A DNA stretch of 64,000 nt, taken from contig OZ242214.1 of NCBI GenBank assembly GCA_965206595.1, positions 5,696,001 through 5,760,000 on the forward strand, written 5' to 3'. The notes beneath the pieces are model-generated. The model ran no database searches, had not been told where the DNA came from, and saw only the letters and a program-made list of their open reading frames with translations. The translations under genes were made by a program, and so were the position numbers. Below, piece by piece: positions 1 through 64,000 of the stretch. The DNA is from Candidatus Latescibacterota bacterium. GTDB taxonomy: Bacteria; Latescibacterota; UBA2968; UBA8231. The first letter of the stretch is position 1. Every line of letters starts with the position of its first letter.

Positions 1-1345
1 ATGGTGGTGTCCGATTTGAGCGCGAGTGGGGGGCCTTGAGCCAGATGATAGGTCGCCATCGCCATCGCCTCCCCCCGCAGCCTGCGCTGAGGCAGCCGGG
101 CCTTCAGCTCTTCGATGGTGTTGTCCGGTTCGAGGGCGAGAAGCCGGGCTTTCAGCTCTTCGATGGTGTTGTCCGGTTCGAGGGTGAGAAGCCGGGCCTT
201 CAGCTCCACGGACCATTCGTCCGGATCCGTAGCCAGCGCTTCTCGCCAGGCTCCGTCCTGATCCGATTCCGTTGCGGCTTCGGCCATCGCCCGATTGTCC
301 CCCAGGCTGGTGTCCTCACTGCCATAGGAGGGCAGAGTCACGACCATCAGGGGACCAAGCAGTACCGCCGCCAACACGCGGGCTCGCGTGCCCATCCGGC
401 GGGCACCGCCGCCGAGTGACCTGCGGATTCTCAGCGCCAGGTCAGATTCCGCTGCTGCAAAAGCGTTCATCGTGGGGATTCTCCTTACCAAAGGATTGAA
501 GTGGGACGCACGTTCGGCGACGTGGGCAAGGCCACGCGCATAAGCTTTTCCGCGACCGGTGGCGCATACCACGAGATCGTCGCATGCCTGTTCGGCCTCC
601 CGCCGCAGCATGCGGCCGCACAGCCACACCGCAGGATGGAAGAACAATACCGCGGCGACCAGCCGGTGCAGCAGCAGCACGAGGTTGTCGCAGCGGCGCA
701 CGTGCGCCAGCTCGTGCATGAGGATCAGGGAGAGTTCGTCGGCGCGAAGCTTGTCCACGAGATCGGCCGGGAAGACGATGATCGGTCTCAGGATGCCCAG
801 GGCCATCGGCGAGCCGATAGAAGGTGAGGTCGCCACCTCCACCCTGGGATAGCAGTCGAACTCCTGACGCGCCTGGCGCAGGGCGTCGAAGAGCGGACCG
901 CCGCGCTGCACCTGTGCCTGCCGCCGCAAGCGCCAGAGGATTCCCTGGCCGATCATAATGCGCCCGATGAGCAGCGCCGCCCCTGCCATCCACAGAATCG
1001 CTCCCCAGCCGGCTGCCGTAAGTCCCACGCTGCTTGTGGCGACTATCGGAAAAGCAGCTGCATGCACAGGGGGCTCGACAGGCAGGAATGCGAGGGCTTC
1101 CCGACCGGACTCAGCGAGCGGCACCAACGGGGTGAATAGCGTGAATAGCGTAAAGGGCGAGCTGACCGCCACAGCGACGAGCGGCTTGAGCAGCACGACG
1201 ACCCACAACAAGTGGCGCAAGGCCGGCGATTTGATCGGCAGCAGGCGCCCGGCTGCCAGGACTACCAGGGCCAGCACCGCCAGCTCGATGCTCAGCTGCC
1301 CAAACCACCCGAACAGGTCACTACCCAGTCCGTTCAAAACCGCAT
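1..1345 (-). CDS. BlaR1/MecR1-like M56 family metallopeptidase (runs off the left edge of the window)
   Basis: Manual translation (absent from the ORF track because it is open at the edge): MNAVLNGLGSDLFGW..., hydrophobic N-terminal segments, SPMALGILRPIIVFP, LILMHELAHVRRCDN (HExxH), FFHPAVW, EQACDD. ATG directly follows the BlaI stop. Confidence 0.9.
94..207. repeat. 48-bp in-frame tandem repeat (about 2.4 copies) in the M56 gene
   Basis: Unit agccgggccttcagctcttcgatggtgttgtccggttcgagggcgaga at 94-141 and 142-189, partial at 190-207. Encodes ELKARLL(T/A)LEPDNTIE on the minus strand. Confidence 0.9.
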
Positions 1346-1753
1346 TCACTGTCGGCCTCCTTTCCTGCGTTCGAGGGCTCGGTCCAGCTCCTCCCGGATC
1401 GCCGCCAACTCCTCGTCAGTGAGCGACTGGCCGTCCAGCAGTTGACTGACCAGGGCCTCGGCCGAGCCGGCAAAGAACGAGTCGATCACCTCCCCCAGGG
1501 AGCGCCGCCCCATATCCTCGCGCGTGACCACCGGGCGGTAGAGGTCGGACCGGCCTTCCCGCTCCGAGACCAGAAAGCCCTTGTCGCGCAGAATGCGCAT
1601 GATGGTCAGGACCGTGTTGTAGGCCATCGGCTTGACGGTATTCAGCCGCTCCTGCACCTGCTTGACCGCCGCGGGGGACTCGTCCCACAGAACGTTCATG
1701 ATCATTGTTTCCAGCGGGGTCAGCTTCCTGTCGGGTTTCTTTCCGTTCGCCAC
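1346..1753 (-). CDS. BlaI/MecI/CopY family transcriptional repressor
   Basis: LTPLETMIMNVLW, MAYNTVLTIMRILRDKGFL, FFAGSAEALVSQLL. GAAAGGAC RBS upstream of GTG. Confidence 0.93.
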   Translation of the reverse strand: MANGKKPDRKLTPLETMIMNVLWDESPAAVKQVQERLNTVKPMAYNTVLTIMRILRDKGFLVSEREGRSDLYRPVVTREDMGRRSLGEVIDSFFAGSAEALVSQLLDGQSLTDEELAAIREELDRALERRKGGRQ

Positions 1754-1768
1754 CTGACGTGTCCTTTC

Positions 1769-1831
1769 AACTAAGAACTTAGTTTCAATGTATCTGGCGA
1801 TCCCCGGCTTGTCAACTAATTTTTTAGTTGA
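1769..1831 (-). promoter_or_regulatory. Sigma70 promoter of the blaI-like operon, flanked by two palindromic operators
   Basis: Minus strand TTGACA (1810-1815), 17-bp spacer, TACATT (1787-1792). Palindromes AACTAAGAACTTAGTT (1769-1784) and TCAACTAATTTTTTAGTTGA (1812-1831) share ACTAA-N4-TTAGT. Confidence 0.8.
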
Positions 1832-1934
1832 TCTGGGAAAAACGGGAGGGAATAGTCGGCAAATGCGGCCGACTGTGCTTCTTCGCCTGGGAAGGAACTT
1901 CAGGAGGTCAGGGGCCTGCCCGCGGGCGGGAGGA

Positions 1935-2800
1935 GGTCCAGGACGAGCCGGGCGTTGGGGCAGTGCTGCCGGATGGCGCCGATGAAGGTCTCGCTCATAT
2001 CGCAGCAGGCCCAGCGGATGCGGGCCTTCCGGAAGGCGCTGAGATGGTCCCGGAAGAACGTATCGATCGTTTCGCGGGCCTTGCCCTTGCCGATCCAGAC
2101 GACACAGGAGCGCTCCAGGTCGTAGACCAGGGTGGCGTATTTATGGCCCTTGGCGTAGGAGATCTCGTCGATGCCGAGGGTCGTCAGCGCGCGGATGCGA
2201 TGGCCTGTACGCCGGCGCTCGATGAGCCGGTGCACCTGGTCGGACAGGGTCGAAGGAGCCAGGCCCAGCAAGCGCGCGGCGGTGACCTGCGGCATCCACT
2301 GGCAGTAGGTCAGCAGCAGGTATTCGAAGCGGTAGCTGACCCGGGCCGAGGGCGCCGCCCAGGGCACCTCCTCGACGTGCCGGCCGTGGGTCGGACAGCG
2401 GATCTCTCGAGGGCGGTGGTGCAACCAGACGGTACGGCCGCAAACGCGGACGTCGCGCCAGCGGCGGGGCTCCATGACCCGTACGATCTTGCCGCGGCGC
2501 CCACACTGGGGACAGCGGCACCCATTGTTGTGGGGTTGCACCGAGACCACGACGGCCGCTTCCTCCCCGCGTCCTTCGAACCACACGTCGACAGCGCCAA
2601 ACCCCTTGAACTTGAACAGCTTGGAGACGAACTTCATAGCGGTCATAGGTCGCCTTCCCTTCCCTTTCCTGGGGAGTGCTTGATGGGGATACACCAAGCA
2701 TAGGGAACGACCTATGGCCTTGTCATGTACTCAGATGAACAGCAAGGGCTCAGGTACTTTCCGTACTTACGTTTCGGCGTTGAAAAACCTGGATAGACCC
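1935..2800 (-). mobile_element. ISL3-family element, copy 1 (3'-truncated transposase)
   Basis: Near-identical to copies at 3110 and 23600. Terminal ...TTGAAAAACCTGGATAGACCC at 2800. Protein has zf-ISL3 cysteines and GIDEISYAKG but breaks after LVLD. Confidence 0.92.
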
Positions 2801-3109
2801 CATGAAGTCTCTGAAGGGAATGAGTTTGTTACGGAAGGGGATGCCTGTCCCGCCAGATACCCTTACGGAGTCAATTCTGGACAAATCGGAAGAAGAACGG
2901 CGCGAAGCCCGTGCCGAGGGTGAAGTTGATATAGTGACTTGGTTTGAGGGCCACAGGTCAATCACCGCATGGGAAGAAATAATCGGACTCGGAGGCTATG
3001 GGCGTGTATTGACGATTCTCACATGTCCAGATCTGGTTGATGAAGTCTATTTGGAGGAGGACTATGATTCTGACGAGGTATTGGAGGAGAGTTGGACACC
3101 TCGTTTTCG
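2801..3109 (+). pseudogene. C-terminal fragment of a probable ImmA/IrrE-type metallopeptidase, trapped between two ISL3 copies
   Basis: Lower-GC fragment reading ...WFEG...EEIIGLGGYGRVLTILT...acidic tract...EESWTPRFR. Resembles ImmA/IrrE C-termini from memory; no HExxH is retained. Confidence 0.5.
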
Positions 3110-4442
3110 GGGTCTATCCGGGTTTTTCAACGCCGAAACGTAAGTACGGAAAGTACCTGAGCCCTTGCTGTTCATCTGAGTACATGACAAGGCCATAGGT
3201 CGTTCCCTATGCTTGGTGTATCCCCATCAAGCACTCCCCAGGAAAGGGAAGGGAAGGCGACCTATGACCGCTATGAAGTTCGTCTCCAAGCTGTTCAAGT
3301 TCAAGGGGTTTGGCGCTGTGGGCGTGTGGTTCGAAGGACACGGGGAGGAAGCGGCCGTCGTGGTCGCGGTGAAGCCCCACAACAATGGGTGCCGCTGTCC
3401 CCAGTGTGGGCGCCGCGGCAAGATCGTACGGATCATGGAGCCCCGCCGCTGGCGCGACGTCCGCATTTGCGGCCGTACCGTCTGGTTGTACCACCGCCCT
3501 CGAGAGATCCGCTGTCCGACCCACGGCCGGCACGTCGAGGAGGTGCCCTGGGCAGCGCCCTCGGCCCGGGTCAGCTACCGCTTCGAATACCTGCTGCTGA
3601 CCTACTGCCAGTGGATGCCGCAGGTCACCGCCGCGCGCTTGCTGGGCCTGGCTCCTTCGACCCTGTCCGACCAGGTGCACCGGCTCATCGAGCGCCGGCG
3701 TACAGGCCATCGCATCCGCGCGCTGACGACCCTCGGCATCGACGAGATCTCCTACGCCAAGGGCCATAAATACGCCACCCTGGTCTACGACCTGGAGCGC
3801 TCCTGTGTCGTCTGGATCGGCAAGGGCAAGGCCCGCGAAACGATCGATACGTTCTTCCGGGACCATCTCAGCGCCTTCCGGAAGGCCCGTATCCGCTGGG
3901 CCTGCTGCGATATGAGCGAGACCTTCATCGGCGCCATCCGCCAGCACTGCCCCAACGCCCAGCTCGTCCTGGACCGATTCCACGTCGTCAAGGCCCTCAA
4001 CGAAGCCGTCGACGAGGTGCGCAAGGAACAGTGGCGGCAAGCCTGCGGCGAGGACCGCAAGCTGCTCAAGGGCCTGCGCTGGGTGCTGCTGCATCACTCC
4101 GCCCGGCGCTCGCCAAAGGACCGGCGCACGCTCCAAACCCTGGAGAAGGCCAACCGCCGCATCTACCGCGCCTGGCGCCTGAAGGACGAGTTCGAGCACT
4201 TCTGGCGCTACAAGGCGCGCTGGGCCGCCGAACGCTTCCTCAAGAAGTGGACGACGGCGGCCCTGCGCAGCCGCCTGGAGCCCCTGCGCAGGTTCGTCAA
4301 CACGGTGCGCAAGCATGCGGCCGGCATCACGGCCTTCGTCGACACGCACCTGACCAACGCCGCCGCCGAAGGGCTCAATCGAATCATCCGCATGGTCAAG
4401 AATCGAGCCAGTGGATTTAAATCTCTGGATGCCTTTGCCGAC
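3110..4442 (+). mobile_element. ISL3-family element, copy 2 (right end cut off by an ISKra4-like element)
   Basis: Starts GGGTCTATCCGGGTTTTTCAA. Transposase matches copy 3 up to FKSLDAFAD, then diverges at 4443. Confidence 0.93.
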
Positions 4443-4449
4443 GGGTGTC

Positions 4450-5897
4450 TTAGCTGATTGTTACGGTTTCGGTGGTTGTTTTCAGGTTTTCTCGGTACTG
4501 CTGAAAGACCCGGTCAAGCGTTCCATTGTACAAGGCGCAGCGCAGGGCCAGAATGGCGTTGCTGTTTTCCTTATACCACCAAGCGCCCGACCGTTTCAGA
4601 CGAACATGGCCGATGAAGCGATGCGCCGATTCGATCGCCCCCGACCCGATCGGGTATCCCCCCTTGCGATGGCTGCCGAAATCGACTTGGTGCAGTCGCT
4701 TTTGCAGGTAGGTCAAGGCCGTGCCGATGGCCTCTCCGGCCTCTTCCGAGAGCGGCTGCATGCGCTGCAGCCCCCAGACCACGCCGGTGCCCTCGCCGCA
4801 GAACAGGCAAAGCCAAGGTCGCTTCCAGCCAATGGGCAGCACGCGCCGCATCGGCGCCGTATTGGGCCTCGGCCACCGCGTGCAGGTAGCGGCTGCAATG
4901 GGAGTAGTCGAGGATCTGACGGGCGCCGGGGAACAGCTCTTCCACCCCCTTCCAGATCCACGGAGCGCCATCTCCGATGGCACACAAGCGCACCTGATCC
5001 TCCGGGATCAGCCCCGCCTCCTTGACCTGGCGCAAGGCCGCGCCGAAGGCCTGTTCGTTGCCCATCTGGTGCCAGGAGATCAGCTGCTCGATGCGCTCAT
5101 CGTCTATCAGGTAGAAGCGAAAGCCCTTGGCTTCGTGGTATTCCCCCTGCCAACGCCTTCGCCGAGACCGGCTCTTCTTGCGTCCGGGACGGGTGCCTTT
5201 GGCGGTCTGGGGACGACGGGGCACGTCGGCCTTAGTCGATGGCCAACACCACGATGGGCCGCCACTTGCGACCGGCGGCGGCGTGCGCAATGCGATCCTG
5301 GATGTCGGCCGCGTCCGGACACACCTGCAGCACGTCCAACGACCCGGTCTGTTGCAGCACCTCGTGAATCACACAATCGCTCATCGACGCGTCGGTGAGC
5401 TCGTCCAACAGTTCGGCGGCGCGCCGGTGGGGCATCTCCAGCCCCAGCTTGACCCCGGCCTGCTGCACGTCCCACTGCTTGCGCTGCGCCGACAGACCGA
5501 GAGCTTCGTCCAGCGGATAGAACCCGTGGTGACAGCCAACGCAGTAGAAATAGGGACGCTCCAAGGTCACCGGCCCGAGCAGCGTCTCCTGCGTGCGCGA
5601 GCGAGACGGGCGCGCTCGCAGCAGGCCTTTGCACTTGGGGCAGGCCGCCTCTTCCTGGGCCAGGAAATGGCCGTGGCGGCGTTCGACGAAGGCTTCCACC
5701 AAGGCCGCGGGGAGCCCGGAGCGCTCTTGAGACATCGCCGCGGTGATCTCCATCAACGTCGGCGCACAAGATCCGCGCGCGCTCATTTGCGCCTCCACCC
5801 GATCCAGCCATTGGTCCAAGGCTTCATGCGCCCGGCTTCGAAAGCGGTCCTGACTCTGCCGCTCCTGAAAAACTTCCAGAGAGAGAATCGCACTCAT
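4450..5897 (-). pseudogene. ISKra4/UPF0236-like transposase split into three frames
   Basis: Fragments TLLGPVTLERPYFYC..YPLDEALGL, AIGDGAPWIW..ILDYSH and GYPIGSGAIESAHR..RLKRSGAWW. Disruptions near 5232 and about 4810. Confidence 0.85.
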
Positions 5898-6014
5898 CGC
5901 TCCCCTTCTTTCTGAAATCAGGGGAGCGCGCCGCAGGGGATGCGGCAAAAGAAAGCAACTTACTGTAAAATATACACATACGCCACCTGAATTGCGCTAT
6001 GACAATTACTTAAG

Positions 6015-7874
6015 CCTTTGTTATTCATTCAACCCGCGCATAAGCGGACATAGGCGCTTCCGAGACCCCTTTGCTTAGCCTCAGAGGCTTGCGTCCCTTC
6101 TATAGTCGGCTTTTTGGGTAGAGCCGTCTCCTTATCTCTACCGACCTTGTTGAAATTGTACACGCCTTCTCGAAGACGCTTGCCTTTGCGAGCCCATCAT
6201 CCCGACCGACCCGGCCTGCGCTTACGCCATCGCCGCGTCCACCGGTTTGAGCGTGGCCAGAAATCTCCACAGACGATCCCAGGCAGCCGCCGTCCCTTGG
6301 GTCAGGATGACGCCCACCCTGCGCCCATGCAAGGTGACGCGGGACGGCAGGCGCAGGTAGCGCCGTCGAAAACTGTCCAGGCTCAGGGCCGTCGTCGAGC
6401 GTCCGTATGTGCGGGGCCGCCCGCGTCGGGCCTCGGCGCGTTCGGCGGCCTGGCGGCCCAGGTGAAGCAGGTTGTAGGCCAGCAGGTTCAAGGTCAGAAG
6501 CGCCTGGTTGGCAGCGAAGGCATCCCGGGACGGGGTGCGCTGACGCGGCTCTCGACCCCGGTAGTGTTGCTTGCGACGGGTGGTAGAGGAGAGCTGAGGC
6601 TGGAGGGTGGAGCTCAACTCGCCGAGCATGCGCTCGAAAAGGCCGCGCTGACGATAAAAGGCGACCAGGTCGCGGCCGCTCATCGTCTGGGGACTCTGGT
6701 CGGTGATCAGGAAGAAGTGGCGGGCGATGGGCAGCTCTTCCGTCTCGGAAGGGACCAGGACCAACACCACCCGCCGGGGCTGCGCCCAGGACCTGGCTTG
6801 ATAGCGCAGCTCGCGACAGCGAAAACCCTCTTCCCGCAGCTCTTCCGGGTGCTGCGCCAGCTCCTGCTGATAGCCTTCCACCCAGGCACGAGCCAGCTCC
6901 TCCAGGCGCGCATTCTTCTTGATGCGCGCCACGTACGAGGTGTCGGCCCGCGCTTCCAGCTCACTCAGGAAAGACCCGCTCACCGAGGCCGCGTCGAAGC
7001 GCAGGATGAGGCGCCGGGCCAGATGCGACTGAATCCAGTCCAAGCGCTTGCCGAGAGCCTCTGAGGCGCCCTCATGGGCGTGCACGTTGCCCGGCCGCAG
7101 CACGGCACCGAAGAAATCGCCCGTCTGCGCCGAGCCGAGGAGCAGGGGATGGTACCCCGAGGCGTGGAAGTAGCCGTTGTATTCGACCCCCGCCTGGTGC
7201 CCGTGCGCCGGCATCGGCAGGGCATCCATGTCGACGGCCAACTCCTCGTATTTCATCCGTCCTTCCAGCAGCCGGCAACGAGACCGGGCGCTGCGCAGGA
7301 CGGCTTCCTCCAACACCTCGCGGTTATAGGCAGTCGAGGCTTGCTCGAGCAGGCGCGACAGCGTCGGCTGACTGGCCAGTCCCTGCGGCCGGTCTTCGTC
7401 GCCGCTGCGCAACGGCGCCTGCCCTTTGCGATCGCTGACCGCCAGACGCAGGATCGGATCTTGGCGCAACGCGTCGGCGTCGGCGGCGTGGGTCCAGCCC
7501 TGTGCCAGCAGCACGATCTGTGTGCGCAGCAGCTCCGGCAGCGGGTGCGTGATCTGGTCTTGGGTACGGAGATCCTCGAAGTGGGCGTCGAGCCAATCCA
7601 GAACCCGGCTGTGTTCGAGCAGTTGACGCAACATCAGCGCACCGGTGTCGCTGCCAAGGTGGGTGGGGCGGGCTTCGATGTGGATGGAGCGGTTGAAAGA
7701 CGGCTGAATCGGCCCGGCTTGCTCGGACTCGGTGTGTGACGGTAATTCACCCATTGGGTGTCCTACTGTGTGATGGGTTCAAAGGGCGATACTGCCTTGT
7801 GTTTCCCTCTGAAATCTAAGCATGGGAGGCACCCAGTACAGCCCTCTCCACTAAAATTCCATGAATAACAAGGG
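6015..7874 (-). mobile_element. IS1380-family element
   Basis: Inverted repeats CCTTTGTTATTCAT (6015-6028) and ATGAATAACAAGGG (7861-7874), 13/14 match, enclosing the transposase ORF. Confidence 0.85.
6222..7754 (-). CDS. IS1380-family DDE transposase
   Basis: SDTGALMLR, DADALRQDP, LASQPTLSRL, YNGYFH..YHPL, LRPGNVH, FYRQRG motifs. Confidence 0.92.
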   Translation of the reverse strand: MGELPSHTESEQAGPIQPSFNRSIHIEARPTHLGSDTGALMLRQLLEHSRVLDWLDAHFEDLRTQDQITHPLPELLRTQIVLLAQGWTHAADADALRQDPILRLAVSDRKGQAPLRSGDEDRPQGLASQPTLSRLLEQASTAYNREVLEEAVLRSARSRCRLLEGRMKYEELAVDMDALPMPAHGHQAGVEYNGYFHASGYHPLLLGSAQTGDFFGAVLRPGNVHAHEGASEALGKRLDWIQSHLARRLILRFDAASVSGSFLSELEARADTSYVARIKKNARLEELARAWVEGYQQELAQHPEELREEGFRCRELRYQARSWAQPRRVVLVLVPSETEELPIARHFFLITDQSPQTMSGRDLVAFYRQRGLFERMLGELSSTLQPQLSSTTRRKQHYRGREPRQRTPSRDAFAANQALLTLNLLAYNLLHLGRQAAERAEARRGRPRTYGRSTTALSLDSFRRRYLRLPSRVTLHGRRVGVILTQGTAAAWDRLWRFLATLKPVDAAMA

Positions 7875-7939
7875 GTCATACCAGGTAGATGGGTGGAGGA
7901 ATCATGGATTGGATTGTTAAGCGAACGGAAATGCATCGG

Positions 7940-10435
7940 TCATTCAGTAACGGCACTGCCAGGTTGCTTTTCTAGTGCAGAAATCCAATCTGCATATTCT
8001 GCTTTCAGCTTGGGATCCAATTGAAACGCGGTCCGGAAATGGTGCAACGCCTTTGTGGGCTGTTGCAGAAACTTGGCAGTGATCTGTCCCAGGTTCGTGT
8101 GCACGCGGGTTTGATCGGCGTCAAGCTGCAACGATTGTTGGAAATACTTCACCGCCTGTTCGTACTCCTTCCCCTCGACGGCGATCTTTCCCAGGCGATT
8201 AAAGGCCGGGGGCAGGGGTTGAATCTCGATGGACAGCAACAACACTTCCGCGGCTTCTTTCTTTTGGCCGCGATCATACAGCCTGTCCGCGAGCAAATAG
8301 TAGTAGCGGGACATCAGCCCCGCTTCACCGGGGTAGGAGGAGGAAATTTGCCGAACCCCTGATTTGAGAATGGTAACTGCAAGGCCGGGAAGGCCCAATT
8401 CAAAGAAACTCATACTTCCCGCCCAGAGAACCAAAGGGGGACTCTGGCCAGTATGGGGTACAGTGACTACCCCCTGGTTCGACCGACCCATTCGGCGATA
8501 TATCTCGGCCTCCATGAGAGGCGCGATTTTCGACTGGGGAAGTTGGCTTGTCGCTCGCGCCGTGGCCTGCAGACACTCGTTGAGGTTTCCGGTCTGAAGG
8601 GCGGAGCTTGCGGCCTCCAGCAGAGGGTCGGGGCAATAGGGGTTTACACGGACCCGTTTCCTCAGGCGCTCCAGGCCCTGTTCGAAGGCACCCTTGTCTT
8701 TCTTTTGGAAGATCATGACGGTTGGGTGATCATAGCCGGTAAACGACGGTTCGCTTCCGTCATCCTTGAACTTCATGGCGCCGAGGGAGGGATAGTTTCT
8801 GAAACGCTGGACCAGATCAAAGCCAAGCTCACCCTCTACCAACGCCCAGTAGAAAGCCGAACCGCCCGGAACAAGGTCGGGGGCGGCCGTGAACTGCTGG
8901 TAGCGATTGACGTCGGTTATAACGAGATAATCCAGATCGTTCACCTTTTCCTGGAGCCAATCGAGTTCCGCATTGCATGTGGCGTAACCCCGAATGTTAA
9001 AAAGAGTGACTGCCTGAATTACACGAACGTGATGTTTTCCGGAAGCGATCATTCGCTGCATCGAGAACCCACCCCGCTCGACGCCAATCCGGCTTCTGGC
9101 GGGGATATTCCCGTCAATCCAACGAGCGGCCTGTATGCGGCTGTCCTCCCGGGTGTAGAGGCCGGCAAATGCAACGCCGTACACAGCGCTGTACACAAGC
9201 ACCCCTGCGCACACTCCGACGGCGAGCTTGCGAACTCGGGGAAAGCGGTGGGACCGGACTATCCTGAGGCAGAGATCTCCTGCCAGAAGGGCCATGAACG
9301 GAAGCAGCGGCAGAAGATACCGAATAGGCTTGGTGTGGAGTCCCCCAATCACGGCAAAATAAAAACCGATCCAAAGCAGAATCAGACTTTTGTTGAGGTC
9401 CAGCTTCCAGAGGCCGTAGAATATCCCAAGGGCAAAGAGAATTGTAAGGGGCCAGCCGACGCCCAGCGGCAAAAGATGGCTCCAGTGATACAGGTAGGGG
9501 ACGGTGTGCACGTCCCATAGACTCCAGGGTTTGAGGAGTTCCCCGCGAGCCACTTTCATCGAATACCCCAGATCGCTGGGCGAGCCGACCTGGAAAAACA
9601 GTTCCCAGTTGGTCAGAAGAAAAGGCTGAAGAGCGAGCAGGCAGAGGACCGCGGCCATGCCCGATATCCAGAGTGGAAGGCTCAGGACTGCTTTGAGTTG
9701 GCGGTCGCGGACGACAAGGCCTGCGAGCAGCAGGAGTCCCACCGCCAGGCCGATCATGCGCACGGCGCCGCTGAGTCCTGCCAGTGCCCCCGCCAGTATG
9801 AACCATCGCAGGTTGTCCTTCTCCAGTGCATTCAACAAGGAGTAAACAGCCGCCAGAACCAGCAGGGTGAACAACCCGTCGACGGTATAGAAATGGGCGA
9901 GCTGAACCGCCAGGGGGGCTATGGCGACAATGAAGACAGCGAGCAGTCCAGTCAGCTCCCCGAACCACCGGGCCCCGAGCAACCAGACCAGGTACAGGGT
10001 CAGACAGGAGATCAGTACAGCCAGAAGGCGTGCGGTGATATATACATACCGGACATCATCCGGAGATTCCTGGTTCTTGAAGTCGATGCCCAGGACGATC
10101 CGTTTGAATTCCAGGACCCCCCGCAAAAGGTAGACCGGGAGCGTGCCGTAGCTGGTGAGCCCGGGAGCCAAGGGGTCGATGGGACCCAGGGCCGCCTTGA
10201 TGAGGGTGGTCTCGTCCGGATGGAAATGGTAGAACGCCCTGCTTCCTTCCGATTGGCTTTTTCCCGACACCACGAAGGTGCTGTCTCCCCTGGTCAACCC
10301 CCCGAAGCGAAGGGAGAAGCCCGCAACGAGACATGCAATCAAACAAAGGGTGGTGAGCCTGATCCTGTTTGGCGCGTGCACGGTTACCGGAAAAGCAAGC
10401 CCACCAGGTTGAGGCCAGCCGGGGGAGGGATCCAT
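7940..10435 (-). CDS. Membrane GT-C (PMT-like) glycosyltransferase with C-terminal TPRs; start uncertain
   Basis: FHPDE loop, AHFYTVD, RYLLPLLP, many TM segments, SFTGYDHP, TPR-like helices (AFNRLG..YEQAVKYFQQSLQLD). Confidence 0.8.
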   Translation of the reverse strand: MDPSPGWPQPGGLAFPVTVHAPNRIRLTTLCLIACLVAGFSLRFGGLTRGDSTFVVSGKSQSEGSRAFYHFHPDETTLIKAALGPIDPLAPGLTSYGTLPVYLLRGVLEFKRIVLGIDFKNQESPDDVRYVYITARLLAVLISCLTLYLVWLLGARWFGELTGLLAVFIVAIAPLAVQLAHFYTVDGLFTLLVLAAVYSLLNALEKDNLRWFILAGALAGLSGAVRMIGLAVGLLLLAGLVVRDRQLKAVLSLPLWISGMAAVLCLLALQPFLLTNWELFFQVGSPSDLGYSMKVARGELLKPWSLWDVHTVPYLYHWSHLLPLGVGWPLTILFALGIFYGLWKLDLNKSLILLWIGFYFAVIGGLHTKPIRYLLPLLPFMALLAGDLCLRIVRSHRFPRVRKLAVGVCAGVLVYSAVYGVAFAGLYTREDSRIQAARWIDGNIPARSRIGVERGGFSMQRMIASGKHHVRVIQAVTLFNIRGYATCNAELDWLQEKVNDLDYLVITDVNRYQQFTAAPDLVPGGSAFYWALVEGELGFDLVQRFRNYPSLGAMKFKDDGSEPSFTGYDHPTVMIFQKKDKGAFEQGLERLRKRVRVNPYCPDPLLEAASSALQTGNLNECLQATARATSQLPQSKIAPLMEAEIYRRMGRSNQGVVTVPHTGQSPPLVLWAGSMSFFELGLPGLAVTILKSGVRQISSSYPGEAGLMSRYYYLLADRLYDRGQKKEAAEVLLLSIEIQPLPPAFNRLGKIAVEGKEYEQAVKYFQQSLQLDADQTRVHTNLGQITAKFLQQPTKALHHFRTAFQLDPKLKAEYADWISALEKQPGSAVTE

Positions 10436-10477
10436 CGATTGCTTCGTCTGATTGTCGATGGGAAGCGGCCGGCCGCC

Positions 10478-11431
10478 TCAGGCGATGCGGTACGGGACCT
10501 CGCGGCCTTCGAGCCCGGCGAACAGGTTGTCCACCGACATGCGCGACATCGCATCGCGGGTCTGCCTCGTGGCGCTGCCGAGATGGGGGGCGACCACCAG
10601 GTTGCCGAGCGCCAGCAGCGGGTGGTCGCGTGGGAGCGGCTCGGGCTCGGTGACGTCGAGGGCGGCGGCGAAAATGCGCCGATCCGTCAGGGTTTCCAGC
10701 AGGGCGTCGTGGTCGAGCACGCCGCCGCGGGCGATGTTGATCAGGACGGCGGTCGGCTTCATCAGCGCCAGCTCGCGCGCCCCGATCATGCCGCGGGTCT
10801 CGTCGTTGAGGGGCATGCACAGCATGGTGAAATCCGAGGCCGACAGCAGCTCGTCGAGGGAGACCCGGTGAGCCCCGAAGTCCCGCTCCGCCTTTTCGTT
10901 GCGGGTGCGGTTGTGGTAGAGGACGGGCATGTCGAAGGCGACGGCGCGCTTGGCGACCTGGTAGCCGATGCGGCCGAGCCCGACGATCCCCAGGGTCGCC
11001 CCGGTCACCATCTGCCCCAGCAGGATGGCCGGGTCGTAGATGGTGAAGTCCGGGCTCCGGGCGTAATGCTCGCCGCCGATGAGGTTGCGGGCAGCGGCCA
11101 TCATCAGGGTGATCCCCTGGTCCGCGGTTGTGGTGTCGAGCACGCCGGGGGTATTGCCGACCGGCAGGCCGAGCTGCCTGGCCCCTTCGAGGTCTATGTG
11201 ATCGCACCCGACGCCGAAGTTGCTTATCACCCGCAGCTTCGGCATGCGGGCCATGAGGACGCGGTCGACCCACATGTGGCTGTACACGTAGATCGCCGCG
11301 ATCGCGTCGAGATCGGTGTCCGGCTCCGGCTCCGGCCGCGTCCACATCTTTATTTCGCAACGGTCGCCGAACAGGGGAATGATCCCCTCGTAGGGCTCGG
11401 AGTCCGCCTGGAAAAGAACTTGGTAGGCCAT
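10478..11431 (-). CDS. D-2-hydroxyacid dehydrogenase (glyoxylate reductase/D-glycerate dehydrogenase-like)
   Basis: NTPGVL, GLGRIG, INIARGGV, ALDVTEPEP, PHLGSAT. Confidence 0.92.
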   Translation of the reverse strand: MAYQVLFQADSEPYEGIIPLFGDRCEIKMWTRPEPEPDTDLDAIAAIYVYSHMWVDRVLMARMPKLRVISNFGVGCDHIDLEGARQLGLPVGNTPGVLDTTTADQGITLMMAAARNLIGGEHYARSPDFTIYDPAILLGQMVTGATLGIVGLGRIGYQVAKRAVAFDMPVLYHNRTRNEKAERDFGAHRVSLDELLSASDFTMLCMPLNDETRGMIGARELALMKPTAVLINIARGGVLDHDALLETLTDRRIFAAALDVTEPEPLPRDHPLLALGNLVVAPHLGSATRQTRDAMSRMSVDNLFAGLEGREVPYRIA

Positions 11432-11489
11432 CCTCGAATCTCCCGCGTTACCCCCGCGTCAGGCGCGCGGCCATCGCCTCGGCGTCGAC

Positions 11490-11600
11490 GGAGCCTCGAA
11501 GTCGACGGACTTCCCCTTGGCCGAGGCCTCGATGGCGGCGAACATCGCGGCGTTGCTTTAGCTGTTGTCGTCGATGACCGTCGACGGGGGCCTGCCCGGC
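11490..11600 (-). pseudogene. Possible relic of a Gfo/Idh/MocA oxidoreductase C-terminus
   Basis: Translates GRPPSTVIDDNS*SNAAMFAAIEASAKGKSVDF with an in-frame TAA. Confidence 0.35.
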
Positions 11601-11804
11601 GCCGATCATCAGGTTGCGTTAGGTTGCGTTTTTTTCGACTCACTCGTTCCAGGCTGAAGGCCGACGAATATAGGTGGGCTACGGGGGCCAGCAAGAAAGA
11701 GAAAGCCTGACGGGAGCGACCTGCCGGCGTTGACGGAACCGGGGGACGCGCGCAGTTTGGGGCGGACCCGAAACCTGCCGGACTACCATCGATAATCGCA
11801 TGCA

Positions 11805-12620
11805 ATGCTGATTCCCAACCTCCAGGGGCGCTACCATTTCCTCAAGGGGATCGCGCCGTACTCGGCCGGGGTGATCGCCGATCCCGGGTTCGAGATCGTC
11901 CATGTGACCCTGCGCGACCAGGACGTCGAGTGGAGTAACGGGTTCGACCTCATCGAGGCGCGGCTGCGGGCCGCAGGCGTCGAGCGCTCGGCCCTGTGCG
12001 GCGTCGAGCTGCGCTCCCCCGCTCCCTTCACCATGCAGGGGTTCATCTCGTTCAACGAGGGCTACTGTCACGTGCTGAAACAGTGGGGGCTGTACGTCGG
12101 CGACCTGAACCCGGTAGCGCGCACCAACGTCGCGCCTTTGTACTCTCCCCCGGAGTCGCCGATCCTGTACGGGTACTCGTACATCATACCCACCGACGAG
12201 CCGGTGCCCCCGACCCTGGTGATCGCCGGGGCCGGGGAGCTCCGCGACGGCATTCTCGACGAGCAGGGGATTGTCCGCTCCGGTGATACCGGCCCGGAAG
12301 CGATCGCGGAGAAAGCCGCCCTGGTCATGAAGGTGATGGAGGAACGGCTCCACGGACTGGGCGCCCGCTGGGACTTGCTGCATGCGATCAACGTCTACAC
12401 AGTGCACCCTATCGACGACATCGTCGAACGCGTCATCCTCAACCGGCTCGGCCCTGCCCGCAGCCGCGGCATACACTGGCACCGCAGCCGCCCTCCTGTC
12501 GCCGATATCGAGTTCGAGATGGATATGAGAGGGGTTCGGCAGGAACTGTTCAGTCCCTCGGGGTTCGGCCAGTTGCAGTTGAGGGTCCATTCCCCGGCAG
12601 CGCAGTCCGAGCCGACGTAA
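11805..12620 (+). CDS. CnbZ-like (2-amino-5-chloromuconate deaminase-like) protein
   Basis: PYSAGV, ALCGVELRSPAPFT, NPVARTNVAP, RPPVADIEFEMDMRGV. Confidence 0.7.
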   Translation: MLIPNLQGRYHFLKGIAPYSAGVIADPGFEIVHVTLRDQDVEWSNGFDLIEARLRAAGVERSALCGVELRSPAPFTMQGFISFNEGYCHVLKQWGLYVGDLNPVARTNVAPLYSPPESPILYGYSYIIPTDEPVPPTLVIAGAGELRDGILDEQGIVRSGDTGPEAIAEKAALVMKVMEERLHGLGARWDLLHAINVYTVHPIDDIVERVILNRLGPARSRGIHWHRSRPPVADIEFEMDMRGVRQELFSPSGFGQLQLRVHSPAAQSEPT

Positions 12621-12813
12621 CCGCCATCGGCGGGAGCGCGGCCACCTCCAGACCGCGGGGCCACCCCCACCCCGGGTGCGATGCCGGGGTGGGCAGGCGC
12701 CTCGTCCTCCGTAGCGAAACCCTCGACGCGGTTCGGATCGGTTACCCGGACCGCCCATCGTTTTCAGGCCGTCGAGGCGGCCCCTATCTTTTTTCATCCA
12801 AGGAGAACGAACG

Positions 12814-13677
12814 ATGAGACTGGGTGTCTGCGGCATGGTGCCGGGGGACTTTCGCGAGATCGAAGGCTCGCATCTCGAGGCGATCCGCGCCCTCGACCTG
12901 ACCGCGGTGGCGTTTCACGGCGACGGCGAGCGCCTGGCGGAAGTGACCCCGGCGGAGTGCCGTCAGGTTCGCAGCGGGATCGCCACGGCCGGCCTTGAGC
13001 TGCCGCAGTTCGGCATCGGCTTCGGGGAGTGCCTGTTCGATCCCGACGCCGAGGTCAGGCGGCGGGTGCTGGCCAAGATCGAGCGCGGTATCGAGGTCGG
13101 GGTGATGCTGAACGCCCACGCCACCCTGATTCGCACCGGCAGCCTGAACCCGGCCGGCTCCTACAGCCCGGCTCGCGCCAACCACGAGCCCGAGTGCCGG
13201 GAGCGCCTCGTCGACACCCTTGGCCGCGTCGCTCGCAAGGCGGAAGCCGAAGGGATGACCATGGTCATCGAGACGCATCTCCTTACCATCATGAACTCTC
13301 CCGAGACCAACGCGGAGGTGGTCGAGGCCGTGGGCTCGGACCGCATCCGGGTCGTCATGGACTTCGTCAACCACTTCCAGACCCTGACGCAGGTCTTCGA
13401 CAGCACCCCGCGGCTCGAGCACATCTTCGACGTCATGGGGGAGATCGCCCCGGTCGGCCACTTCAAGGATATCCGCGCCGACTCCGGCCTCGTGCTGCAT
13501 CTCAACGAAGAGGTGCCCGGCGACGGCGAGCTCGACCTGGCGACGGCGCTCAGGCGCTGGCACGGGCTGTACCCGGACGGCTACATGCTGCTCGAGCACC
13601 TGCCGGCCGAGAAGTACCCGCGTGCCGCGGCGAACGTGCAACGGATCGCCCGCGAAGCCGGGGTTGAAATTCACTGA
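12814..13677 (+). CDS. Sugar phosphate isomerase/epimerase (xylose isomerase-like TIM barrel)
   Basis: IETH, MDFVNH, HFKD, VPGDGELD, LLEH metal-ligand pattern. Confidence 0.85.
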   Translation: MRLGVCGMVPGDFREIEGSHLEAIRALDLTAVAFHGDGERLAEVTPAECRQVRSGIATAGLELPQFGIGFGECLFDPDAEVRRRVLAKIERGIEVGVMLNAHATLIRTGSLNPAGSYSPARANHEPECRERLVDTLGRVARKAEAEGMTMVIETHLLTIMNSPETNAEVVEAVGSDRIRVVMDFVNHFQTLTQVFDSTPRLEHIFDVMGEIAPVGHFKDIRADSGLVLHLNEEVPGDGELDLATALRRWHGLYPDGYMLLEHLPAEKYPRAAANVQRIAREAGVEIH

Positions 13678-13782
13678 GATCATCACGGAATAATCGGATC
13701 GCGGCGGCGAGGACGTAGAGACCGCGATTCCAGCCGGTGACTCACCTGTCCAGCCGCCTGCCCACACCCTACAGGAGCAGCA

Positions 13783-14979
13783 ATGGTCAAACCTCACGGA
13801 GCGGAGACGCTCAATCCGCGCATTGTAGGCGACGCCGACCGCGCCGGCCTGGAAGCGGAGGCCGCGGACCTTCCCTCGGTGGTCGCCGCCTCGGGCACCG
13901 CGGCCTCCACGGTCATGCTGGCCTCCGGCTACTTCACCCCCTGCGACGGTTTCATGGACCTCGAGGTCGCCCTGTCCGTCGCCGTGGACATGCGGTTCCC
14001 GGAAAACGGGCTGCTGTGGCCGGTTCCCGTCGTCAACATCCTGCCTGCGAGCGAGCTGCCGCAGGGGCTGCAGCCGGGCGGGCGACTGGCCCTGCGCGAC
14101 CCCAACGTCGACGGCCATCCTGTCCTCGCCGTGCAGGATATCGCGGAGATCAGCGAGCTGTCCGCCGAAGACCGGGCGGTCATGATCGAGCACGTCTTCC
14201 GCACCTCAGATCCCGCCCACCCCGGGGTCGCCGCCTTCACGGCGATGGGGGACACCCTGGTCGCCGGGCCGGTCGAGGTCCTCAACTACTCCTACTTCGC
14301 CGCCGACTTCCCCGACACCTTCCGCACCGCCGGCCAGATCCGCGCCGGGTTCGAGGAACGGGGCTGGGAGAAGGTGGTCGCCTTCCAGACGCGCAATCCC
14401 ATGCACCGGGCGCACGAGGAGCTGTGCCGTATGGCCCTGGAAGCGGTCGGGGCCGACAGCCTGCTGATCCACATGCTGCTCGGCAAGCTCAAGCCGGGGG
14501 ACATTCCGGCCGACGTTAGAGACGCGGCGATCCGCAAGATGGTGGAGCTCTACTTCCCCGCCAACTCGGCGATGGTCAGCGGCTACGGCTTCGACATGCT
14601 GTACGCCGGCCCCCGCGAGGCCGTGCTGCACGCCATCTTCCGCCAGAACGCCGGCTGCAGTCACCTGATCGTCGGCCGCGACCACGCCGGCGTCGGCGAC
14701 TACTACGGCGCCTTCGACGCCCAGACCATCTTCGACGAGATCCCCGGAGACGCCCTGGAGATCGAGATCTTCCGCGGGGACCACACGGTCTGGTGCAACG
14801 AGTGCGGCGCCGTCGTGATGATGAGGGACTGCCCCCACGAGTCCGACGCCTACCTCATGCTGTCGGGCACGAAGGTCAGGGAGTTGCTTGCCGCGGGGGA
14901 GGCGCTGCCGCCGGAGTTCGCCCGACCCGAGGTGGCCGGGATCCTGGCGGAGTACTACCAACAGGAGCAGGCCGGCTGA
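13783..14979 (+). CDS. sat: Sulfate adenylyltransferase (ATP sulfurylase)
   Basis: VVAFQTRNPMHRAHE, YAGPREAVLHA, VGRDHAGVGDYY, SGTKVRE, PPEFARPEV. Confidence 0.96.
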   Translation: MVKPHGAETLNPRIVGDADRAGLEAEAADLPSVVAASGTAASTVMLASGYFTPCDGFMDLEVALSVAVDMRFPENGLLWPVPVVNILPASELPQGLQPGGRLALRDPNVDGHPVLAVQDIAEISELSAEDRAVMIEHVFRTSDPAHPGVAAFTAMGDTLVAGPVEVLNYSYFAADFPDTFRTAGQIRAGFEERGWEKVVAFQTRNPMHRAHEELCRMALEAVGADSLLIHMLLGKLKPGDIPADVRDAAIRKMVELYFPANSAMVSGYGFDMLYAGPREAVLHAIFRQNAGCSHLIVGRDHAGVGDYYGAFDAQTIFDEIPGDALEIEIFRGDHTVWCNECGAVVMMRDCPHESDAYLMLSGTKVRELLAAGEALPPEFARPEVAGILAEYYQQEQAG

Positions 14980-15001
14980 GAGCCGTCCGCGGCGGAAGCG
15001 G

Positions 15002-16009
15002 CTACGGTCTCTTCACGGCGCTGTCGCGGCGCTCGTGCATGTTCTTCTCCATGGCCTCCGGGTAGCGGTCCGGCAGGTGGGAGACCGCGTCCAGCCTGTT
15101 TTTGGCCTCGGCCTCCAGAGTCCAGCCGGCGGCCTGCACGTTGTCGGCGAACTGCTCGAAGGTGCGCGCCCCGGCGATGACGGAGGTGACGGCCGGCCGC
15201 TCGAGGACCCAGCGCAGGGCCACCTGCGAGGGCGTCCTGCCGATAGCGGCGGCGACATCGAGCAGGCCCTGCAGCGACTCGTCGGCGTTGGCGGCGAAGA
15301 AATCCTCCGGATAAGCCCAGCCCTCCTCCGACCGCGTTCCCCCCAGGGTGCGTTCGCCCGGGCGGTACTTCCCCGACAGAAACCCGCCTCCCAGCGGGCT
15401 CCAGACCACCACCCCGAGCCCCTTGTGCAGGCAGAGCGGGACCAGCTCCTGCTCGATGTCGCGGACCACGAGGCTGTACTGGGGCTGGAAGCACTCGAAG
15501 CGGGCCCAGCCGTTGGCGTCGCTGATCCACAGCGCCTCGCACAGGCGCCAGGCCTGGTAGTTGCTGCAGGCGGTGTAGCGGACCTTGCCCTGGTGCACGA
15601 GATCGTCGAGGGCGCGCAGCATCTCTTCGAGCGGGGTCTGCGTGTCGACGTGGTGGATGTAGTAGAGATCGACGTGGTCCATGCGCAGGCGGCGCAGGCT
15701 CGCTTCGACGGCCTGCATGATGTGCAGCCGCGACATCCCCGAATCGTTGGGGCCGCTTCCCATCGGGTTGAAGAACTTGGTCGCCACCACGGCGTCGTCG
15801 CGGCGCCCCTCGAGGGCCTTGCCGAGCAGCACCTCCGACTCGCCCTCCCCGTAGGAGTTGGCGGTGTCGAAAAAGTTGACCCCGGCGCCGATGGCGGCGT
15901 CGACGATCCGCCTCGATTCTGCCTCGCCGGTGCCGTGCCCGAAGGTCATGGTGCCGAGGCAGATCTCGGAAACCTTGAGGCCGGTGCGCCCCATTCTCCT
16001 GTATTCCAT
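15002..16009 (-). CDS. Aldo/keto reductase
   Basis: GLKVSEICLGTMTFG, FFDTANSY, SLRRLRMDHVDLYYIH, WSPLGGGFLSGKY. Confidence 0.93.
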   Translation of the reverse strand: MEYRRMGRTGLKVSEICLGTMTFGHGTGEAESRRIVDAAIGAGVNFFDTANSYGEGESEVLLGKALEGRRDDAVVATKFFNPMGSGPNDSGMSRLHIMQAVEASLRRLRMDHVDLYYIHHVDTQTPLEEMLRALDDLVHQGKVRYTACSNYQAWRLCEALWISDANGWARFECFQPQYSLVVRDIEQELVPLCLHKGLGVVVWSPLGGGFLSGKYRPGERTLGGTRSEEGWAYPEDFFAANADESLQGLLDVAAAIGRTPSQVALRWVLERPAVTSVIAGARTFEQFADNVQAAGWTLEAEAKNRLDAVSHLPDRYPEAMEKNMHERRDSAVKRP

Positions 16010-16046
16010 CGCCGAGTCTCCCTGTAAGAATTCCTTCCCCTGACCG

Positions 16047-17111
16047 TCAGCCGCGGTAACGGGCCTCGTCGTCCGGTTCCGCCGCGGCGCCGGAAAGCTC
16101 GACCCCGAGTTTGCGTCCGCACTCCTCCAGTTCCGCCCAGGTAGGCGGCGGAATCTCGATGCCGTGGCGCAGGCGCTCGAGGCGGCTGCGGTGCTCGAAA
16201 TCCCCGGGCACGATCACCTCGTCGAAGCCGGGGGCCGGCGGCGTCGACTTGATGCGGTCGAGAAATGCCCGCGCCGCCTCCCGGTAGGGGCCCAGCGGCG
16301 TCAGGTCGTCGACGTTCATCACCAGCATGACGTGGCCGACGATGCGACCGTCGCCCGCCTCGTTTTCTCCCGACAGCCCGCACAGGAGTCCCACGAGCAG
16401 CGACAGGGCGTATCCTTTGTGGCCGCCGAAGCCAAGCAGGTTTCCGCCCTCGAAGTAGGCTTCCGGGTCGACGCTGGGGTTGCCGTCGCGGTCGACGATG
16501 CAGCCGGCAGGCAGGGGCAGGCCGCGGCTGCGGGCGAGCAGGGCCTTGCTGATGGCGATCCTGCTGGTTGCGTAATCGAGCACGAAGGGCGGGCCGTGCG
16601 AGGTGGGAATCCCCGCGGCGATCGGGTTGGTGCCCAGGGCTCCTTTCGCGCCCCCGTAGGGAAGCGTGCACGAGCCGCTGCCGCCGTAGAGGACGATGCC
16701 GATGAACCCCTCCCGGGCGGCCATCTCTGCGTACTCCCCCAGGCGCCCTATGTGCTGGATGCGGCGGAAGCTGGCGCGGCAGAACTCGTTTTCCGCGGCC
16801 TTCTCGAGCAGCCTCCTCATGCCCCAGCGGGCGACGTAATGTCCGTGGCCGTCGCGGCCGTCGATGACGAGACTGGCAGCCGTCTCCCTGACGACCGCCG
16901 GCTCGGCCGCGGCATCGAGCTGTGCGTCGGCAATCGACTTCAGATACCTCGGCAGATGGAGGACCCCGTGGGAATCGTGGCCCGCGAGGTTGGAGTTCAC
17001 GAGCACTGCGGCGACTACGTCGGCGATGTGCCGCGGCGTGGCCGCGGCCATCAGCAGTCGGCGGATGAGGCCGTGAAGCCCTGGCGCGGACAGTCTTTTC
17101 GGGGGGGACAT
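16047..17111 (-). CDS. Ldh_2 family oxidoreductase (malate/L-lactate/sulfolactate dehydrogenase-like)
   Basis: GHDSHGV, HIGRLGEY, GTNPIA, LDYATS, GGHKGYAL. Start set at ATG 17111. Confidence 0.88.
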   Translation of the reverse strand: MSPPKRLSAPGLHGLIRRLLMAAATPRHIADVVAAVLVNSNLAGHDSHGVLHLPRYLKSIADAQLDAAAEPAVVRETAASLVIDGRDGHGHYVARWGMRRLLEKAAENEFCRASFRRIQHIGRLGEYAEMAAREGFIGIVLYGGSGSCTLPYGGAKGALGTNPIAAGIPTSHGPPFVLDYATSRIAISKALLARSRGLPLPAGCIVDRDGNPSVDPEAYFEGGNLLGFGGHKGYALSLLVGLLCGLSGENEAGDGRIVGHVMLVMNVDDLTPLGPYREAARAFLDRIKSTPPAPGFDEVIVPGDFEHRSRLERLRHGIEIPPPTWAELEECGRKLGVELSGAAAEPDDEARYRG

Positions 17112-17248
17112 TCGCAGTGCTCCCATCAGGTATGGAGTTTGACAATCTCTTCCCGCGGGGCGCCCTTGCCAAATCGTGCCGGCAGGTGGGAAGACCTGGC
17201 AGGGGGAGGATACAGATGGCCGTGGATCGTGTAGATCCTCCGCGGCGG

Positions 17249-17620
17249 TCATCTCCGCGCAAGGAAATGAATAACGGACCCGACGATAGCGCCTACGGCA
17301 CCGCTGAGGGTGAGAACCAGTCCGATCACCTTCCACATTGTTTCAACCCCCATCTTGCCGGTCAACCCGGTGGCGAGAGTCTTGATGTCCTCTGCCTGGC
17401 GGTGCAGATCCTCCTGAACGCTGTGCATAAGCAGATCGACGGTTTCCTTGTCCGATTTTTTCTCCATCTCGTGCTCGATGAGCGTCAGACGAGTCTGAAT
17501 CTCGCGGCGATGATCTTCGAGGATGCCGCGGAACTCGTTGCGCCAAGTGTCGAATGTGTGGGTGAGGAGGCGCTCCCCCTGCTCCCAGTCGAGGTGCGTT
17601 GTGGAATGTGGTTTGTCCAT
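17249..17620 (-). CDS. Hypothetical 123-aa coiled-coil protein with a C-terminal TM helix
   Basis: Charged helical body, then MWKVIGLVLTLSGAVGAIVGSVIHFLARR. Preceded by motif copy A. Confidence 0.65.
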   Translation of the reverse strand: MDKPHSTTHLDWEQGERLLTHTFDTWRNEFRGILEDHRREIQTRLTLIEHEMEKKSDKETVDLLMHSVQEDLHRQAEDIKTLATGLTGKMGVETMWKVIGLVLTLSGAVGAIVGSVIHFLARR

Positions 17621-17721
17621 CGAGGTCTTTCGTTTGAGTGAAAGGCTGACCAACCGGATAGAAGTCCTGACAGCTGTGGAAGTCCCGCGATTAGGCCACC
17701 CCATGCATTAAAAGGGTTACT

Positions 17722-17747
17722 TACCGGATGACAGGAAAAGGTGTCGG
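17722..17747 (-). promoter_or_regulatory. Putative alternative-sigma promoter, copy A
   Basis: Minus strand CCGACAC-cttttcctgtcat-CCGGTA(AG). Confidence 0.6.
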
Positions 17748-17857
17748 GTGTGGCTGAGGCAAAGTGAAGGCCAAAATCGGTGCGTCGGTCCATGAAAAAT
17801 CTCAGGCCGGCTCGGAAGAAAAATGGTGGTGGTCCAGACAAAACTGATGACAATAAA

Positions 17858-18030
17858 CTGGCGCAGGTCGCTTTCGGAAATCGCACTCTCAGGAGGTCTT
17901 TTCATGGGGGTCGCCGTATCCGGAGAATCTGCAACACACAACCAATCCCGAAAATACCGACAAACCCCAAAACCCGCGTAGGTATTTCTTTATATGCTCA
18001 AACTACAACTGCAGGGGACTGAACGGTTAC
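17858..18030 (-). mobile_element. IS66-family left-end remnant
   Basis: Closely matches about 27686-27856, including the terminal ...GGACTGAACGGTTAC and the first codons MKRPPES.ISE.DLRQ. Confidence 0.85.
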
Positions 18031-18045
18031 CAATAAAGAAACCAA

Positions 18046-18071
18046 CCGACATTTTCCCAGATTCTTCGGTA
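18046..18071 (+). promoter_or_regulatory. Putative alternative-sigma promoter, copy B
   Basis: CCGACAT-tttcccagattct-TCGGTA(AG). Confidence 0.55.
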
Positions 18072-18089
18072 AGAATAGGTGAACCTATC

Positions 18090-18612
18090 TCAAAATTGAA
18101 ATTGTTTAAGTAAAATCAAAATGGATGCAAGTTGGACGAAGCCAAGAAAATTCTCCGGATACAATTCCCAGCGAGTGATCACCCGACGCTGCCATTGAAG
18201 CCAAGCAAAGAATCTCTCAACCATCCAACGCCGCACATATCGCCGCAATCGCCGTCCATCCTGAGTCTTTTTCTTGGTCCGATTCTGGCGATGCGGAGCG
18301 ATCATCTCGATCCCGTCTTTCTTAACTACTTCATCCAACCAATCGCTGTCGTACGCTTTGTCACCGATCAAGTTGTCAGGTTGGTCTTCGATCAGGTAAA
18401 AGTCAAAAGTCAACTGAACCAGCGTCACTTCATGATGGTTCGCTGCATGCGTGCTCACCGACAAGGGAGGCCCATTGCCGTCCACGATCCCCATGACCCG
18501 CACCCCCTTACCTCGCTTGGTGTGGCCGATATCGGCACCTCCACCCTTGGCCGCCGAGAACATGCCATCGATGAAAGCCTCCGATTCGTCCAGGCCCCCT
18601 TGCTCGTGAAGT
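18090..18612 (-). pseudogene. IS5-family transposase, C-terminal part
   Basis: FIDGMFSAAKGGG, LIGDKAYDSD, RRWMVERFFAWL. N-terminus missing. Confidence 0.88.
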
Positions 18613-18636
18613 GTCTTTGAATAGAAGTTTTGGGAT

Positions 18637-19245
18637 GTGAACGGACTGTATCTCGATCCCCCAGAAAAGGCCCTGGTCCTGTGTTGCGACGAGAAGTGCC
18701 CGTGTCAGGCGTTGGAGCGCAGTCAGCCGGGCTTGCCTTTGGGCGTGGGGGAGCTTCGCACCAGGACGCACGACTACAAACGCCACGGGACGATCACCCT
18801 GTTTGCCGCGTTGAACTACCTGGACGGCAAGCTCATCGCACGCACCGAGGAGCAGCACACCCACGTGGAGTGGCTGCGCTTCTTGAAACAGATCGACCGA
18901 GAAACCCCGAAGGAGTTGGATCTGCACCTGATCGTCGACAACTACAGCACGCACAAAGAAGACAGGGTCAAACAGTGGCTGTCTCGGCACCCGCGCTTTC
19001 ACCTCCATTTCACTCCGACCGGTTCGTCCTGGTTAAACCTGATCGAACGTTTCTTCGGCGAACTGACGCAGGACGTGATCCGCGATGGCAGCTTCTCCAG
19101 CCTCAAAGCGCTGGTGAAAGACATCGAAAGCTATCTGGCCGAGAGGAACCGGAACCCCAAGCCCTACAAGTGGAAGGCGCGAGGCGAGGACATCCTGCGC
19201 AAGATCCAACGCGCCCGGCAGGCGCTGGAAGCCGAGCAGGGTTAA
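18637..19245 (+). pseudogene. IS630-family transposase, C-terminal part
   Basis: [35 protein letters not shown] region missing. Confidence 0.9.
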
Positions 19246-19270
19246 TTCCTTCTATTTAACGGACACTACA

Positions 19271-20362
19271 TTAGGTTGGTTTTGCCATGCGGTAGCCGAC
19301 GCGATTCGCAGTGAAGATATACGTGGGATTGCGTGCATCGTCGCCCAGCTTCTGACGAATGTCTTTTACATAGCCCCGTACGGCCTGCGGATCGTCCGAG
19401 TGACCCGAACCCCAGACCCGTTCCCCCAATTGACGGTGGGTCAACACCCGCCCGGCGTTGGCGGAAAGCTCGTGTAGCAGCCTGTACTCGGTCGGGGTCA
19501 GCTCAACCTGACGGCCGGCAAGGGTCACGGACCGTTCTTCGTAGTCGATCGTCAGGTTTCCGAGCCGATAGAGTGGCGGCATACCAGCCCGCGGCGGTTG
19601 TGGATCCTCGACTGTTGATTGAGCGTCCAGCCCCTTTCCCTCACCCCCAAGAACCGGGATGCGATGCCCCTGGCCTTTCTTGTCTGCCACGGGAATGGCG
19701 AAGGTGATTCGCGTACTGCCGCCCGTTTCGACGCCCACCGCCCATATCCGGCCGCCATGGGCCTCCACTATGCCCTTGCAGATCGCCAGGCTTAAGAGGC
19801 TGGCTCGTACGTCTTGCTCCCGGTTCTCGGAATCTATCCAAGAGAACTTTTCGACCTGATTCGGGAGGTGCACCGCTGAAATTCCCCTGCTCTCGTCTGC
19901 TACAGAGATCGCCACGAGGAGATCCGCAGCCCAAGCGGTCACCCTGATGGTAGACCCGTGGGGTGAGTACTTGGAGGCGTTGACGAAGAGCCTGTCCAAC
20001 ACTTGCAGGATGCGCTGTTTTTCCGCCATTACCTGGGGAAGGTTCCCCGGAAGATCGACATCGACGGGGTTTCGGGCTCCACTGAGCAGGAAGGTAGACC
20101 TGGCGTGGTCGACCAAGGCGGGGACATCAGTTGGCTCAGTTACAAATGAGAGATCTCCGGCCTCGACTTGGGTCATGTCGAGAAGGTCGTTGATCAGGCT
20201 GCGCAGAAGGTTGGCCTGATCGTCGATGATTTGAAATAGATGACGCGTCTCCACAGGGTCGGGTGGAGATGAGGCGGTGAGCGCCATGGTCGTCGAACCC
20301 TTGATGGTGGAAAGCGGAACCCGCAGCTTTTGGCTGACCTTGGAGAGGAACTCTGAACGCAT
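19271..20362 (-). pseudogene. Degenerate histidine kinase fused to an OmpR-type winged helix (KdpD/KdpE-like)
   Basis: H-box reads VSQKLRVPL (His lost), NASKYS, eroded G boxes, GIVEAHGGRIW, then LTPTEYRLL..RVGYRM. No receiver domain. Confidence 0.7.
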
Positions 20363-21023
20363 CCTTCCAACTCCTTCAGGGGCGTGATCTCATGGATAAC
20401 GGCAGGAGCCGACAGGACCTACCGTCTTTCGAGTGAATCGGTGTTGTGACGACGAGCGCGGTGATCGGGGTCGTCGTCACGATGGAGGGCCATATGGTGG
20501 GTGCGCACGGTCTCGCCTTTGACGAGCCCGCGTTCATATGGTAGTGAGGAGGCTGGCCTCGCTCAGCCGGGAGATTCGAGCTCTACGCGGCTTGTTTTCC
20601 TGTGGTTCCCATTCTGGTTCCGGCATGGCTCGGCCTGCCTGCGTTGCGGGAATTAGGCCGTTGGAGGGGCATACTTCTGAACTGCTGCATAGCTCATATA
20701 ACGGGACAATTTTGGTGCGCGTCAAGAAAAATATGACCCAAATTACCTCACATCCCAAAAAGGTGGGGCAAATAGCGGATATAACTTTGTGTAGTCAATA
20801 CATGGGCCTCTACGCCTTATCCATGAATGCTATAGTCCCCTATATATGCATCGCCACTATTTCCATATGGAATCCGAATATTTCCTTCCCCCAAATTGGG
20901 TGAAATTAGGAGTCGTGATCTTTCGAACAGGGCGCTCTGTAACCTTCTTGAAATAAACCCCATTTGAACCGAGGTTAGGTCAGCCATAGGTTTTTGAAAA
21001 GGGAATCGATGGAGGAGGATGGA

Positions 21024-21356
21024 ATGACAGATGGGGTGACGAAGGCGGCCCTGACTCCTGCTAGGCGCCGTCTGGTCGAAATGATGCAGGAGATCAACTT
21101 CGGGCGCCTCGAAGGGCTCGAAGTGCGAGATGGGGAACCGTTATTCGATCCACCGCCCTTGGCCGTGCGTCAAGTGGTGTTCGGGAAGAAGAACGGGCCG
21201 AAAGATAGTCGGGCCCAGGACGGCTACGCACTGAAGAAGAAGGTGGCGGAGCTGTTCGAGGTCTTCGACCGGGAGCAGATGTTCCGAGTCCTGGAGCTCG
21301 TGATCGACGACCGGTTGCCCCTCCGCATGACCGTGGCAGGGGGGTTGGGGAACTGA
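21024..21356 (+). CDS. Small 110-aa hypothetical protein, copy 1
   Basis: GGAGGAGG RBS. 88/110 identical to copy 2 by manual count. Confidence 0.85.
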   Translation: MTDGVTKAALTPARRRLVEMMQEINFGRLEGLEVRDGEPLFDPPPLAVRQVVFGKKNGPKDSRAQDGYALKKKVAELFEVFDREQMFRVLELVIDDRLPLRMTVAGGLGN

Positions 21357-21390
21357 AATCCGGCCCCGGTCAAAGCCGCGGTCCTTCGCG

Positions 21391-21498
21391 CAAGACTACC
21401 GGTTGCCCGCAGAAGCGGAGGCCTTTGTGGGTGTCGCCGCACCGGTGTCCTCGCAAGGCTTCCGCTTCTGTGTTTGAGGCGGGCCTTCCGGCCCCAGG
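21391..21498 (+). ncRNA. Putative structured RNA (attenuator-like hairpin), copy 1
   Basis: Stem CAGAAGCGGAGGCCTT/AAGGCTTCCGCTTCTG (21410-21470) with inner CGCCG-cac-CGGTG hairpin. Conserved with copy 2. Confidence 0.55.
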
Positions 21499-21532
21499 AA
21501 ATACAATCGCCCCACCCGGTTGGCTCAGACGT

Positions 21533-21558
21533 CCGACACTTTTCCCGATTTGCCGGTA
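21533..21558 (+). promoter_or_regulatory. Putative alternative-sigma promoter, copy C (would be autoregulatory)
   Basis: CCGACAC-ttttcccgatttg-CCGGTA, upstream of small ORF copy 2 and the sigma gene. Confidence 0.6.
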
Positions 21559-21634
21559 TGAAACCGTAGCTGAACCGGAACGGAATCAAGGGAACCATGG
21601 GATTGAACGGCGTGACCGAAACGGACCAACTGGA

Positions 21635-21967
21635 ATGACCGATGGTATAACCAAGGCGGCCCTGACTCCTGCCAGGCGCCGCCTTGTCGAAATGATGCAG
21701 GAGACCAACTTCGGGCGCATCGAAGGGCTCGAAGTGCGCAACGGGGAGCCCGTTCTCGATCCACCGCCCAGGGCGGTGCGCCAGATGGTGTTCGGCAAGA
21801 AGAACGGACCGAACGCGGGCCGCTCCAACAGCGGCTGTGCACTCAAGAAGAAAGTGGCGGAATTGTTCGAGGTCTTCGACCGGGAGCAGACGTTCCGGGT
21901 CCTGGAACTCGTGATCGACGATGGCCTGCCCGTCCGCATGACCGTGGCGGACGGGGATCGGACCTGA
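21635..21967 (+). CDS. Small 110-aa hypothetical protein, copy 2
   Basis: MTDGITKAALTPARRRLVEMMQ...; same length as copy 1, starting 611 bp downstream. Confidence 0.85.
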   Translation: MTDGITKAALTPARRRLVEMMQETNFGRIEGLEVRNGEPVLDPPPRAVRQMVFGKKNGPNAGRSNSGCALKKKVAELFEVFDREQTFRVLELVIDDGLPVRMTVADGDRT

Positions 21968-22002
21968 ATCCGGCCCCCAGGGAATAGACACGGTCTTTCA
22001 CA

Positions 22003-22109
22003 CCAGACAACCGGCTGGCCGCAGGAGCGGAGGTCGTTGTGGGTGTCGCCGAGCCGGCGTCCTCACAAGGCTTCCGCTTTTTTGTTTGAGGCGGCCTTGC
22101 CGGTCCAGG
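22003..22109 (+). ncRNA. Putative structured RNA (attenuator-like hairpin plus U tract), copy 2
   Basis: AGGAGCGGAGGTC-G-TTGTGGG...CGCCG-agc-CGGCG...CTCACAA-GGCTTCCGCTTTT, followed by TTGTTT. Confidence 0.55.
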
Positions 22110-22151
22110 TCGACCCCTGCGCCCGCTTCTGCCCGGCCCGGAGGAGGCGCA

Positions 22152-22742
22152 ATGAGTTTTGACCCCCGGCAAGGCGGCATCGACCCCTATGCCGCACAGC
22201 ACATTCGGTTCAAGGCCAGGCAGCTGGCCGGGCGGGCAGGTTTCGGGGCCGGCGAGCGCAAGGACCTGGAACAGGAGCTGTTCCTGGACCTGTTGCAACG
22301 GCTTCCCCAGTACGACCCGGAGCGCGCGCGGCGCACCACCTTCATCTCCCGGGTGGTGGCCAACCGGGTCTCGACCCTAATCGAGTCGCAGAAGGCGGGT
22401 TTGCGGGATTACCGTCTCCGCGGCGGCTCGTTGAACGAGCGCCTGGAGGACGAGGAAGGGCGTTCGGTGGAGCGCCTGGACACCCTGGATGGGGAGGACT
22501 ACCTGCTGCGCACCGGGGCGGTGTCGCGGCCGTGGGAGGAGCGGCAGGCCCTGGCCATCGACCTGGCGGCGCTGCTGGAAACCCTGCCGCCGGAGTGGCG
22601 CCTGCTGTGCCGCCGTCTGAGGGTGGAGACGGTCTCGGAGATTTCCCGGGATACCGGGATTGCGCGAGGGACGATCTACGAGTGGATCGGGAAGCTGCGG
22701 GGGATCTTCGAGGAGGCGGGCCTGAGGGAGTACCTCGAATAG
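22152..22742 (+). CDS. ECF-like sigma-70 family factor (regions 2 and 4)
   Basis: GGAGGAGG RBS. Region 2: ERKDLEQELFLDLL..YDPER...TFISRVVANR. Region 4 HTH: LETLPPEWR..TVSEISRDTGIARGTI. Confidence 0.82.
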   Translation: MSFDPRQGGIDPYAAQHIRFKARQLAGRAGFGAGERKDLEQELFLDLLQRLPQYDPERARRTTFISRVVANRVSTLIESQKAGLRDYRLRGGSLNERLEDEEGRSVERLDTLDGEDYLLRTGAVSRPWEERQALAIDLAALLETLPPEWRLLCRRLRVETVSEISRDTGIARGTIYEWIGKLRGIFEEAGLREYLE

Positions 22743-22848
22743 GGGGTACCGATGTCGGGCTCCTAGATTGGAATGAAGGGCTCCGTGGCTCGTGAGTTCT
22801 AGTGGGGCGTTCTATTCGAGATGGTTCGAGGAAAAGAGGGAAGGAATC

Positions 22849-22874
22849 CCGACACATTGCTTCAGATTCCGGTA
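22849..22874 (+). promoter_or_regulatory. Putative alternative-sigma promoter, copy D
   Basis: CCGACAC-attgcttcagatt-CCGGTA(AG), upstream of the 23095 gene. Confidence 0.6.
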
Positions 22875-23599
22875 AGAAACAAGTGCGTTCACCAATCATG
22901 GGCTGGGCGGCATGGCAAAAAGATGCTGGGGTTCTCGCTTTCAGCCAGCACAAGAAGAAGATGGCCAAATTTAATTCCACATCCAAGTAACCAAAGGGGG
23001 TCATATTCATGAATACACACTGAACGATACATTGAAGCAGGTTGTTTCAATCCGACCACAACGTAGCACACCACTCGAAAAAAAGGGAACCAAAATGAAA
23101 CTTCTCCACGAGCCTGGAAGTATGAAGGGCCTGAGTATCCAATCTCTGCAGACCTATGGATTCGACACGTACCAGTACGGGGCCACGCCCGACCGAGCCA
23201 ACAACGTGGACGGTCTGTGGACCGCCATGCAAAGTAACGTTTCCGGCCACTTCCAGGACTGGAACTCTCTGGACATCTACTGGGCTCTCAACCTCGAGGG
23301 AGACTCCCATGTGTTTCCCAACGGGTACACTTGGAACGGGATGCAGTTGGAGACGTACGACAGAAACGGGTTTTATGATACTCCCAGCCACCAGTTCTAC
23401 TCCAACATCCGGCAGATCGTTACCGAGCTGAGAGACTTCTCTCGCGCCGGGACCCGGCTGAAGGGAATACGGTGGAATCACGAATACGGTCCTGTGGTTT
23501 GGAAGATAGGATCCGATTGGGCAACGTACGCCATGGAGCACGCCCCCGCGGATTTCCAGACTGTAGTCGCCCATCGGGCAACCGAATGGGAATATTTCC

Positions 23600-25063
23600 G
23601 GCTATATCCGGGTTTTTCAAAGGACATTTTATAGCATGTACAGAGAGAGATATTGAGTGATTCACACGGTACGGAATCGGGCCGGAATCTGCGCAGGGAT
23701 ATCGAGGTCTCCGACGCACAGGTAAATGAGGTCGGCAAAGGCATCCAGAGATTTAAATCCACTGGCTCGATTCTTGACCATGCGGATGATTCGATTGAGC
23801 CCTTCGGCGGCGGCGTTGGTCAGGTGCGTGTCGACGAAGGCCGTGATGCCGGCCGCATGCTTGCGCACCGTGTTGACGAACCTGCGCAGGGGCTCCAGGC
23901 GGCTGCGCAGGGCCGCCGTCGTCCACTTCTTGAGGAAGCGTTCGGCGGCCCAGCGCGCCTTGTAGCGCCAGAAGTGCTCGAACTCGTCCTTCAGGCGCCA
24001 GGCGCGGTAGATGCGGCGGTTGGCCTTCTCCAGGGTTTGGAGCGTGCGCCGGTCCTTTGGCGAGCGCCGGGCGGAGTGATGCAGCAGCACCCAGCGCAGG
24101 CCCTTGAGCAGCTTGCGGTCCTCGCCGCAGGCTTGCCGCCACTGTTCCTTGCGCACCTCGTCGACGGCTTCGTTGAGGGCCTTGACGACGTGGAATCGGT
24201 CCAGGACGAGCTGGGCGTTGGGGCAGTGCTGGCGGATGGCGCCGATGAAGGTCTCGCTCATATCGCAGCAGGCCCAGCGGATACGGGCCTTCCGGAAGGC
24301 GCTGAGATGGTCCCGGAAGAACGTATCGATCGTTTCGCGGGCCTTGCCCTTGCCGATCCAGACGACACAGGAGCGCTCCAGGTCGTAGACCAGGGTGGCG
24401 TATTTATGGCCCTTGGCGTAGGAGATCTCGTCGATGCCGAGGGTCGTCAGCGCGCGGATGCGATGGCCTGTACGCCGGCGCTCGATGAGCCGGTGCACCT
24501 GGTCGGACAGGGTCGAAGGAGCCAGGCCCAGCAAGCGCGCGGCGGTGACCTGCGGCATCCACTGGCAGTAGGTCAGCAGCAGGTATTCGAAGCGGTAGCT
24601 GACCCGGGCCGAGGGCGCTGCCCAGGGCACCTCCTCGACGTGCCGGCCGTGGGTCGGACAGCGGATCTCTCGAGGGCGGTGGTACAACCAGACGGTACGG
24701 CCGCAAATGCGGACGTCGCGCCAGCGGCGGGGCTCCATGACCTGTACGATCTTGCCCCGGCGCCCACACTCGGGACACCGGCACCCGTTCCTTTGGGGCT
24801 TCACCGCGACCACGACGGCCGCTTCCTCCCCGTGTCCTTCGAACCACACGCCCACAGCGCCAAACCCCTTGAACTTGAACAGCTTGGAGACGAACTTCAT
24901 AGCGGTCATAGGTCGCCTTCCCTTCCCTTTCCTGGGGAGTGCTTGATGGGGATACACCAAGCATAGGGAACGACCTATGGCCTTGTCATGTACTCAGATG
25001 AACAGCAAGGGCTCAGGTGCTTTCCGTACTTACGTTTCGGCGTTGAAAAACCCGGATAGACCC
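23600..25063 (-). mobile_element. ISL3-family element, complete copy 3 (1464 bp)
   Basis: IRs GGCTATATCCGGGTTTTTCAA and TTGAAAAACCCGGATAGACCC. 8-bp TSD ATATTTCC at 23592-23599 and 25064-25071. Confidence 0.96.
23662..24909 (-). CDS. ISL3-family transposase (intact)
   Basis: GIDEIS, CCDMS, DRFHV, TNAAAEGLN..KNRASGF. Likely start is ATG 24909. Confidence 0.95.
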   Translation of the reverse strand: MTAMKFVSKLFKFKGFGAVGVWFEGHGEEAAVVVAVKPQRNGCRCPECGRRGKIVQVMEPRRWRDVRICGRTVWLYHRPREIRCPTHGRHVEEVPWAAPSARVSYRFEYLLLTYCQWMPQVTAARLLGLAPSTLSDQVHRLIERRRTGHRIRALTTLGIDEISYAKGHKYATLVYDLERSCVVWIGKGKARETIDTFFRDHLSAFRKARIRWACCDMSETFIGAIRQHCPNAQLVLDRFHVVKALNEAVDEVRKEQWRQACGEDRKLLKGLRWVLLHHSARRSPKDRRTLQTLEKANRRIYRAWRLKDEFEHFWRYKARWAAERFLKKWTTAALRSRLEPLRRFVNTVRKHAAGITAFVDTHLTNAAAEGLNRIIRMVKNRASGFKSLDAFADLIYLCVGDLDIPAQIPARFRTV

Positions 25064-25774
25064 ATATTTCCGCAGGGCCTGTGCTCCCCACACCAATGTG
25101 CCTGAGGAACATGAACTTGGCGGAAAAGGGGCCTACGACGGTCCGACTCAGGCCCCATGGAACGGTTCCAACTACACAGAGGTAAAAAGGCTTTATCGAC
25201 ATCTGGTTCATTTTCAGGCCGATTGCCAGGCGAAGATGATCGGGCACGTATCCGACATTCTCACTGACATCGACTCGGACCTCAATCTTATTATCTTTCC
25301 ACCTGCGCAAGGACCTTCTGATTGGGGTTTACAAGAGTATACTCTGGACATGAGCCGGAATAACCTCACCAGTAAAACAAACATCGTGTGGGAGTTCGCT
25401 GATCAGGACGCAGTTGACGACGGACACATCCACAATCTGAAGGAATGGGCAGGCCAAGCGACGACTGCCGGCGCGGACTACTTCTTCACCTTGCGGCAGC
25501 TGCTAAATTCGACCGATTTCCAGACAAGGCTCGACAGGGTGGAGCAGCAGGCTGCCAACCGGTTCTGCAAAAACAAAGACGGGAGTGTTCTTTCGGGTAC
25601 AAGCGATCTGGACAGACCCTGGAACGAAAGCTTCGGGTTCTGGAGCAAGTGGTTCTCTTCTAATGCCGGAAACGGCAACATCACTGTTGCCCAGCAGACA
25701 GAGTATGCTCAGGAACTAAAGGACGCGCTGAACGAGCACGGCTAGCAGGTCCCATTCTGGTTGGGAATGAACAG

Positions 25775-25801
25775 GGGGTGGCTGCGCCCGCAGCCGCCCC
25801 C
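25775..25801. terminator. Hairpin between convergent genes (possible bidirectional terminator)
   Basis: GGGGTGGCTGCG-cc-CGCAGCCGCCCC followed by TTATTTTT. Confidence 0.6.
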
Positions 25802-26235
25802 GTTATTTTTCAGGACAGCAGGCATGACGCGATAGTTCCCTTTTGATTTCGCCCCAGCTGTTCGGCTTGATTCCGGTGGGGGTATCTACCTGCACGAATT
25901 TCAGGACACGACGCAGTGCCTCCCGGTCTGTCCTGCTAAAGTAGGCGATCTGATCGCCGGCCGGGCTCCAGTGGGGCCCGAAGTTCTGTCGTGAATCGAA
26001 CGTCAGGTGGCTGATCTGTCGAAGCGAATCTCCCGAAGCGACGACGATCTGCCCCTTGAGACTGAATGCCAGCCGTTGGCCGTCGGGAGACCAAGAAGTA
26101 GAGGTAGGAGGCAGGCTTTGACGGATTTTCCAAGGTGTCCCGCCCAGTTTCTTTACGAAGAGTCCGTGTGGGGGGACCCAATCGTCAGGCATCCCGAGTT
26201 CAGAATTGGAGATACCGTACGTTTGTACTTTGAAG

Positions 26236-27856
26236 GTAACCGTTCAGTTCCCCTGGCAGGTTGGGGGCGGGGGCGGAATGGTAGCAGAATATTAGCGAAT
26301 GGGGGAGTGGGTTGAAGGCAGCAGCGAGGGCGCCGGCTGCTGAGACACGGCCGCGTCACAGGCCATCCTGAGATAGTCGAGGACGTTGCGCTGCTGCTGG
26401 CGCAGGGTATCGCGTACCGTGAGCAGGCGCTCTACGAAACGGCTGCCTTCGGCACTGTGGGTACCGAAGCTGGTGTGACGCCACAACACGCCATGGCGAA
26501 GGGCTCGTTCGGCTTCGTTGTTGGTCGGCTCGACGCCGGGCCGGCGTGCGCAGGTCCACAGGGCCGGCCCGAGGTCGAGGAGATTGGCGCAGGTGGCCGC
26601 CGTCTTGGCGTCGGCGAACTGCTGCCCATAGCACAAATGAAAACGAAAGCGCAGACACAAATCGTCGATATAGTCCTGGAAGCGGGCGCGGGACAGGGTA
26701 CCGTCGCGGACTTGATGCCACCAGGTAAACAGCTGCTCGCTGCGGTCCAACAGGTGGTGACCGACGCGCCCGGCCTCTCCGCCCCGGGCCACGAACTCCT
26801 CGAAGGCGCGCCGCAGATGAGCCCAGCACACGTGCCGGCGTCGTAGCGGCAGATGCGCGTAGGCCGAATAGCGATCGGAGCCGACCACCGCCCGGTTGTC
26901 CGCACCCAGCACCTCATCGACCCCGTCCCGTCCCCGGCTTGGGCGAATGGCGAACACGGTGACGCCGGCCGTCACCGCGGTCCACAACCAGGCCTTGGCG
27001 CGGCGCTGGCGCCAGCCGGTCTCGTCGACGTTGACGAGGCCCTGTCGGCGAACGAAGGCGCGCGCCTCCTCGACCGCACCCGCCAGGGCCCGCGGCCACT
27101 TCCCGTTCCAGTCGGCTGACCGTACCCAGCGACACCTCGAGGCCGAAGGCGTCGGACAACAACGCCCGGATGTTGCGCTTGCTCAGCCGGTAGGCCCCGG
27201 CCAGCAGGCCGACCCAGGCTTGCACGCTGGGACCGAAGGTGTGGCGCGACACGCCCTCGGGCCAACCGGCTGCGGTCAGGCGGTCGCAGTGACCGCAGCG
27301 CAGGGTGTGCAACTGATACTCGATGACCTCGGCCCGCAGCGGCGGGATGACGACTTCCTGGTGACGCTGCGGATGAGGATCGTCTCCCGTCAACGGGTGC
27401 CCGCATCCGTGGCACGTACTCGGCTTGACCGGGATCCGTTCGTCCACCTGCTCCACCGATACCCACGAGCGGCCGTGTCCTTCGTGCCCGGGCTGTCCGC
27501 CCGGCGAGCGCCCCGAGGATCGGCGTCGGGAGGTGTCGGTGCGCGGCGAGGAGGAAGCGCCCGATTGCGACGAGGCGGCCCGGGCACCGCGGCGGGAGCG
27601 CCCCTTGCGGCGGGCCAATTCCCGCTCCAGCTCCCCGATGCGCGCCGTCTGTTGTTCCACGATCTGCTCAAGCTGGACAATGCGCTGGCGCAGGTCGCCT
27701 TCGGAAATCGTACTCTCAGGAGGTCTCTTCATGGGGTCGCCGTATCCAGGGAAATCTGCAACACACAACCGATCCCGAAGATACCGACGAACCCGAAAAC
27801 CCGCTTAGGTATTTCTTTATATGCTCAAACTACTGCAGGGGGGACTGAACGGTTAC
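26236..27856 (-). mobile_element. IS66-family element (single-ORF type); transposase frameshifted near 27090
   Basis: Ends GTAACCGTTCAGT and ACTGAACGGTTAC. 8-bp TSD CTTTGAAG at 26228-26235 and 27857-27864. Motifs PGGQPGHEG, VDETGW, CWAHLRR, PTNNEAERALR. Confidence 0.95.
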
Positions 27857-28027
27857 CTTTGAAGTAATAGGCCAACCGTGAGGTGACCGCAGACCAGCTC
27901 ATGCTACCGGGGCTGCATTCTGCTCCACTTACCCGTCGGTACGGGTCTGGTTCCGGGTCCAGGATTCTCGTGGATTTGTGCTGGGAGTGACGTATCGCCC
28001 ATCCATCCACGGATTGGTACACGATTC

Positions 28028-29200
28028 CTAGTGTCCTGTCGTATAATTAACTGTACAAACAATTGAAGGTGCCGTAGGTTTCTCTTATCCCCTTTCTGAA
28101 AGGAGAGACCTATGGTGACGGGGCGTCCATTACCGCCGTTAGAGCTGAGTCCGTCGGACCGGGAACGGTTGGAATCGATGGCCAAATCCCGGAGCCTTTC
28201 CCACGGGTTGGTGCGGCGAGCCGAGATTATTCTGCTGGCCGCAGAAGGCTGGCCCAATGAAGCCGTCGCCGCCGCCGTGGGTGTGACGCGTGCTACGGTC
28301 GGCAAGTGGCGCCGGCGCTTTCTCGAAAACGGGCTCCAGGGCTTGCATGATGAGCTGCGCTCAGGGGCGCCACGATCGAGTACGGATGAACAGGTAGCCG
28401 AGGTGGTATACAAGACCCTGAAGACCAAGCCCAAAGACGAAACACAGTGGTCGGTGCGCTCCATGGGCGAAGAAACCGGCTTGACCAAGGACGCGGTTCA
28501 TCGCATTTGGCGCACGTATGGTTTGCAGCCCCATCGACACAAGCACTTCACGCTTTCCACCGATCCTTTCTTTGTCGACAAAGTACGGGATATCGTCGGC
28601 TTGTACCTGAATCCCCCCGAGCACGCCCTGGTGCTGTGCGTCGACGAGAAGAGCCGGATCCAGGCGTTGGAACGAAGTCAGCCCATGCTGCCCCTGGGAC
28701 TGGGATACGTGGAAGGGATTACGCACGATTACAAGCGCCATGGCACCACCACCCTGTTTGCCGCCTTGGACGTAGCCACCGGGGAAGTGATGACCCAGTG
28801 CAAGCCCCGTCATCGTCACCAGGAGTTCCTTCAGTTCCTGCGCCACATCGAGGCCCACGTCCCCGCTGACCTCGATATTCATCTCGTCGTCGACAACTAC
28901 GCCACGCATAAGCAGGCCAAGGTCAAGCGATGGCTGGCACGGCGTCCCCGATTTCACGTTCACTACACCCCCACCTATGCTTCGTGGCTCAATCAGGTGG
29001 AGATCTGGTTCAATATCCTTACCCGCCAGGCGGTTCGGCGCGATTCGTTCCGCAAGGTGTCGGAGCTCATCGAGCGCATTGAACGCTACACGGCCAAATG
29101 GAACGCCAACGCACACCCTTTCGTGTGGACGGCTACGGCCGATTCCATCCTCGCGAAAATCAAGAGACTTTGCGAACGAATCTCTGCGACACAACACTAG
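28028..29200 (+). mobile_element. IS630-family element with intact transposase (28112-29200)
   Basis: CTAG at both ends (28028-28031 and 29197-29200). Imperfect IRs TGTCCTGTCG/CGACACAACA. Motifs VDEK, DNYATHK, SWLNQVE. Confidence 0.94.
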
Positions 29201-29668
29201 CGACCACCAGTCGGTTACGTCGTAATCGAGGCGGTCCAGGACGATTTTCTTGTGGAATTCTCCTTCGAGATTTTCTATGAAAATCACCGGGGCGGGTTCT
29301 TCGTATTCGGAGTTTCTGACCGGCAGAAGCTGGGATTGCCAGTAAGCATAGCGGTCTCCGGACGGGGACCATCCCACCGCTTGGCCCTCCCCGATTCGTC
29401 GACGGGCCGAACCATCCGCCTGCACGATGAACGGCTCCCACGTCAGTGTGTTCCCCGTCCTGCTCTTGAGGGTGAACAGAATCCTGTCTTCGACCGGCGA
29501 CCACCTCGGATCAGACCCGGGTCCGATGGAAGTGACCTGATGGCTGTACGCATCCACCACAAACAGCTCCTCTTCATCCACATATACAAGGCGATCTCCT
29601 TGCGGAGACCACGACAAGTTTTCTGCCGAAACAGAAGCCGCGGCAATGACGAGCGGGACAGAAATTTC

Positions 29669-30889
29669 GGCTCGTCAGTAGAATTCGTGGGTGAATTGTG
29701 GCTCGGGTAAATCGCCAAGCTGATGGAATGAAGCGATTTGGAGTGCCTTGAAGGTGCGGCATCCGAATGCTTTTCTCCCTGTCAGATTCCATTTCAGGTT
29801 CAAGCCCTCGACCATGCCGTTGTTGAACTGCTTCCTGGCCCTGAACCAATTGAGGATGAGCTCTTGGTGACGCCGCAGCATTCCGGCGATGTCTTTCATC
29901 GGTTCGATGTTGCTTCTCATCGTACGGAAACACCCGCGCTGGAGGAACTTCTCAGCCCACGCGGAGTAGGTGTAGTCCCAGAAGCGCTGGAAGTCCTCCT
30001 TGAGCAGGTAGGCTCTGACCGTCCGCAGGTTCATCTTCAATAGCTCCGACAGCTTCAAGCCTTGGGAGTCGCTTCTGGTCGAGGAAACGGGTCGGCTCCT
30101 GCTCGCCGCCGGCTTCCTGCTTGCGCCGGTGCTCCTGCTCCCGTTCGGTAAAGCCGTCGTTCAAGGCCTTCTTCGTCCGCTTCTCGCCCATCCACAACAG
30201 GCGGCGGCGGTGGGGGTCGATCTGGTACAGCAACGTCAGATAATGAGGCCCCTTACGATACTGGATTTCATCCACGCCGAGGGCCGTGACCTGGTCGAGG
30301 CAGCGATGAGCGAGCCCATAGTCCACGACGTACTGGACGGAGTGGTAGACCTTGTCCCAACGGGTCCGGAAGGAACGCGCCACCTCGATCCACGACAGTT
30401 TTTTGGCCCCCTGGGCCAGGAAGCAGCGGTAGAGGTCGGTCAGGTGGTGCTTGCCCGTGCTCCAGGGGACCTTCTCGACGACCACCCGGCCGCAGGCTTT
30501 GCAGGCAACCCGGCGCATGCGATACACCAGAAAGACCGGAAACCCCCAGAGGGGAACAAACTCGAACAGCCGGGCCTCGGGGGCCGTGTCATAGGTGGGG
30601 GCCAAGTGACCGCAGCCGCTGCACGCGCCCCGGGAGTTTTTCCGTGGCCTTATCCTCACCATTATCCTTCCGTGCCGGTCAAAATGACTGCCCTCAAACA
30701 CAAACCGCTTGAAGGTCGTGCACCGGTTTAGTACCGTGATCAGGCGCATCATTCCCTCCACAGGTAGTTGGGTTCCGTCTTGGTGGACTGTCCCAACATA
30801 CCGGGGGATGATGCGCCTGGGCTACCTGGCCTCCTCTATTCCCATCGCCGCAGCCTCCCCTCCTCACCCACAGATTCTCCAGAGGAGCC
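29669..30889 (-). mobile_element. Second, distinct ISL3-family element, internally deleted
   Basis: Ends GGCTCGTCAGTAGAATTCGTGGGTGA and TCACCCACAGATTCTCCAGAGGAGCC. Fragments LGVDEIQYRKG and NGMVEGLN lie in different frames. Flanks are not duplicated. Confidence 0.88.
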
Positions 30890-30966
30890 TGGATTCATTC
30901 CCGATCACAGCGCGGGGAAGAAGGAACCATTTTCATGACGGAATCCTGCCCTCTGTAGCTATAGCC

Positions 30967-32328
30967 ATGGCCCATCCCATACACGCAAACAAGAACTGCG
31001 AGCTGCACGTTCACCTCGGCGGCTGTTTTTACGCCGAAGATCTGGTCCGCTTCGGAAAGGACGTCTATAAAGATGTAGACTGGTCCGGCTTCTGCGACGG
31101 GTATGAGAAGGCCTTCGGCGAACGGCCCGACGTCATCCAACTGTATCGGGATGCCCTGTCGGGGTCCCGCGGTGGCGCCGACGCCTTCCGCAGCCATTTC
31201 GTGTACACCCCCGAAGACGGCCCGGATTTCCACCGATTCCTCGCCAAGTTCCAGTTTTTCCTGTGCCTCGCCCGCCACTATGCGGCGATCGGCAGGGAGA
31301 GCGAGCTGTTCGTCGCCGCCATCGAGCGCCACCGCTCCGAAGGTCTGGACTACGTCGAGTACCGGGCAATGGACAGCCGCGGCGTCGGCAACCCGGAGGG
31401 GTTCCTCTCCTTCCACCGCGGCAACGCCGAGGTCATCCGCCGGGCTTCGGGCCGCGGCTTCACCGGCCGCTACGTGATCTCGCTGCCGCGCTGGGAGCCG
31501 ATGGAAGCCTATGGGTTGGTGCAGCGGCTCCTCGACGAATCCCCCGAGCTGGTCGACACCGTGGTCGGCCTCGACTTCTGCCACGTCGAGGAGGGGTTCC
31601 CGCCGAAGCTCGTCCGACCCCTGTTCGACCAGGTCGCGGCCGACAACAGTCGGCGCCCCGGGCGCGCCCTCGAGATCGTCTACCACGTCGGGGAGTCGTT
31701 CTACGACAAGTCGCTGGAGAGCGCGGTGCGCTGGTGCCACGAGGCCGCGGAACTGGGGGCACGCCGGCTCGGCCATTGCCTGGCCCTCGCCCTCGACCCA
31801 GCGATCGCCGCCGCCCGCCGCCCGCGCGCCCACGAGGAGGAGCCGGTTTCGGAGCGCCTCGACCAGATCGGCTACGACATCACCCATGCCGGGGGTCTTT
31901 CCTGGTACGGCGTCAGCGTCGACGCCCCAGCTCTGGAAAGGGAGAGGTCGGAGCTGCGTCGAAAGGAGGCGGGCGATCTGGTATGGCGACCCTACGACGA
32001 GGGCCGGCTGGCCGATATCAGGAAGCGGCAGAGGTTTGCCCTCGACGCCGTTGGGCGGTCTGGCGCGGTGATCGAAACCTGCCCGACCTCCAACCTCTGC
32101 ATCGGGGGGGTGCCGGATCCGGCCGCCCATCCGGTGCAGAGGTATCTCGAGTCCGGGGTGAACCTCGTTGTCGCCGCCGACGACCCGGGGATCTTCGATT
32201 CGCCCCTGGCCGCCGAGGTCGACTGGGTGTTGCGCCACTCGGGGATGGATGCCGCAGGGCTCGCGGCGCGTCTCGGGGACCCGAGGCGGTTCAGGCTGGG
32301 GCGGGGGCGCCCGGCTGCGGCAGGTTGA
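30967..32328 (+). CDS. Adenosine deaminase-like amidohydrolase
   Basis: [37 protein letters not shown]. Confidence 0.82.
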
Positions 32329-32908
32329 TCTCGCCCGCGGCGATCCTCCGCAGGGTATCGGTGAACAGCAGGTGCTCCCGTTTGAGGACGCGCGCCGCCA
32401 GGGTTTCCGGGGTGTCCCCGGGGAGCACCGGGACCCGGGCCTGGGCGAGGATCGGGCCGTGGTCGTAGAACTCGTCGACCAGGTGCACGGTGGCGCCGCT
32501 CTCGGTGTCCCCGGAAGCGAGCACCGCCTCGTGCACGGCCCTGCCGTAGAACCCGCGGCCCCCGTATTTGGGCAGCAGCGCGGGGTGAATATTGAGGACG
32601 CGGCCCTGAAAGGTCCGCAGCGTGCGCTGCCCGAGCAACTTCATGAACCCCGCCAGGCAGACGAGGTCGGCGCCGCTGCGGCCCAGCACCGAGGCGATGG
32701 CGGCGTCGAGTGCATCCGGATCGGGATGGGTGCGGCTGCTCAGGTGAAACGTGGGGATACCCTGGCGGCGGGCCCGCTCCAGCGCCTTCGAGCGCGAGTT
32801 GTTGCCGACTACCGCCACCGGTTCGGCGGGCAGGCGCCCGTCCCTGCAGGCGTCGACGATCGCCTGCATGTTGGTGCCGCTGCCGGAGGCCAGGAATCCG
32901 AGCTTCAT
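32291..32908 (-). CDS. purN: Phosphoribosylglycinamide formyltransferase
   Basis: [42 protein letters not shown]. Confidence 0.96.
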
Positions 32909-32946
32909 GCGCGCCCGCTGCCGGAGGCGACTCGCGCTCCGTCCGG

Positions 32947-33297
32947 TCAGAGTATCTCGAGCACCTGCTGCGGAGGCCGTCCCAGGCGGGCGCGGTCACC
33001 GGCGACGACAATCGGGCGCTCGATCAGGATCGGGTGGGCGGCCATCGCCGCGATCAACGCCTTGCGGTCGTCGAGCTTGCCGGCGAGGCCCAGGTCTTCG
33101 TACTCCTTCTCCTTCGAGCGCAGCAGGTCCGCGGGCTCGATCTCCAGGAGGCGGAGCAGGCGGTCGAGGGTCTCCTGGTCGGGGGGCGATTTCAGGTACT
33201 CGACGACCGTCGGCTCGATGCCGCGCTCGCGCAGCAGCCCGAGAGTCTCGCTGCTCTTGCTGCATTGCGGGTTGTGGTAGATTGTGACGTCCGTCAT
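32947..33297 (-). CDS. arsC: Arsenate reductase (ArsC, glutaredoxin-type) family protein
   Basis: [23 protein letters not shown]. Confidence 0.88.
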
Positions 33298-33392
33298 GGT
33301 TCCTCCAGGATGATTGGAGTTTGACAGTCGAAGCGGTTTGTGATTACAAACCGCGCCCCCTGACTCAGCTGATTCTGAAGAAAGGTTGATCC

Positions 33393-34355
33393 ATGTCCTT
33401 CAAATTCGTTCTTCTGCCCCCTTCCGGCGACTTCCGCATGGCCGCCAGAATCGAGGCGGCCGTTCCCGAGGCGAACGTCGTCGTCTGCGAGGACCGCGCC
33501 CAGGCGCTCGAGGAGCTGGCCGATGCGCCGGCGGCGTTCGGAACCCTGGACCCGGAGCTGCTGGCGGCCGCTCCTGGCCTGAAGTGGCTGGCGGCGCCTG
33601 CCGCCGGCCCTGACCCGAGCTTCTACTTTCCCGAGCTGGTGGCCAGCGACGTCGTAGTCACCAACATGCGTGGCATCTACTCCGACCATATCGGCGTCCA
33701 CATCATGGCTTTCGTGCTGGCCTTCGCCCGCCACCTGCACGTTTACCTGCCGGCGCAGCAGCGGGGTGAATGGGGCCCGGGAGGAGAAGGGGGTACGTCG
33801 ATTCACCTTCCCGGCGCCACCGCGGTCATCGTCGGGGTGGGCGGCATCGGTTCCGAAGCTGCCCGGCACTGCGCCCACTTCGGCATGCACGTGATAGGGA
33901 TCGATCCGCGGGTTGCCGAGGCGCCCGAAGGGGTCGACGAGCTGTACGCCCCGGAGGCGCTCGACGAGCAGCTCGGCCGCGGGGATTTCGTCATCATGAC
34001 CGCCCCTCAGACGCCGCAGATGGAGCGGCTCATCGACAAACAGCGGCTCGCGCGCATGAAGACGAGCGGCATCCTCATCAACATAGGACGGGGTTCGAAC
34101 GTCGTCCTCGACGACCTCGCCGACGCCCTCTACGAGGGGAGGATCGGAGGGGCGGCGCTGGACGTCTTCGAGATCGAGCCGCTGCCGCCGGGCCACAGGC
34201 TGTGGAAGGCGCCGAATTTTCTGATGACTCCGCACACCGCGGGGTCCGGGCCTTATCTGGGGGAGCGCCGCGTCCAGCTGCAGGTCGAGAACTGCCGCCG
34301 CTTCGCCCGCGGGGAGGAGCTGGCCAACGTGGTCGACAAGACCAACTGGTTCTGA
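33393..34355 (+). CDS. D-2-hydroxyacid dehydrogenase
   Basis: GVGGIG, INIGRG, ALDVFEIEPLP, TPHTAG. Confidence 0.92.
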   Translation: MSFKFVLLPPSGDFRMAARIEAAVPEANVVVCEDRAQALEELADAPAAFGTLDPELLAAAPGLKWLAAPAAGPDPSFYFPELVASDVVVTNMRGIYSDHIGVHIMAFVLAFARHLHVYLPAQQRGEWGPGGEGGTSIHLPGATAVIVGVGGIGSEAARHCAHFGMHVIGIDPRVAEAPEGVDELYAPEALDEQLGRGDFVIMTAPQTPQMERLIDKQRLARMKTSGILINIGRGSNVVLDDLADALYEGRIGGAALDVFEIEPLPPGHRLWKAPNFLMTPHTAGSGPYLGERRVQLQVENCRRFARGEELANVVDKTNWF

Positions 34356-34498
34356 AATTCTCGCGGTTCGCCGGGCTGCGTGCCTGAGGGGGTGGTCCGG
34401 TGGTCGAGACAAGAAGGCCTCCCAGGCAGCGATGGGATGCCCCGGCGAGCGGTGAATCGGCTGGCTTTCCCGATCGCCGGCAGGTGCGGTGAGGATGA

Positions 34499-35152
34499 TC
34501 AGGGGAGGCGCAGGGAGGAGCCCTCCACGGGCAGGCTTCCTATTATCAGCAGCCAGCCGTGGGCCTTCGGCTCTTCGACCGACCACTCCTTGATCTCGCC
34601 GCCGAGCTTCTTCTCGGCCCTCTCGCATACCTCGTCGAACGGAGGCCTGCCCGGGTCGGCGATGATCACCTGCTGCACCCCGGCCTTCAAGGCCTTGCGG
34701 ATCACCTTGTAGAGCGGGTCGATCAGCTCGTCCCAGAAGCAGATCTCGACGCCGATCATCAGGTCGTATCCTTCCATCTGCTTTTTGGTGAGGTTCTCGA
34801 AGCGCGATCTCCGGTGCGACAGGTCGACGCCGTTGATCTCGGCGTGGATGTGCATATAGGGGAAGACGTTGGGGTCGGCATCGACGCCGGTGACGCTGGC
34901 CCCGAACTCCCTGGCGCAGAAGATGCCGGTCAGCCCCCAGCCGCAGCCGAGTTCCATCACTTTCGCCTGCTGCGGCAGGCCCTGGCGCTGCAGGTAGTCC
35001 ATTGCCAGGAAGCTAGTCTTCCAGAACCGGTCGCCGTGGATTTCCGGCTCGTTCTCCCTGCTGAGCGCCCGCACCCGGGGGTGCGATTTCTTGAGAATCG
35101 TCAGACCGAACGCGGAGCGCTCCGTGCTTTTGGCCTTCTTCTTCTTGCCCAT
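34499..35152 (-). CDS. Class I SAM-dependent methyltransferase (METTL21-like)
   Basis: HGDRFW, VMELGCGWGL, IIADPGR. Confidence 0.85.
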   Translation of the reverse strand: MGKKKKAKSTERSAFGLTILKKSHPRVRALSRENEPEIHGDRFWKTSFLAMDYLQRQGLPQQAKVMELGCGWGLTGIFCAREFGASVTGVDADPNVFPYMHIHAEINGVDLSHRRSRFENLTKKQMEGYDLMIGVEICFWDELIDPLYKVIRKALKAGVQQVIIADPGRPPFDEVCERAEKKLGGEIKEWSVEEPKAHGWLLIIGSLPVEGSSLRLP

Positions 35153-35298
35153 GGGAAAACAGGGGGGATGGGTTAGATTAAAAGGTTTGCCGCAATTGCC
35201 TGGAACGCCTGTCGCAGGCCGCAGAAACTACGAAACCCTCCCCTTCCTGCAAGAAAGCGGCTACCCTCCGGACCAAGGCGTTTCTTAGGACCAGACCG

Positions 35299-36708
35299 TT
35301 GATAAACTACCTTGTCGAGCGCTGGCGCGCCGACGGCGGCTACCGCGAGTTCCTCGTCATAGCGTTTCCGCTGATCCTCAGCACCGCCGCCTGGAGCGTC
35401 CAGCACTTCGTCGACCGCATGTTCCTGACCTGGTACTCGACGGAGGCCATGGCAGCAGCGCTTCCAGGCGGCATGACGAACTTCGTCTTCGCCAGCTTCT
35501 TCATCGGCATCGCGTCCTACGTCAACACCTTCGTCGCTCAGTACAACGGCGCCGGACGGCGCCGGCGGATCGGTCCGGCGCTCTGGCAGGGAGGCTACCT
35601 CGCCCTCATCAGCGCCGCCGCGGCCGGCATCCTCATCCTCCTTGCCCACCCGATCTTCGACCTCATCGGCCATGAGCCGTCGATCCGCGAACAGGAGGTG
35701 ACCTACTTCAGCATCCTCTGTTTCGGGCATCCGCCGCTGATCCTGTCGACTGCCCTGTCCTGCTTCTACAGCGGCCGCGGTAGGACGTGGATGGTGTTCA
35801 ACGTCAACGTCGCCGCGACCGCGGTGAACATCGTTCTCGACTACGGCCTGATCTTCGGCAAGTGGGGCCTGCCGGCCTGGGGGATTGGCGGCGCCGCCTG
35901 GGCGACCAACCTCGCCGAGGTGTTCGCCGCCCTGGTTTTCTGCGCACTGCTGTTGCAGTCGAGGTACCGGCGCGAGTTCGCGACCCTTTCCGGCTGGCGT
36001 TTCGACCGCCAGCTGTTCGCGCGCATGCTGCGGTTCGGCGGCCCCAACGGCGTCAACTTCATGCTCGACATGATGTCGTTCTCGCTCTTCATCCTCATCG
36101 TGGGCCGCGCCGGGATTCTCGAGCTCACCGCGACGAACCTCGCCTTCAATATCAACACCCTGGCTTTCATGCCGCTCATCGGCGCCGGTATCGCCGTGTC
36201 GACGATGGTGGGGCAGCGTCTCGGACAAAACCGGCCGGAGGCCGCGGCCTATGCGACCTGGTCCGGTCTGCACCTCGCTCAGCTGTACATGGGAAGCATG
36301 GCGCTCGCCTATTTCCTGGTTCCGCAGTGGTTTCTGATGCCGTACGGCATCAGGGCGTCCGGCGAGGACTTCGAGGCCGCCAGGGAGATGGCGCTGTTGC
36401 TGCTCAACATCGTCGCCCTGTACTGCCTTTTCGACGCCGGCTACATAATTTTCACCGCGGCCCTCAAAGGTGCCGGCGACACCCGCTTCATCCTGTTCGC
36501 CGCTCTCGCCGCGGGCTGGTTCGTCATGCTCATACCGGCGTACGTGGCGCACGCCCTGTTCGATGCCAACCTGTACGTCCTGTGGGGCTTCCTGTGCGCC
36601 TACATCATCACCGCGACGGGCATCTTCTACTGGCGCTTCCGGCAGGGAAAGTGGATGCAGATGCGGGTCATCGAGGAGGAGCCGCTGGCCGGGGCGGCAG
36701 GAGGATGA
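35299..36708 (+). CDS. MATE family efflux transporter
   Basis: About 12 TM segments; FVDRMFL, NIVLDYGLIFG..GIGGAAWAT, ALKGAGDT. Confidence 0.92.
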   Translation: MINYLVERWRADGGYREFLVIAFPLILSTAAWSVQHFVDRMFLTWYSTEAMAAALPGGMTNFVFASFFIGIASYVNTFVAQYNGAGRRRRIGPALWQGGYLALISAAAAGILILLAHPIFDLIGHEPSIREQEVTYFSILCFGHPPLILSTALSCFYSGRGRTWMVFNVNVAATAVNIVLDYGLIFGKWGLPAWGIGGAAWATNLAEVFAALVFCALLLQSRYRREFATLSGWRFDRQLFARMLRFGGPNGVNFMLDMMSFSLFILIVGRAGILELTATNLAFNINTLAFMPLIGAGIAVSTMVGQRLGQNRPEAAAYATWSGLHLAQLYMGSMALAYFLVPQWFLMPYGIRASGEDFEAAREMALLLLNIVALYCLFDAGYIIFTAALKGAGDTRFILFAALAAGWFVMLIPAYVAHALFDANLYVLWGFLCAYIITATGIFYWRFRQGKWMQMRVIEEEPLAGAAGG

Positions 36709-36711
36709 GCC

Positions 36712-37611
36712 GTGGCTGACCTGGTCTGGGGCATCGACCTCGGGGGAACGAAGATCGAGGGGGTTGTGCTGCCCTCGCGCGACTCGGCCGAGCCGCTGTG
36801 CCGCCTGCGCGTGGCGACCGGGGCGGAGGGGGGCTACGCCCAGGTGCGCCGCCGCATATGCGAGTTGGTCGCGGCGATGAAGTCGGAGGTCGGCGAGGGC
36901 CCCCGGGCCCTGGGCATCGGAACGCCCGGGGTCCTCGATCCGGTAACCGGGCTGATCAAGAACAGCAACACGACCTGCCTGATCGGGGAGCCGCTGCGCG
37001 CCGATCTGGAAACGGAGCTGAGCGTCGAAATCGCGCTCGCCAACGACGCCAACTGCTTTGCCCTCGCCGAGGCGAGCCTGGGAGCCGGCAGGGGGGCGGA
37101 GACGGTTTTCGGGATCATCATGGGAACCGGTGTAGGCGGAGGCGTCGTGGTCGACGGCCGCGTCCTCTACGGCTGTCAGGGGATCGCCGGAGAGTGGGGC
37201 CACAACCTTCTCGACCCTGCGGGGCCGGACTGCTACTGCGGCCGCCGCGGCTGCGTCGAGACCTTTCTCTCGGGGCCGCACCTCGAGCGTTTCTACGAGC
37301 AGGCGGCCGGGCGCCGCCGTTCCCTGGCCGAAATCGTCGATCTCCATCGCATGGACTCGGACCCGCACGCCACGGCCACGGTCGAGCGCCTGCTCGATTA
37401 CTTCGGCAGGGCGCTGGCAGTGGTCGTCAACCTCCTCGACCCCCACGTCGTCGTTCTGGGGGGAGGCGTCAGCAACGTCGATCTGCTCTACAGCGAGGGT
37501 CCCGGGCGGCTGGCGCAGTGGATGTTCAACGACCGCTGCGAGACGCGGATTGTCCGCAACCGGCTCGGGGACAGCGCCGGGGTTTTCGGCGCGGCCATGC
37601 TGGTTGCCTGA
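36712..37611 (+). CDS. ROK family sugar kinase
   Basis: GIDLGGTKIE, NDANCFALAE, GTGVGGG, GEWGH..CYCG..GCVE. Confidence 0.93.
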   Translation: MADLVWGIDLGGTKIEGVVLPSRDSAEPLCRLRVATGAEGGYAQVRRRICELVAAMKSEVGEGPRALGIGTPGVLDPVTGLIKNSNTTCLIGEPLRADLETELSVEIALANDANCFALAEASLGAGRGAETVFGIIMGTGVGGGVVVDGRVLYGCQGIAGEWGHNLLDPAGPDCYCGRRGCVETFLSGPHLERFYEQAAGRRRSLAEIVDLHRMDSDPHATATVERLLDYFGRALAVVVNLLDPHVVVLGGGVSNVDLLYSEGPGRLAQWMFNDRCETRIVRNRLGDSAGVFGAAMLVA

Positions 37612-37620
37612 ATTTCCGGG

Positions 37621-38331
37621 CTACTGCTGCCGCCGGCGCTTCCACTCCTCGTACTCGGCGAGAGTCTGCTGGTCCGGGGGGTAGTTGCCGACGATGCTCG
37701 CCCCGGAGCGGATGCGCTCGAGGATAAAGTCCTCTCTCTCTTCCATCTCCTCCGCCTCCGCGGCGACGGTGTCGGCGAGATGCGACGGGATGACGACCAC
37801 TCCCTCGCTGTCTCCGACGACGATGTCGCCGGGAAACACGGCGACGCCGCCGCAGGCTATCGGCACCTGGATTTCGCTCGGATGGTGAACGGTCTTGTTG
37901 CTGTGGGCGTTCATCGCCGCGGCGAACGCGGGGATGCCGATTTCGGCGATCGCCGGGGAATCCCTGTAGGCGCCGTCGGTGACGATGCCGGCCCCGCCCC
38001 TGGCGTGGATCCGCGTCGCCAGGATGTTGCCCATGGTACCTGCCGAGGTCTCGCCGCGGGCGTCGATGACGAACACCTCGCCGGCCGCCAGCTGCTCTAT
38101 GCCGACGCGCTGCGGGTCGGTCAGGTTGTCGACCTCGCCGGAGTCGAGATCCTCGCGCGCCGGGATGTAGCGCAGCGTGTACGCCGGCCCGGCCATTTTC
38201 ATTCCGGGCAGCAGCGGTTCGACTCCCTGCATGTAGGAGTTGCCGAGGCCGTGCGCTTTCAGCACCGAAGTCAGGGTGGCGGTGGTCGGAAGCTGGAGCT
38301 TGTCGAGGGTTTCCCGGGAAACGGTGGTCAT
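37621..38331 (-). CDS. RraA/HMG-CHA aldolase family protein
   Basis: GPAYTLRY, VIDARG, TDGAYRD, VFPGDIVVGDSEGVVVIP. Confidence 0.88.
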   Translation of the reverse strand: MTTVSRETLDKLQLPTTATLTSVLKAHGLGNSYMQGVEPLLPGMKMAGPAYTLRYIPAREDLDSGEVDNLTDPQRVGIEQLAAGEVFVIDARGETSAGTMGNILATRIHARGGAGIVTDGAYRDSPAIAEIGIPAFAAAMNAHSNKTVHHPSEIQVPIACGGVAVFPGDIVVGDSEGVVVIPSHLADTVAAEAEEMEEREDFILERIRSGASIVGNYPPDQQTLAEYEEWKRRRQQ

Positions 38332-38423
38332 GGAAAGGTCCGTGGGTTGCGGATGAGCGGTGGTGGATTGCCGTACAGTAAACCCCTGCCGCGGATCGTC
38401 AAGCGCACCGGAGAGCCTGGACC

Positions 38424-38969
38424 ATGCCCCTCGCGGTAGAACCGGAGCGCCCGGTGCTGGCGCTGTGCGCGGTAATGGCCCGGCGCCCGCTGCTCGCCGC
38501 CGCCGCCGCGGACCTCGAGAAGGAGATCGGTCCCCTCGGCCCCCGGGGTCCCGTCTACCGGTTCGACTACACCAGCTACTACGAGAGGGAAATGGGCGGG
38601 GAACTCTGCAAGCAGATCATCGTCTTTGCGGACTTGGTGCCTCCCCACCGACTGGCGGGGTTGAAGGAGCGCACCATGGAGATAGAGCGCCGTCTGGCGG
38701 TAGATGACGGCAGCGGAGGCCGGCGTCGTCGCGCCAACATCGATCCCGGGCTGTTGTCGGAAGGCTCCCTGGTGCTGGCGACCACTAAGCACGGCCGCCA
38801 TCGCATCGCCGTCGCACCGGGGCTGTACGCCGAAATCACCCTGCTTTTCGAGCGCGGACGCTACCGCGGGCAGCAACGGACGTACGCGGATTACAGGAGT
38901 GAGGAGATGCAGGCTTTCCTGCTTCTGCTGCGGCGGGACCTGCTGGAGCGGCGGCGCGAGAGCCACTAA
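38424..38969 (+). CDS. DUF4416-like protein
   Basis: TSYYEREMG, RRANIDPG, LVLATTK..HRI, YAEITL, YADY. Confidence 0.8.
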   Translation: MPLAVEPERPVLALCAVMARRPLLAAAAADLEKEIGPLGPRGPVYRFDYTSYYEREMGGELCKQIIVFADLVPPHRLAGLKERTMEIERRLAVDDGSGGRRRRANIDPGLLSEGSLVLATTKHGRHRIAVAPGLYAEITLLFERGRYRGQQRTYADYRSEEMQAFLLLLRRDLLERRRESH

Positions 38970-39026
38970 TCCCTGGGCGCGCACTCAAGGGCAGGAACAA
39001 GGGCGAGGGCAAACTGCGTGCCGGTA

Positions 39027-40157
39027 CTAGCGCTCTGCCAGCGGCACGAACGGCCTCGGCTCCTCCCCGGTGTATATGTGTGCGGGGCGGATCAGGCGGT
39101 TGTTTTCGTGCTGCTCGATGACGTGGGCGGCCCAGCCGGCGATGCGGCTGGCGACGAAGATCGGCGTGTACAGTGGAATCGGTATCCCCATCATGTAGTA
39201 GGTGTAGCCGCAGGGAAAATCGACGTTGGGGTGGATCCCCTTCTCGCGGATCATCGTCGTCTCGACTGTTTCCCCCATCTCGACCCACTTCGATTCTCCG
39301 GTCGCCGCGGAGATTGCGCGCGCCACCTGCTTCATCGAGGGGACGCGCGAGTCCCCCGACTTGTACTCGCGGTGGCCGAAGCCCATGATCTTCTTCTTCT
39401 CAGCGAGGGCATCGAGCACCCACTGCTCCGCTTTCGAAGGGTCGCCGATCTCGAGCAGCATTGCCATTGCCTGCTCGTTGGCGCCGCCGTGCAGGGCTCC
39501 GGCGAGGGCGCCGATCCCGCTGGTCACGGCGGCGTGCAGATCGCTCAAGGTCGAGGCGGTCACCCGCGCTGCGAAAGCCGAGGCGTTGTACCCGTGCTCG
39601 GCGTAGAGGATCAGCGATACGTCCATCGCCGAGGTTTCGTGCCCGGCCGGGGCGCTGCCCCTCAGCATGTACAGCAGGTTCTCCGCGTGCCCGAAGGTTT
39701 CGTCCGGGGCCACCGGATCCTCCCCATGGCCCAGGCGGTAGCCCGCGGCGATCAGGGTGGGGGCCTTGGCGATGATCCGCGCCGCCTTGCGGATGTTGGC
39801 CTCGCGGCTGTTGTCTTCGGCGTCCCGGTCGTACAGAGCCAGGGCCGAGACCCCGGTGCGCAGAAGGGTCATCGGGTGGGCGTCCGGCGGCGCCTGCCCC
39901 AGGATCTCCAGGACCTGCCCGGGGACAGTGCGTTCGGCGGCCAGGGCGGCGCTGAAGCGGTGGAGCTGTTCCGCGGTCGGCAGGTCTCCGTGGAGCAGCA
40001 GGTAGGCGACCTCCTCGTAGCTCGCCCCTTCCGTCAGGGCGACGAGGTCGTATCCGCGGATGATCAGGCGGTTGCGCTCCACGTCGATCCGGGAGATCGC
40101 GGATTCGCCGCCGATCACCCCCTCGAGACCGGGACTGTAGGCTGGCTTTTCAGACAT
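39027..40157 (-). CDS. prpC: 2-methylcitrate synthase/citrate synthase
   Basis: YAEHGYNAS, HGGANE, MGFGHREYK, PNVDF. Directly follows prpB. Confidence 0.88.
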   Translation of the reverse strand: MSEKPAYSPGLEGVIGGESAISRIDVERNRLIIRGYDLVALTEGASYEEVAYLLLHGDLPTAEQLHRFSAALAAERTVPGQVLEILGQAPPDAHPMTLLRTGVSALALYDRDAEDNSREANIRKAARIIAKAPTLIAAGYRLGHGEDPVAPDETFGHAENLLYMLRGSAPAGHETSAMDVSLILYAEHGYNASAFAARVTASTLSDLHAAVTSGIGALAGALHGGANEQAMAMLLEIGDPSKAEQWVLDALAEKKKIMGFGHREYKSGDSRVPSMKQVARAISAATGESKWVEMGETVETTMIREKGIHPNVDFPCGYTYYMMGIPIPLYTPIFVASRIAGWAAHVIEQHENNRLIRPAHIYTGEEPRPFVPLAER

Positions 40158-40160
40158 CGA

Positions 40161-41093
40161 TCAGCGTTCCTCCGGTTGTTTGTCCGGGTACGCCCCGGCC
40201 AGCGCGGCGTCCGTTTCCCGGTACTCGTCGTAGCGCAGCAGGTCGTAGAGCTCCCCGCGCGTCTGCATGCGCTCCTTGAGGGCTCTCGGCGTCCCCCGCT
40301 CCATCAGCTCGGTGAGCACCCCTTCGACCGCTTTCATCATGACGCGGAAAGCCGTCATCGGGAAGATCACCATGCGATAACCGAGGTCGCTGAACTGCTG
40401 CGCGGTGAGGTCGGGGGTCCTTCCGAACTCGGTCATGTTGGCCAGGAGGGGCGCCTGCACGAGCTCGGCGTAGCGCCCGAATTCCTCCTCCGTTTCGAGG
40501 GCCTCGATAAAGACCGCGTCGGCCCCGGCCTCGAGGTAGCGCAGCCCTCGCTCGACCGAGGCGCCGAACCCCTCGACCGCCCGCGCGTCGCAGCGCGCGA
40601 TCAGGGTGAAATCCGGATTCTCGCGCGCGGCCGCGGCCGCGGCCAGCTTCCGCTGCATCTCCTCCGCGGCAATGAGGGTCTTGCCCTCGAGATGGCCGCA
40701 ACGCTTGGGGGCCTGCTGGTCCTCGAGGTGGACGCCGGCGAGGCCTGCGCGCTCGAAGGCCTGAACCGTCCGCATAACCTGCAGGGCATCTCCGAACCCG
40801 GTGTCGGCGTCGCAGATCGCCGGCACCTCGACCGCCTGGGCGATGTACGCGGCTTCGCGAACCACCTCCTCCATGCCCAGCAGCCCGATGTCGGGGTAGC
40901 CCGCGGTGCCGTTGATAAGCCCCGCTCCGGAGATGTAGAGCGCCTCGAACCCGGTGCGCTCGGCGAGCATGGCCACGGGCGCGTTGAACACTCCCGGCAT
41001 GACGACGGTCTTCCCGGCGATGGCGCCGCGGAACGCCGCGCACTTCCGAGCCGGTGATGTGCGAGGCTTCAGAAGCAACGGCAGGCGCTCCAC
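40161..41093 (-). CDS. prpB: 2-methylisocitrate lyase (start approximate)
   Basis: YISGA, DADTGFG, EDQQAPKRCGHL, ANMTEFG. Confidence 0.93.
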   Translation of the reverse strand: MERLPLLLKPRTSPARKCAAFRGAIAGKTVVMPGVFNAPVAMLAERTGFEALYISGAGLINGTAGYPDIGLLGMEEVVREAAYIAQAVEVPAICDADTGFGDALQVMRTVQAFERAGLAGVHLEDQQAPKRCGHLEGKTLIAAEEMQRKLAAAAAARENPDFTLIARCDARAVEGFGASVERGLRYLEAGADAVFIEALETEEEFGRYAELVQAPLLANMTEFGRTPDLTAQQFSDLGYRMVIFPMTAFRVMMKAVEGVLTELMERGTPRALKERMQTRGELYDLLRYDEYRETDAALAGAYPDKQPEER

Positions 41094-41181
41094 GGAGGAG
41101 TTTGACGCCGCCGGAGCTCCGCGAAATGGGGCATCCGGCCGCCGTGGGCGAGGTCCATCAGGCAGCGCTCGGGAAGCGCCT

Positions 41182-42480
41182 TCACCGTCCGGCCCCCAGA
41201 CCGCCGCCTGCAATCGTGGCGTCGCGGTCGGCCCCGACCGAAATCAGCGACACCGGGGCGCCGGTGAGCTCGCTGATGCGCCCGACGTAGCGGCGCGCCT
41301 CCTCGGGAAGCTCCTCGATCCTGCGGGCATCGGTGGTCGGCGTGCACCACCCGGGCAGTTCCTCGTAGATCGGGGTGCAGCGCTCGAGCACGCGGGAATC
41401 CATCGGGAACTCCTCGACCGTCTCCCCTTCGAGCCGGTACCCCGTGCACAGCTTCAGCCGGTCGACCGTGTCGAGGATGTCGAGCCGGGTAATTGCCAGG
41501 CTCGTCAGGCCGTTGACGAGGCGTGCCCGCCGCAGGATCGTCGCGTCGAACCAGCCGCAGCGCCGCGGCCGGCCGGTGGTCGCGCCGTATTCACGGCCGA
41601 GTTCGCGAATGCGGTCCCCCTCTTTTCCGAGCAGCTCCGTCGGGAAGGGACCGTTGCCGACCCGGGTCGTGTACGCCTTGGTGACTCCTATAACCTCGTC
41701 TATGCGCGTCGGCCCGATGCCGGTGCCGGTGCAGGCGCCTCCCGCGGTCGTGTTCGACGAGGTGACGAACGGGTAGGTGCCGTGGTCGATGTCGAGGAGG
41801 GTGCCCTGGGCCCCCTCGAACAGCACCGTCCTGCCGTCGTCGAGCATGCTGTTGAGCAGCACCGACGTATCGGTCACGAAGGGGCGCAGGCGCTCGGCAC
41901 TGGCCAGGCAGGTATCGACGATGGTGGCTTCGTCGAGAGGCTCCAGCCCGTAGAGGCGGGTGAGGATCCGGTTCTTGGCCCTGACCGTGCCGGTCAGCTT
42001 CTCTCGCAGGGCTTCGGCGTCGAGCAGGTCGACCACCCTGAGGCCGTGGTCCCTTTCGACCTTGTCGCGGTAGGCGGGGCCGATGCCGCGCAGGGTCGTG
42101 CCGAGTTTTTCGTTTCCCCGGCTCTCCTCGCCCGCCTTTTCCAACACCTTGTGATACGGCATCACGAGATGGGCGGCGGCGCTGATGAAAAGGCGCCCAT
42201 CGACGGAGACGCCGCGCCCGGCCAGCTCGTCGAGTTCCTGCAGCAACGCCTCGGGGTCGAGCACCACCCCGTTGCCGATGACACAGGTCTTGCCGGGGTG
42301 CAGGATTCCGGCGGGAATGACGTGAAAGATGAAGACGTCGTCCCCCACCTTGACGGTGTGCCCGGCGTTGGCTCCCCCCTGGTAGCGCACCACGCAGTCC
42401 GCTTCGTCGGTCAGATAATCGACGACCTTGGCCTTTCCCTCGTCCCCCCACTGGGCGCCGAGAACCACTTTGGTCGGCAT
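41182..42480 (-). CDS. purA: Adenylosuccinate synthetase
   Basis: QWGDEGKAK, GGANAGHT, GTYPFVTSS, GATTGRPRRCGWFD. Confidence 0.98.
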   Translation of the reverse strand: MPTKVVLGAQWGDEGKAKVVDYLTDEADCVVRYQGGANAGHTVKVGDDVFIFHVIPAGILHPGKTCVIGNGVVLDPEALLQELDELAGRGVSVDGRLFISAAAHLVMPYHKVLEKAGEESRGNEKLGTTLRGIGPAYRDKVERDHGLRVVDLLDAEALREKLTGTVRAKNRILTRLYGLEPLDEATIVDTCLASAERLRPFVTDTSVLLNSMLDDGRTVLFEGAQGTLLDIDHGTYPFVTSSNTTAGGACTGTGIGPTRIDEVIGVTKAYTTRVGNGPFPTELLGKEGDRIRELGREYGATTGRPRRCGWFDATILRRARLVNGLTSLAITRLDILDTVDRLKLCTGYRLEGETVEEFPMDSRVLERCTPIYEELPGWCTPTTDARRIEELPEEARRYVGRISELTGAPVSLISVGADRDATIAGGGLGAGR

Positions 42481-42501
42481 GGCCGCTTTCCTACCTGCCT
42501 C

Positions 42502-44081
42502 TCACAGGCTGACCCGGGTCGCCCACTTGACGTGGTCGCTCGCCAGCAGCTCGTCGAGCACGGCGTCGGGTATGGGGCTGTCGACGTTGAGGATGGTCAG
42601 GGCGCGCCCGCCGACCTGCTGCCGGCCGCAGGACATCTGCGCGATGTTGACCCCGTGGGACCCCATGATGGTGCCGACGCGCCCGATGACACCGGGGATG
42701 TCCTCGTTGATGTAGAAAAGCATGTTTCCTTCTGGGACGGCGTCGAAGTGGTAGTCGTCGAGGCGCACGATGCGGGGGTCGCTCTTGCCGAATATCGTCC
42801 CTGACAGCACCCGTTCGCTGCCGGCGTGGTAGACGACCGTGATCATGCTGGCGAAGTCCTCAGGCTCGCGGCTCTTCAGCTCGTCGACCGAGAGGCCTCG
42901 TTCCTGGGCGAAGATCGGGGCGTTGACGAAGTTGACGATCTCGTCGGAAATCGTCTCCATGAGACCCTTGAGGACCGCCGCGGTGATCGGCGAGGTCGGG
43001 TGGTTGGTGACTTCGCCGTGATACTCCACGGTGATCCGCTCCAACTGCCCGGTTCCGAGCTGCGCCTGAATCCGCCCCATGCGCTCGGCGAGCTCGAGGT
43101 AGGGTTGCAGCGTCCGGTACACCTCCGGCTCCACCGAGGGAAGGTTGACGGCGTTGCGGACCGGCATGTCGGTCAACGTCTCGCCTACCTGCTCGGCTAC
43201 CTGCAGCGCCACGCTCGCCTGCGCTTCCTCGGTAGAGGCCCCGATATGGGGGGTGCAGATGACGGCCTCGTGGCGAACCATCTCGTTCTCCAAACCGGGG
43301 GGTTCCTGCTCGAAGACGTCGAGGGCTGCCCCGGCGACCTTGCCGGAGTTCAGGCCCTCGAGCAGGGCCTCTTCGTCGACGATGCCGCCGCGGGCGCAGT
43401 TGATGATGCGCACGCCATCCTTGCATGAAGCGATCTGTTCCCGGGAAAGGTAGTGCCGCGTCTGGTCGGTCAAATGAAGGTGGATGCTGATGAAATCCGA
43501 CTCGGCGTAGAGCTGTTCGAGGGGTACCAGCTGGGCGCCGTGCGCAAGGGCGGCCTCGGCCGAGACGTAGGGATCGTGCCCGAGCACGCGCATGTGAAAG
43601 GCACCGGCCCGATGCGCCACCTCGCGGCCGACCTTGCCGAGACCGACGATGCCGAGGGTCTTGCCGGCGAGCTCGACCCCGGTAAAGCGGGTGCGCTCCC
43701 AGCGGCCGGTGCGCACCGATGCCGAGGCCCCGGGAATCTGCCGTGCAAGCGCCAGGAGCAGGCCGAAGCAGTGCTCGGCGGTAGAGGTAGAGTTGCCGCC
43801 GGGAGTGTTCATCACCACGATCCCGCGGCGGCTCGCCGCGACGACGTCGATGTTGTCGACCCCGGCCCCGGCGCGGCCGATCACCCGCAGGCGTTTGCCG
43901 GCGCCGATCACCTCCTCGGTGACCTTGGTGCTCGAACGCACGATCAGCCCCTCGTAGCCACCGATCGCTTGGAGGAGCCCTGCGGGCGTCAGGTCTGTGC
44001 GCACCTCGACGGATATCCCCGGAAAGCGCGCCAGCAGGTCGACGCAGCCGGGATCCATGGGGTCGCTGATAAGGACTTTCA

Positions 44082-44082
<1 letters not shown>
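42502..44082 (-). CDS. serA: D-3-phosphoglycerate dehydrogenase (ASB plus ACT domains)
   Basis: GRAGAGVDNID, NTPGGN, TPHIGAST, C-terminal ACT domain. TGATG overlap with engB. Confidence 0.95.
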
Positions 44083-44693
<611 letters not shown>

Positions 44694-44715
44694 AGCCTGT
44701 GGGGCCGGGTCCCGG

Positions 44716-45963
44716 TCATGCCCGCTGGCGCATTAATACGTCATCGCCGTCGATGTTTTCGACCCCTTTCAGGATCATCTCGGACGTCACGACGAGCTCT
44801 CCGACGCTGTCGCGGGAGGGGGTGTCGTACATGATATCCATCATCGACTGCTCGAGCACCGAGCGCAAACCGCGAGCCCCGGTACCCTTCCTTACCGTCA
44901 GGTCCACGACCGTATGCAGCGCCTCTTCGGTAAAATCGAGGGTGACCCCGTCGATCTCGAAGAGCCTGCATACCTGCCTGACAATGGCGTCCTTCGGTTC
45001 CGTCAGGATCCGGAACAGGTCTTCTTCGGTGAGCGGGTCCATGGTGGTCACCACCGGGACGCGGCCCACGTACTCCGGAATCAGCCCGTACGCCAGCAGG
45101 TCCTCGGGCTGGACCTGGCTCAGCACCGACATCGGATCGGTATCGTGGGTTTCCCGATCGTCCGCGACGCCGAATCCGAGGGTGCGGCGTCCCACGCGAT
45201 GGGAGATGATTTTCTCCAACCCCTCGAAGGCGCCTCCGCAAATGAAGAGGATGTTGCCGGTGTTGATCTGGATCATCGACTGCTCGGGATGCTTGCGCCC
45301 TCCCTTCGGCGGGATATTGGCGACCGTGCCTTCGAGGATTTTCAGGAGGGCCTGCTGCACTCCTTCCCCCGATACGTCGCGGCTCACGGCCGGGGTGGCG
45401 GACTTGCGCGCGATCTTGTCGACCTCGTCGAGGTAGACGATCCCCTTCTCGGCGCGCGCGACGTCGTAATCGGCGGCCTGCAGCAGTCCGACGAGGATGT
45501 TCTCGACGTCTTCGCCGACGTACCCGGCTTCGGTCAGTATGGTGGCGTCGGCTATGGAAAAGGGCACCTGAAGCACCTTCGCCAGGGTCTGGGCGAGCAG
45601 GGTTTTGCCGGTACCGGTGGGCCCGACGAGAATGATGTTGCTCTTCTCGAGCTCGACGTCGTCGAGGGAGACGTTGGGCCGGATGCGCTTGTAGTGATTG
45701 TACACCGCCACCGAAAGGATCTTCTTTGCCCGGTCCTGCCCGATGACGTAGTCGTCGAGAAACGACTTGATGTCGAACGGTTTGGGCAGGGCCCCGGTTT
45801 CCCAGGGCGTCTGCTTTCTGTTTTCCGCCAGCACCTCGTTGCAGAGCTTCACGCACTCGTTGCAGATGTGAACGGACGGACCCGTGATGATTTTCTCGAC
45901 CTGGGAGGCTCCGCGGGCGCAGAAGGAGCATTTCGGGTCGGTCTTGGAAGGACGGCGTCGCAC
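44716..45963 (-). CDS. clpX: ATP-dependent Clp protease ATPase subunit
   Basis: CSFC..ICNEC zinc domain, [22 protein letters not shown]. Start set at GTG 45963. Confidence 0.97.
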
Positions 45964-45989
45964 TCTGTTATGGCTGCTCGAACGGGGTG

Positions 45990-46601
45990 TCAGCCGGCCG
46001 CTTCTGCTGACTGGGCGGTCCCGGTTGGTTGGATGATTTCGTCGATGAGTCCGTACTCGAGCGCTTCGCCGGGACTCATGTAGAAGTCCCGTTCCGTGTC
46101 CCTGCGGATCGTCTCGAGATCCTTGCCGGCGCAGTCGGCGATTATGTCGTTGATCTGCTCGCGGATCTCGATGATCTCGCGAGCGTGGATCTCCATGTCG
46201 GAGGCCTGGCCGCCGATACCGCCCATCGGCTGGTGGAGAAGTATTCGCGCGTTGGGAAGGCTCTGGCGCTTCCCTCTGGCGCCCCCGGCCAGGAGCACGG
46301 CCGACATGCTCGAGGCCTGGCCGATGCAGATCGTGGCGATGTCGGGCTGGACGTACTGCATGGTGTCGAATACGGCCATTCCCGCGGTCACCGATCCACC
46401 CGGGCTGTTGATGTAAAGCGAGATGTCCCGCTTGGGATCTTCGGAGGCGAGAAACAGCATCTGGGCGATGGTGAGGTTGGCGATCCCGTCCCCTATCGGC
46501 GTGCCGATGAAGATGATGCGCTCCTTGAGCAGGCGGGAGTAGATGTCGTACGAGCGCTCGCCTCTGCCCGTCTGCTCTATTACCATGGGTATCAGGGACA
46601 C
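45990..46601 (-). CDS. clpP: Clp protease proteolytic subunit
   Basis: [26 protein letters not shown]. Confidence 0.98.
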
Positions 46602-47875
46602 TATACCGACTCCTCGCGTATATCGGCGCGCTCGCCAAGGTACTCGAATATCTTCGAGTTCTCCAACTCGCGCCTGATATCGTCGGCCCGGGGGGATCTT
46701 TTCAGGTCGGCCGCCTGAAATCCGAGCTGTTGCGCCCGTTCTTCGAAGTAATCGGCGGTCTCTTCCTCGGTGACCTCGAGATTCAGTTTCTTTCTCAACC
46801 CATCCAGCAGCAGGGAAGTCTTCAGGCTCCTGATAACGGCGATGCGCTCCTCGCCAGTAATCTCAGGATGCTCTTCGTGTTCATCGTGATGTTCGTGTTC
46901 GGCCTCCCGTTCCTCCTTCATTCTCTCGATATAGCTCTCTATCAGACGGTCCGGCAGGTCGAACGGGTTGCCCCTGATGAGGCCGTCGACCAGATCGCTC
47001 CTCTCCTTGCGCCGCGCTAGGGAATTCCAGGTTTCCTGAAGCTGCCCGCGCAGGTACTTGCGCAACGTCTCGAGACTGTCGAACCGGTCCCCGAGGTCCT
47101 TGGCGAACTCGTCGTCCAGCTCGGGAAGGGTGCGCTCCCTGACCTCCCTGGCGGTTACGTTGAAAGACCGCTTCTGTCCGGCGAGCTCCTGATTGGGCAG
47201 ATTCTCCCGGTAGGAGAAGTCGACACGCCGATCTTCGCCCGCGCGGATCCCGATGAGAGCCTCTTCGAACTGCGGGCTCGGGGCGTCGTCGGAGCCGATG
47301 AGGAAATAACGCTCCTCGTAGCGGTCGCCGACCAGGGCCACGCCCTCCTCGGTTACCCCCTGCAGGTCGGCAATGAGCACGTCCCCCTTTTCGAGGGGCC
47401 GCTCCACCGACATCTCGGTAGCGTTGCGCTGCCGCAGCTTGTCGATCTCGCCCCCGACCTCCTCTTCGCCGACCTCATGGGAAATCCTGGAAACCGCTAT
47501 CCCTTCGTAGTTCCCGACATCGATCCGAGGCCAGATGTCCATGGTGGCCGTGAACCTGAGCGGCTTTCCGGGTTCGTGTTGATCCATGGAGATCGTCGGG
47601 GTGCTGGCCGGCACGATGTCGGCCGCCTGTGCGGCCTCGTGAACCAGGTCCGGAAGCAGGCCGGTGACCACGTCGTGGCGAATCGATGCGCCGTACCGCG
47701 ACTCGACGACGCGCATCGGCACCTTGCCTTTGCGAAACCCGGGGATTTCGAGTCTATTCCGGTACTTGCGGACGGCGGTGGCCACTTCCGAGTCGATGCG
47801 CTCGGCCGGGACCTCGATCTCGAGCTCGCGTTCCCACTGTCCTTTTTCGATTACTTTGGTTCTGGCTTCCGACAA
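46601..47875 (-). CDS. tig: Trigger factor
   Basis: PGFRKGKVP signature, PELDDEFAK; tig-clpP-clpX order. Confidence 0.93.
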
Positions 47876-48007
47876 GGAGGACCCTGAAGTTTATGTGGAT
47901 TAAGTATAAAAAAACCGGTTCCGTGGATGGTTCGGCAAGATGAATGAGGGGCAGCGGCGCAACTATTGTTTTTGCGCGGCGCAGTTCGTGGGGTTGAGTG
48001 TTTTCCG

Positions 48008-48091
48008 TGCGGAAGGGGGGACTCGAACCCCCAAGCCCGTTAGGGCACCAGATCCTAAATCTGGCGCGTCTGCCAGTTCCGCCACTCCCGC
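48008..48091 (-). tRNA. tRNA-Leu (TAG)
   Basis: GCGGGAGTGGCGGAACTGGCAGACGCG-CCAGA-TTTAGGA-TCTGG, long variable arm, GGGGGTTCGAGTCCCCC-CTTCCGCA. CCA not encoded. Confidence 0.97.
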
Positions 48092-48194
48092 TTGCGACCT
48101 GCTGGTGTTGCCTCCAAACTAAAATTACCAACGCCCCGAGCGGGACGTTGGTAATTGACCGGATTCGAAAATATAGGTTTGGGCATCTAGGGGG

Positions 48195-49595
48195 TCAAGG
48201 TAAGGACGGCTGGATCGAGCCCGGATCCGGGTGCCTCCAGCTGGCGCTTCGGTGGGCGATTTCAGCGCCGAGGCTATCGATGGCAACACGGTCTTGCTCC
48301 ATGGAATCCCGTTCCCGAAGGGTGACCGTCCCGTCCTCTAGGGTCTGCGAATCGACGGTCAGGCAGAAGGGCGTTCCGACTTCGTCCATGCGGCGATAGC
48401 GGCGCCCGATAGCCCCCCCCTCGTCGTAGAAAACGCGAAACTCCGAACGCAGGTCTTCGACGATCCGGCGCGCCACGTCCGGCATGCCGTCCCGCTTTAC
48501 CAGGGGCAGGACGGCTGCCTTGATCGGGGCGATTTTCGGGTGGAAGCGCATCACCACACGTCTGTCGCCCCTGACCTCCTCTTCGCTGTAGGCGTTGACC
48601 AGGCACATCATAGCGGAACGGGTGGCGCCGACCGCGGTTTCCACTACCGCCGGCAATACCTTCTCGCGCGACTCCTCGTTGAAGTAGCGCAGCGCCTTCC
48701 CCGAGAACTCCTCGTGCCGGCAGAGGTCGAACTGGCCGCGGTTGTGGACCCCTTCGATTTCTCCCCACCCGAAAGGGAATTCGTACTGGATGTCGAATGC
48801 GGAACTCGCGTAATGGGCGAGCTCGGCGCCCACGTGTTCATGCCAGCGCATTCTCGCTTCCGGGATCCCGAGCTCGACGAACCACTTCCAGCGCTGCTCC
48901 TTCCAGTAGTCGAACCACTCGTTCTCGGTTCCAGGCTGGACGAAGTACTGCATCTCCATCTGCTCGAATTCCCGCACGCGGAACAAAAAGTTTCTGGTGT
49001 TGATCTCGTTGCGAAACGATTTGCCGATCTGGGCGATGCCGAAAGGCAGTTTCTGGCGCATTGCAGTCTGCACGTTGAGGAAGTTGACGAAGATCCCCTG
49101 CGCCGTTTCCGGCCGCAGGTAGGTGACGGAGGCATCGTCCTCTACGGGGCCGACGTGGGTCTTGAACATCAGGTTGAAATGGCGCGGCTCGGAGAGCTCG
49201 TTTCCCCTCGGGCTTCTCAGGCCGAGCTCGGCGAGCTTCGCCGACATCTCCTCGAAGCTCCAGCCGGTGGGGTCGACGCCGTTCTCCTCGAGAACGTGAT
49301 CCAGGCGGAAACGCTCGTGGGTTTTCTTGTCTTCTACGAGAGGGTCGTGAAAGCCGTCGACGTGTCCGGAAGCCTCCCAAACCCGCGGGTGCATCAGTAT
49401 GCTGGCGTCGATGCCCTCGACGTCCTCGCGAAAGGTCATCGCCCGCCACCACGATTCCTTGACGTTGCGCAGCAGCTCGGCGCCGAGCGGACCGTAGTCC
49501 CAGCAGCCGTTGAGGCCGCCGTAGATCTCGGAGCTTTGAAAAATGAACCCCTTGCGTTTGCACAGGGATACGATCTTTTCCATTACCTGTTCCAT
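48195..49595 (-). CDS. glyQS: Glycine-tRNA ligase, alpha2 type
   Basis: DYGPLG, YLRPETAQGIF, FRNEI, REFEQME, IGRRYRRMDEVGTP. Confidence 0.96.
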   Translation of the reverse strand: MEQVMEKIVSLCKRKGFIFQSSEIYGGLNGCWDYGPLGAELLRNVKESWWRAMTFREDVEGIDASILMHPRVWEASGHVDGFHDPLVEDKKTHERFRLDHVLEENGVDPTGWSFEEMSAKLAELGLRSPRGNELSEPRHFNLMFKTHVGPVEDDASVTYLRPETAQGIFVNFLNVQTAMRQKLPFGIAQIGKSFRNEINTRNFLFRVREFEQMEMQYFVQPGTENEWFDYWKEQRWKWFVELGIPEARMRWHEHVGAELAHYASSAFDIQYEFPFGWGEIEGVHNRGQFDLCRHEEFSGKALRYFNEESREKVLPAVVETAVGATRSAMMCLVNAYSEEEVRGDRRVVMRFHPKIAPIKAAVLPLVKRDGMPDVARRIVEDLRSEFRVFYDEGGAIGRRYRRMDEVGTPFCLTVDSQTLEDGTVTLRERDSMEQDRVAIDSLGAEIAHRSASWRHPDPGSIQPSLP

Positions 49596-49608
49596 ACCTG
49601 CCGATTCC

Positions 49609-50454
49609 TCAATGCAAGAATTCGAGAGCTTTCAGGCGGCAGCCCGCGCCCCCGTGGTATTCGAGAAAACCGCCGAGCATCGCGCGTATCTCCCCGCATC
49701 CGGGAGGCTCCGGGGGAATCGCTTCTTTACGATACGTGCGGATGTTCTGCAGGCGCGCGAGAAAGCCGAGGCTGTCTCCGGCGACGCGGTGACCGCCGCT
49801 GCGGGAGTAGCGCGCCCGCGCCGATTCATGCGTATCGCCGCCGATAGCTGCTCCCGCGAGGTAGCCGTCATCCTCCGGGACGGCTTCGGCGCGGTGGCAG
49901 TCGCTGCACAGGCCGCCGCCAAGTCCTGCGCTGAAGTAGGGTGCTTCGCAACCGGAGAGCGCAGCGTTGCAGGAAACGCAGCCGCTAAGCTCGGGCCGGT
50001 ACCCCAACGCCTCGGCGAGGCGCAGCTGGAAGTACCAGAACAGCGACTCGATCTGTTCCGGCTCCACCTCCTCGAGAGCGGGAAGCACACCGGTCAGACA
50101 TCTGTAAAGCCGCTGGTTCGGCTCCTGCTCGATGGTGATGCGGTCGACCGACTCGCATGCGGCGCTGGCGAACGACAGGCGCCGGAAATCCCGCAGCAGG
50201 GCGGGGAACGACTGCAGGACGTCGCATTCGCTCAGGATCTGCAGTTCGCGATCTTCCCGCAGGTAGCAGACGGCCTGCACTTCCGTCATCACTTCAAGGG
50301 CAGCGCCGAACTTGCTCTTCGGGCGGCGGGCTCCTTTCGCGGTAACCTTCAGCTTGCCGAACTCCTCGGAGTAGAGCGTCACCAATTTGCTCGTCTCTCC
50401 CATGCGCCGGGTGCGGATGACGACGGCCAGCGTCTTGACGATCTGCCTTCCCAC
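49609..50454 (-). CDS. recO: DNA repair protein RecO
   Basis: GETSKLVTL, AKGARRPKSKF, CxxC...CxxC. Confidence 0.92.
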   Translation of the reverse strand: MGRQIVKTLAVVIRTRRMGETSKLVTLYSEEFGKLKVTAKGARRPKSKFGAALEVMTEVQAVCYLREDRELQILSECDVLQSFPALLRDFRRLSFASAACESVDRITIEQEPNQRLYRCLTGVLPALEEVEPEQIESLFWYFQLRLAEALGYRPELSGCVSCNAALSGCEAPYFSAGLGGGLCSDCHRAEAVPEDDGYLAGAAIGGDTHESARARYSRSGGHRVAGDSLGFLARLQNIRTYRKEAIPPEPPGCGEIRAMLGGFLEYHGGAGCRLKALEFLH

Positions 50455-50455
50455 T

Positions 50456-50782
50456 CTATTCGGCCTTCCCCGTCTCTTCCGGGATGCGATAGACCTCTTC
50501 GCCCGGTTTCTTCATCCCGTATTCCTCGCGCGCCACTTTTTCAAGATATCCGATGTCGCTCCGCAACAGTTCCAGCAGGGTGCGCAGACTGTCGTTCTGG
50601 GCGCCCAGCGCGTCGACCTCATTGCGGAGTAGCCGCAGCTCGGTGCGCCGCGCCTCCACCTGCAGGTAGCCGCTCTCTCCCGCGACCAGTATGTACACGC
50701 CGCCAGCGAAGAGGGCGAGAAGCAAAAGCTGTTTCCACCTGCGGTGGGATCGCGCCGCCAGCTTGTCGTTGCCGCGGTTCAT
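50456..50782 (-). CDS. FtsB/DivIC septum formation initiator
   Basis: One TM segment, coiled coil, EKVAREEYGMKKPGE. Confidence 0.85.
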   Translation of the reverse strand: MNRGNDKLAARSHRRWKQLLLLALFAGGVYILVAGESGYLQVEARRTELRLLRNEVDALGAQNDSLRTLLELLRSDIGYLEKVAREEYGMKKPGEEVYRIPEETGKAE

Positions 50783-50791
50783 ACAAGTCGC

Positions 50792-51964
50792 CTAGAGCAG
50801 CACGAGATCGTCCCGGTGAATCACCTCGATGGCGGGCCGGCCCAGTGCCGCTTCCACGTCCGCGGAGCTTTTCCCCAGTACGCGGGCGATCTCCTCGGAG
50901 TCGTATCGCGTCAGCCCGCGCGCGACCTCCGCTTTGCGGCGGTTCTCGACCCGGATGACGTCCCCCGGCTTGAACTCGCCGCTGCAGCCGATGACACCGG
51001 CGACCAGCAGGCTCGAGCCCAGCTCACGGATGGCGCGCTCGGCCCCCCTGTCGATGGCGACGCTCCCTTTGCTCGGCGAGGCGAATCCGATCCAGCGCTT
51101 GCGGCTGCCGAGGCGCTTGCGCGAGGGAAGGAACAGGGTGCCGAGTTGCCGCCCCGCGAGGATCTCCGACAGGCGGTGCTTGCGGGCGTGGGCGATCACC
51201 GTCATCTCCCCACACCTCATCAGCAGGCGCGCGGCGCGGATCTTGGTATGCATTCCGCCGCGGCCGAGGTGGTTGCTAGAGGTGCCGACAGCGGTCTCGA
51301 TATCGGTATCCTCCTCCACCTCGGAGATCAGCTCTCCGCAAGGACCTTCGGGCCCGTAGGAAGAGAACAGCCCCTCGATGTCGGAGAGAATCACGAGCAG
51401 CTCGGCGTGGACGAGGTTGGCGACATACGCCGCCAGGGAGTCGTTTTCGCCGATCGTCAGCTTGAGCTCGGCGACGGCGACGCTGTCGTTTTCGTTTATC
51501 ACCGGAACGGCGCCGAAGGAGAAAAGGGAACGGAAAGTATTGCGAAGGTTGAGGTAGCGACGGCGGTCGTCGAGGATGTCCTCGGCAGTGAGAAGCACCT
51601 GGCCGACAGCGATGCCGTGGCGTTTGAAAGCCGCCTCGTAGCGGTTCATCAGCAGGCTTTGCCCGATGGCCGCGGCTGCCTGCAGATCGGCGATGGCGCG
51701 CGGCCTCTTTCCCAGGCCGAGGCGTCCCATTCCGGCCGCCACCGCGCCGGAAGAGACGATCACGACCTCCAATTCCTGCCGGCGAAGAGCGGCGACGTCG
51801 TCAGCCAGCTGTTTGATGACCTTGCCGTCGAGCTCGCTGGAGCTGCCCCGGGTAAGGCTGCTGCTGCCGATCTTGACGACCAGGCGTTTGACCCGCCGCA
51901 GGCGCTCGCGGCCTGTTGCCGGTGCCGCGGCTGTCTGCTCCTCGATCGATTCGACCTCAGTCAC
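50792..51964 (-). CDS. proB: Glutamate 5-kinase with PUA domain
   Basis: [37 protein letters not shown]. Confidence 0.95.
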
Positions 51965-52749
51965 TGGCAGTCCGGGATCTGGGGGCCGCGCACCAGGACG
52001 CCCCGCTCCTCGAGAAAGCTCTTTACTTCGGGAATGCTGTACTCCTCGTAATGGAAGATGGAAGCGGCGAGGGCGGCAGACGCCCTGCCCTCGGTCAGCA
52101 CCTCGTAGATATGGGCGCAGTTGCCGCAACCTCCCGAGGCGACGATGGGGACGTCGACGTGCCCGGCGACGGTGCGGTTCAGCTCGAGGTCGTACCCTTC
52201 GCGCGTTCCATCTGCGTCGATGCTGTTGAGCACGAGCTCTCCAGCGCCGCGGTCGACGAGTTCCTCCACCCAGTCGACGGCATCCAACCCGGTCGCTTTG
52301 CGCCCTCCGTTGACGTAGATCTCCCAGGTGGGCTGATCGCCTCCGGAAGTGCGCAGGGCGTCGATGGCCCCGACGATGCACTGACTGCCGAAGCTCTCGG
52401 CGCTCTCGTTGATGATGCCGGGGTTCTCGACGGCGGCTGAGTTTATCGATACCTTGTCCGCACCCGACTTGAGAATCCCTCTCACGTCGGCGAAGGTGCG
52501 GATGCCGCCGCCGACTGTGAGGGGGATGAAAACCTGCTCGGAGACCTGCTGCACCAGGTCCATCACGATGCCGCGTTCGTCAGCCGACGCGGTGATATCG
52601 TAAAAGACCAGTTCGTCCGCGCCTTCGGCGTCGTAGCGCATCGCCAGCTCGACGGGATCGCCGGCGTCGCGGTCGGCGGAAAACTTAACCCCGCGAACGT
52701 TGCGTCCGTTCTTTACGTCGAGACAGGGTATGATCCGCTTGGCCAGCAT
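51961..52749 (-). CDS. hisF: Imidazole glycerol phosphate synthase, cyclase subunit
   Basis: [32 protein letters not shown]. Confidence 0.97.
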
Positions 52750-52752
52750 CGG

Positions 52753-53358
52753 TCAGTTGGTGGCTGCGAAGTTGCGGAGCAGCCTCAACCCGACATGCTG
52801 GCTTTTTTCGGGATGGAACTGCACCCCCCACATGTTTTGGCGAGCGGCTATGGAGGTGTAGTCCAACCCGTAGTCCGTCGTCGCCAGGCAGTCGCTCGAT
52901 TCGTCGCAGTCGACGTAGTACGAATGGACGAAATAGAAAAAGCTGCCTTCGGGAACGCCGTCGAGCAGGTCGTCTTCTTTCTGTTTTATGGCGATCTGGT
53001 TCCAGCCGATTTGCGGCACTCGTTCTCCGCTCGGGAATCGCACCACGCGTCCGGGCAGCATGGACATCCCGCGATGCCTGCCGCGTTCCTCGCTCTCGTC
53101 AAACATAAGCTGCAGTCCGACGCAGATACCGAGAAACGGTTTCCCCGCTTCCACCTGGCGCAGCAGGAAATCGTCCCAACCGCGCTCGCGCAGGTTGCGC
53201 ATGGCATCTCCGAATGCTGCGTCTCCGGGCAACACGAGGTGACTGGCGTCGCGCGCTTCGACCGGATGTTCGACGATGGCGGCATCGAACCCGAGGTACT
53301 CGAAAGCCTTCTGCACACTGCGCAGGTTGCCCATTCCGTAGTCGATGACCGCGATCAT
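52753..53358 (-). CDS. hisH: Imidazole glycerol phosphate synthase, glutaminase subunit
   Basis: DYGMGNL, GICVGLQ, YFVHSY, QFHPEKS. Confidence 0.97.
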   Translation of the reverse strand: MIAVIDYGMGNLRSVQKAFEYLGFDAAIVEHPVEARDASHLVLPGDAAFGDAMRNLRERGWDDFLLRQVEAGKPFLGICVGLQLMFDESEERGRHRGMSMLPGRVVRFPSGERVPQIGWNQIAIKQKEDDLLDGVPEGSFFYFVHSYYVDCDESSDCLATTDYGLDYTSIAARQNMWGVQFHPEKSQHVGLRLLRNFAATN

Positions 53359-54164
53359 CGTCCCAGCTCCCGGGAACGAGCCGTGGCGGCCTGCACCGCG
53401 CTGATCAGGGCGTCTGCAAGTCCCTTGTCGCTGAGCGCCTGCAGTCCCGCGACTGTTGTGCCGTTCGGCGAAGTAACTCGAGCTCTCAGGTTGGCAGGCT
53501 TCTCTCCTGTTTCGAGGACCGTGTGAGCCGCTCCGAGAACTGTCTGGGCGGCAAGGGTAGTGGCGACGTCACCTGGAAGGCCTACCGAAACCCCTCCCTC
53601 AGCGAGTGCTTCTATAATTGAATACACGTAGGCGGGGCCGCTGCCGGACAACCCGGTTACCGCGTCCATCTGAAGCTCCTCGACGACGACGGAAGTTCCA
53701 ACCTGGTCGAACAGCTCCTTGGCGAGCAGCAGCTGTCCTTTTCCGGCGTGTGCTCCGGGACAGATAGCAGTTGCTGCGACTCCGGCAAAAGCCAGCAGCT
53801 GGGGCATGGAGCGAACTACGGCGACGTTCCCTTCCAACCGCGCTTCGATGGCGGCCGTGGTTACTCCCGCCATGATGGAGATCAACAACTGCGCCGGGGT
53901 AATCGAAGGGGAAAGCCGGTCGATCAAACCGGGAGCGATCTGAGGCTTTACAGCCATCAGAATGATATGCTTGTCGGCGATGGCCGCTTCCTGATCGGAG
54001 GTGGTTTCCATTCCCAGTTCAGCCAGCGGCGCCAGCGCGGTCTCATCGATGTCGCAGACCGTAATGTTTTTTGCAGGGACGCGCCCATGGGACACGATCC
54101 CTCGCAGCAGGGCGGCACCCATATTTCCGGCGCCGATGGAAGCGATTTGGCACTGTTCGATCAT
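53355..54164 (-). CDS. proC: Pyrroline-5-carboxylate reductase
   Basis: GAGNMG, AVKPQ, SGSGPAY, VTSPNGTT. Start set at ATG 54164. Confidence 0.95.
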   Translation of the reverse strand: MIEQCQIASIGAGNMGAALLRGIVSHGRVPAKNITVCDIDETALAPLAELGMETTSDQEAAIADKHIILMAVKPQIAPGLIDRLSPSITPAQLLISIMAGVTTAAIEARLEGNVAVVRSMPQLLAFAGVAATAICPGAHAGKGQLLLAKELFDQVGTSVVVEELQMDAVTGLSGSGPAYVYSIIEALAEGGVSVGLPGDVATTLAAQTVLGAAHTVLETGEKPANLRARVTSPNGTTVAGLQALSDKGLADALISAVQAATARSRELGR

Positions 54165-54373
54165 ATTTGAGGACGGAACAGACGGGAAGGCGGGATATAC
54201 AGTAGGAGGTCCACTCTGGAAAGGCGGCAATTTATGATAGACTGCACATTGCGGCCTGTCAATTTTCCGCCCGGTGAGAGATGCCTCAGGCAAGGATTTT
54301 GCAACGAATTGCGGCAGATGGGTAAAAGTTTCTCACCAATCTGTTTCCCAGTCGCGAATGGCACAATTTCTGC

Positions 54374-54403
54374 TTGACGAATTAGTTTCAGCAATGGTAC
54401 ATT
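54374..54403 (+). promoter_or_regulatory. Putative sigma70 promoter of the SWIB gene
   Basis: TTGACG, 18-bp spacer, TACATT with an extended TG. Confidence 0.5.
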
Positions 54404-54580
54404 TTTCCCAATGTACTATTGGCAAAGGTTAGGCAATTCGAAGGAGTTGGCATATTCGCCGGGAACCGAGGGAGGAGGTGATCGAGTGAAGTCCGGCGGT
54501 CCTGCCGCCCCTGTTAGCTTGGATTAGGTTCGCGATTGAGCGAGACCAAGCGCCAGCCGAACACGTAAAGGAGAAAGAGA

Positions 54581-55009
54581 ATGGCCAAGAAAAAGGCAGC
54601 CAAGAAAAAGGCCGCCGCCAAGGGCAAGGTCCCTAAGAAGAAGGCCGTCAAGAAAGCAGTAAAAAAGAAGGCGGCCTCCCCAAAAGCCACGGTCGCCATG
54701 AAGAAGGCCGCCAAGAAAAAGGCGGCCAAAAAAAAAGGCGGTAAGAAGAAAGTGAAACGCCAACCGAACTCCGCTTTCATGAAGCCGTTGCAACCGGATG
54801 AGGCACTGGGTGCCGTCGTCGGCAACAGCCCGTTGCCCCGGACGCAGGTGGTGAAGAAGCTGTGGGTCTACATCCGCAAGCACAAGTTGCAGGACGCGAA
54901 GAACAGGCGCATGATTAACGCCGACGACAAGCTCAGGGCTGTCTTTGGCGGTAAGGATCAGGTAACCATGTTCGAGATGACCAGCCTGGTTAACGAGCAC
55001 CTCGGCTAG
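54581..55009 (+). CDS. SWIB/MDM2-domain protein with a histone H1-like Lys/Ala-rich N-terminus
   Basis: KKAAKKK repeats, then PRTQVVKKLWVYIRKHKLQD..RMINADDKL..VTMFEM. Confidence 0.9.
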   Translation: MAKKKAAKKKAAAKGKVPKKKAVKKAVKKKAASPKATVAMKKAAKKKAAKKKGGKKKVKRQPNSAFMKPLQPDEALGAVVGNSPLPRTQVVKKLWVYIRKHKLQDAKNRRMINADDKLRAVFGGKDQVTMFEMTSLVNEHLG

Positions 55010-55052
55010 GCTAACGGGTCGGCAGCGTCGTTTACTGCATTCACCTTGAAAT

Positions 55053-55087
55053 GAAAAGGGGCTCTCTTCTGGGAGAGCCCCTTTCTC
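55053..55087 (+). terminator. Intrinsic terminator-like hairpin
   Basis: AAAGGGGCTCTC-ttctgg-GAGAGCCCCTTT. Confidence 0.75.
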
Positions 55088-55188
55088 ATGTACTCTTGGT
55101 GGGATTTTTGCCCGTTGGAGATCTGCTTTTATATTCCGGACTACATCCGTAAAGGCCGTACCCACCACACCCCTCTCGACACAACAGC

Positions 55189-56277
55189 ATGAACGCATTT
55201 GTCGCCCTTGAAGACGGCACCGTATTCGAAGGAAACGCCGTCGCCGCCGAGGGCGAGGTCCTCGGCGAAATGGTGTTCAACACCAGCATGACCGGCTACC
55301 AGGAAATTCTCACCGATCCTTCCTATGCCGGACAGATCGTCGCTATGACCTATCCGCACATCGGCAACTACGGTGTAAACCCTGCCGACGCCGAATCGGA
55401 ACGTCCCCAAGTAAAGGGATTCGTGATGCGCGACTGCTGCCGGCGTCCAAGCAATTACGCGGCAACTCAGAGTTTGATTGAATATCTCGTCGAACACGAC
55501 GTCATCGCTATCGAGGGAATCGATACACGCGAACTCACTCGCCGCGTGCGCATACACGGCGTCATGAATGCCGCCATCTCAACTGCCGATCCGGATCCCG
55601 AGGACCTCCTCCGCAAAGCTCGTGAGTGGGAGGGGTTGGGAGGGGTCGACCTCGTTCGCGAGGTATCCTGCGAATCCAGGTACATCGTCCGTCCCGAGGG
55701 GGCCGTCCGTCACCGGGTCGTCGCCTACGACTTCGGTATCAAGCGCAACATCCTGAACAAGCTGACGGAGCTGGGGTGCGAGGTCATCGTGTTACCTGCG
55801 GCGACGCCCTGCGCCGAGGCGCTGGGCCTCGACCCCGACGGCATCTTTCTGTCCAACGGGCCGGGAGATCCGAGAGCCGTCGAATACGCCATCAGGACCA
55901 CCAGGGAACTGGCCGAGTCGGGAAAGCCGATCTTCGGCATATGTCTCGGCCACGAGATCCTGGGGCTGGCCTTCGGCGCCGAGATCTTCCATTTGAAGTT
56001 CGGGCACCGCGGCGCCAACCAGCCGATAAAGGAATACGAGACTGGCCGCATCCTGATCACTTCCGAGAACCACGGTTGGGGCATCAGTCCCGAGAATCTG
56101 CCCGACTGTCTGGAGATCACCCGCCAGAACCTCAACGACGGCTGCGTCGAAGGCCTGCGTCACCGCGAGTTGCCGATTTTTTCGATCCAGTGTCACCCGG
56201 AAGCCTCGCCGGGCCCGCATGACAGCTACCATCTCTTCGGCCATTTCGCCGAGATGATGCGGAAGAACGCTGCTTGA
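55189..56277 (+). CDS. carA: Carbamoyl-phosphate synthase small subunit
   Basis: FNTSMTGYQEILTDPSY, SNGPGDP, GICLGH, HPEASPGPHD. Confidence 0.97.
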   Translation: MNAFVALEDGTVFEGNAVAAEGEVLGEMVFNTSMTGYQEILTDPSYAGQIVAMTYPHIGNYGVNPADAESERPQVKGFVMRDCCRRPSNYAATQSLIEYLVEHDVIAIEGIDTRELTRRVRIHGVMNAAISTADPDPEDLLRKAREWEGLGGVDLVREVSCESRYIVRPEGAVRHRVVAYDFGIKRNILNKLTELGCEVIVLPAATPCAEALGLDPDGIFLSNGPGDPRAVEYAIRTTRELAESGKPIFGICLGHEILGLAFGAEIFHLKFGHRGANQPIKEYETGRILITSENHGWGISPENLPDCLEITRQNLNDGCVEGLRHRELPIFSIQCHPEASPGPHDSYHLFGHFAEMMRKNAA

Positions 56278-56361
56278 GACGCAGGGCGCGGATTGCCGTG
56301 CCCCGGGTTTCTGAAAAGAGGAACGCGGCACACGTCCGCAGGCCAGCCAACCGCCGGACGT

Positions 56362-59055
56362 TCAGGTGGAGACGCCCAGACGCCCGCGCGTGATCTGAAA
56401 ATCCGAGTTGCCGCGGAGCGACAGCTTCGGTGAGGAGGTCCTGGCAGCTACCGCGACCAGGCATTCGAGGAGCGCCCGCGCGACAACCTCGGGGCCCTCG
56501 GACTCATCGATCGACAGGTCGAGATCATCCGCATAGTCCGCTTTGACCGCGTCGCGGCCGCTCACCTGGACCACCGGCACCAGCGGGTGCGTCTGCATCG
56601 GGTGCTCGCCGGCGTGAGCGAGGACGACCTCCACTCCGGTCGCTCCAAGCCCGGTCAGGGTCTCGACCCAGTGATCCGAGGGAGTTTCCATGCAGTAGAA
56701 CCCGGGCAGGGGAAAGCACTCTCCGTGCCCGAGATTGGGTAGCAGTGCGTCGTTGTCCAGTCCGGCGGTGAAAGCGGGGTTCGTTGCAAAGTCGGAGTTT
56801 TCCGCGATGACGACGGTGCCGCCGGCCCCGGCGATCCACCGGCACAGCTGTGAAAAGGCGGCGGCCGTGCTGTCGCCGAGCGGTCCCGAGCAGATCATTC
56901 CCAGGCGCAGACATTCCAGTCCGACATCGGCGTAGTGGGGCTTCTCCATAGCCTCGATCCGGTCCGAGAACCACGCCTCGACCCCGTTCATCACCGACTC
57001 GATGCCGCCGTCCATCTGCACGCTTGCCCAGCCGAATTCCGCTTCGGAGCGGCCCATCTTCTTCAACTGTTCGCGGAAGTAGTCGTTGTGCGTTTTTTCG
57101 CACCCGTGCTCCATCAGCAACCCGACGCTAACCAGCGGGTGGGAGAGGTAGCCGACGAGGGTGCGGGCGTAGATCCCCTCGGTGTCGTAGCCGGTGACGC
57201 CGCATCCTTCGGTATGAACGAGACTGACGAACCGCGTAATTCCCTTTTCGGCCCCGACGGCGCGCGCGTTGAGCCGCTCAGCCGTCAGCCTCGCTATCTG
57301 GCCGGCGCAGAGACTGGTAGGCAGCACCAGGCCGACGCGGTCGGTTGCGGTCGATCCCTCTCTGGCGACTGCGGCCTTGAAACGGATCTCCGGCGCCGTT
57401 TCGGTGGCGATGGGGTGCGGTTCGCCGCTGGGGGCCGGAGCGGCCAGGAGAGTCTCGAGATTCGACTTGTCCCGCTGCGGCCAGTTGCGCCAGATGGAGA
57501 CCTGCGAGTGTCCGGCCTGCTCGCCGCGCGAACGCTGTCCGGAGGCGACCGCCCGGGTGCGCTCGAAGAGATCGGCAGCGAGCTCCTCCATCGGGGTGCC
57601 TTTCTGGTACGCACCGGCGTCGACGTCCATGTCGTCCGCCAGCAGCCGGAAGCGCCGGGAGGTAGTGACGATCTTGATCGTCGGCACGAACGGAAAATTG
57701 GTGATCGAGCCGTTGCCGGTGACGAAGTAGATGAGGTTGCAACCTGCCGCGACCTGACCGGCGATGCTTTCCAGGTCGTTTCCGGGACTGTCCATGAAAT
57801 AGTACCCCGGCTGGCGCATCGGCTCGGCGTAGTCGATGGCGTAGTCGAGACGCACGTCCGGGTCCCTTTTTCTCGCCGCCCCGATCGACTTGAGCACGAT
57901 GTTGTAGAGACCGCGAAACTTGTTGCCCCCGGAAGGATTCCCTTCAGCTGTGGACCCGTGCCAGGCGACGCGTTCCTTGAAGCGCTCGACCATGTGCAGG
58001 AACCGCTGCGCAGTTTCCAGGTCGCGCACGTTCTGAAGTACGTAAGGCTCGGCGCCGATCAGTTCGTCCGTTTCCGCGAGATTGGCCGCGCCGCCGTGGC
58101 GGATCAGCTCCCGCGCCACCCGCGCCGCCAGCGGGTTTCCCGAGATGCCTGAGAAGGCATCGGAGCCGCCGCACTGGAGTGCCAGCTTCAGCCGCGACAG
58201 CGGCTGTTCGGTGCGCTCGTTCCGGTTCAGGGGCTCGAGCCATTCCCTTACCACCCTTTCCCCCTCGGCGATAGCCTCGTCGAAACTGCCGGAGATCGAC
58301 AGGAAGCGGTGGGGCATGTCGTCGATGGCGTAGCCGCCGGCCCGCAGGTATTCCCGCAACTGCGCGTTGGAGACCGATTCGCTGCCGTAGTCGACGGCGA
58401 GCACCGCGCCGACGTTGGGGTGGACGGCGAACCCGGCCAGGGTGCGCAGCAGCAGCTCCTTGTTGTTGGGGGTTCCGAGTCCGCCTCCCTCGGTATGGGC
58501 GATCGCCACTACCCCGTCGAAGTTGGCGTTTTGAGTTCCCTGCAGGCGAGCCGCCAGAAGGCGAGCGTAGCTGGCGGTGCGGGAGGTCGTTCCCAGGATG
58601 ACGGCGTAGTTGCGGGTTCCGGCGCCGCGCCGTCCCCGCGCGTATCCCGAAAAGGTGCCCGCCTGCTCGTGGAATGAAACCTGCCTGCCCGGCCGGAAGC
58701 GGTCCCTGTCGAGCTCGTAGGGACTGATGCGATCCTCGAAATTCGGGGCCGGGGGCAGCTCGAAGTCGATCCTGCGCCCGTTCAGCGCTTCCAGCATCCC
58801 CGGGTTGCAGACGTACGAGCCGGGCTGGATGTCGGCGATCGCGACGCCGAAGGGAAGGCCCCAGGACAGCAGCTCGGTTCCCCGGGCGACAGGCTCCACA
58901 GCGAAGCGGTGGCCCTCCATCACCGTGCAGTCGAGCTCGAAGCGCGCGGTCCCCCGGAGGATGGCCGTACCCTGCTCGAGCCGGCGCGAGGCGATGGCGA
59001 CGTTGTCCCCGGCGGCCGGAAGGCGGCCGGCGTCGTCAAAACTGATTTCAATCAT
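56362..59055 (-). CDS. UxaA/GarD-family dehydratase with SAF domain and duplicated catalytic region
   Basis: DNVAIA (SAF), HTEGGG, LQCGGSDAFSG, GNPSGGNK, MDSPGND; second module with HTEGCG and METP. Confidence 0.85.
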   Translation of the reverse strand: MIEISFDDAGRLPAAGDNVAIASRRLEQGTAILRGTARFELDCTVMEGHRFAVEPVARGTELLSWGLPFGVAIADIQPGSYVCNPGMLEALNGRRIDFELPPAPNFEDRISPYELDRDRFRPGRQVSFHEQAGTFSGYARGRRGAGTRNYAVILGTTSRTASYARLLAARLQGTQNANFDGVVAIAHTEGGGLGTPNNKELLLRTLAGFAVHPNVGAVLAVDYGSESVSNAQLREYLRAGGYAIDDMPHRFLSISGSFDEAIAEGERVVREWLEPLNRNERTEQPLSRLKLALQCGGSDAFSGISGNPLAARVARELIRHGGAANLAETDELIGAEPYVLQNVRDLETAQRFLHMVERFKERVAWHGSTAEGNPSGGNKFRGLYNIVLKSIGAARKRDPDVRLDYAIDYAEPMRQPGYYFMDSPGNDLESIAGQVAAGCNLIYFVTGNGSITNFPFVPTIKIVTTSRRFRLLADDMDVDAGAYQKGTPMEELAADLFERTRAVASGQRSRGEQAGHSQVSIWRNWPQRDKSNLETLLAAPAPSGEPHPIATETAPEIRFKAAVAREGSTATDRVGLVLPTSLCAGQIARLTAERLNARAVGAEKGITRFVSLVHTEGCGVTGYDTEGIYARTLVGYLSHPLVSVGLLMEHGCEKTHNDYFREQLKKMGRSEAEFGWASVQMDGGIESVMNGVEAWFSDRIEAMEKPHYADVGLECLRLGMICSGPLGDSTAAAFSQLCRWIAGAGGTVVIAENSDFATNPAFTAGLDNDALLPNLGHGECFPLPGFYCMETPSDHWVETLTGLGATGVEVVLAHAGEHPMQTHPLVPVVQVSGRDAVKADYADDLDLSIDESEGPEVVARALLECLVAVAARTSSPKLSLRGNSDFQITRGRLGVST

Positions 59056-59080
59056 GGCTGCTGACAGGATGCGTGTGTGT

Positions 59081-60328
59081 TCAGAACAGCTCGAAGTTCC
59101 TTGCGTCCACCCTCTTCGCCTGGTGGGCAAGCACCGCATCCATCAGCTCGATCGCCATGCGCGACTCCAGGGTCACGCTGGCGCGCACTCCCACGCATGG
59201 ATCGTGCCGTCCCTTCTTCAGCTCGAAGTCGGTTTCGCTCAGATCCTTGCGCACCGATTGCTGCGGCGGGAGAATGGTCGACGTCGGTTTGAAGGAGACC
59301 CGGCAGGCCAGGGGCATGCCGGTGGTGACGCCGCCGATGATGCCGCCGTGATGGTTGCTCTGATAGCCTGAGCGACGGATCGGGTCGTTGTTTTCGCTGC
59401 CCCGGCGCGCCACGACCTCGATTCCCGAGCCGACCTCGCACGCCTGCACGGCGTGCAGCCCCCCGAGCGCTCCCATGAGCCTGAGCTTGAAACTGTCGTA
59501 GAGCGGCTCTCCCACCAGCGGAGGCACGTTGACGGCGACGACCTCGATCGCTGCCCCGATCGAGTCGCCCTGCCTGCGGGTCTCGGAAATCAGGTCCGCG
59601 GCGGCGCCTGCGAACTCCGCGTCCAGGGTCCGGATCTCCGACTCTTCCAGTGCCGCCTCCAGCTCCTCGAGCTCTGCCGCGGGCACCCGGCCGTCACCGC
59701 CGGGGGAAAGCTCATGCACGTGGTCGGCCAGCCGCCGCCCTGCCCGCAGCTCGCCGACCTGGCATATCGACGACAGGAAGGCGGTCCCGAACCTGTCCCC
59801 CAGGTACAGCCGGGCGATGGAGCCGCCGAAGACGTCGGATATGGTCGAGCGAAAACTGGAGCGTCCACCGCCGCGCGGGTCCGCGAAGCCCCGGGACTTG
59901 TGATGCTTGACGAGGTCGGTGTGGCCGGGGCGCACGTCCCCGGTGGGGCCGAGGAACTGCTCGTAGTCCGCGGTGCGCTTCGCAGCCGACAGGACGACCG
60001 CGGCGATCGGCTCCCCGGTAGCGAGGCCTTCCTCGTATCCCGGTGCGGAAACCTCCTCATCTCCAACGGCAGCGGCGATTCGCGACCCGGACAGGAGGAG
60101 GTCGTGGTCCTCCGAGTATACCCCGGACAGGATCACCACCTTGTCCCCCTCCCGCCTGGGAGTACCCAGCTTGTTCGAGCCGGGCCGGCGCCTGTCGAGG
60201 TAGCGCTGGATCTCCGACCGGGAGATCCTCTGTCCTGGGGGGCAGCCGAAGACGATTGTGGTGATGGCCGGACCGTGCGATTCCCCGGCTCCGGCCACGG
60301 CGAACAGGGAGCCGCCGAGGATTTCCAT
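59081..60328 (-). CDS. aroC: Chorismate synthase (divergent)
   Basis: GESHG, RRRPG, RPGHTD, RGGGRSS, GDSIG, SFKPTSTI, GRHDPC. Confidence 0.93.
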   Translation of the reverse strand: MEILGGSLFAVAGAGESHGPAITTIVFGCPPGQRISRSEIQRYLDRRRPGSNKLGTPRREGDKVVILSGVYSEDHDLLLSGSRIAAAVGDEEVSAPGYEEGLATGEPIAAVVLSAAKRTADYEQFLGPTGDVRPGHTDLVKHHKSRGFADPRGGGRSSFRSTISDVFGGSIARLYLGDRFGTAFLSSICQVGELRAGRRLADHVHELSPGGDGRVPAAELEELEAALEESEIRTLDAEFAGAAADLISETRRQGDSIGAAIEVVAVNVPPLVGEPLYDSFKLRLMGALGGLHAVQACEVGSGIEVVARRGSENNDPIRRSGYQSNHHGGIIGGVTTGMPLACRVSFKPTSTILPPQQSVRKDLSETDFELKKGRHDPCVGVRASVTLESRMAIELMDAVLAHQAKRVDARNFELF

Positions 60329-60509
60329 TTTGTCGCGCTGTCTCTCGTGCGGCGATAGGCGATAGGGGTAAGGGTCTTTTCGAATGTACGCCCTGTGCTC
60401 CAGGGGAGCACTTTGCCGCGGCAACGGCCGATGGATACTGTCCCGGCTTCGTCGAGAAGGGGCAGGGCTACCCGCAGAGTGCCTTCGCCGCCCCGTCCCC
60501 GATCCCGCT

Positions 60510-61871
60510 TCAGTCGGGCGGGCCGCCGAGCAACCTCTCGATATTGGCGCGTGCCACCGCGAGGTCGTGGCGCGCCCGCACCCGGCTGGTGCGCGCCTGG
60601 GTGAAGTTCACCTGGGCGTCGAGCAGCTCGAGCAGCGTGCCCTGGCCCACCTCGTAGCTCTCTTTGGCGAGCTTCAGGTCTTCCCCGGCGACCGCCAGGG
60701 TTCCCTCGCTGATCTCGAGGATCTTGTCGAGCCGCACGAGCTCGAGATGGGCGGTTTCGACGGCGAGCGCCACCTCCCGCCGCTGTTGCTCGAGGTTTAG
60801 GCGGGTGTTCTCCAGGCCGATGCGGGAGCGCTGGATGCCGGCGCTGCGCACGCCCCCGTCGAAGAGATTGTAGGTCACCGACAGGCCGGCGTTGATGCGG
60901 TAGTTCTGGTCGAAGTCCTGGTACACGCGATCGAACACCTCGTTGTTGCGCCCGTAGGAAAGGCTGCCGCTGAGACGCGGGTGCCAGGCGGACTTTGCCG
61001 ACGAAAGGTCGTGCTCCGCGGCGAGGTGGGCGTATTCCAGTTGCCGGATGTCGTGATTGGAGCTCTCGGCCGCCCGCAAGAGTTCGTCGAGCGGCAGCTC
61101 GGCGAGGGGAAAGGGAGTGTTCTCGACGGGAGCGGCCTGCAGGGGCTCGGAGATCCCCCTCCCCATGAAGTGGTTGAGGCTGGCGCGCGCCAGAACGACC
61201 CCCTGCTCGGCGTTGATCAAGTCGGCCTCGGCATTGCCTACGGCCACCTTCAGGCGCAGCACGTCGGCTCTCACGCCCGCTCCTACCTCGAGTCGCATGG
61301 CTGCCCCCTCGAGCTGCTTCTCGCTGAGCTTGAGAGCCTCGCGCTGGACTTCGAGGAGATCATGTGCCTTGAGCAGGGCGAAGTAGCGCTGTCTCACGCC
61401 GAAGACCGTCTCCGCCCGCTGCGCCTCGAGCGCCGTCTCGGACAGGTTCAGCGCCTGGCGCGCGGCGTTGTGTGCGTGGCGCCGGCTGCCGCCGTCGTAC
61501 AGGGTCTGGCTGACCGATGCGTTCAGGGAGAAGGAGTTGCGGTCGATCGCCGGAATCTGGGTCGTCTCCTCGCGGAAGATGCGCTGGCCGGTCTCCGGAT
61601 CGAACCGGTCCGTCGGGTTTTCCTGGATGCGGACGGACGGTCCCGTGCGCGAGCGGGAGAAGTTCAGCAATGAGACGTTGACGCCGGGCAGCCTGCCGGC
61701 CCCGGCGGACTTGACGTCCATCTCGGAACGGCGGACCGCCTGCGCCGCGAGGCGCATCTGGTTGTTGTGCTCCAGAGCCTGGCGGATGCAATCGTCGAGG
61801 GTCAGGGTGCCGGCTCTCGCCGCGGATGCCGCGGCGGCCAGCAGGGTGAAGAGGGCGATGCTGCGTATCAT
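60510..61871 (-). CDS. TolC family outer-membrane efflux protein
   Basis: Signal peptide, LTLDDCIRQALEHN, YEVGQGTLLELLDAQ. Confidence 0.92.
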   Translation of the reverse strand: MIRSIALFTLLAAAASAARAGTLTLDDCIRQALEHNNQMRLAAQAVRRSEMDVKSAGAGRLPGVNVSLLNFSRSRTGPSVRIQENPTDRFDPETGQRIFREETTQIPAIDRNSFSLNASVSQTLYDGGSRRHAHNAARQALNLSETALEAQRAETVFGVRQRYFALLKAHDLLEVQREALKLSEKQLEGAAMRLEVGAGVRADVLRLKVAVGNAEADLINAEQGVVLARASLNHFMGRGISEPLQAAPVENTPFPLAELPLDELLRAAESSNHDIRQLEYAHLAAEHDLSSAKSAWHPRLSGSLSYGRNNEVFDRVYQDFDQNYRINAGLSVTYNLFDGGVRSAGIQRSRIGLENTRLNLEQQRREVALAVETAHLELVRLDKILEISEGTLAVAGEDLKLAKESYEVGQGTLLELLDAQVNFTQARTSRVRARHDLAVARANIERLLGGPPD

Positions 61872-61966
61872 GGGGTTCCCCTGGTTACTGGCGGAATCGA
61901 AGGCGCGGGAGCGCCGCGGTCGGGATGGCTCGGCGAATGGGTTTCAAGGTATTCGCGGCACGGACA

Positions 61967-64000
61967 CTACCTGTCCCCGGCGGCGTGGACGACCCGGCGG
62001 AACCACAGCGCCAGGTCGTCGAGGAGGGAGTACAGGGTAGGGGCCAACACGAGTGTCAGCACGGTGGAGCAGATGAGCCCGCTGACGACGACGAGGCCGA
62101 CCGGACCCCAGCGCCTGGCGAACCCTTCCGAGGTTCCGTAGACCATGGGCAGAACCAGCGGCATCAGGTTGAGGACGGTGGTCGTGGCCGTCATCAGGAT
62201 CGGCCGCAGGCGGTTCTGGCCCCCGCGCAGGATCGCCTCGGTACGGGCCATGCCCTGGCGGCGGTAGTGGTTTATGTGATCGATGAGCACGATCCCGTTG
62301 TTGACGACGATGCCGAACAGAATCAGCAGTCCGAGGATGCCGTTGTTGTCCAGCGGCACGTCGAGCAGGTAGAGGCCGACCGAGACGCCGATCAGGGAAA
62401 AGGGAATGGCAAGCATGATCGTGAAGGGGTGAATCAGCGACTCGAACAGCGAGGCCATGATCAGGTAGATGAGCAGCAGCGCGAACAGCAGCGTGAAGGT
62501 GTTGCCCTGGGTGTCCTGCTGCATCCAGCGCGCACCCCTCCCCAGGTCCCACGAGTACCCTGCCGGCAGGGAGAAACCGGCCATCATGCTGCGCACCGGA
62601 TCCATCAGGGAGAACGCCTGCATGCGGGTCTCGGTGTTGGCGAAGATGTTCATGGTGTGCTCGCGGTCTTCGCGCACCAGGTTCTTCGGGCCTTCGGCGA
62701 CCTGGAAGTCGGCTACCGCCGCCAGCTGGATGCGCATTTCGTCGCGGCCTTCGAAACTGCTGTTTTTCAGTTGCTCGAGGTCGACCCGGTCCTCCTCCTC
62801 GAGCTGCAACACCAGGTCTATTTCCCGGTCTTCCGCTTTGAAGGTCGAGGTGCGCCGGGTCCCCAGCGCCGTGGATATGGTGGTGGCGACGTCGCGCGGC
62901 GACAGCCCGTACTCCAGGGCCTGCTCGCGGTCGACGGCGACGCGGATCTCCTCCTCCCCGTCCTCGCGGCTGGTGTCGACGTCCTTGACCCCGGGCAGCT
63001 GTCCGAGGGCGGATTCGATGTCTTCGGCGAGCAGGGCCAGCACGTCCTGGTCGCGTCCCTTCAGCTGCACCTCGACTCCCAGCATGTTACCCTGCCAGCT
63101 GCGCTGCCGCCCCATCTTCCAGGTCACCCCGACCGTCTCCGGCAGCAGCGCCTTTATCGCTTCGCCCGCTTCGATAGAGGTCAGGCTGCCCTCGTCGGCA
63201 TTGACGAGGCGTGCCGTAATCCTGCCGCGGCGCTGGCCGAAACTGGTGTTCAGCGACTCGATGTCGAGCTCCCCGGCGCGCGCCAGCAGCCGCTGCTCGA
63301 TGTCGCGGAACATCGCTTCCACCTCCTCGAGGGAGTAGTTCCTGTCGATCTCGACGGAGATGTCGACGCGGCGCTCCGGAGTCCAGGGAGTGCCGCGCTG
63401 CTCCAGCTGCATGAACAGGTAGATCCCGGTCGCCATCAGCAAGGCGGAGGCCAGCAGGGTCGCGAGGCGGTGCGCCAGGGTCCAGCGCAGCAGGCCGATG
63501 TAGGCGCTGCGCATGCCGCGGCGGCGGCACTGCCAGGCGGCTGCCGCGGTGACCGCCCCGGCGGCTGCCAGACCCGCCGCGGTCGTCCACTGCATGCCGG
63601 CGAAGCCCGCGGCGACGCGGCTGCCGGTGCGTCCGGCCCAGTCAACCAGGCCATCCCAGGTGAGCTCGTGGAACCCCATGGCGGCCAGAACCAGCAGGGC
63701 CAGCAACACCATGCCTTTCAGCACGCGGTCGTAGCGGTCGTAGCGGTCCTTGAAGAGGCGGGAGCTGGCCAGCGGAATGAGAGCCAGCGAGACCACCGTC
63801 GACACGGCTACGGCCAGGCAGATCGCCAGCCCGGCGTCCCTCATCCAGGCCGTCATGCGGCTGCTCGAAAGAAAGAAGAAGGGTATGAATACGACTACCG
63901 TGGTCAGCGAGGAGGCGATGACCGCCATGCCGATCTCGCGCGCCCCCGATAGCGCCGCCTCGGCCGGCTCCGCCCCTTCTTCCTGGCGCCGGCGGAAGAT
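61967..64000 (-). CDS. RND (AcrB/D/F) efflux permease, 5' part outside the window
   Basis: SSLTTVVVFIP, YLIMASLFES, GIVVNNGIVLID, RLRPILMT. Confidence 0.93.
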   Translation of the reverse strand: MFRRRQEEGAEPAEAALSGAREIGMAVIASSLTTVVVFIPFFFLSSSRMTAWMRDAGLAICLAVAVSTVVSLALIPLASSRLFKDRYDRYDRVLKGMVLLALLVLAAMGFHELTWDGLVDWAGRTGSRVAAGFAGMQWTTAAGLAAAGAVTAAAAWQCRRRGMRSAYIGLLRWTLAHRLATLLASALLMATGIYLFMQLEQRGTPWTPERRVDISVEIDRNYSLEEVEAMFRDIEQRLLARAGELDIESLNTSFGQRRGRITARLVNADEGSLTSIEAGEAIKALLPETVGVTWKMGRQRSWQGNMLGVEVQLKGRDQDVLALLAEDIESALGQLPGVKDVDTSREDGEEEIRVAVDREQALEYGLSPRDVATTISTALGTRRTSTFKAEDREIDLVLQLEEEDRVDLEQLKNSSFEGRDEMRIQLAAVADFQVAEGPKNLVREDREHTMNIFANTETRMQAFSLMDPVRSMMAGFSLPAGYSWDLGRGARWMQQDTQGNTFTLLFALLLIYLIMASLFESLIHPFTIMLAIPFSLIGVSVGLYLLDVPLDNNGILGLLILFGIVVNNGIVLIDHINHYRRQGMARTEAILRGGQNRLRPILMTATTTVLNLMPLVLPMVYGTSEGFARRWGPVGLVVVSGLICSTVLTLVLAPTLYSLLDDLALWFRRVVHAAGDR

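Follow-up and report, generated by a model that had tools for sequence, protein, structure and literature searches.

A 30-nt motif beside a sigma factor gene of Candidatus Latescibacterota is very likely the promoter read by the sigma of a widespread temperate phage family that includes Wolbachia phage WO

Phage-encoded sigma factors such as SPO1 gp28, T4 gp55 and PBSX Xpf divert the host polymerase to phage promoters of the middle or late class, and come from lytic phages or a Bacillus defective prophage. In the CI RNA of P4 and the C4 antisense control of P1/P7, a central segment complementary to flanking segments lies ahead of a lytic activator gene. The sigma factor considered here is encoded in a 64,000-nucleotide stretch of a Candidatus Latescibacterota genome (the window) and belongs to a family of prophages and integrative elements found in many phyla. 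It is set apart by description from the SPO1, T4 and PBSX sigmas: it occurs in many Gram-negative phyla, and a single sigma seems to serve excision, replication and late genes. Its RNA leader shares the central-segment complementarity of P4 CI and P1/P7 C4 and differs in having no Rfam match.

Among plasmid systems, SigN (ZpdN) of Bacillus subtilis pBS32 has a validated promoter with a -35 box ending in ACG, a T tract and a GATATA-type -10 box (accessible part of PMC6751061). SigN resembles the present family as a sigma of ~200 aa on a mobile element, with an element-confined regulon and replication-type genes under its control, but has another consensus with a spacing ~3 nt shorter (counted by hand). 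It also autoactivates and spares the pBS32 prophage region, whereas in our family an upstream site is rare and packaging and tail operons are targeted. Sequence similarity between the two is weak (hhalign probability 13%, E 0.002), short of homology. The regulon, described earlier as island-specific, is indeed confined to the island in this genome, as with SigN, the top four genome matches all lying there, but the motif is family-wide and not private to one island. The group 4 (ECF) sigmas, as covered in the accessible part of PMC7826278, share with the family a minimal two-domain sigma and a tightly spaced two-box promoter in which a T tract follows the -35 box; phage ECFs are not captured by the ECF classification. 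The family departs from them in that the window sigma scores below the cut-off of the sigma70-ECF model TIGR02937 (39.4 bits against 42.9), no anti-sigma was found and autoregulation is rare. A literature search, with most subscription journals outside its scope, found no paper on the promoter of this sigma family.

Four copies of a 30-nt motif

The four copies reported in the preliminary description were recovered with exact coordinates and strands and 0 mismatches, and no fifth occurs in the window at <=1 mismatch (Table 1; gene calls throughout are from our own heuristic). The 26-bp form first given, CCGACAY-N13-YCGGTA, is real but too short. The full motif is CCGAC[AG]nTT-N12-CGGTAnGTA (30 nt): its -10 part in the family reads CGGTAnGTA, and positions 8-9 are rich in T. 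An AG follows directly in three copies, and three (sites 1, 3 and 4) are aimed at a downstream gene, with gaps of 98, 73 and 217 bp past the 30-nt motif, both as originally claimed.

Chance is excluded as the source of the four copies. Shuffles of the window contained a mean of 0.18 copies and reached 4 in 0/100 cases, and 25 other spacers put the chance rate at 0.0065 per 64 kb. The motif, whose frequency in the genome had been left for checking, is not frequent: exact copies in the whole genome (7,053,161 bases) number 5 at spacer 13, whereas the remaining spacers between 8 and 19 give 0-1 each, and the fifth lies within a gene on the opposite strand. The worry over a post-hoc definition is removed because a matrix trained on other genomes only (80 unique sites, with three sites of the window's own lineage left out) ranks the four window sites first in the 7.05-Mb genome, at 28.6, 23.0, 22.5 and 21.4 bits; the next match, at 19.0 bits, is within a gene. 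We give next to no credence to the idea that recombination, packaging or chance explains the copies. IS ends do abound in the region and the family carries recombinases, but the spacer is free in sequence while fixed in length, and the copies stand ahead of operons in gene orientation and not at element ends.

Equivalents of site 1 precede the same gene in six relatives (G002, G004, G020, L036, L037 and L062), and site 3 has equivalents in G002, L036, L037 and L062. Site 2 has as its target no gene, only an IS5 remnant beginning 5 bp past the site, and its G002 equivalent stands ahead of an intact D1-family gene. Site 4 begins 107 bp past the sigma stop, a distance that in relatives is mostly 2-9 bp.

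Table 1. Features of the island (positions in the window)
Feature	Positions	Strand	Description
Late gene	17249..17620	-	123-aa helical protein, one hydrophobic C-terminal segment
Site 1	17718..17747	-	Best family-promoter match (28.6 bits); aimed at gene 17620-17249
IS66 end remnant	17849..18030		Between sites 1 and 2
Site 2	18046..18075	+	Divergent partner of site 1; orphaned
IS5 and IS630 remnants	18080..19275		G002 has D1 gene and PD40 gene in place
Histidine kinase / winged-helix gene	19271..20362	-	363 aa here, 691 aa in G002; without motif site
u1	21024..21356	+	110-aa conserved protein
Truncated RNA leader copy	21388..21494	+	Long hairpin kept, 3' part lost; z -4.65
Site 3	21533..21562	+	Aimed at u2, RNA leader and sigma
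u2	21635..21967	+	Tandem duplicate of u1, 82% identical
Structured RNA leader of sigma gene	22000..22151	+	Conserved; mutually exclusive pairings; hairpin over ribosome-binding site
Sigma factor	22152..22742	+	196 aa, open frame; region-2 helices, linker, helix-turn-helix
Site 4	22849..22878	+	Canonical post-sigma promoter of the family; aimed at D1
D1 cargo gene	23095..25745	+	~393 aa, no evident signal peptide, glycoside-hydrolase-like TIM barrel
ISL3 insertion in D1	23592..25063	-	1472 nt, 9-nt overlap at joint; strain-variable
PD40 beta-propeller gene	25803..29665	-	Convergent on D1; three pieces, separated by IS66 and IS630

The sigma factor and its homologous loci

The sigma gene is present in a single copy in the genome. 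Its product passes the Pfam cut-off for region 2 (Sigma70_r2, PF04542; 27.1 bits against 24), and 49/49 family members match TIGR02937 at E <= 0.001. Region 4 has no Pfam match and a weak one to HTH_29, with C-terminal helices in the predicted model; a Foldseek search with this model, which is of modest confidence (pLDDT 61), returned sigma factors (best E 4.5e-4). Neither the sigma profile nor the D1 profile matched any PDB sequence, and tblastn of the sigma against a plasmid collection was likewise without a match. A sigma-only query of viral contigs gave 1 weak locus, which was left out.

The motif, whose absence near homologous sigma genes had been set down as evidence against the reading, stands at the sigma stop, aimed at the next operon, in 142/165 homologous loci (83 unique sequences, many phyla), a count that overstates independence, the loci being related to each other. 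It is held down to ~30% sigma identity, and 23/165 loci have no good post-sigma site; Syntrophus buswellii and Desulfosarcina are among the sources of sigma homologues. In intact elements, the operon behind this site carries replication genes, and recombinase, packaging and tail/lysis operons have further copies in front of them. Spacing is tightly fixed: CCGAC..CGGTA at a total length of 26 occurs 246 times in 166 loci, as against 2-13 times at each of 12 other lengths, and sites outside the training set number 122 unique ones versus 0, 1, 0 and 1 at shifted spacers. The proposed check for intergenic and co-oriented enrichment, run on the homologous loci, came out in favor of the reading, with 118/121 non-training sites intergenic (random 19%) and 111/115 co-oriented with the next gene (random 57%). 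Loci fetched by the 17249 gene, without use of the sigma, carry the motif in 6/6 viral contigs, ahead of tail/endolysin or baseplate operons. Among genomes of the phylum (n=151), 3 carry the sigma, with 4, 3 and 3 motif copies near it; 143 of the 148 without it have no copy and 5 hold 1-2, one of these (G016) being an element that lost its sigma. A scan of viral sequences at spacer 15 matched at least 139 loci, with a sigma end <=300 bp upstream in only 12 of the 139 matches listed; the control is not empty, because spacer 16 also gave 52 loci.

Motif variants track sigma clades. A C22>G change goes with Arg at sigma residue 78 (12/12 vs 0/111), a link confined to one clade, and motif position 4 is linked, with exceptions, to residue 176. 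Kinship dominates the mutual information between motif and sigma columns, and only these two links are reported. Of 206 sites, 60% have a pyrimidine-purine step at motif positions 36-37, as against 7-44% for neighboring positions. The start is thus predicted at this step, ~11 nt past GGTA and not the few nucleotides first expected.

These loci also bear on the proposal that the sigma has nothing to do with phage and is an ECF stress sigma of the classical kind, which regulates itself, has an anti-sigma encoded next to it and governs a small private regulon. An ECF-like size and two-domain layout would suit such a sigma, as would site 3 upstream of the sigma operon and the lack of phage core genes in the window. 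Against it, replication genes occur in 131/165 loci and a DUF2924/serine-recombinase pair in 95/165, and viral contigs are the source of 80 loci. No anti-sigma family was detected adjoining the sigma, although the u1/u2 family has no assigned family. The ECF-type autoregulation first suggested has a candidate site in the window (site 3) but is rare in the family: a same-strand site <=1.2 kb upstream of the sigma was found in only 5/151 loci, such sites being mostly in phage-less loci like that of the window. For the family, the stress-ECF reading is largely refuted, and we hold it to be very improbable here; the sigma is one of a phage lytic programme.

The homologue in Wolbachia phage WO

In phage WO, gwv_1123 is annotated as 'RNA polymerase sigma factor' (KX522565) and is homologous to the family over its full length (98.8%, E 1e-16, 157 columns), although the protein is ~30 aa shorter in the linker. 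It is followed by the same AAA_24 gene as in the family (55%), where the order is sigma, motif, AAA_24 replication module; in the window this module is lost. A variant of the motif, A+T-rich unlike that of the family, lies behind the WO sigma gene and ahead of the divergent late operon, the same places as in the family. The WO loci that were scored are also those from which the pattern had been drawn by eye; in the first two WO loci scanned, the GC-rich matrix gave no hit.

Cappable-seq starts have been published for WO (supplement rows of PMC12558409). Four primary starts in these rows lie 33-37 nt behind the WO motif (distances counted by hand), which is the spacing expected of a -35/-10 promoter; one of the four is 3-4 nt further out, and the DNA in which the starts lie is A+T-rich, with TATA-like hexamers open to use by host sigma-70. 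The accessible main text of PMC12558409 describes a sigma-70 motif and an unexplained TAAAAT, not the WO two-box motif. PMC9203015 contains 0 occurrences of 'sigma' or 'promoter', and no promoter or role for the WO sigma was found in the accessible parts of these two papers.

The same hexamers are what one would expect if the motif were bound by a different product of the element, be it u, the repressor or that of either unknown upstream gene, acting with host sigma-70, the sigma being a mere neighbor. Such a protein would also account for the copies still present in G016 and G024, in neither of which a sigma was found, and for CCG and CGG facing each other like an inverted pair. Even so, the motif stays in place though u is absent from 62/165 loci and repressor genes from 96/165, and the window retains only u and the sigma. 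The motif is, moreover, directional with -35/-10 geometry, and a sigma-70 scan of 17000-26500 gave 3 sites, at the chance level of 2.9, with none at the four copies. We consider this explanation unlikely. With high confidence, we prefer the reading in which the motif is the -35/-10 promoter of the adjacent sigma, itself an activator of temperate phages and integrative elements whose core has been lost here. The preliminary description had called the motif the promoter of the sigma at 22152: it behaves as one, with starts behind the homologous WO motif, but typically it directly follows the sigma gene instead of preceding it.

A reduced element, its RNA leader and its cargo

What this genome retains of the element is the sigma, its RNA leader, cargo genes and a single phage late gene. 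The recombinase, replication and structural genes that define an intact prophage were not found here: tblastn of 9 element proteins against the genome found none, except a weak DnaG match elsewhere. Several cargo genes are broken by IS elements; D1, split by ISL3 here, is unbroken in three other runs. Glycoside-hydrolase rows of an atlas search served as leads for D1 that were later matched by fold search, while D1 and u themselves match unnamed clusters only. PADLOC matched 0/9 proteins. D1 was compared with an Acidobacteriota cargo family and is unrelated to it. Homologues of the 17249..17620 gene sit in phage tail/lysis operons, and a holin- or spanin-like role for its product is a guess.

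The u family occurs directly upstream of the sigma leader in 103/165 sigma loci, and u1 has no Pfam, NCBIfam or PHROGs match. In the leader, a central segment is complementary to both an upstream and a downstream segment, with 97% and 99% of cells paired and changes on both sides; the pairings were reached in 0/500 shuffles, a figure that is not a probability as the sequences are related. The 3' pairings are weakened in the window's copy. Rfam, at gathering and E-value thresholds, found nothing in the region, including C4 and CI models. Upstream of the sigma, 69/165 loci carry a LexA-like or HTH gene.

From this arrangement we infer the following order of events. The sigma would be expressed last in an early operon comprising a LexA-like or XRE repressor gene, two unknown genes, u and the RNA leader, which may hold sigma expression back. 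Once made, it would redirect host RNA polymerase to its own promoters, with CCGAC[AG]nTT as the -35 element, CGGTAnGTA as an extended -10 and a start ~34 nt behind the G of GAC, and so turn on operons for replication, the recombinase, packaging and tail/lysis. With the phage core lost from this genome, the remaining sigma and promoters are aimed at D1 cargo genes and the one late gene, and site 3 would route the sigma onto its own operon, a possible positive feedback loop.

More tentatively, and with considerable doubt, a phage switch may have been domesticated. Once the phage core was gone, hosts of two phyla would have kept the sigma, leader and promoters, gained the feedback site, and come to run arrays of variable cytoplasmic cargo (D1 TIM barrels or the unrelated Acidobacteriota family) facing exported partners, with the late membrane gene for release, as a bacteriocin-like or lysis-export system. 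The lytic activator of phage WO, so far undescribed, would belong to this sigma family as well. Phage-less loci would then show a phage switch rewired to cargo arrays. The 30-nt motif is nearly absent from host genomes and could serve as an orthogonal promoter. For phage WO, where the accessible parts of PMC9203015 and PMC12558409 name no activator or promoter, two-box sites that flank the sigma gene and coincide with published transcription starts offer a handle. A specific promoter and regulon can very likely be assigned to an uncharacterized sigma family in prophages of many phyla, and the lytic programme of these elements would therefore be readable from sequence.

Sigma family and its recurrent motif

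The sigma gene at 22152 encodes 196 aa with a region-2 match and a score slightly below the sigma70-ECF cut-off, and its structure model (pLDDT 61) matches sigma factors within initiation complexes. An alignment of 49 of the 169 relatives listed (E <= 1e-10), used as a query, brought in 79 loci from genomes, 80 from viral contigs and 6 from relatives, the window being one of the six. With L001, which has no usable sigma, excluded, the set comprises 165 loci from Acidobacteriota, Thermodesulfobacteriota, Planctomycetota, Chloroflexota, Pseudomonadota, Latescibacterota and others. The typical order is DUF2924, serine recombinase, LexA-like or XRE repressor, two uncharacterised genes, the conserved gene u, sigma, PD-(D/E)XK, AAA_24, DUF669, helicase, primase, ParB-methylase, terminase and portal. 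Replication genes occur in 131 loci and the DUF2924/serine recombinase pair in 95; the element is of prophage type.

The preliminary description had reported four copies of CCGACAY-N13-YCGGTA in the window, all intergenic and three aimed at downstream genes. All are present exactly as described, 4/4 are intergenic, and sites 1, 3 and 4 face genes; site 2 has an IS66 end on one side and an IS5 remnant on the other. Far from being frequent, the motif has one further exact copy in the whole genome, within a gene, and spacers other than 13 give 0-1 copies. A matrix trained without this lineage returned the four window sites as its top genome picks.

Nor is the motif absent near homologous sigma genes: 142/165 loci have one at the sigma stop, and 83 unique post-sigma sites yield the consensus CCGAC[AG]nTT-N12-CGGTAnGTA. 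Across the loci, the CCGAC..CGGTA pair occurs 246 times at total length 26, versus 2-13 times at other lengths. Away from the training position there are 122 sites, against 0-1 with shifted spacers. Of such sites, 118/121 are intergenic (random, 19%) and 111/115 face the next gene (random, 57%); their targets include the recombinase operon (~43), the uncharacterised gene c22 (17), ParB-methylase (10), RecD2 (6) and a portal gene (3). The sequences counted are related, and the genes were called with our own heuristic. One sigma clade (L127, L134, L137, L141 and L153) has, by eye, the deviant post-sigma motif CGGACA-N15-GCA[TC]AnGTA and also a different recognition helix, and would be a natural specificity variant.

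Probable recognition by the adjacent sigma

The motif is very probably the promoter of the adjacent sigma. Sigma is the sole gene common to all 165 loci, which were themselves picked by sigma; u is missing from 62. Motif variants track sigma clades. For instance, the GGGTA variant accompanies Arg78 in 12/12 cases versus 0/111 elsewhere, residue 78, in region 2.4, being the best-scoring column, although all 12 belong to one clade. In about three lineages, with exceptions, position 4 of the -35 box changes together with recognition-helix residue 176. As signs that the sigma reads the motif, these observations are suggestive only.

Other tests did not start from the sigma. Homologues of the late gene (behind site 1) lie within tail and endolysin operons of six viral contigs, and the motif precedes these operons in 6/6 (10 sites; the contigs are close kin). 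Within the phylum, 151 genomes were compared: sigma occurs in 3, which hold 4, 3 and 3 copies; of the 148 without, 143 hold none, 3 hold one and 2 hold two, one of the last (G016) being an element with its sigma region deleted. A viral scan with fixed boxes at spacer 15 gave at least 139 loci, against 52 for the spacer-16 control, and regained the T-richness of positions 8-9 and the pyrimidines of positions 19-21, both absent from the search pattern.

A pyrimidine-purine step occurs at motif positions 36-37, 34 nt behind the G of GAC, in 60% of 206 pooled sites. In the Wolbachia phage WO, a homologous sigma is followed by the same AAA_24 gene. A related motif, its pattern drawn by eye, lies behind the sigma gene in 5/6 WO loci and ahead of a divergent operon in 6/6, with 15 matches in the six loci versus 0.07-0.3 per locus in shuffles. 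The preliminary description had suggested mapping transcription starts; four published ones (supplement of PMC12558409), counted by hand, fall 33-37 nt past the motif G, namely the primary starts for WD0590 and WD0593 of wMelPop-CLA (34 and 37 nt) and two for DEJ70_RS04885 of wAlbB (34 and 33 nt). GGACG appears among the upstream sequences of the supplement's wMel table in the WD0590 and WD0593 rows only, and the excerpted main text of that paper does not report the motif. Host sigma-70 may use these starts instead, the DNA there being A+T-rich.

Sigmas that bring their own promoters are already known from phages and plasmids. Among validated systems, SigN of pBS32 (excerpted text of PMC6751061) comes nearest, though its sequence is only weakly similar to our sigma. 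Phage ECFs are described as not captured by the ECF classification (excerpted text of PMC7826278). Our literature search found no description of this family's promoter; the family, its promoter, its leader and the WO link appear undescribed.

Leader RNA and upstream control

Of 151 loci, 5 have a same-strand site in the 1.2 kb preceding sigma: 4/11 without element core genes (window included) versus 1/140 with them. Wherever u is present, a conserved leader separates it from sigma. In 50 aligned leaders (A2), the central segment has three alternative pairings: it can form part of a long hairpin, or join either an upstream or a downstream segment. A final hairpin masks the ribosome-binding site; the pairings are backed by changes on both sides. 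The leader, which has no Rfam match, would be, we infer, an attenuation-type switch, presumably akin to P4 CI and P1 C4. The window has two copies of u plus leader, separated by site 3, and its downstream pairing and last hairpin are degenerate. Loci without u (L117, L123-L125, L128-L160) have another upstream region, with A/T tracts and repeated TGAAATTTCAC-like palindromes, perhaps repressor operators.

Islands without a phage core

No recombinase, replication or tail genes of the sigma-element family were found in the genome. An equivalent island occupies the identical place in G002, ordered as late gene, divergent site pair, the cargo gene D1 and further u-sigma-site-D1 units with convergent PD40 (beta-propeller) genes; one of its two sigmas carries a stop. 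Because D1 follows the divergent pair there, IS elements are taken to have cost site 2 its D1 target. Site 4 would drive D1, modelled at pLDDT 93 as a glycoside-hydrolase-like TIM barrel (fold matches with a best E of 2.4e-5 and identity ~10%). D1 is split by ISL3 in the window, but three runs belonging to two other studies have contigs with an unbroken D1, which indicates a strain-level insertion.

Features of the window and of comparison loci
Feature	Position	Remarks
Sites 1 to 4	17718..17747 (-), 18046..18075 (+), 21533..21562 (+), 22849..22878 (+)	
Leader copies	22000-22151 and 21388-21494	
ISL3 insertion in D1	23592-25063	Missing in runs X4, X5, X6
Histidine kinase fused to winged-helix output domain	19271-20362	Shorter than 691-aa G002 counterpart
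tRNA gene	48008-48091 (-)	Sole Rfam match in window
G004 locus	C1:2194000-2214000	Latescibacterota; sigma, sites, late gene, D1 genes, FGE-sulfatase or propeller partners
G020 locus	C1:1337000-1356000	Latescibacterota; sigma, sites, late gene, D1 genes, FGE-sulfatase or propeller partners
G016 motif copies	C2:172281 and 197585	Element remnant with recombinase and tail-gene fragments
G024 motif copies	C86:4397-4496	No sigma found in G024
WO motif variants	L167 14480, 15520, 21138; also L168, L377-L380	Flank WO sigma gene, some ahead of tail-fibre/baseplate region; differ among WO sigma subtypes

The layout of sigma, sites, late gene and repeated cargo is shared by G004, G020 and three Acidobacteriota loci; opposite the cargo stand partner genes whose products have hydrophobic N-termini. 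In the Acidobacteriota loci (L036, L037 and L062), which have no phage core, three conserved genes follow the late gene, and there are repeated convergent pairs of uncharacterised 265-aa proteins. D1 and the Acidobacteriota cargo are unrelated. The phage-less loci may represent domestication or decay; for some strains, broken sigmas (in G002 and L062) and the abundance of IS insertions speak for decay.

Follow-up and report, generated by a model that had tools for sequence, protein, structure and literature searches.

The locus analysed here raises the question of why a genome should carry the same long hairpin twice, each time behind the same small gene, and whether such a hairpin does more than end a transcription unit. 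The window, a stretch of 64,000 nt from a Candidatus Latescibacterota genome (contig OZ242214.1), contains two tandem copies of a unit composed of a 110-aa ORF and a long hairpin, with a spacing of 611–612 nt. A repeat search returned this unit as two direct repeats, one of 300 nt (21020–21319 and 21631–21930, 83% identical) and one of 131 nt (21364–21494 and 21976–22106, 80% identical), together with an inverted repeat at 21410–21425 and 21455–21470. These repeats and a pairwise alignment of the copies bear out the two-copy hairpin that an earlier, sequence-only reading of the window had proposed. All the differences it had listed between the copies were present in the alignment (GAAGCGG/GGAGCGG, GGCC/GGTC, CAC/AGC in the loop, CGGTG/CGGCG and CGCAA/CACAA), and they fell, as claimed, in the apical loop, at one bulge position, or in swaps between Watson–Crick and G–U pairs. 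The conserved 5′ segment and the U-rich tail were likewise both there.

The whole unit lies on the forward strand. The first small ORF (P0001, 110 aa, 21024..21356), whose translation is 80% identical to that of the second, is followed by the first copy of the RNA element (21376..21504), which a covariance model of the family, described below, matched with 66.2 bits (E = 1.8e-13). This copy comprises the remnant of a box that we call A (21390–21399), a strand B (21415–21438), an arm C (21443–21465) and the U-rich tail (21466–21475). A spacer delimited by alignment (21505..21634), also found between both ORF copies in a genome of the same genus (G002; L004, 1840–1940), leads to the second small ORF (P0002, 110 aa, 21635..21967) and the second RNA element (21988..22120; 103 bits, E = 3e-22, and also recovered by folding). 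In the 5′ half of copy 2 one finds box A, CACCAGACAAC (22001–22011), then B (22027–22050) and the apical loop; the 3′ half holds arm C (22055–22077), the U-tract (22078–22087) and the 3′ strand of an outer helix (22092–22106), after which comes a degenerate box D, CGACCCCTGC (22111–22120). A further hairpin, H4 (22119..22151), seen both in the full-length minimum free energy (MFE) structure and as a helix of the family, buries the Shine–Dalgarno (SD) sequence GGAGGAGG (22140–22147) of a phage-type sigma-70 family gene (196 aa, 22152..22742). The latter was recognized by Pfam (Sigma70_r2, E = 3.6e-6, 27.1 bits vs a cutoff of 24) and by PHROG (family 1740, ‘RNA polymerase sigma factor’, E = 6.2e-10).

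Both copies thus sit downstream of the stop codon of the 110-aa ORF, copy 2 also being upstream of the ATG of the sigma-like gene, and the claim that the element is non-coding holds. The sigma gene starts about 70 nt after copy 2; copy 1 is followed by the spacer and then by the second ORF. Folded as RNA, a 110-nt stretch of copy 1 reached −61.9 kcal/mol (z = −5.5) and one of copy 2 −63.2 kcal/mol (z = −5.4), with none of 200 shuffles as good in either case. The minus strands folded to only −47.9 and −49.8 kcal/mol, so that the plus strand was better by 13–14 kcal/mol. A 25-nt degenerate pattern of the 5′ arm had exactly two matches in the window, with zero expected, and in the entire 7.05-Mb genome both BLAST and the covariance model found exactly two copies of the element.

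Outside this genome the unit proved to be common. The small ORF has 174 relatives in a large protein database and 146 in IMG/VR, of which 80 were kept, and a scan of species-representative genomes returned 60 loci. According to the labels on their records, these loci belong to Latescibacterota, Acidobacteriota, Desulfobacterota, Chloroflexota, Planctomycetota, Nitrospirota, Fibrobacterota, Verrucomicrobiota, Zixibacteria and other groups. Among the ORFs of the window, only two are common to the loci outside the genus, namely the small ORF itself (60/60) and the sigma gene, homologues of which lie downstream of the element in 52 of the 60. A covariance model built from 49 diverse sequences with the structure of the hairpin was run on 99 of the 147 loci found through the protein, and recovered the RNA in 96 of them; both window copies were found, and no match was obtained in L047, L049 and L294. 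The loci tested in this way stem from IMG/VR proviruses and from genomes whose labels name more than 10 phyla. When loci were oriented by the small ORF, all 98 matches at E ≤ 1e-7 (98/98) placed the element on the strand of the ORF, and mirror matches on the minus strand scored only 21–32 bits.

An exact 19-nt core of the 5′ arm was present in 29 IMG/VR contigs and in at least 120 metagenome stretches, and was kept where the flanking proteins had diverged to 27–45% identity. In all five proviruses checked (44–65 kb) this core occurred as a single copy, about 6 kb from one end. We considered whether it might be a repeated promoter or operator motif and rejected the idea, as the exact core is found once per provirus and the other sites, each with one mismatch, are about as frequent as in a reversed-pattern control. 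A typical locus, L023, is a prophage early region in which an S24/LexA-like repressor gene, two unknown genes, the small ORF, the RNA and the sigma factor gene succeed one another, followed by genes for a PD-(D/E)XK exonuclease, a Sak4-like AAA_24 protein and a DUF669 SSB-like protein.

The Rfam search that the sequence-only reading had suggested as a check yielded no family match. With Rfam 15, the best overlap in positions 19000–24000 of the window was mir-254, at 20.9 bits vs a gathering score of 70 (E = 0.96), and the best in a typical member (L023, 4250–4600) reached 19.5 bits vs a gathering score of 90; the Rfam phage antisense families, C4 and isrK included, gave no match at the gathering threshold. 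GenBank phage records gave neither a DNA match nor a protein match. Literature searches turned up no account of the element, and 15-mers of its core occurred only in one unrelated BMP-2 paper. Judging from sequence comparison, then, the element is an undescribed and widespread structured RNA, the predicted leader of a phage gene, and together with the small 110-aa ORF and the phage sigma-70 family gene it appears to form a three-part module conserved among temperate phages and prophages. In three RNA libraries, contigs span the ORF, the leader and the sigma gene; this is compatible with co-transcription, but transcript ends, strand and level are not readable from such contigs and DNA carry-over is possible, so that we do not take them as a sign of read-through.

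Alignment of the family revealed more than a hairpin. Upstream lies a C/A-rich box A (CACCAGACAAC..GACUGGCCGC), then strand B, rich in G and U (in the window lineage, GCGGAGGUCGUUGUGGGUGUCGCC), the apical loop, into which some members have extra hairpins inserted, and arm C (GGCG.CUCRCAAC.CCUCCGC). Between C and box D (CGACACCCAC, then CGAGCUCC) lies a spacer that varies and in some lineages is rich in U, and D is followed by H4 (CCUCCUCGG/CCGAGGAGG), which holds the Shine–Dalgarno sequence, with the sigma start codon next. Strand B can pair with C (helix H1, the hairpin of the sequence-only reading), with A (H2), or with D plus the next 8 nt (H3). The hairpin reading was therefore correct and incomplete at once: the hairpin is real, and B has three alternative partners, pairing with any one of which excludes the other two. 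In one typical member, the energies were −57.3 kcal/mol for H1 with the outer helix, −20.8 for H2, −33.9 for H3 and −17.2 for H4, and family means of −40.5 and −44.5 kcal/mol were obtained for the core stem. One member, L139, carries a perfect 20-nt complement to B downstream.

Loci L069–L223 had been found through the exact core, and the invariance of B among them holds by construction. Because of this sampling bias, a second set was fetched through diverged small-ORF homologues alone. This unbiased set contained 25 B classes among 62 distinct sequences, with only a pattern close to GGAGG..UGUGGG.G remaining constant, and such variation made two-sided covariation tests possible.

Selection on RNA structure, as proposed from the two copies alone, is supported by covariation across 93 distinct homologues. 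In the covariance-model alignment of these 93 rows, which was fitted to H1 and thus favours it, 87.8% of H1 cells were paired (33–63% in slid controls). Changes on both sides affected 14 of the 24 H1 pairs vs 7.8 ± 1.5 in shuffles (0/500 as high), and there were 51 doubly changed cells vs 15.9, with the proviso, valid for all comparisons of this kind given here, that the sequences are related, so that shuffle controls overstate significance and the counts from them should not be read as probabilities. With 83 representatives aligned by MAFFT, H1 had 83.8% paired cells vs 45–57% in controls.

For H2 and H3 we used 37 sequences that together represent every B class, aligned with MAFFT. For H2, 92.1% of cells were paired and 8 of the 17 pairs were changed on both sides vs 5.1 ± 0.9 in shuffles (0/500); individual pairs alternated, for example, between GC (24) and AU (12), AU (16) and GC (13), or CG (19) and UA (10). 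For H3, the paired fraction was 86.4% (slid controls, 42–55%), with 43 doubly changed cells vs 20.7 (0/500) and pairs such as UA 19/CG 12/UG 3 or AU 13/CG 9/UA 8/UG 3. The duplex between B and the downstream region had a mean energy of −32.0 kcal/mol, vs −20.8 for dinucleotide shuffles; it sits at a fixed −42/−43 nt from the start codon and beats all 100 shuffles in 83% of 146 sequences. Each partner, moreover, bound its own B better than foreign B classes, by 5.1 kcal/mol for D, 4.3 for A and 5.5 for C.

The pairs that B forms with D illustrate this matching. At the first variable position of B we counted 39 U–A, 19 C–G and 3 U–G pairs, with 1 unpaired, and at the second 22 C–G, 22 A–U, 12 U–A and 1 U–G, with 5 unpaired. 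One-sided changes in D opposite G or U comprised 128 wobble-preserving transitions and 40 transversions, vs 172 and 207 in conserved columns outside the helices, and this bias argues for pairing at the RNA level instead of a symmetry of the DNA. The family helix of H4 had 82.8% of its cells paired, with 3 of its 6 pairs changed on both sides.

The order in which these helices would appear was examined by folding leader prefixes of increasing length. A prefix ending after B folds as H2, a prefix through C refolds to H1, and the MFE structure of the full leader consists of H1, the outer helix and H4. Of 146 full-length folds, 141 had B paired with C, and 111 had at least 8 of the 10 nt of the Shine–Dalgarno region paired. 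When arm C was blocked, B took D instead, and the pairing of H4 and of the Shine–Dalgarno sequence stayed. We therefore rejected the possibility that H3 frees the Shine–Dalgarno sequence: H3 abuts H4, ending at the alignment column where H4 begins, and the folds with C blocked keep the hairpin. Strand B contains a GUG 5 nt downstream of GGAGGU, but a leader peptide starting there was also rejected upon inspection, no frame being kept because loop lengths differ by 1–2 nt between members.

The interpretation that we favour, and regard as probable though well short of assured, is that the element acts in cis as a leader RNA with several states, the hairpin being one of its conformers, and gates the phage sigma gene. 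It draws on the helices themselves, the one strand they share, the covariation of its partners with B, and the consistent position of the element, always on the coding strand and immediately upstream of the sigma gene. During transcription, H2 would form first and act as an antiterminator. H1, the most stable of the pairings, would act as a terminator or attenuator; a U-tract directly follows it in the window and in many relatives. The ground state, with H1 and H4 both formed, would then keep the sigma factor off. H1 exceeds H2 in stability by about 20 kcal/mol, so a switch between the two needs a factor, and some such factor, possibly the upstream small protein, may shift the balance between the folds. 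The B:D pairing could provide a second lock around the translation start, or D could be the target of B acting as an antisense. No aptamer-like junction was seen in the leader.

In several respects the element resembles regulatory RNAs of established types. Its Shine–Dalgarno sequence is paired in a conserved local hairpin (H4), as in an SD-sequestering translational operator; H2 and H1 share B, both co-vary and the upstream helix comes first in prefix folds, as in an attenuator; and A:B and B:D are both paired, with two-sided changes beyond those of shuffles, as in a layout of the P4 type. Attenuators of the BglG/SacY-RAT type alternate between terminator and antiterminator helices, and the choice is made by protein stabilization. 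The element is similar in having two mutually exclusive helices that share a strand, the upstream one (A:B) coming first and the downstream one (B:C) being more stable and followed by a U-tract in many members. It differs in that no known RNA-binding domain was found in its neighbouring protein, in that the U-tract is missing from most viral members, and in possessing a third pairing, B:D.

By analogy, the closest known logic is that of the P4 immunity leader, whose layout is shared. According to the passages on P4 in PMC4825925, the CI RNA (seqB) pairs with seqA upstream and with seqC downstream, and premature termination stops the expression of the downstream lytic genes. As far as those passages go, both systems have one central segment complementary to upstream and downstream segments, within an untranslated leader of the early operon of a temperate element (PMC4825925). 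Unlike the P4 leader, to which it bears no sequence or Rfam relation, the element occurs in mostly non-proteobacterial hosts, its central strand also pairs with arm C and is thereby buried in a long hairpin, and it sits before a sigma factor gene; its processing and action in trans are hypothetical. The part of the same source that deals with the Gifsy-1 IsrK RNA describes a prophage leader that either ends at a terminator hairpin or is read through into an mRNA with a masked ribosome-binding site (PMC4825925), features that have a parallel in our element. There is no homology with IsrK, the helix logic is different, and the tested folds of the element keep the Shine–Dalgarno sequence paired.

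The P4 parallel suggests an alternative, in which the B hairpin is processed into an immunity RNA similar to P4 CI or P1 c4, and acts as an antisense in cis and in trans on A and D of the same or of a superinfecting phage, blocking the sigma gene in lysogens. The star-like layout, with a central segment complementary to upstream and downstream segments of one leader, is that of P4; the 25 B classes among 62 unbiased sequences, with A, C and D each tracking their own B, are what specificity groups would look like, and in proviruses the element occupies an early or immunity-proximal position. We nevertheless deem this alternative improbable. Rather than being exposed in a loop, B lies hidden inside a hairpin of about −40 kcal/mol, the processed small RNA is a prediction only, and the phage antisense families of Rfam do not match. 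Furthermore, elements co-resident in one genome share the same B (L037, L042 and L056; L054 and L055), and a protein repressor is also encoded nearby. A protein-bound inverted repeat at the DNA level, be it an operator, a recombination site, an origin or a single-strand initiation site, would account for the fact that B/C, A/B and B/D are all inverted repeats, and the half-sites of a dimeric protein would co-vary too. Against it speak the excess of G–U-compatible transitions among one-sided changes, the better folding of the plus strand, and the three partners being alike only through wobble complementarity to B. Given also the variable hairpin insertions in the apical loop, the single copy of the core per provirus and the consistent placement on the strand of the small ORF, with feeble mirror matches, we regard a DNA-level function as extremely improbable.

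A more economical explanation is that the hairpin is merely a strong Rho-independent terminator of the small-ORF transcription unit, with conserved flanks that are incidental and carried along by a recently spread mobile element. In both window copies a long GC-rich stem is directly followed by U residues, with 7 U among the first 8 nt in copy 2 and 5 in copy 1, the pattern-plus-genome set has at least 5 U in 8 in 64 of its 143 members, and copy 1 has kept and even tightened its stem after losing the A and D boxes. Yet among the unbiased viral members only 10 of 58 have at least 5 U in 8, and in 30 of 58 the count is 0/8, so intrinsic termination cannot be the output of the whole family. A terminator could also do with a far shorter stem and with far less conservation of its sequence; the core persists next to proteins that retain only 27–45% identity, and boxes A and D co-vary with B. 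This degree of sequence conservation is not that of a generic terminator. A simple promoter and terminator scan, for its part, found no promoter-like site and flagged neither hairpin copy. Termination at H1 is thus plausible in the window lineage and cannot account for the conserved boxes of the family and their covariation; as a complete explanation we hold it to be decidedly improbable.

If the leader is indeed a multi-state switch, attention turns to what might operate it. The small 110-aa protein, which is always adjacent, is the obvious candidate and is possibly the predicted factor that tips the balance between the folds. It has no Pfam and no PHROG family. A confident AlphaFold model of the protein from copy 2 (pLDDT 84.3, pTM 0.79) retrieved nothing from the PDB with Foldseek at E ≤ 0.001, a wide VIA-align search gave no structural neighbour (best Z of 2.9), and the ESM Atlas returned only clusters of ‘hypothetical protein’, mostly viral; in none of these searches was an RNA-binding fold or domain recognized. 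One may nonetheless imagine that the protein is a new RNA-binding antiterminator, which locks A:B and so prevents formation of the B:C terminator or of the B:D lock, so that the sigma factor is released only once the early protein has built up. The module would then be a protein–RNA device that sets the timing and specificity of the lytic switch in temperate phages of a large, uncultivated group, and the co-evolving B/A/C/D classes would define groups of immunity or specificity like those of P4 and P1/P7. Taken as a whole, this extension of the multi-state leader model is doubtful.

Phage lysis–lysogeny and early-to-late switches are textbook material and, to our knowledge, a small number of proteobacterial and Firmicute phages supply almost every known case. 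The element offers a compact, testable case, with one strand and three covarying partners. If its logic were worked out, it could serve as a marker of a phage group and as a handle on the timing of late genes, and might possibly introduce a new family of RNA-binding proteins.

With the family as a reference, the two copies in the window can be compared with an intact leader. Copy 1 lacks the D box, the Shine–Dalgarno hairpin and the sigma gene. Its A box carries three substitutions, and two more are found in the otherwise near-invariant B (GGCCTTTG vs GGTCGTTG), where U·G became C–G and G·A became U–A, making H1 more perfect. With A degraded, the stem tightened and D, H4 and the sigma gene gone, copy 1 is most simply seen as a partial, degenerate duplicate constrained only as a hairpin with a U-rich tail, and is probably a plain terminator. 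In copy 2 the segments A, B and C survive together with the U-tract and H4, but box D has decayed: at −19.8 kcal/mol, its duplex with B does no better than shuffles, complementarity in the window lineage being at chance level. In the full-length MFE structure of the window leader, 8 of the 10 nt upstream of the sigma start region are paired, and the core stems of the two copies reach −35.2 and −35.6 kcal/mol. From its sequence, copy 2 is probably a largely intact leader that still works as a terminator or attenuator before an intact sigma gene.

The surroundings tell of decay. Downstream of the sigma gene lie an ISL3 transposase gene on the minus strand (23662–24957), a DDE_3 transposase gene (28112–29197) and a truncated ISL3 gene (29952–30758), after which genes for purine metabolism follow; none of the usual phage neighbours of the module is found among the ORFs of the window. 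The cassette is what is left of a prophage, lying among IS elements, and what in a genome annotation would be an odd duplicated hairpin is explained as part of a decaying prophage cassette. In G002, of the same genus, there is no hairpin behind the first ORF copy, and one of the sigma copies contains an in-frame TAG at codon 54.

As is typical of structured RNAs, which carry insertions of variable length, the leader RNA differed between loci at the tip of its long hairpin H1. An additional small hairpin, such as CCGG-AACACA-CCGG, was found within the apical loop of H1 in L124, L175, L186, L214, L173 and L272. Many loci have the small ORF's stop codon embedded in a short palindrome, CCGGGTCTGA/TCAGACCCGG (about 4320–4345 in L023, a typical prophage early-region locus); at about 21955–21975 of the window, we could recognize a weaker form of it, CGGA..TCCG. 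Homologues of the small ORF also occur without the RNA element downstream, in two loci from Dehalococcoidia records (L047 and L049) and in L294. In L047 and L049, the stop codon is followed by other sequence instead. In L004, the locus of the same-genus genome G002, no hairpin was found 3′ of the first of the two small-ORF copies, and in one of the two copies of the sigma gene in this genome, codon 54 is an in-frame TAG (L004 2615–2617), where the window has TAC.

The 110-aa product of small-ORF copy 2 (P0002, 21635–21967, + strand) is confidently predicted (pLDDT 84.3) to fold into two halves, each a helix plus a β-hairpin. No PDB entry matched the model (best Z 2.9). In the ESM Atlas, the neighbors of the protein were exclusively 'hypothetical protein' clusters, the majority of them viral.

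The 8.3-kb loci L013–L024, L032 and L067 are prophage early regions sharing 92–97% DNA identity across ~8 kb and belonging to records labeled as Desulfobacterota, Nitrospirota, Phycisphaerae, Fibrobacterota, Chloroflexota and Zixibacteria. Such near-identity under different phylum labels implies either a very recent and wide transfer or the mis-binning of phage contigs in MAGs.

At the window cassette, none of the usual phage genes was found 3′ of the module. Just 3′ of the sigma gene lies an ISL3-family transposase gene (23662–24957, – strand), followed by a DDE_3 (IS630-like) transposase gene (28112–29197, + strand) and a truncated ISL3 gene (29952–30758, – strand). Consequently, the cassette looks like a prophage remnant riddled with IS elements. 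Upstream of the module, the gene at 19271–20362 (– strand) encodes HisKA and HATPase_c domains and, at the C terminus, the DNA-binding domain Trans_reg_C; such a kinase–effector fusion is unusual.
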